The position numbers were made by a program, and so were the translations under genes. DNA of 64,000 bases, from NCBI GenBank assembly GCA_002269645.1, contig NIVC01000362.1, forward strand, positions 62,001 through 126,000, read 5' to 3'. The notes below the pieces were generated by a model, which saw only the letters and a program-made list of their open reading frames with translations, had not been told where the DNA came from and did no database searches. This DNA comes from Macrostomum lignano. Its lineage: Eukaryota. Shown here piece after piece: positions 1 to 64,000 of this stretch. The number at the start of each line of letters is the position of its first letter. The stretch's first letter is position 1.

Positions 1-508
1 GCAAGTTATATATCACACACTATGGCTCACTAAGCCCAACATTCAATTAACTATAACACTTTACCTAAATGTGCTGGTTTGGAGTTCGTTCTACGCTCTT
101 AATGTGCTGTGGGGACAACAGTTCTAATGTGTTTTAGGGAATCTATTCGCTCGATTAATTTTAAAGTTTAAAGTTGATTCGTGCCTGCTTGAACTAATGA
201 AATCTGTCATAACGATGATGATCTGTGCTGAGGGGATCTGGCCCGACGCAAAGAGGAACGCAAGTCATCTCATGGACATCAAATCATGTGACAAAAGAGC
301 AATCTCAGTGAGTTCGTACCATAGACTCGTACCAAAGGCAGCAGTAAGTCGCATTAAACTTAAGCAATAGGTGAGACGTTTTAAATACACAAACACATCC
401 AGTCTCAGTTCACAATACGTTTTACTTTTCGTGTATGATACTGTTTAACATTACACCAACTTGGATACTCGAGAAGAAATAAAAGCTGCCGAGCTAGAGG
501 ACCGCGCA

Positions 509-3500
509 ATGGTGGAACCGGATAAAAGTCCAAGCATTCAGTCGGGCGAATCGAAGCAATTGCAGAGACAGGACTTCGTCATCGATAGCGAACCTGAACG
601 GGAAGTTGAGCAGCAGCCGGTAGAACAGCAGCAACATCGACAAACACCTCATCAGCAGCAACAGCAAGCAGCAGAATCTCAAGAAGCAATTGTTGTCAGC
701 TGGTTTCGCAACACTGATAACATTTTAACCATGCTCACCGTACTAGCTGTAGTGCTTGGCTCAATGATCGGAGCACTGCTCCGTAATTCCAATCTAAGCG
801 ATCGAACCATACTGATAATTGGTTTCCCGGGCGTTCTGATGATGAACATGTTTAAAATGATGACCATTCCGCTGGTGGTTTCGTCTCTGATTGTTGGTGA
901 GATCGATTGAATCAAACTGATTTCATAATTTCATTTGCTCATCCTCGACCTCAATAAACATTCTTCTGTGATTTTTTCGGTGATGATTTTTAACTCAATA
1001 ACCAAGAGACCGGGGCGCCCATTAACAGACAGGGGCGCCCATTAACAGACAGGGGCGTCCATTAACAGACAGGGGCGTCCATCATGAGACAGGGGCGTCC
1101 ATCATGAGACAGGGGCGCCCATCATGAGACAGTGGCGCCCACAATGAGACAGGATCGCCCAACAAGAGACAGGGGCGCCAACTAAGAGACAGGGGCGCCA
1201 ACTAAGAGACAGGGGCGCCAACTAAGAGACAGGGGCGCCAACTAAGAGACAGGGGCGCCCACCAAGAGACCAAATATTGTCAACCCAAAAGTTTGCGGTT
1301 CCTTCAACTAAAATTGCTGTGTACCTGCCGACTTTAGAGCCAGGCTTGACGCGTCGCACTAGAAACAATATTCCATTTCAGGATTACCAAATCTTAATGC
1401 GGGACCATTCGGCAGAATCGGTCTGATCACGGTAGCCTATTACACAGTGACCACATTCTCTGCCACAGCTTTGGGCATCGTATTTGTCATGGTTATTCAA
1501 CCCGGAAGTCCGGTAGAAAAGCTTCAGAGCAACGCTGTCACTGAGATTGGCTCCTACACTGATACTCTGCATGCAATTCTTGACCTGTTGAGGTAATCGC
1601 AATTGTCTAGCTAGCGTATGTTGCTTTATAAATCGATTCAAAATAAATTAGATTGGTTAAAAGTTTAATGCATGGACTACTCAAGTAGGAGGACGGGAAA
1701 TGAGTGAGGATGCTGGTTTTCATCCTCACCTTTGTTATAGCCTTTGTTATAGCTCTATTGATATTCATAAATGCATTTATTAATACATTTATGAATACAC
1801 TTCTTGTGCCTAAAATCATTAAAATGCATGGCAAAGTTCGACTATGGTTTTATGAATCAATTTTATCATCTTTGTTACACATAGCTATTGTTACACAGTG
1901 AGCTAACAATGACAGAATAGATTCATAAAACCAATAAGCCAAGCCGTGCCATTTAATGGTTTTTAGGCACGGGACATGCGCAATTGTACGTAGAATAAAA
2001 ATTAACATAGAATCCTAATTTTCTGAACGAAAAGCTTTATAAATATCAATGGAGCTACCAGGTATAAGAAAGGCACAGCATATCAAAAGATGAGCATTGG
2101 GTCTACCTCCGTAGCTCTTATCTCCGTAGTGTATTTTTCGGCGAAAACCTGATTCTTTTTCAGCGAAGTTTTTTTCAGAAACGTAGTGCCCCGTCCTTCT
2201 ATTTGAGTAGTACTTGGTTCATTATTGCAGAAATTTGGTTCCGGATAATTTAGTGGAAGCCTGCTTCCGGCGGACCGCCACAGTTGTCACAACCAAGAAT
2301 AAAACTGTTTTAAATTCTGACAATTCTACTGGATGGGAAATAAGTCAGACATTTAAGGTCACCACTGTTGATGGATTTAACGCTTTGGGTGAATTTTTGC
2401 ATTCACTGTTTCCGTATCTTATTATACTAGGCTGCAATATGTTGAATATTAATAATATTATTGCACTTTAGGCTTGGTCTCTGTGTCCATATTTATTGGA
2501 ATCGTCATTGGGCGAATGGGCGACAGTGCTTTGCTGTTAGTTCGATTGTTCAACATAATCAACGATGTGGTTATGCTAATGCTCAGAGCCATTATATGGT
2601 GAGTTTATTGAGTATCAGATCTGTGCATCTTTCTGGGTTTATTTTATAGCCGATCTTATATGCTCATAACTAATAATTTAGCATGTACTCAAAATCATAA
2701 AGTGAGAAAATGCTCATAATAATAAAATGAGGATGTGCTCATAATCATAAAATGAGGATGCGCTCATAATCATGAAATGAGGATGTGCTCATAATCATAA
2801 AATGAGGATGTGCACATAATCATAAAATGAGGATGTGCTCATAATCACAAAATGAGGATGTGCTCATAATCATGCAATGAGGATGTGCTCATAATCATAA
2901 AATGAGGACGTGCTCATAATAATAAAATGAGGATGTGCTCATAATCATCAAATGATGATGTGCTCATAATAATAAAATGAGGATGTGCTCATAATCATCA
3001 AATGATGATGTGCTCATAATAATAAAATGAGGATGTGCTCATAATCATCAAATGAGGATGTGCTCATAATCATAAAATGAGGATGTGCTCATAATCATAA
3101 AATGAGGACGTGCTCATAATAATAAAATGAGGATGTGCTCATAATCATCAAATGATGATGTGCTCATAATAATAAAATGAGGATGTGCTCATAATCATCA
3201 AATGATGATGTGCTCATAATAATAAAATGAGGATGTGCTCATAATCATCAAATGAAAATGTGCTCATAATCATAAAATGAGGATGTGCTCATAATCATAA
3301 AATGATGATTTGCTCATAATAATAAAATGAGGATGTGCTCATAATCATCAAATGAGGATGTGCTCATAATCATAAAATGAGGATGTGCTCATAATCATCA
3401 AATGAGGATGTGCTCATAATCATAAAATGAAATGTACTAATAATCATGAAATGAGGATGTGCTCATAATCATAAAATGAGGATGTGCTCATAATCATCAA

Positions 3501-5874
3501 ATGAGGATGTGCTCATAATCATAAAATGAAATGTACTAATAATCATGAAATGAGGATGTGCTCAAAACCCAAAGGCTATATCAAAGTCGCAACTCTTTTG
3601 GTCACTACACCAAAACAGGTACTCGCCAATAGGTATTTTCTTTCTACTAGCGGGTAAAATTCTCGAAGCGAAGAATCTCGAGGCTACGCTGAGGAGTTTG
3701 GGCCTGTACATGGCCACCGTGACAGCCGGTCTGTTGGTTCATGCCTGCGTCACCTTGGCACTGATTTACCTGGCCTTGACCCGCAAGAATCCTGTAGTGT
3801 TCTTTCGCGGCGTGCTCCAAGCCTGGGTCACCGCTCTGGCCACCGCGTCTTCCTCGGCGACGCTGCCAGTCACGTTCAAGTGCTTGGAGGAGAACAACGG
3901 CATCGACAGGACCGTCACTCGGTTTGTTCTGCCAGTCGGAGCCACGCTCAACATGGACGGCACAGCGCTGTACGAGGCTGTGGCCTGCATCTTCATTGCT
4001 CAGGTTAACGGCATCAGTCTGAGCGCTGGTCAAATAACCGTTATTGCGTGAGAGAATCAACTGCAACTAAATGCGCGAAATTTAACCTGGGTGTTGTTGT
4101 GGGAACCCCCTAGGCACAGAGCTGAATTGTACATGCCTGACGATTTAGATTACAAGGGTCAGCAAACTTTTTCAACGTAAGGGCCAGATATAAAATCTAG
4201 CGTATGACTGGAGAGAGGAGAGAGGGAAAATGAGGGGAGAAAGGAGAGAAGAAAGAGGAGAGGGGAGAGAGGAAGGGGAGAGGAGGGAAGGGATATGAGA
4301 GGAGAGAGGTGGGGAGAGGAGCGAGGTGGGGAGAGGAGAGAGGTGGGGAGAGGAGCGAGGTGGGGAGAGGAGAGAGGTGGGGAGAGGAGAGAGGTGGGGA
4401 GAGGAGAGAGGTGGGGAGAGGAGCGAGGTGGGGAGAGGAGAGAGGTGGGGAGAGGAGCGAGGTGGGGAGAGGAGCGAGGTGGGGAGAGGAGCGAGGTGGG
4501 GAGAGGAGCGAGGTGGGGAGAGGAGCGAGGTGGGGAGAGGAGAGAGGTGGGGAGAGGAGAGAGGTGGGGAGAGGAGCGAGGTGGGGAGAGGAGCGAGGTG
4601 GGGAGAGGAGAGAGGTGAGATTAAAGATGAGAGATGAGAGTGTAGATGAGTGGAGAGAGGAGGAGAGGAGACCTGAGAAGAGACACAAACATTGAGCGGG
4701 TCGGATTGCTTTTGTGAAGATTCATGGACCCGAGGGCCGGATAGAGAGGCTTCGTGGGCCGCATGTGGATTTCACCGAAGGCGTTGCGCCACGGAGGTGG
4801 CTGCAGCCCTCCTAGATAATTTTTTATACATTTTAGACTCTCAGCCACTGTTGCCTCTCGCCGTTCGCTAACTGCCACCCGATGCACTATTTAGGTTCAC
4901 GGCAACCCTTGCCGCCACAGGCGCTGCTAGCATCCCCAGTGCCGGCATTGTTACCATGGTGATTGTGCTGTCGTCGGTTGGACTGCCAGTCAACGAAATC
5001 TCGCTTATATTGACAGTGGACTGGCTGCTGTAAGACCGTTAAAGCTATTATAATTTATTTAGTACATGGCAGTAATGGTTAACCATGACAATATATAATA
5101 AGCCATACTAAAATAGTTCTATTATATCGAGATAATATTATAAACGCCTGTCAGAAACAACTATTACCTGTAAGACACCTGTTATATACCTGTTCAGGAG
5201 CTTTACACCCCTGTTAAAGCCCTTTTCGACACTTGTTGGATCCTCTTTTAGACTCCCTTTTAGATCCGTGTTAGACACCTATTTAACAACCTGAAAGAGC
5301 ACCTGTTAGACACCCTGTTGGACCACCTGTTAGACCACCTGTTAGAAGCCCTGTTAGACCACCTGTTAGACCACCTGTTAGACCACCTGTTAGACCACCT
5401 GTTAGACCATCTGTTAGACCACCTGTTAGACCACCTGTTAGACCACCTGTTAGACCACCTGTTAGAAGCCCTGTTAGACCACCTGTTAGACCACCTGTTA
5501 GACCACCTGTTAGACCACCTGTTAGACCACCTGTTAGACCACCTTTTAGACCACCTGTTAGACCACCTGTTAGACCACCTGTTAGACACCTGCATGACCA
5601 CCTGTATGACCCAGCGATCACCTTCATATCCAGCGACCGTCTGCGCACATCAGTGAATGTGCTCGGTGACGCATTCGGAGCAGGCATTGTGGATCACCTG
5701 TGCAAAACCCGTGCAGCTGAACAGTCAGCGGCTGTCACTGCAGACGCTACAGACCAATTACAGACAGGTAAGAGGCAATAGTTTGTTTTTAAAACAGCGC
5801 AGATTCGATAAAGTTTCAAACACCCTTTTATTGCAGACTCTGAACTCCTCGATTTTAATGATGAAGAGGCTTAG
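509..5874 (+). CDS. SLC1A/EAAT glutamate-aspartate transporter, paralog A (canonical, EAAT2/GLT-1-like); 8 coding exons
   Basis: Exons 509-896, 1382-1592, 2231-2388, 2472-2598, 3619-4047, 4895-5029, 5634-5767, 5837-5874; all GT-AG with consistent phases. Motifs: [31 protein letters not shown] (HP1), [10 protein letters not shown] (TM7), GAASIPSAG (HP2), [21 protein letters not shown] (TM8). AATAAA at 6041. Start codon (509) and last short exon are less certain. Confidence 0.93.
1004..1270. repeat. Minisatellite, 20-nt unit (GAGACAGGGGCGCCCA..)
   Basis: About 13 copies in EAAT-A intron 1. Confidence 0.9.
2660..3565. repeat. Minisatellite, 25-nt unit GTGCTCATAATCATAAAATGAGGAT
   Basis: About 35 copies in EAAT-A intron 4. 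Confidence 0.95.
4155..4830 (+). mobile_element. hAT-like MITE containing a GA-rich tandem tract (17-nt unit GAGGTGGGGAGAGGAGM)
   Basis: Left end CAAGGGTCAGCAAACTTTTT..AAGGGCCAGATA; right arm GAGAAGAGACACAAAC..GAGC.GG..GGATTGCT...GAGGGCCG is shared with 53915-54017. Right boundary is approximate. Confidence 0.55.
5290..5600. repeat. Minisatellite, 12-nt unit GTTAGACCACCT
   Basis: About 25 copies in EAAT-A intron 6. Confidence 0.95.
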
Positions 5875-6074
5875 ACAGGATCTGCACAGACTCTCGTTCA
5901 ATTTAACTTTATGTACTGTATCAACCACTTTATCTATGATTGCTATTGAAGAAATTGAAGTTTTTTTTGTGATTGAATCTATATTGGTATCGTTAATGTT
6001 TTGTTGTGTTAAAATCTGTAGCTGAATTTTGAAACAATGAAATAAAGTACCTCGTGATTCAGATTTGTCCAGTT

Positions 6075-6565
6075 TGAAGAGGTCCAGTTTGTATTGGACA
6101 CACACAATGAAGAGGTCCAGTTTGTATTGGACACACACAATGAAGAGGTTCAGTTTGTATTGGACACACAATGAAGAGGTCCAGTTTGTATTGGACACAC
6201 AATGAAGAGGTTCAGTTTGTATTGGACACACAATGAAGAGGTCCAGATTGTATTGGACACACAATGAAGAGGTCCAGTTTGTATTGGGCACACACAATGA
6301 AGAGGTCCAGTTTGTATTGGGCACACACAATGAAGAGGTCCAGTTTGTATTGGACACACACAATGAAGAGGTTCAGTTTGTATTGGACACACAATGAAGA
6401 GGTCCAGTTTGTATTGGACACACAATGAAGAGGTCCAGATTGTATTGGACACACAATGAAGAGGTCCAGTTTGTATTGGGCACACACAATGAAGAGGTCC
6501 AGTTTGTATTGGACACACAATGAAGAGGTCCAGTTTGTATTGGACACACAATGAAGAGGTTCGGT
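6075..6565. repeat. Minisatellite, 31/33-nt unit TGAAGAGGTCCAGTTTGTATTGGACACAC(AC)AA
   Basis: About 15 copies between the two EAAT genes. Confidence 0.95.
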
Positions 6566-6874
6566 TTGTACGAGCTATTGAGCACACGCATAGTTCATAA
6601 TATATATTATACAGTGTAATATCATATTATATATTATATATATTATCTATATGATCATTGGGCACACAGAATGAAATTGATTTTTCGGGATGGAAGAAAT
6701 TGTAAATATTTTAATATTTTAAGAACTGTCTATGGTCGCACATATGGAATGGCTGGGGTAGTGGGGTGGCTCTTTAATACAAAAATAAGGCGTAATTTTT
6801 ATAGTCGACGAGATGCTTGAAGTGTTCCAAAATTTTACACAACCGAATAACAATAATTTTTTTGACCCGTCGAC

Positions 6875-9800
6875 ATGAAACGAAAAACAGTTAGTTTTAA
6901 CATTTCCGAATTAACTTCAAAACTTCGATTGGAGACAAGAAAAACGCCGGGATTGGACACTCCAAAGACATCTGGATTAGAGACTCAGACGACGCCTGGA
7001 TTAGAGACTCCAAAGACACCTGGATTAGAGACTCCAAAGACACCTGGATTAGAGACTCCAAAGACACCAGGATTAGAGACCCAAACGACACTTGGATTAG
7101 AGACCCAAACGACACTTGGATTAGAGACCCAAACGACACCCAAAACATTATTTGTACCTAAGCAAGATCGGCGATTCGGCGACAACCCAACGAGACGAAA
7201 ATCCAGACGGCGACAATCGCGGTGTAGAAAAATATTCAACAGATGCGCGACTTGCTGCTGTCAGCATAAGGTCAGCATTTTGACAGCCCTGACTCTGCTT
7301 TCAATGCTTCTGGGTTTAGCGTTCGGTTGGCTGGTTCGAGCTGCTCACCCAAGTCCACTGGCCGTTCTGCTGATCGGCTACCCAGGCGAACTGTTCATGC
7401 GGATGCTCAAGGTGCTGGTCCTGCCGCTGGTTGTGTCCTCCTTGGTCGCAGGTTAGACTCAAAGAACATCTGTTTTATTTTCTGATGCTGGCCAATAGTT
7501 TTCTCAATAGATCCTCAGACACAATATCTAGATCCTGAGACACAATATCGAGATCCTGAGACACAATATCGACATCCTCAGACACAATATCTAGATCCTG
7601 AGACACAATATCGAGATCCTGAGACACAATATCTAGATCCACGGACACAATGCCTAGATCCTCAGACACAATATCAAGATCCTCAGACACAATATCAAGA
7701 TCCTCAGACACAATATCCAGATCCTCAGACACAATATCGAGCTCCTGAGACACAATATCCAGATCCCTAGATACAATATCCAGATCCTCAGACACAATAT
7801 CGAGATCCTGAGACATAATATCCAGATCCACGGACACAATGCCTAGATCGTCAGGCACAGTATCCAGATCCTCAGCCACTTAACTTCCAGATTATCAAAT
7901 ACATCATCAAGTATTTAAAAGTTTATGCTTATAAGTTCGTAAGTAATAGGTGCATGCAGCTATAATTACTAAATCACCAGGATTGTGCAGTCTAAACACC
8001 AACAACTCAAGCAAAGTAGGCGTGTTCACGCTGGTATACAGCTTCTTGACAAACTGGTCAGCTGTCCTGATTGGCATCCTGTTTGTCATGCTAATTAAGC
8101 CGGGAAATTCCCAAATTAAGCAACAATTGGACATTGGTGAATTTGGAATTCACGGTGGCTCTAATAGGACAATTTATCATATTTTTGACTTGTTTCGGTA
8201 AGGAATTTTTCCTGTGTAATATTCTTGTAATCACTTTTGGGCTGGTTCTAAATTACCGATTGCTTATGGGTGTGTGGGAGTGTCTATGGCCAGGATGTAG
8301 TGTGCGTGGGAGTGTCTATGGCCAGAATTTAGTGCGTGTGGGAGTGTCTATGGTCAGAAGGTAGTGTGCGTGGGAGTGTCTATGGCCAGAATTTAGTGCG
8401 TGTGGGAGTGTCTATGGTCAGAAGGTAGTGTGCGTGGGAGTGTCTATGGTCAGAAGGTAGTGCGTGGGAGTGTCTATGGCCAGAATTTAGTGCGTGTGGG
8501 AGTGTCTATGGTCAGGATGTAGTGTGCGAGAGAGTGTCTATGGTCAGGCCATAGTGTGTGTGTGGGAGTGTTTATGGCCAGGCCATAGTGTATGTGGGAG
8601 TGTCTATGGCCAGGATGTAGTGTGCGTGGGAGTGTCTATGGCCAGGCCATAGTGTATGCGGGAGTGTCTATGGCCAGAATGTAGTGTATGTGGGAGTGTC
8701 TATGGCCAGAATGTAGTGTATGCGGGAGTGTCTATGGCCAGAATGTAGTGTATGCGGGAGTGTCTTTGGCCAGAATGTAGTGTATGTGGGAGTGTCTATG
8801 GCCAGAGTGTAGTGCATGTGGGAGTGTCTATGGCCAGAATGTAGTGTACGCGGGGGTGTCTATGGCCAGAATGTAGTGTATGTGGGAGTGTCTATGGCCA
8901 GGCCACATTGTGTGAGGGAGTGTCTATGGCCAAGTTAGCTCGTATAGGTACTATGTGAAACTGGCTATGGTTAAGCTACAGACTGTGTCAGCCTTTTTAA
9001 AGCGATATCGTAACCCCATTTTAGTAATTTGTTCCCGGACAACATTATGGTTGCCACCTTTAATCTAGTAGAAACAAAATTGGTTAGCGAAAGTGACAAT
9101 TCTTCTGAAGCTCGAAATAATTCTATTACTTCTATTACTCGAAAGTTCAACAGCGTCTTCGCTCTGGACACAATGCTTGTTGGTAAAAGTGAAACTAATG
9201 TGTTGGGTGAGTGGTTCCAGTGGGAAAATATGACAATGAAAATGTATTAATATTCATAAATTTACTAATTTTCTATTCAAGTTCCGGAATCTTTTAGGCA
9301 TGCTGTGCATTTCGATAATATTTGCTCTAGTTGTGAAACAAATGGGCGACAGGGCGCAGCCAGTGATTGACCTGTTCAATATTCTTAACAATGTGGTGAT
9401 GCGCTTCGTTAAAGTTATTATGTGGCAAGTGATTTGAAGTGCATGAAGGGAAGGGAGTGAAGGGAAGCGAGTGAAGTGAAGGGAGTGAAGGGAAGGGAGT
9501 GAATGGAAGCGAGTGAAGTGAAGGGAGTGAAGGGAAGGGAGTGAAGTGAAGGGAGTGAAGGGAAGGGAGTGAAAGGAGGGAGTGAAGGGAAAGGAGTGAA
9601 TGGAGGGGTGAAGTGAAGGGAATTAAGGGAGGGGTGAAGGGAAGGGAGTGAAGTGATGAGTGAAAGGAAGGGAGTGAAGTTAAGAGAGTGAAAGGAAGGG
9701 AGTGAAGTTAAGAGAGTGAAGGAAGGGAGTGAAGTTAAGAGAGTGAAGGAAGGGAGTGAAGTTAAGAGAGTGAAAGGAAGGGAGTGAAGTTAAGAGAGTG

Positions 9801-12594
9801 AAAGGAAGGGAGTGAAGTTAAGAGAGTGAAGGAAGGGAGTGAAATAAGTGAGTGCAAGGATGGGAGTGGAGGGAGGGAGTGAAGGGAAGGAAGTGAAGTT
9901 AAGGGAGTGAAGGGAAGGGAGTAAAAGAAGTGAGTGAAAGGATGGGAGTGGAGGGAGGGAGTGAAGGGAAGGGAGTGAAGTTAAGGGAGTGAAGGGAAGG
10001 GAGTGAAAGAAGTGAGTGAAAGGATGGGAGTGGAGGGAGGGAGTGAAGGGAAGGGAGTGACAGAAGAGAGTGACGCTAAACATCGAGCGTTGCTTTATTT
10101 TTCTTCAAAAAAAATTTTGATCAGGTGCTCGCCAATAGGAATTTTCTCCCTAATTGGGAAGCAAGCTATTCAAATGGACGATCCAGGTGTCACACTCCGC
10201 AGCCTGGGTCTGTACTGTGCCACTGTATCAGTTGGGCTCTTCACGCACTCCTGCCTAGTGCAGGCTGTGTCCTACTTTGTCCTGGCTAGAAGCAACCCAT
10301 TCAAGTTCTTTCGCGGCATCTTCCAAGCCTATATAACCGCTCTGGGCACGGCTTCGTCTGCCGCCACCCTTCCGATCACCTCCCGCTGTCTGGAGGAGAA
10401 CAACGGCATTGAAAGGAAAATATCCCGGTTCGTGCTGCCCATCGGAGTCACTGTGAACATGAACGGAACTGCGCTGTATCTGGCGGCAGCGACGATATTC
10501 ATCGCTCAGGTTAACGAGGTGCCCCTTGGCGCGCTTGAAATCGTAGCCGTCAGGTTCGTTGGCGATTGGGGGGCCCTGTTTGAGGCGCAGATAAGTAGAA
10601 TAACTAGATGGGCCACTCAGCACATTTGCGTGTAAGCTACTTTCAGTTCAGTAGTAAGTTAAACTGAAGCATTTTAATGTAATCTTAAAGCCACGGCTAA
10701 TTTTATTGGCTCTTACCTTCAGCTTAAACCCTCAACCGCGCCTTTCCATTCCATTCCACCCACTCCCGCCCCGCCCCAATTTTTATTGCCTTTCTCTCGG
10801 AATTCCACCCTAAAGCGGCCATGTACATTTCAGTTGGACTGGCCAATGTACATTATTGCTGAACCAATTAGCAAGCTTTTTGAGCTTCTGAACTTATCAA
10901 AGGCATTTTTAGCTGCCTTTATTTTTATAAAATGAATTCCTCTTTATTCCTCTTTGTTATGAATTCCTCTTTGCTGGTGAACTGAAAATGCTGTTTTACT
11001 AAGTATACATGCCTGAGTTGCCTATCTAGTTATTCTAGTATCTGTGGTTTGCGGTGGGTGGGGATGGGGGTTAGGCGGAAAAAGTTTCCGTGGAGGAAGG
11101 GAAAGTAGGAAAGGAGCTGGGGAAGGACTGAAAAATAAGTAAGCTGTCGAGAGGAAAATGGGAGAAAGTGTGATAAAAAGGGAGAAAAATTGAAAAAAGG
11201 GAAAAGGGGAGAAAGGGGGAGAAAAGGGGAGAAAGGGGGAGAAAAGGGGAGCAAAGGGGAGAAAAGGGGAGAAAAGGGGAGAAAAGGGGAGAATAAAAAG
11301 GAGAAAGGGGGAGAAAATGGGAGAAAAGGGGAGAAAAGGGGAGAAAAGGGGAGAAAAGGGGAGAAAATGGGAGAAAAGGGGAGAAAATGGGAGGAAAGGG
11401 GAGAAAAGGGGAGAAAAGGGGAGAAAAGGGGAGAAAAGGGGAGAAAAGGGGAGAAAAAGGAGAAAGGGGGAGAAAATGGGAGAAAAGGGGAGAAAAGAGA
11501 AGAAAAGGGGAGAAAAGGGGAGAAAATTGGAGAAAAAGGAGAAACGGGGAGAAAAAGGGAGAAAAGGGAGAAAAGGGAGAAAAGGGGAGAAAAGGGGAGA
11601 AAAGGGGAGAAAAGGGGAGAAAAAGGAGAAAGGGGGAGAAACTGGGAGAAAAGGGGAGAAAATGGGAGAAAAGGGGAGAAAAGGGGAGAAAAGGGGAGAA
11701 AAGGGGAGAAAAAGGAGAAAGGGGGAGAAAAGGGGAGAAAAGGGGAGAAAAGGGGAGAAAAGGGGAGAAAAAGGAGAAACGGGGAGAAAAAGGGAGAAAA
11801 GGGAGAAAAGGGAGAAAAGGGAGAAAAGGGAGAAAAATGGAGAAAATGGGAGAAAAGGGGAGAAGAGGGAACAGACAGAAGGGGAAAAAGAATAATAGAA
11901 GGAATTACCTGAAGAGGATGTGATGAATGAAGAAATGCTTCAATTTTAATCTTAATCACCTGCTTCAGCCTGATGGCTACCCTGGCAGCAATTGGCACAG
12001 CCGGGTTGCCTGGCGGAGCTCTGGCCACTATTTCGATGGTGGTGTCAGCTCTCGGCCTCCCAATTGACGATACCACGCTGATAGCAAAGGTCGACTGGCT
12101 GCTGTAAGCTGCCTGATTGTGCAGTCTGCTTCAAAATTTGACGCTTTTAGTACACAGCTGCTAACGCTCGTAACCCTGACTGACACTAGCTATTGACATT
12201 GGTGTTAGAGCTACTGACACTACAGAGCTACTGACACTACAGAGCTACAGACATTATAGAGCTACAGACATTATAGAGCTACAGACATTATAGAGCTACT
12301 GACACTACAGAGCTACTGACACTACAGAGCTACTGACACTACAGAGCTACTGACACTACAGAGCTACTGACACTACAGAGCTACTGACACTACAGAGCTA
12401 CTGACACTACAGAGCTACTGAGTATTGTAAGAGTTTTTACTGCAGGTACAATAGGAATTCCTTAAATTTCAAAACTGACACTTTGCAGCGATCATCAGCG
12501 CACCGCGGTCAACATTCTGGGTGACGGATTCTGCGCCGGCATTCTGAACAACATGAACCGCAGAGCGGCTGCGCAGGCGTCGCCAAGGTCGTGA
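6875..12594 (+). CDS. SLC1A/EAAT-family transporter, paralog B (divergent ion-coupling residues); 7 coding exons
   Basis: Exons 6875-7451, 7981-8197, 9025-9206, 9298-9424 (GC donor), 10125-10553, 11969-12103, 12489-12594. Intron positions and phases match paralog A; exons 4, 5 and 6 have identical lengths (127, 429, 135 nt). Motifs: GYPGELFMRMLKVLVLPLVVSSL, NLFPDNI, TASSAATLP, NMNGTALYLA, IGTAGLPGG, DWLLDHQRTAVNILGD. Confidence 0.9.
7505..7875. repeat. Minisatellite, 21-nt unit AGATCCTCAGACACAATATCN
   Basis: About 17 copies in EAAT-B intron 1. Confidence 0.95.
8268..8930. repeat. Minisatellite, about 32-nt unit GGGAGTGTCTATGGCCAGAATGTAGTGTATGY
   Basis: About 20 copies in EAAT-B intron 2. 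Confidence 0.95.
9445..10075. repeat. Purine-rich degenerate repeat (GAAGGGAAGGGAGTGAAGT)
   Basis: Fills EAAT-B intron 4. Confidence 0.9.
11155..11880. repeat. Purine-rich repeat (GGGGAGAAAA)n
   Basis: In EAAT-B intron 5; source of spurious GEK/FSP ORFs. Confidence 0.95.
12205..12420. repeat. Minisatellite, 17-nt unit CTGACACTACAGAGCTA
   Basis: About 12 copies in EAAT-B intron 6. Confidence 0.9.
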
Positions 12595-12719
12595 AATCGC
12601 CGATCAAGGGAGCCCATTTTGCCGATTGAGAGCTGCATTTCCCTGGAAGCTGGTTTGAAGGTAAATACCTGCCTAATTAAAGTACCAACACACTATTGTA
12701 TCGTGCGTAGGGTATGTGG

Positions 12720-12968
12720 TAGGGTACCAACACCTGTCTAATTAGGGTACCAACACGCAATTATATGGTAAACACCTGTCTAATTAGGGTACCAACACGC
12801 AATTATATGGTAAACACCTGTCTAATTAGGGTACCAACACGCAATTATATGGTAAACACCTGTCTAATTAGGGTACCAACACGCAATTATATGGTAAACA
12901 CCTGGCTAATTAGGGTACCAACACGCTATTATATCATAAACACCTGGCTAATTAGGGTACCAACACGC
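12720..12968. repeat. Minisatellite, 42-nt unit AACACCTGTCTAATTAGGGTACCAACACGCAATTATATGGTA
   Basis: About 6 copies downstream of EAAT-B. Confidence 0.9.
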
Positions 12969-14029
12969 AAGGACCATAAGGACCTGGAAAATTACGGAAC
13001 AAACTCACAATTATGAGCTTTGCAGTTGCAGGTGAAATAGTTTTGAAATTTGCATAAATACTTAAGATTAAACCCTTCTGAAGACCATTGTAAATGTTTT
13101 TCCTAACCGTAATTATTTTTTTCAGTTCCGAAAATCAACGAGTAATTAAGACTAACGAAATAAAAACTTAACTGACAAAAGCTTGTATCCATGGTATCTA
13201 AACTTATAACAAATATGCCACTTATTTGTTAATTTGTTTCAAGTTATTTTAAAGAAATTTTACAAATTTCTAGAGCTAATGTAGCTAAAATATAAACATT
13301 CAAGTCATCCATAAGAAATATTTGTTGGATACTACTAATAGATCCGCATTTTTAGTAATAGGACGCGTTTTTTCTAGTTTATTTACATCGAAATAAAAAC
13401 AAAACTTAGTTATAACTTTTTAAGTATTCACTTTTAAGGGAATGTAGCGTCTAGCGTTCACCAATATTACTGCTACAATTTAAAATAACAAAGAAATTCA
13501 ATGCGTAAAATACTTTAAAATTCCAAGATTATCGCAAAAAGTTTAATTTTGCGGGGTTTGATAAAAAACACAAGAAATGTTTTACGTGACCTGAATGGGC
13601 AGGTTATTAACATATGCATGGGTTTTGTCAATCAAATATTATCAATCATATATAGAGTATGACATCAAGCCACGTTATCAAAAAGCTACCATCAAGTAGT
13701 CATGATTCATTGGGAATAATCTTGCAAAATTACTTGTGAACTGAAGACGAAGTACAAAGTAACTGTTTGGGTCAATAAAGTTAGTGAAATTCAAGAGAAA
13801 ACATCTTAAATCAGTGACTGAAAACAACTTAATGCCATCGCCTTCGACCTCGAGTGAAAAAGGTGTTTTATAAACCTCGTGCAGACAGGATTTTTAACCG
13901 GAGAAATTATTGTTAAACAGGTAAAATTTCCCGTTGTCCAGCCAGGTAAGTGCCTGACTGACCAACAGGTAAAACAACGGTTAGCCAAACAGGTAAGTAG
14001 TACAGTTAAACCCCTGTCTACAACAGGTA

Positions 14030-14330
14030 AAACCTACTGGTAAAACCTACCGGTAAAACCTACCGGTAAAACCTACCGGTAAAACCTACCGGTAAAACCT
14101 ACCGGTAAAACCTACCGGTAAAACCTACCGGTAAAACCCACCGGTGAAAGCTACCGGTAAAACCTACCGGTAAAACCTACCGGTAAAACCTACCGGTAAA
14201 ACCTACCGGTAAAACCTACTGGTAAAACCCACCGGTGAAAGCTACCGGTAAAACCTACCGGTAAAACCTACCGGTAAAACCTACCGGTAAAACCCACCGG
14301 TAAAACCCACCGGTGAAAGCTATGGGTAAA
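14030..14330. repeat. Minisatellite, 13-nt unit TAAAACCTACCGG
   Basis: About 23 copies. Confidence 0.9.
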
Positions 14331-14558
14331 ACCTACTGTTTAAACCTACATTTAAAATATAACGGTGAAACCTATACAGGTAAAAACCACCGGTTAAACC
14401 TACAGGTTATACCCACCGGTGGTAAAACCTACAGGTAAAAACCACCAGTAAAACCTATAGGTTGAAACCCAATGATAAGCTCAATGATAACTGGTACCAA
14501 CAATAAATATCATTCTTTAATCCCAGAATAAGATCAACAAGTCCCTTTAGTTTCAAAA

Positions 14559-34881
<20,323 letters not shown>

Positions 34882-36848
34882 TATTTTGGATGGACTGAAA
34901 AAAAACAAAGAAAATGTATCATTATTTTGCGTGCATAAGCAAAACAGAGGCATGAAACTTTTTTAAATGCAAACAAAAAAGTCATGTGTTCTACATAATT
35001 TATTTTTTACATGCATAAATAAGTAAGTTGACATTAGAAAATGGTCAATGTCTATGTAAAGATTGACAAGTTATTGTGAAGAGATATAAAAATTGACAAT
35101 ACATCAGTCCTTGAATACCTATTTACCTGATGTCCAAAAATATAAAAAGAAATTTACCCTTAACAAAAATGATTTAATATTGTTACTATACTGCTATTGC
35201 AGATTCCAAATTTTTTAAACTTTGAACTACTGTTATACTGTTATGCTACTTTTTGATCCCAATTGAGTATAGAATTTCTTAAGCAGAATTTAACAATTAT
35301 ACAAACAATAGATATCATACAACAATATATATTTCTAGGCTGCTGCGAGTTAGAAAATAAAATAAATGCTTGATTAGCTTAGAGAGCTAATCAGTCACTA
35401 AATAAGTGACTTTGCTTACAAAAGGAGATTAAAATAAACGTTGTCTCTAAACTTTCACACAAAGTAAACGCGCTGCTTTTATCGAAGCTGCAACGGTGTA
35501 AATCTGAAATTAATCTATGGAAATATTCCATGTTAAATTTAGTACAAGCAGTTTAGCTAAAATAATTTCATAGTATCTTAATACTGTTTAAACTTAGGTT
35601 TAAAAAAGTTAAAATTTTATTAAAACTGAATTTAAGCTAAACTATGCAATACAACTTTCTGCACTTCGTTTGTTATACTATAAAAACCAAATGTAGCATT
35701 CCAAGCCGCAAAACTTTTAATTGGCATAGAGTTTTTTACAAATGGTAACACATCTATTAAAGCATCATTTTTATGCAGGAAGGAAATATTGTTATTTGTA
35801 ATCAACAAATGCAGGTAGAATAAATTCAATATTATTTTCACTGCGAAAATGTGAAGAAATTTTCCGGAACCACTTCAAGAATTTGAGTTCATGTTGCTTT
35901 GCAGAATAAAACAAATGTGTTTTTATATATCGCTTATTTAACTAGAACGCGTTAAATAAATCCGTCTAGTACTCTAATAAATACAAAAATACATAGTGGG
36001 TTAGCTGTTGACCATTGTCTTTATTGTACCTTAAAGTGACAGTGTCAACCAATTTTAAAATGGAGAATGAAGCTCCATTTTTCACACTATTCCATTTTCC
36101 ATTTCCATGTTTTTTCATTTTCAATTCTCCATGTTTTTGATTGTGAAAAAGCATTAAGTTTTTAACGCTAGACCCAACGATAAAATCTCCAGGTTGTTGT
36201 TCGTCCTGGTGAAACATATATATGAAGCTATCTTCGACGATCCATAAACATTTAAATTGTATCATCCAGGAAAAATTAAGCTGCCTTATTCTTTAAATTT
36301 AGGTACTTGTATAAGTGCATTGAGATTACTGAGAATGCGAATTTTTCGCTACGAAGTTGCTTTCATCCCTTTTTAGTTTGGGTTTAGTTTAGGTTTCACT
36401 AATCTGACTATATTTGGCAATTTGCATATATTGTTGATCAAACAATAAATTTAAAAGTTGTCCTACAGAATTCTTATTTTAATTTAATGCCACACAAGAC
36501 ACAGCAATCTATTAATCAAGAAGTAAATACAAAAAATTGTTTTAACGAATTCAAATTTTAATAACTATTTTTTTAGCCAATGAATATTTTATAAGATTAT
36601 TCGCTTAGTAACATGGAGCAAATTTATTTTTTATAATATTTAGTATATAGAAATTTATTTTTTGGTTAAACATGTAACCAGTCTATAATTACTATACATT
36701 GCTTTAGTTCTGTATCTGATGAGCAGTTATATTAGGATTATGAAAAATAAACCAACTGCTATTCAACAAATAGAGTAATTACTTTGTACTCATTCAGTCA
36801 AATGATGTACTAGGTAGAATAATTCAAAGATGAAATGTCCTTTTCAAG

Positions 36849-37317
36849 GAACCGGCACCAGCTGATCCCAATCAAGGAGGCGACGCCGTCCCCGAAGATG
36901 GAACAGCGGTGGACCACGCCGCGGTGCTGAAGCAGTACTTGGGCGCCCAGGCGGCCGATGACATTCTGCACCCAAAGCCGCAGGTTGACACCCAGACGCA
37001 GCAGATGTATCGCGATAAGACGGCCACCACACTGAAGAGCGTCGCCTCCGATGCCAACGACGTCTGGGGCAGCCTGCGAGCCGAGTCGCGCGCCAGAGTG
37101 GCTCAGAGAAGCCAGGAGGAGGCGGACAGGCTGCGAGAGGCTTACAACACCTACGCCAGGGACTGCATCGCCAGGCGAATGGCACCCGTGCCGCGGATGT
37201 TCGGCGACGACGACTACGGCGAGTTTAGAAAGATGCTGGCGAATCCGAGATCGCGACCGGCGCTCGAAAGACGGCGAAGGAAAGAGGTGGGTCTGCCTGT
37301 CTGTCTGTCTGCCTGCC

Positions 37318-37370
<53 letters not shown>

Positions 37371-38381
37371 TCTGTGTCCATCTATATCTTAATGCTTTCT
37401 GCCTTGTTATCCTTGATAATTAAAATTATTCCAAGGCATGCTACCTTCAATGCTACCTTCAATTTTCCTCATCAAAAACCGCCCACCGAACCATCAGGTG
37501 ATGTACCGACAAGCGCAGCTGCACCGAGACACCTATCAGATGCTGACGCACAACAATCCACTGCCCGCTTTGGCAGTTGGCGGCACCAGCTGCCATGACA
37601 ACAATGAGTCGGCAGTCGAAGACGAGTGGTGCAACTTGGCGTCGGTCGTTTCTTGGTGTCCAAATCGGCTCGAGAGGCGGCAGCTCAGACGGCTCCGGAG
37701 GCTTATCAGGTGTTCGACGTGACTAGAAAATATGACCAGCTGGAGCTGGCGGCTCTACACACAGGCAGCCGGTTGCAACCGATCACAGAGGAAAATAATC
37801 CCTACCTGATGAGGGATATGGACAGCGCTGGCCGAAGGAAATTGCGCGGCAGCTACGACAGCCTGCGCTACCGTCTGGTTGACGAAACTGACGCTGCCAG
37901 AGGCTTGGCCGGCCAGGGCGGCCATCAGTCGTTGCGATTCAGCGAACGATTTGCCGCCGAGTACGCCGCCGACCACGACCCGATGTCGGTGATTGTCAAG
38001 CAGAACGAGGACAGGCGGCAGGCGCGATCAAGGCGGTCGGCGTTGGCGGCGGCGACTGCGTCGGCTCTGGAGGCTCCGTCTAGACGGCTGCTGCCACCGC
38101 TGGCTCAACAGCAGCAGCAGTCGGCTCCGACAACTCAACTGGAACGCCGACGCAGGCTGATGCAGCTGTACGGCGTCGGGGACACCGGCTGGCAGCCGTT
38201 GAGTCTTGGCGCCCTGCTGGACTATGCCAGCGACTTGGCGCCAACCTCTGCGGCGGCGCCTGACACTGGCGGAGCCGCGTCCAGCGCGTTCCGTTTCGGT
38301 CGGGTGCCGGTGTGGAAAACCGACAGCGTGCCGCCGCCGCTGCTGTCGGGCCCGTCGGCTGTCGCTGCGGCTGAGAAGTGA
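36849..38381 (+). CDS. TSGA13-like uncharacterised protein; at least 2 exons, start unresolved, apparent frameshift in 37599-37720
   Basis: Open exon 36849-37286 (donor GAG|GTGGGT), then 37498-38381. C-terminus WQPLSLGALLDY...SAFRFGRVPVW resembles the TSGA13 C-terminal motif as I recall it. GC-rich coding composition against AT-rich flanks. Confidence 0.55.
37290..37372. repeat. Microsatellite (GTCT)n
   Basis: Immediately after the donor at 37287. Confidence 0.9.
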
Positions 38382-39378
38382 ACTTTCGATTTTATTTGAC
38401 TTTCAATTTTAAAATGCGAGTTTTCGCACTACTTTTAGTAGAATAGATTCGGTCAACTCTAGCTGTGATGCCTGACTGCTTGAAGTCAGAATGTAGGAAT
38501 TTGTCTCTCGCTGAGAAATGTGACGCTTTGGTTGTCAGAAGGTGACAGTTTGTGACTAGCAGGAGGTGACAATTTGTAATTCTTGGAAGATGACAGTTTG
38601 AGGGTGTCAAAAAATCGACTGGTTTGCTTTCTTGAAAAGTACATTTTGTTTTAATTGTCCGTCTGTTTTACATTTTATTCAATGGCTTTCTAATCCTGCT
38701 CACTGAAAGTGGCTATATTTAAAAATATGTTTATATAAATAATCACGGATATATTATACAATATTTTTTTACAATTTGGCTATAGTTTCACATGGATCAC
38801 TTTATTAATTAAAACAAATTAAATAATGCTTCCTTTAGTTTAGCAATCCCACAGATGGTATTTTTCCTCCCTAAAATTTCTTCCTTGCCCGTTTCTTTTG
38901 AATCAAAAATATTTTTGGCGTAAAATTTTAATGTACCTTTGTTATGCTCAAATGAGTTTTAAAAGTTGAAAAATCTTATTTTGTAGTGTAATACAAAACG
39001 TCAGAAAACCGCTCACACTGGTAGATTATTTATAGTGCTTCAACTTTGTCACACTTCCTTTAAATTCTTGTACGAATAATTGTACAATTTATTTTTGTAC
39101 GCTTATCACTTCCAAGATTTTAATGTTGAAAACTTTAAGTATATTGACAAATATGAACTTTAAATCAAAAGTACTCAAGATACGAGTATTCATTGTTTTT
39201 ATTTCACAGAACTAGAAGTCGTTTGTTCTTTATTTTATTTCAATAAGAATTTCTCAGTAAAAGTGTGATTACTTACTCTTATATCACCGTATTTAAATTA
39301 CATATTTTAATTGAAAAAAACAAACTTTAACGTTATAACACTTCCGATTTCAGAGCAAAGTAAAACAAATCCAATAAA

Positions 39379-41706
<2,328 letters not shown>

Positions 41707-41839
41707 CCTGAGCAGATGCCGCTCGGTGGAGTGAAAACTGCACGTGGCTATGATTTAGCCAGCCAGCGGGTTACAACTTGCGTCTGTGTGTTAAAGTACA
41801 CTTTGCAAAAATTTTCGGGCACAAAAGGATAAGAACAAA

Positions 41840-42122
41840 GGCAGACAGACAGACAAACAAACAGATAGACAGACACAGACAGACAGACAGACAGACACAC
41901 AGACATACAGACAGACAGACAGACAGGCAGACAGACAGACAGACACACAGACAGACAGACAGACACACAGACAGACAGACAAACAGACACACAGACAGAC
42001 AGACAGACAGACACACAGACATACAGACAGACAGGCAGACACACAGACAGACAGACAGACAGACATACAGACAGACAGACATACAGACAGACAGACAGAC
42101 AGGCAGACAGACAGACAGACAC

Positions 42123-42153
<31 letters not shown>

Positions 42154-42425
42154 CACAGACAAACAGACACACAGACAGACAGACAGACAGACACACAGAC
42201 ATACAGACAGACAGGCAGACACACAGACAGACAGACAGACAGACATACAGACAGACAGACAGACAGACAGACACACAGACAGACAGACAAACAGACACAC
42301 AGACAGACAGACAGACAGATACACAGACATACAGACAGACAGACAGACAGGCAGACACACAGACAGACAGACAGACAGACAGACACACAGACAGACAGAC
42401 AGACAGACAGACAGGCAGACAGACA
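41840..42425. repeat. Microsatellite (ACAG)n
   Basis: Downstream of the STI1-domain gene stop. Confidence 0.95.
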
Positions 42426-43064
42426 TTACAGAACACTTAGGACACAAAGACAGGCGAATACAAGCAGTGACACACAGACAGGTGCAAAGGTTAAACACCA
42501 AGTAAGTTAGCTATGATTAATACTATGTCATATTAATACTCGTAAAATAATAATGTTGAACATTACTGAAGAGGTTTTTAAAGAATTATATAAGCTGTTT
42601 TTTTAGCCAAGCAATGTGCCTGATGAACAGTTATCAAGTTCATCTCATTTGTGAATTAATACATAATCATAAGCCCACTGCATGCCTACATATTGTTAGA
42701 TGCATAATCAATGCTTTCCATCGTAATATATAAATAAAAGCATCGGTTTTCTTAATGTGCTACTTAGTTTCAAAGTTTTTTTCTCACTAATTGATATGCA
42801 ATTTGTCATGCAATTGAAGTTGCTTTAGTTGTTACTAAATGCCAATTTATTTTGCATTAAAATGCTATGTTAAAAGAGAGAAAATTATATATATATATAT
42901 ATATATAAATTCGTCAGTTAATGGACTGAATAGATGCGGTAAGCGCAGTGCTGTACAAATAAATTTTACGAAAATAATTTGCCGATAATAAATTTAAAAG
43001 TACTACAAAACATTAATTACTACGCTAGTATCGGTTAACAGATGGGACTGGCACATAATTTCGA

Positions 43065-43425
43065 ATGAGAATCTCATGCCTGTCTCAAACCTAACAAATA
43101 AAGAATCTCATGCCTGACTAAAACAGACTAATACGAGAATCTCATGTCTGACTAAAACAGACTAATATGAGAATCTCATGCCTGACTAAAACAGACTAAT
43201 ATGAGAATCTCATGCCTGATTCAAACCTAACAAATAAAGAATCTCATGCCTGACTCAAACCTAACAATCCATGAATCTCATGCCTGACTCAAACCTAACA
43301 ATAGGAGAATCACATGCCTGACTAAAACAGACTAATACAAGAATCTCATGCCTGACTAAAACAGACTAATACGAGAATCTCATGCCTGACTAAAACAGAC
43401 TAATACGAGAATCTCATGCCTGACA
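43065..43425. repeat. Minisatellite, 34-nt unit GAATCTCATGCCTGACTAAAACAGACTAATACGA
   Basis: Abuts the TAF1C-like stop codon. Confidence 0.9.
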
Positions 43426-43426
43426 C

Positions 43427-46400
43427 TCAAGCAGCAGAAGAGTCGGCATTGAAGATGTCAGAATCGGCAGCCGGAGTGTCAGTGCCGGCAGCAGCAGCGG
43501 CGGCCTCCTCAGCCCTCTGAATTTCCAGCGCTTCAAACGCAGCCAGCCGCTTCTTAACCGCCGCAGTCGGGTCCTGGCCGTGCCACAGCTTAGCCAGCAC
43601 CAGGGAGCCGGGCTCCAGCTCAGCCTGCTCCTCCGCGGTGCAATATTCTTTAATGCCAAGATGCGGCAATGAATCAGGCGTCCGGCGGTCAGCCGACAAA
43701 CTCAACGGCGGCCGCTGATTCAGAATATTTGAACGCAACTTTTCAACAATATCGCCATCTTCGATTGGCAGTTTAAACGACAACAGAGATGCCGCTTGTT
43801 TAGCTGGCAATCTTGATTTACGACATTGTTTATTATTTAATTTGATAGTAGCTTTTCTAGCTACTAATTCTTCTTCTGTAGCAGTAGTATCGGTAGTGCA
43901 TTTGAGGTGTTGAAGGCACAGCCGGCCACGGCCGGTGAACCGCAGCATTAGTACATCGCCTTCGTTGGAGTCTCGGTGGATGGCCGCCAGACCGCGGAGG
44001 CCGTCAAGTGAGGCGCCGGCAGATCCCGCAGCCGGTGGCCGCAGCGGCAGCAGTCGAGACTCCGAGCTGATTCGCGGAGGCAGCGACTGGTCGGCGGCCT
44101 GGAGGCGGACAGCGGCGATGTCACCTGTGGTCTGCGGGGGCGGGTGAGAGGTGCAAGCACGCATTTTAATCTCTTAATTGAAAAAGCAAACGAATTGCAT
44201 GCACGGCTTGGGAAAAACAGACAATAAATGATTAGAATCTCCCACCTGACTGATTAGAATCACCCACCTGACTGATTAGAATCACCCACCTGACTGATTA
44301 GAATCACCCACCTGACTGATTAGAATCACCCACCTGACTGATTAGAATCACCCACCTGACTGATTAGAATCACCCGTCTGACTGATTAGAATCAACCACC
44401 TGACTGATTAGAATCACCCACCTTACTGATTAGAATCATCCACCTGACCAATCAGAGAATCACCCACCTGACCAATCAGAGAATCACTCACCTGACCAAT
44501 CAGAGAATCACTCACCTGACCAATCAGAGAATCACTCACCTGACCAATCAGAGAATCACTCTCCTGACCAATCAGAGAATCACTCACCTGACCAATCAGA
44601 GAATCACTCACCTGACCAATCAGAGAATCACTCACCTGACCAATCAGAGAATCACTCACCTGACCAATCAGAGAATCACTCACCTGACCAATCAGAGAAT
44701 CACTCACCTGACCAATCAGAGAATCACTCACCTGAACAATCAGAGAATCACTCCAGCCTGACCAATCAGAGAATCACTCCAGCCTGACCAATCAGAGAAT
44801 CAATCACCTGACCAATCAGAGAATCACTCACCTGACCAATCAGAGAATCACTCACCTGAACAATCAGAGAATCACTCCAGCCTGACCAATCAGAGAATCA
44901 CTCCAGCCTGACCAATCAGAGAATCACTCACCTGACCAATCAGAGAATCACTCTCCTGACCAATCAGAGAATCAATCACCTGACCAATCAGAGAATCAAT
45001 CACCTGACCAATCAGAGAATCACTCACCTGAACAATCAGAGAATTACTCACCTGACCAATCAGAGAATTACTCACCTGACCAATCAGAGAATCACTCACC
45101 TGACCAATCAGAGAATCACTCACCTGACCAATCAGAGAATCACTCACCTGACCAATCAGAGAATCACTCCAGCCTGACTCACCTGAGCACCAAGCAGCAG
45201 CAGTTCGCTGGGCTCGGACAGCCATCTGGCAAAGGTGGGCGCCCCATGCAACGGACACCTGGTGTGCAGCAAACACCGGTTGCCTGTCATTCTATTGTCC
45301 ACAAGTCTCAGGTTGCCCTCCGACCCGATCAGATGCCCGTGCGGACCCACACTGACTCGACAGCGAAGCCGCTCAGGCGACTTGCCCGACGGCAGTTCAA
45401 GCAGCCGGACGCCAGCGGCAGCTGTCGGAGGCGACCGCAGATCGCTGAGCTCGGCAAGGCGGCCGCCCACGCAGATCAGGCTGCGATGATGGGCGCCGAT
45501 GCTGGCGCTGGCCCAGGCTTCTCCTGGCGCCCACGGAGCCAGCTGATCTGCTGGAAACTGCCGGCTCCATCGACAAGCGGCGCCGGTGGTTTCAAATCCG
45601 CGAGTATCCCACAGCTTAGCAACCAGATTGGAGTCCATAGTAACCACTTCGCCAGGTATGTGAGGATTCAGCGAAGTCGATAGCAATCTTATTGACGAGC
45701 TTGTTGTTGAGGCTGGTGAAGATTCTGCGATCGGCGATACGATGGCGGGTTCAGCTGCATCGATGGCGGCTGAGCGGAACAGCTGCGGATGATCGAGTTT
45801 TGCTATTATTTGCTATTATCCTTATTCTTAGCAGCTAGCTAGAGATGTGATAGAGATGTTACAACAGTGCTAGTTTTTATTTATTATTTAGTTTATATGT
45901 AGTAAGAGCGCACTAATCGATTCACTTATGAAGCTACCCATCAGATAACTCACTTACTCATTCACATTTTCACTCGCTGACTTACTCACTCACTCATTCA
46001 CTCACTCATTCACTCATTCATTCACCCATTCACTCACTCACTCACTCACTCACTCACTTACTTACTTACTCACTCACTCACTCACTCACTCACTCACTCA
46101 ATCACTCACTCACTCATTCATTGATTTACTCACTTATTCACTTACTCATACACTCATTCATTTACTCACCCACTCATTCATTCACTCAATCATTCATTCA
46201 TTTACTCACACACCCATTCACTGACTCACCCATTCACTCACTCACCCATTCACTGACTCACCCATTCACTCACTCACCCATTCACTGACTCACCCATTCA
46301 CTCACTCCCTCACTCACTCATTCATTCCCTTACTCATTGATTCATTTATCACTCACTCACTCACTCACTCCCTCACTCACTCACTCACTCCCTCACTCAC

Positions 46401-48469
46401 TCACTCACTCATTCATTCCCTTACTCATTGATTCATTTATCACTCACTCACTCACTCACTCAGTCACTCACTCACTCACTTACTCATTCACTCACTCACT
46501 CACTCACTCACTCACTCAGTCACTCACTCACTCAGTCACTCACTCACTCAGTCACTCACTCACTCACTTACTCATTCACTCACTCACTCACTCACTCACT
46601 CACTCACTCACTCACTTACTCACTCATTCATTCACTCTCACTCACTCACTCATTCACTCTCACTCACTCACTCACTCACTCACTCACTCACTCACTCACC
46701 CACCCACCCACCTGAAAGCGGTCTTTCCGCCTAACAGCAATCATGAGTCCGCCGGCGCCGTCGCCCTTAGCGTCGCCCACAATTTCGTAGATCTGTCCTT
46801 CGCCACTGTCGCCGACGTTGCCACTAGTAACCGAAGACGCCGAGGTCCAACGAGTAACGAGTCTCCAGGAGGCGTCGTTTCTGCTACTAGACTGACGTCG
46901 TCGACTTAATCTTCGACGTTTGCTCATTCGATCACGCTTGAGAGTCGACACGCGCAAAGTGTCAAGGTTGGCACCGGAAGCGTTGGCAACAAGGAAAGAA
47001 TCTGACTGAGCTGATCCGGCAGTCGCTGAGGCCCACACTGTGCCGCTGCCGCAGTGACGCCCGGAGACCGCGCCGATCATGCGGTCGGCCAAGGACTCGG
47101 GATTCAATGGGTCGATGCCGAGTGCGTCAACGCCTGTAGATTTGTTCGACAAAATATGGAGATTTTGAATGGAAATAATTTTACGGAAACTTCTTAAAGA
47201 TAGTTATTACTTACGGGTTGAATTGTGCTACATATATATACATATAGCCATGTATGTAAGGCAATTAAGGGTTTTTCAATACATACGAGCGTCAAGTGAA
47301 ACGTCAGGTGAAACGTCAAGTGACTCGTATCTTTAAGTGAAACGTCTTTCGATACATATCGGCAAGTAAAGGGTTTGTCGATACATATCGTCAAGTGAAA
47401 CGTCTTTTGATAAATATCGGAAAGTAGTGTTTGTCGATACATATCGGCAAGTGAACGTCTTTTGATACATATCGGCAAGTGAAACATCTTCGATACATAT
47501 TGGCAAGTAAAGGTTTTGTCGATACATATCGTCAAGTGAAACGTCTTTCGATACATATCGGAAAGTAAATTGTTTGTCGATACATATCGGCTCGTACAAA
47601 AGCCGCAGTCGTCCCTGTCTCACCAGCATCAGCATCCTGGGCGTCAGACGGTGGCGTCGCAGTCAAAAACTGGGTAATGTGCAGCGGCAGTCGAGCCAGT
47701 CTGGCAAGCGGAAAGTCCGCCAGACTGGTCGCCTCGGCCATCTCCCGGAGTAGGTCGCGGGCGGACTCCACTCCAGTCAGACTGGACGCAGCCGGACGTC
47801 CGCCAAAGTGTCGGCCAGCTGTGGAGGCGGCCACGCAGGCCAGTCGGACCTGACGGTGGCGCTCCCGGCTGCACGGCCAGCCGGAGCCGGCGAAGCGCAC
47901 CGGTTCGGCGCTTAGACAGACTGGGGCGCCGACAATGCGGTAGGGCAGCGGTTCGAAACTGGCAACCTACCGGTGCGGTTGAAAAAACAGGCTTTCGATA
48001 CATATCGGCAAGTTAAGTGTATTTTCGATACATATCGGCCAGTAAAGTGTATTTTTGATACCTATTAAAATGTTTAGATTTTTTTCGATACATATCGGCA
48101 AGTTGTATATTTTCTATACATATTAGCATTTTTAGATGTATTTTAGATACATATCGGCAAGTTAAGTGCATCTTCGATACATATCGCAAGTGAGGTGTAT
48201 TTTGAATTAATATCGGCAACTAAAGTGTACTTTACTAAAGTGTACATATCGGCAACTTAAGTGTATTTTCTATACATATCGGCAGGAGTGTGGCATAGCT
48301 TTACCTGGGTCAGAGACTCGCCGTGGCCGCCGATGTGACCCAAGTCTGCGTAGGTAGCCTGGCCAAAAGCGGGCGCTTTCGACCTGTCCGAGGCCAAATA
48401 GTTGCGACAGTAGTGGCCCCGGCCGTCGTCCTCCGGCCAGAATTGGGGAAAATTGAACTTGGGAAACAT
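43427..48469 (-). CDS. TAF1C: TAF1C-like (RNA polymerase I SL1 complex subunit C); 5 coding exons
   Basis: Exons (minus) 48469-48305, 47966-47624, 47133-46712, 45782-45183, 44131-43427, with consistent phases. SLNPHIPGEVV...KLWD, LRLVDNR, LLLGAQ, DQSLPPRISS and GLAAI...LMLRFTGRG align by eye to the TAF1C beta-propeller motifs (SLSPHLPGEL, LYLVDER, LLLGGQ, PQSLPSRIDS). Confidence 0.72.
44235..45182. repeat. Two related minisatellites, 22-nt (ATCACCCACCTGACTGATTAGA) and 24-nt (CACTCACCTGACCAATCAGAGAAT)
   Basis: Fill TAF1C intron 4; units read CAG-GTGGGT or CAG-GTGAGT on the gene strand. Confidence 0.95.
45945..46711. repeat. Microsatellite (TCAC)n, equal to (GTGA)n on the gene strand
   Basis: TAF1C intron 3, starting at the donor. 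Confidence 0.95.
47335..47590. repeat. Minisatellite, about 29-nt unit with core GATACATATCGGCAAG
   Basis: TAF1C intron 2. Confidence 0.85.
47990..48285. repeat. Minisatellite with core GATACATATCGGCAAG (same family as 47335-47590)
   Basis: TAF1C intron 1. Confidence 0.85.
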
Positions 48470-49487
48470 TGCGCAATTTAAGATCGGAGATATATAGAAA
48501 TTATCTCTGTCATCATTAAAATTATCCAAGCATTTTATGGCTGAAATAAGTGGAAGTCATTAATTTAGGAAATCAATTTTTCTTTAACGAATCACGAAAA
48601 CTTTACTATTTTTATCCTATTTACACTACTCACTAAGTAGTCCAACATGTTTCCGAGTTATACGAGCGTATAATACTCGTAGAAATGATGAAAAATAAAT
48701 ATTCTGACCTATAATTTTAACAAATGATGAAAACCAAGATTTAGCCAATTCAACATATTTAATACGCGATACATACTACTTTATTTGCAGAGTAATTAAA
48801 AAGTTATTAGGTAAGCAAAACTAATTATATTTATTTTCAGTAGCAACATAGTCAAATACTTGATAAAATCACTTAATCAAAGGTTCATTTAAGCAAAGCA
48901 AACAAGAAGCGGATTTGAGAAGGCACATTAATTAGTTGTCAAATCGTGCAAAATTGAGCAGTAATATTACCGGTCAGTAGCCAAAATAAAGGCAGCAAAG
49001 CGTAAAAATTATTTATATTGTAACAACAACAACAAAATAACCAGCAAGTTTCCGCTCGCTACTGTCAGTAGCGTGATAGAAAAGTTAATAGCTGTTAAAC
49101 CAATAAAAAAGCATATACACACAGAGCCGATGCCAAATTCCAAAACTGTCAAAAATCAATAAAAAGCGGAGAATCAGGATTAACAATTCAAATAAAATAG
49201 CAAAGCTCTGAGCAGTGATGGTTGCAAAGCATATGCAACAGTATAGAGTTAATAATAATACTGTGGTTTATAATAAAACATTTGATTATATGCCAGATGG
49301 CAGTTAATGAAGTAATGCTGTAATAAAAGTACACAGAGCCCTCCTACAGGTTTTAATCTATGCTTTAATGGCCAACCTCCCAAAGCACAGAGAATGTACA
49401 CTGCTTAATTTTTTTTACTGATCTAAGAATTCGAACCCACGACCTTCAAGTGAGCTCGTAACAATCAGTAGTTACAAAGACAAGCAT

Positions 49488-59775
<10,288 letters not shown>

Positions 59776-59924
59776 TCGATTGTCATCTGGGATCTGGAAG
59801 AGATCATGCATATATAAGCGGATTTAGTTACATACCTTTACTTCAAACTATTTAGCACATTTCCAACTTAACGGACCGATTAGTAGATGAGAATGAGAAT
59901 CATTGGAGCTGGGTGCCAGTTAGA

Positions 59925-61045
59925 TATGAGGGATCAGAGAGGGTCAGCGGCAGTTACATATAAGGGATCAGAGAGGGTAAATGGCGGTTCAATAAGAAGA
60001 ATCAGAAAGGGTGAATGATGGCTTAATTTAAGGGATCAGAGAGGGTAAATGGCGGTTCAATATGAGGGATCAGAGAGGGTAAATGGCGGTTCAATAAGAA
60101 GAATCAGAAAGGGTGAATGATGGCTTAATTTAAGGGATCAGAGAGGGTAAATGGCGGTTTAATGAGGGATTAGAGAGGGTTAATAGCGGTTCAATTTGAG
60201 GGATCAGAGAGGGTAAATGGCGGTTCAATAAGAAGAATCAGAAAGGGTGAATGATGGCTTAATTTAAGGGATCAGAGAGGGTAAATGGCGGTTTAATGAG
60301 GGATTAGAGAGGGTTAATAGCGGTTCAATTTGAGGGATCAGAGAGGGTAAATGGCGGTTCAATAAGAAGAATCAGAAAGTGTGAATGATGGTTTAATATC
60401 AGGGATCAGAGAGAATAAATGGCGGTTTAATGAGGGATCAGAGAGGCTTATTTTTTTATTAGAGGCAGGGGGTTGTGTGCACCCTGGCGCACTTTAAGCG
60501 ACATTGGCACACAACCGGCGAGAGGCATTACTGCCCATTCCGCCGACTCCCCTGAGCAGGCATACAAGCGCGCGGATACGTACGCAGGCACACACTCACA
60601 CAGGAGTGTACAGCGGTCCTAACTTTATATTATCGTTAGGCATGTACACTTCACTGCGCCTTGGGGGGTTGGCTCTCAAGGCCGTTAATTGCACGAGCAG
60701 AGCCAAGCCGAGATTCCAATTCAGCCCCAAATTAATGTGACTGCACTTGGAATCGAGCCTGGGTCGCTGGCACACCAGAGCAGCTGCGCTACCGCTGGGC
60801 TACGGCCCCCCTCTCAGAGAAGGTTAATGGCGGTTCAATAAGAAGAATCAGAAAGGGTGAATGATGGTTTAATATCAGGGATCAGAGAGGATAAATGGCG
60901 GTTTAATGAGGGATTAGAGAGGGTTAATAGCGGTTCAATATGAGGGATCAGAGAGGGTAAATGGCGGTTCAATAAGAAGAATCAGAAAGGGTGAATGATG
61001 GTTTGATATCAGGTATCAGAAAAGGGTAAATGGCGGTTCAATATT
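59925..61045. repeat. Compound minisatellite (GAGGGATCAGAGAGGGTAAATGGCGGTTCAAT and variants) interrupted by a SINE
   Basis: Arrays at 59925-60445 and 60811-61045 flank SINE copy C. Confidence 0.9.
60446..60810 (-). mobile_element. tRNA-derived SINE, family 1, copy C (most complete)
   Basis: Minus strand reads GGGGCCGTAGCCCAGCGGTAGCG (A-box)...GCTCGATTCC (B-box)...TAATAAAAAAATAA tail; flanked by a TCAGAGA(A)GG duplication. Confidence 0.85.
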
Positions 61046-61529
61046 ACGCAATAAATCTGAGAATCAAGAAGTAAGAATCAAAGGATTAAGATGACGATTC
61101 TAATGTAAGAATTAAATATTTGACAACTTTCCAAGCTTTTGCTAACAATTAAATACGAGCGTAATAATAACATTAGTAGCTGCAACGTCAAGCAATTCTG
61201 TTCTTTTCCAATATAATTAATATAATAGCCAGCATTGCCAGTCACGTGACATTCAAACAGAGCGATAATTAGGCAATGTTAACAAAAAACAGTAGCAAAA
61301 GTATAATGTAAATTGTTTTTTCAGAACTAAAATTAACATAACCGAGAAATCAATCATAGTAAAAATAAAGCCACGGCTGCAGAACTCACATCGGGTGGTC
61401 GGAACCAGAGTTACAATGGGAAAGAAGGCTTAGAAAGGAAGCAAAATTCTACTTTAAATGTAAAAATAAAGCACAATAACGACAAATTAAATTTCCCCAA
61501 ATTAAACTCGTTTTTATGAGACTCATTTC

Positions 61530-61915
61530 TTAGAATAGACCCGTTGCTACTGCTATGCGACTCATTTCTAAGAATAGTAGATCCGTTGCTATGCGACTCA
61601 TTTCTAAGAATAGTAGACCCGTTGCTATGCGACTCATTTCTAAGAATAGTAGATCCGTTGCTATGCGACTCATTTCTAAGAATAGTAGACCCGTTGCTAT
61701 GCGACTCATTTCTAAGAATAGTAGACCCGTTGCTATGCGACTCATTTCTAAGAATAGTAGACCCGTTGCTATGCGACTCATTTCTAAGAATAGTAGACCC
61801 GTTGCTATGCGACTCATTTCTAAGAATAGTAGACCCGTTGCTATGCGACTCATTTCTAAGAATAGTAGACCCGTTGCTATGCGACTCATTTCTAAGAATA
61901 GACCCGTTGCTATGG
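61530..61915. repeat. Minisatellite, 36-nt unit GACCCGTTGCTATGCGACTCATTTCTAAGAATAGTA
   Basis: About 10 near-perfect copies downstream of PFDN2. Confidence 0.95.
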
Positions 61916-62030
61916 GACTTTTCGCTATGAAACTGGTTTCTAATAATTTTTAAGAAAGCATTTTAATAAAGCCCTAGGTTTAAACGAACACAATATTTGC
62001 CGTAGTAGTTCATTATTAATAAATAGATTG

Positions 62031-62516
62031 CTAAGCCACCAATACACCGCCCCCAGATCCGCTGTCTCCATCGGGCTTGTTGCTGCCGCTGCTGCCACCG
62101 CTACCGCCTGCGGCAGCCGCATCGCTAGGCCGTTCGCCAGCCAGCCGGATTCCGTGCTTCTCTTTGAATTCGTTCAATTCGCGGCCCTTGTCTTCTAGGC
62201 GCTGTTTCATCTGTTCAACAAGAGCCAGCATCTGTTCCCGATTGGTAGACAGAGTTGGCAGGACTTCCCCGGCTGTGCGTTCAACTAACACGCTGCCAAC
62301 CATGCGATAGCACTTCCTATCTGGTTGGACTTTCTCTAACACGTCAATAACTAGGCCGAATTCGCGGGCCTCCATCTCCATCTGGTTGATTCGCATACCA
62401 ATTTGACGCTGCTCTTCGCGCAGCACGTTGAACTGATTGACAGCCTCTTGTACGTTTTTTTTGCTAGGCGCGGCACCGCTGCTGCCGCTACTGTTGCTAA
62501 CCGCAGATGTTGACAT
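62031..62516 (-). CDS. PFDN2: Prefoldin subunit 2, intronless CDS
   Basis: 161-aa ORF with FNVLREEQRQI...EFGLVIDVLEKVQPDRKCYRMVGSVLVERTAGEVLPTL...KGRELNEFKEKHGIR, the PFDN2 signature. Confidence 0.96.
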   Translation of the reverse strand: MSTSAVSNSSGSSGAAPSKKNVQEAVNQFNVLREEQRQIGMRINQMEMEAREFGLVIDVLEKVQPDRKCYRMVGSVLVERTAGEVLPTLSTNREQMLALVEQMKQRLEDKGRELNEFKEKHGIRLAGERPSDAAAAGGSGGSSGSNKPDGDSGSGGGVLVA

Positions 62517-64000
62517 ATTGGATATTTTTAGAGCTAGTTTAACCTCTCTGCAATTAGGGTATAGTAAAAAAATATTACAATATAAGAAATGTTGCAGTGC
62601 ATGTTTTGCTACTAGTTAGTAGTATCTAGTATGAGCTGACTTATTTTATTTCTTTCACGATTCGTTTCTTTTATGGACCAAAAGCATACATGCAACATTA
62701 TATTGAGAAGCAGAGGACACGCAATAAATATGGATTCAATAATTTATTCACTTATTAGCTAATTTAAATGCCATTTCAAGGCATACCCAACCCAGGATGC
62801 TTTCGAAACAAATATGCCATTTTGCAAGCATCAAAGAAGTGCAACCTTCAAACTTCTTGAGTACAGTTCTAAAATGCTCAAACTTTCGGCAGGCACATCC
62901 ACATATAGTATTTCTATGAAACTTTATGCATCAATAAAACAAACATAAAAGAGAATGTAGGTCAAATTTAAACTTATTTAAACAATCCTGCTGTCCACAG
63001 AGAATACAGTCTGGAAACTTTTGCAACACCCCTCATATATCAGTAACTGGGTGTTTGCTGTATAAATAAGAACAGTTACTAAAAATACCACAATTTATTC
63101 AAATTATTGCCAACATTCCTGTCCTACTTCTAAACATAGTAAACATCTTGCTTTGGCCCAGAATCAACTGAATCGATTTGGTTGTTATTGACAAGCAAAT
63201 AACATGAAAAGCTCTTCCAATCACTGTGTACTTCAGTGCAGCAAATTGTGGCAAATGCAAAGTAGCATGTGAAGGCTAATATTATATGTTTAAACAGGCC
63301 AGCTGGGCCAATAAAAAAGTAAGTTTCTGTTAATAGAAAGAGCAATATCTGGGATCATGTCTAGCCCAAATTTAATATCCAAAATGATGTTAAATTTTGA
63401 CAGCTAAACATGCACAATCATTGACCAGATGGTTCTTGATTCCAAGTTTTAGAAGCTATTAGGATGATAAGTTGGATGCCAAAAAACACCAGCAATTCAA
63501 TAGTATGAGTTCAATGGGATTATGGGAAGGCAATTGACATCCTACACTATTGATAGGAAAGGTGTGATCTTTACTAGTGGCTATGCGGAAAATACCTCCT
63601 ATCAATCTGATGACAACATGTAAGACTTGTTAATCATCCACTGAAGGATAAAGCCATATCTGACATTGACAAAGAAGACTTTGTGGCAACATTTTTAATA
63701 CTATTATATAGTGTGCAACTATTTCTGTTTGTTGCTTCTTTAAATCTATGGTCAGACCTTCACAATGAAACATGTGACTTTTAATGATATAAGTTCTAGC
63801 ATAAAACTGTTTTGCAATTAGACCCCTATAGCCTAAGCTAATACTCAAAAGGGAAAGGACTTATGGGAATATCCATCCCTTGTAAATACTACTATAAGAG
63901 TGCACTAATGGACTATCTGAATTTTCTAGCGTGGATAAATGATACATTCAGCCTTTCTAGCCTATAGTACTTTAAAGTGGCTAGTCAAGACATTCATCAA

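What the first reader, a model, noticed from the sequence alone, without database searches (positions are those of the whole stretch)
6875..12594. EAAT paralog B has rewired Na+/H+/K+ coupling residues but keeps the acidic-substrate ligands
Seen in sequence, A versus B: TM7 [10 protein letters not shown] versus NMNGTALYLA (AAC at 10462-10464, CTG at 10480-10482); TM8 DRLRT versus DHQRT (12490-12504); TM3 YYTVTT versus YSFLTN (8037-8054); HP1 SSS versus SSA; HP2 GAASIPSAG versus GTAGLPGGA. Established: the NMDGT Asp (GltPh D312, EAAC1 D367) and the TM3 Y/T/T residues form the Na3 site, and D367N cripples cycling. The YE glutamate (EAAC1 E373, GLT-1 E404) mediates proton and K+ coupling, and the Arg after the TM8 Asp (EAAC1 R445) controls cation-substrate coupling. 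B retains the substrate ligands (GltPh D394/R397/T398/N401 equivalents), the NxxGD Asp and the TM2 SS linked to the anion conductance, and has an intact ORF and splice structure. Inference: these co-varying changes point to a functional SLC1 subtype with reduced ion stoichiometry, exchange-only activity, or a glutamate/aspartate-gated anion channel or sensor role, rather than a decaying copy.
Basis: partly seen in the sequence, partly recalled or inferred. Interest (0 to 1): 0.8.

Follow-up and report, generated by a model that had tools for sequence, protein, structure and literature searches.

The report
Flatworm glutamate-transporter paralog with altered coupling residues
One of two tandem glutamate-transporter genes in the flatworm Macrostomum lignano has naturally lost three residues that couple transport to sodium, protons and potassium while keeping its substrate site, so it may be a natural uncoupled or exchange-type transporter, or a copy beginning to decay.

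Summary
The window is Macrostomum lignano. Paralog B is identical to GenBank PAA84759.1 (Mlig009731.g1), a 7-exon, 590-aa SLC1/EAAT gene from a transcript-derived annotation. B has N481, L487 and H558 where 119 of 120 closest homologs have D, E and R. It also has N217 at the second TM3 Na3 threonine. All substrate ligands and the Na1 aspartate are kept.

Two listed differences are not rewiring. B's HP1 "ASSA" is the same as human EAAT2. Its HP2 tip resembles prokaryotic homologs.

B was constrained over the long term: A–B dN/dS is about 0.28, it evolves only 1.6 times faster than A, and neutral simulations never keep the ORF. Recent evidence is weaker. Three genomic copies differ by 6 nonsynonymous and 1 synonymous change, one copy carries a frameshift, and no ortholog was found.

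Published mutants (EAAT3 D368N, E374Q; GLT-1 E404D) are exchange-only. EAAT1 R477H turns the anion leak cation-selective at alkaline pH, which argues against the anion-channel reading.

Most likely B is a K+/H+-independent exchanger or low-stoichiometry carrier. Decay remains a serious rival. It is a new variant of a known kind, of moderate interest.

The parts
6875..12594 (+). Paralog B, whole coding span (Mlig009731.g1, PAA84759.1), 590 aa in 7 exons
   Evidence: Gene model. The protein is 100% identical to P0121/PAA84759.1. It matches Pfam PF00375 and human EAAT2 at E=6e-116.
6875..7451 (+). B exon 1: disordered N-terminal tail, polybasic/Cys-rich stretch, TM1 and TM2 (includes VVSSLV at 7430-7447)
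   Evidence: The AF2 model has pLDDT below 50 for residues 1-104.
6950..7140 (+). In-frame 24-nt coding minisatellite (PGLETPKT-like units). It has 8 units here, and 12 and 21 units in the other two genomic copies
   Evidence: TRF; copy numbers.
7981..8197 (+). B exon 2: TM3, containing YSFLTN (8037-8054). T216 (8049-8051) is kept. N217 (8052-8054) replaces the second Na3 Thr/Ser
   Evidence: Mapping table from PMC3958442.
9025..9206 (+). B exon 3: TM4 loop region
9298..9424 (+). B exon 4, followed by a GC-AG intron (donor GCAAGT at 9425-9430)
   Evidence: The GC donor is shared by all three copies. A has GT at the same junction.
10125..10553 (+). B exon 5: TM5/6, HP1 (ASSAAT at 10351-10368) and TM7 with NMNGTALYLA (10456-10485)
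10462..10464 (+). Codon AAC = Asn481 at the NMDGT Asp position (GltPh D312, EAAT3 D368; Na3 site)
   Evidence: GltPh D312N abolishes Na3 binding. EAAT3 D368N is exchange-only.
10480..10482 (+). Codon CTG = Leu487 at the proton/K+-coupling Glu position (EAAT3 E374, GLT-1 E404)
   Evidence: E. coli DctA also has Leu at this position.
11969..12103 (+). B exon 6: HP2 with GTAGLPGGA (11994-12020) and the start of TM8 (VDWLL)
   Evidence: The HP2 tip resembles the prokaryotic SIGTAGVPGAG.
12489..12594 (+). B exon 7: TM8 DHQRT (12490-12504), NILGD (12511-12525) and the stop codon
12493..12495 (+). Codon CAT = His558 at the EAAT3 R445 / EAAT1 R477 position
   Evidence: Functional data for EAAT1 R477H.
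509..5781 (+). Paralog A, 531 aa in 7 exons (509-896, 1382-1592, 2231-2388, 2472-2598, 3619-4047, 4895-5029, 5634-5781). It has a canonical NMDGTALYE / DRLRT / YYTVTT
   Evidence: It has no gene call in the GenBank annotation at either fetched syntenic locus (L001, L002), and the exact protein is not in the collection.

Best explanation
B is a transcribed, lineage-specific, fast-evolving member of the SLC1/EAAT family in Macrostomum lignano. It is the last gene of a head-to-tail cluster: canonical EAAT Mlig001421, then A, then B.

B keeps the elevator fold. It keeps the acidic-amino-acid binding residues D557, R560, T561, N564 and T483. It also keeps D553, the Na1 aspartate D568, and the Na2 elements (M480 and HP2 backbone).

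B has lost four things. The only charged ligand of the Na3 site is gone (D to N481). The neighbouring TM3 ligand is changed (T/S to N217). The glutamate that carries the proton and enables K+ counter-transport is gone (E to L487). The TM8 arginine that sets coupling and anion selectivity is gone (R to H558).

B therefore cannot run the canonical 3 Na+/1 H+/1 K+ cycle. The most likely mechanism, which is inferred and not shown, is Na+-dependent but K+- and E374-type-H+-independent binding and translocation of glutamate or aspartate. That would make B an obligate exchanger or a low-stoichiometry, weakly concentrative carrier. Any uncoupled conductance would be pH-tunable through His558 and probably not anion-selective at seawater pH.

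Shown here: the sequence, the gene structure, identity to a transcript-based annotation, the fold, long-term purifying selection, and the rarity of the substitutions. Inferred: the transport mode.
For: - Identity and transcript basis: B equals PAA84759.1. The GenBank annotation of this assembly is built only from RNA-seq and transcriptome assemblies (PMC5730564).
- Fold: the AF2 core has pLDDT of 80-97. TM7 is broken at the NM residues and both hairpins are present. Foldseek gives a TM-score of 0.91-0.93 to outward-facing EAAT3, EAAT1 and ASCT2.
- Rarity: 119 of 120 closest homologs have D, E and R at these positions.
- Long-term constraint: A-B pN is 0.37 and pS is 0.68, giving dN/dS of about 0.28. 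The Tajima relative-rate test gives 93 B-unique against 58 A-unique changes, so B is 1.6 times faster, not many times faster. In neutral simulations 0 of 200 runs kept an ORF at 70% identity. All splice sites are conserved in the three copies.
- Mutant precedents: GltPh D312N abolishes Na3 binding and the NMDGT switch (PMC9171649). EAAT3 D368N, EAAT3 E374Q and GLT-1 E404D give no net transport, retain exchange and lose the K+ interaction (PMC3958442 Table 1; PMC2151618). E374 hydrogen-bonds HP2b or pairs with R447 to implement H+/K+ coupling (PMC10160106). B's HP2 tip is changed together with it (PSAG to PGGA).
- Natural precedents: prokaryotic SLC1 clades lost their Na+-site residues after becoming uncoupled (PMC12668577). 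DctA has Leu at the E374 position. D-to-N variants (NMNGTALYE) occur in at least three other unidentified sequence lineages from metagenomes or read assemblies.
Against: - No functional or expression-level data were found for this gene.
- No ortholog was found in any other species, so constraint on the specific N, L and H residues cannot be tested.
- Among the three recent genomic copies the changes are 6 nonsynonymous to 1 synonymous, against about 9 to 9 for A (Fisher p=0.18). One copy (g3) has a 1-nt insertion that frameshifts TM2.
- B has the longest branch in the tree and differs at 28% of highly conserved columns, so the key changes could be part of general drift.
- Single-site mutant phenotypes from mammalian EAATs may not transfer to a protein about 55-60% diverged from human EAATs.
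Confidence: 0.5

Rival explanations
1. B is a duplicate that was functional for a long time but is now under relaxed selection. It would be an expressed but functionally dead or dying transporter. The coupling-residue losses would then be damage, not adaptation.
For: - The three copies differ by 6 nonsynonymous and 1 synonymous change.
- There is a frameshift in copy g3.
- B has the longest branch, and 45 of 162 conserved columns are changed.
- No orthologs were found.
- D368N, E374Q and E404D each abolish net transport in mammalian EAATs.
- The genome is a recent polyploid with several canonical EAAT copies, so redundancy is high.
Against: - Two copies keep a full ORF and all splice sites.
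- The long-term dN/dS is about 0.28, and B is only 1.6 times faster than A.
- All seven side-chain substrate ligands and the Na1 Asp are intact.
- The E-to-L change needs two nucleotide changes and is fixed in all copies.
- The counts among copies are too small to be significant (p=0.18), and the g3 indel could be an assembly error.
Confidence: 0.3
2. B is mainly a substrate-gated channel or sensor rather than a carrier. Glutamate or aspartate binding would open the uncoupled pore, and net transport would be negligible. This resembles EAAT4/5, but with pH-dependent and possibly cation selectivity because of His558.
For: - The TM2 Ser-Ser motif is kept, and the substrate site is intact.
- Substitutions that slow cycling favour channel-like behaviour.
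- EAAT1 R477H slows turnover and gives a large uncoupled cation conductance at pH 8.5.
Against: - The Arg needed for anion selectivity is missing, and no Arg is present at the alternative HP1 position (A444).
- GltPh D312N severely impairs HP2 opening and the NMDGT switch, which may also impair channel gating.
- No sequence feature specific to channel-dominant EAATs was identified.
Confidence: 0.12
3. B still performs essentially canonical Na+-driven concentrative uptake. Compensating changes would restore a third Na+ site or an alternative proton carrier, for example N217 together with N481, or His558.
For: - Asn side chains can coordinate Na+.
- The TM3 T-to-N change is adjacent to the D-to-N change.
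- D-to-N variants recur in other lineages.
- EAAT1 R477H keeps Na+ dependence.
Against: - No new acidic residue appears near the site.
- D312N and D368N abolish Na3 binding and cycling.
- Leu cannot carry a proton or pair with R560.
Confidence: 0.06

Closest known systems
Vertebrate EAAT2/GLT-1 (SLC1A2) and canonical flatworm EAATs (M. lignano Mlig001421, Mlig005305)
   Same: Same Pfam SDF domain and the same fold. Full-length alignment at 42-50% identity. Same HP1 'ASSA', the same substrate ligands D/R/T/N, the same Na1 Asp and the same TM2 SS. The exon structure is shared with neighbouring paralog A.
   Different: B has N for D398, L for E404, H for R475 and N for T128 (GLT-1 numbering). Its HP2 tip is GTAGLPGGA instead of GAASIPSAG. 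It has a long repeat-containing N-terminal tail.
Engineered EAAT mutants: EAAT3 D368N and E374Q, GLT-1 E404D, EAAT1 R477H, GltPh D312N
   Same: The same positions are altered. D to N and R to H are the identical substitutions.
   Different: B is a natural protein that carries all of these changes together, against a background of about 50% sequence divergence. The position-374 residue is Leu, not Gln or Asp. The phenotype is unknown.
Prokaryotic uncoupled 'intermediate' clade and ancestral uncoupled aspartate transporter (PDB 9bgy, 9bgz, 9bh0; Reddy et al. 2025)
   Same: This is a natural loss of Na+-site residues in an SLC1 homolog with the aspartate site retained. The HP2 motif 'IGTAG.PG' is similar.
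   Different: Different residues are lost. The bacterial signature is T92 to hydrophobic, M311L and D405N, and B keeps T216, M480 and D568. B is a metazoan EAAT-type protein about 28-30% identical to those structures.
ASCT1/2 (SLC1A4/5) obligate exchangers
   Same: They lack the proton/K+-coupling Glu and work without K+ counter-transport. This is the transport mode predicted for B.
   Different: ASCTs have Gln rather than Leu at that position and keep the NMDG Asp (fragments with NMDGAA(L/I)FQ). From established knowledge of ASCT sequences, not tested here, ASCTs keep the TM8 Arg at the R445 position and have Cys/Thr instead of the substrate Arg. B keeps R560, so it should bind acidic substrates.
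E. coli DctA (H+-coupled C4-dicarboxylate carrier)
   Same: It has Leu at the EAAT E374 position (NLDGTSIYL).
   Different: DctA keeps the NxDGT Asp. It has Ser instead of the alpha-amino-binding Asp and Asn instead of the Na1 Asp. It is only distantly related.

Membership tests
SLC1 / DAACS (Pfam PF00375, sodium:dicarboxylate symporter family) | Significant full-length match to the SDF domain and to solved SLC1 proteins | tested here: met
   PF00375 is listed for the protein. Human EAAT2 matches at E=6e-116 over residues 128-580.
SLC1 / DAACS | Elevator fold with 8 TM helices, two re-entrant hairpins and an unwound TM7 | tested here: met
   The AF2 core is high-confidence, with the helix break at N479-M480, HP1 at 426-460 and HP2 at 504-538. 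Foldseek gives TMt 0.91-0.93 to EAAT3, EAAT1 and ASCT2.
SLC1 / DAACS | Homotrimeric assembly | not testable with these tools
   Only a monomer model was made.
EAAT subfamily (3 Na+/1 H+/1 K+-coupled acidic amino-acid transporters) | Acidic-substrate ligands: TM8 D444, R447, T448, N451 and TM7 T370 (EAAT3 numbering) | tested here: met
   D557, R560, T561, N564 and T483 are present.
EAAT subfamily | NMDGT aspartate (D368) forming the Na3 site | tested here: not met
   Asn481, codon AAC at 10462-10464.
EAAT subfamily | TM3 Na3 ligands T101/T102 | tested here: inconclusive
   T216 is kept. The second position is Asn217.
EAAT subfamily | Proton/K+-coupling glutamate (E374) in the YE motif | tested here: not met
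   Leu487, codon CTG at 10480-10482.
EAAT subfamily | TM8 arginine R445 (EAAT1 R477) | tested here: not met
   His558 is present. The alternative HP1 position is Ala444.
EAAT subfamily | Na1 aspartate (D455) and D440 | tested here: met
   D568 and D553 are present.
EAAT subfamily | Measured 3 Na+ : 1 H+ : 1 K+ stoichiometry | not testable with these tools
   This requires electrophysiology or flux assays.
ASCT-type neutral amino-acid exchangers | Cys/Thr at the substrate Arg position, NMDGA motif, Gln at the E374 position | tested here: not met
   B has R560, NMNGT and L487.
Bacterial H+-coupled GltP/GltT/DctA type | Signature T/S92 to hydrophobic, M311L, D405N (PMC12668577) | tested here: not met
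   B keeps T216, M480 and D568.
Pseudogene | Premature stop codons, frameshifts or broken splice sites | tested here: inconclusive
   The window copy (g1) and g2 are intact. Copy g3 has a 1-nt insertion in exon 1. Whether that insertion is real or an assembly error is unknown.

The most novel reading that the evidence does not exclude
B is a naturally re-engineered metazoan glutamate/aspartate carrier. The Na3 ion would be replaced by an Asn217-Asn481 hydrogen-bonded bridge, which pre-forms the high-affinity state. The proton-sensing role would have moved from the TM7 glutamate to His558 in TM8. The result would be a 2 Na+ (+/- 1 H+), K+-independent transporter or exchanger whose affinity and leak selectivity (anion versus cation) are switched by pH. 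That would be an animal counterpart of the uncoupled prokaryotic intermediate clade. It would also be a natural test of which residues are necessary for EAAT coupling.
Probability: 0.1. Interest if true: 0.8.

Novelty: new variant of a known kind. Interest (0 to 1): 0.45.

Why it matters
How EAATs couple glutamate uptake to three Na+, one H+ and one K+ is still being worked out, mostly from point mutants that simply break the cycle.

A natural, expressed animal EAAT homolog that has lost the Na3 aspartate, the proton/K+ glutamate and the TM8 arginine, yet kept its substrate site and reading frame, would show what a viable lower-coupling solution looks like in a eukaryotic scaffold. It would parallel the recently described route by which bacteria lost Na+ coupling.

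M. lignano is transgenic- and RNAi-tractable, so the physiological role could be tested. If B turns out to be a decaying copy, the result is ordinary.

Tried and rejected
1. dN/dS among the three genomic copies of B. Exons 4-7 are identical, but the neighbouring introns are too (0.15-0.7% divergence). The test has no power there. Only 7 variable codons exist.
2. Ortholog search. The full-length search and the exon-5 search found nothing closer than 50-60% identity outside M. lignano. No cross-species dN/dS was possible.
The tool returned only short fragments. This gave a few NMNGTALYE fragments of unknown organism but no quantitative census.
4. Expression data. The gene identifier is absent from the searchable literature and from the supplements of three M. 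lignano transcriptome papers.
5. Looking for A as an annotated protein. The exact A sequences are not in the collection. A appears only in a chimeric A+B UniProt model, A0A1I8ITF1, which skips B exons 3-4 and retains intron sequence. I rejected that model as evidence for a fusion transcript.
6. HP1 'SSS versus SSA' as rewiring. Rejected, because B's ASSA equals human EAAT2 and the canonical M. lignano EAATs.
7. Sequencing error at the key codons. Rejected, because three assembled loci agree.
8. A compensating acidic residue near Na3. None was found among B's changes at conserved columns.
Full report
**What is there**

The window is genomic DNA of the free-living flatworm Macrostomum lignano. 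The protein encoded by the finding's interval is 100% identical over 590 residues to GenBank PAA84759.1, 'hypothetical protein BOX15_Mlig009731g1'.

I rebuilt both gene models by hand.
- Paralog A has 7 exons between 509 and 5781 and encodes 531 aa.
- Paralog B has 7 exons between 6875 and 12594 and encodes 590 aa.
- The two genes lie head to tail on the + strand. They share intron phases, and exons 4, 5 and 6 have identical lengths (127, 429 and 135 nt).
- All B introns are GT-AG except intron 4, which has a GC donor in strong consensus (TG|GCAAGT). A has GT at the same junction.
- Every intron of both genes contains its own minisatellite.

**Genomic context**

The public assembly GCA_002269645.1 holds two further copies of the A-B pair on contig NIVC01000405.1. 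These are locus L001 (copy g2) and locus L002 (copy g3). This fits the known redundancy of this recently polyploid genome (PMC5730564).

On that contig the order is canonical EAAT gene Mlig001421, then A, then B, all on one strand. B is therefore the last member of a three-gene SLC1 cluster.

The GenBank annotation of this assembly was built exclusively from RNA-seq and transcriptome assemblies. The annotated 590-aa, 7-exon B model is therefore itself evidence of a spliced transcript.

A has no gene call at either fetched locus, and its exact sequence is not in the protein collection. It appears only inside a chimeric UniProt model, A0A1I8ITF1, which fuses A to part of B.

**How unusual the residues are**

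Among the 120 best homologs, 119 have NMDGTALYE and DR[I/F/M/L/V]RT. Only B has NMNGTALYL and DHQRT.

Ungapped alignment to human EAAT2, combined with the published correspondence table (PMC3958442), gives the following mapping.

| B residue | Equivalent position | Status |
|---|---|---|
| N481 | GltPh D312 / EAAT3 D368 | changed |
| L487 | EAAT3 E374 / GLT-1 E404 | changed |
| H558 | EAAT3 R445 / EAAT1 R477 | changed |
| T216 | GltPh T92 | kept |
| N217 | GltPh S93 | changed |
| S213 | GltPh Y89 (backbone ligand) | side chain differs |

Retained residues are N479, M480, T483, Y486, D553, D557, R560, T561, N564 and D568.

- B's HP1 'ASSA' equals human EAAT2 and the canonical M. lignano EAATs.
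- B's HP2 'AIGTAGLPGGA' is far from the EAAT consensus. It is close to the prokaryotic 'SIGTAGVPGAG' seen in the ancestral uncoupled aspartate transporter 9bgz.

B is divergent overall. It differs at 45 of 162 columns that are at least 95% conserved, against 23 for A. By my classification, 4 of 8 coupling side chains are changed and 0 of 7 substrate side chains are changed. The one-sided p is about 0.05, so the pattern is suggestive but not compelling.

**Relationship of A and B**

In the conserved core, B is 45% identical to A and 50% identical to canonical M. lignano EAATs. A is 56-58% identical to those canonical EAATs. The canonical EAATs are about 65% identical to other flatworm EAATs.

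A neighbour-joining tree groups A with B in 84% of bootstraps. It groups both with the canonical M. lignano genes in 69%. B has the longest branch. Long-branch attraction is a caveat here. A and B are therefore old, divergent tandem duplicates, not a recent pair.

**Is B under selection?**

Long term, the answer is yes.
- On 516 aligned codons, A against B gives pN 0.37 and pS 0.68. The dN/dS ratio is about 0.28, with dS near saturation.
- Tajima's relative-rate test with Mlig001421 as outgroup gives 93 B-unique against 58 A-unique changes (p=0.004). B is 1.6 times faster than A, not the several-fold expected for a long-dead gene.
- In 200 neutral simulations, none kept an open frame by the time identity fell to 70%. 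The mean was 6.4 stop codons.
- All splice sites, including the GC donor, are shared by the three copies.

Short term, the evidence is weak and points the other way.
- Outside the N-terminal repeat, the three B copies differ at 7 codons, 6 nonsynonymous and 1 synonymous. All 7 lie in exons 1-3.
- The A copies differ by roughly equal numbers of each, with pairwise pN/pS of 0.2-0.4. Fisher p is 0.18.
- Exons 4-7 of B are identical in all copies, but so are the adjacent introns, so this says nothing about constraint.
- Copy g3 carries a 1-nt insertion that frameshifts TM2. It is annotated only from an internal Met. This could be real or an assembly error.
- No ortholog was found outside M. lignano in either the full-length or the exon-level search.

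**Fold**

An AlphaFold2 model of copy g2 has a confident core, with pLDDT mostly 80-97 from residue 130 onward. TM7 is broken at N479-M480, both hairpins are present, and the N-terminal 104 residues are disordered. The model superposes on outward-facing EAAT3, EAAT1 and ASCT2 with target-normalised TM-scores of 0.91-0.93.

**What the substitutions are expected to do**

This section rests on published work and is inference for B.
- GltPh D312N abolishes Na+ binding at Na3 and the NMDGT conformational switch, and it severely impairs HP2 opening (PMC9171649).
- In the compilation of PMC3958442, EAAT3 D368N shows no net transport, retained exchange and no K+ interaction. GLT-1 E404D and EAAT3 E374Q are likewise locked in exchange. 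PMC2151618 identifies E373 as the protonation site and D367 as a ligand for Na+ on the empty carrier.
- Cryo-EM of EAAT3 shows that protonated E374 hydrogen-bonds the G415 carbonyl of HP2b and that deprotonated E374 pairs with R447. Either a proton or K+ is therefore needed to close the gate. Archaeal homologs use Gln at this position and need no K+ (PMC10160106). Leu can do neither. B also has Ala528 at the G415 position and a remodelled HP2 tip.
- The exact Arg-to-His change has been made in human EAAT1. R477H keeps Na+ dependence. It slows turnover at low pH. Its uncoupled conductance switches from anion- to purely cation-selective when the His is deprotonated at pH 8.5 (PMC4924932).

Natural precedents also exist.
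- Prokaryotic SLC1 lineages became uncoupled first and then lost Na+-site residues, but at other positions (T92, M311, D405), which B keeps (PMC12668577).
- E. coli DctA has Leu at the E374 position.
- Fragments with NMNGTALYE (D to N only, with E and R kept where visible) occur in at least three other unidentified sequence lineages from metagenomes or read assemblies.
- The string NMNGT does not occur in any SLC1 paper in the searchable library.

**Conclusion**

B cannot operate the canonical EAAT cycle. The best-supported reading is an expressed, long-constrained, lineage-specific SLC1 variant that binds acidic amino acids. It would work as a K+/H+-independent exchanger or low-stoichiometry carrier, possibly with a pH-tunable leak (confidence about 0.5).

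A copy now sliding into decay is a serious alternative (about 0.3). A channel or sensor role (about 0.1) and preserved canonical coupling (about 0.05) are less likely.

This is a new variant of a known family, not a new kind of system. Its value is as a natural experiment on ion coupling, and it needs expression data and orthologs before it can carry weight.

Noticed in passing
window 6950-7140 (B exon 1); L001 10001-10673; L002 8455-9344: An in-frame 24-nt coding minisatellite (PGLETPKT/PGLETQTT units) in B's cytoplasmic N-terminal tail varies between genomic copies: 8, 12 and 21 units. The GenBank protein for copy g2 (590 aa) does not match the 622 aa encoded by its own locus.
   Followed up: partly
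window 9425-9430: B intron 4 uses a GC-AG donor (GCAAGT), where paralog A has GT (2599). The GC donor is conserved in all three copies.
   Followed up: yes
window 897-5633 and 7452-12488: Every one of the 12 introns of A and B carries its own distinct minisatellite array. Periods are 10-32 nt and arrays reach about 900 bp. Many are strongly purine- or G-skewed, which produces the large GC-skew swings in the composition profile.
   Followed up: partly
L002 about 9330 (copy g3 of B, exon 1): A 1-nt insertion (CTGC-CGCTGG to CTGCGCGCTGG) frameshifts TM2 in the third genomic copy. It is not in a homopolymer. Whether it is real or an assembly error is unknown.
   Followed up: partly
window 509-5781: Paralog A, which has canonical coupling residues, has no gene call in the transcript-based GenBank annotation at either syntenic locus. 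It exists in UniProt only as part of a chimeric A+B model (A0A1I8ITF1) that skips B exons 3-4 and reads into an intron.
   Followed up: partly
L006 10001-22264, upstream of the window's start: A canonical EAAT gene (Mlig001421.g4) lies about 3.4 kb upstream of A on the same strand. This makes a three-gene SLC1 tandem cluster with progressively more divergent members. M. lignano makes polycistronic, trans-spliced pre-mRNAs, so co-transcription is conceivable.
   Followed up: no
L003 172-793 (Logan SRR20314591); proteins P0201, P0222, P0310, P0313, P0314: Other uncharacterised SLC1 fragments of unknown organism carry NMNGTALYE, with Asp to Asn only. L003, which is AT-rich (31% GC), keeps DRMRT. 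Loss of the Na3 aspartate therefore recurs in nature.
   Followed up: partly
window 20414-22933 (+): A long ORF corresponds to a SID-1 RNA-channel-family gene (Pfam PF13965 at the syntenic position in L001). Its C-terminal reading runs into an (AL)n repeat.
   Followed up: no
window 62031-62516 (-): A 161-aa ORF looks like a small coiled-coil chaperone subunit of prefoldin-beta type. This is by eye only.
   Followed up: no
window 30680-31900, 40070-40560, 41750-42500, 32258-34018, 52524-54023: Large arrays of short tandem repeats give long spurious ORFs in several frames, for example (CLSV)n / (DRQT)n and Ser/Leu/Pro-rich units.
   Followed up: no
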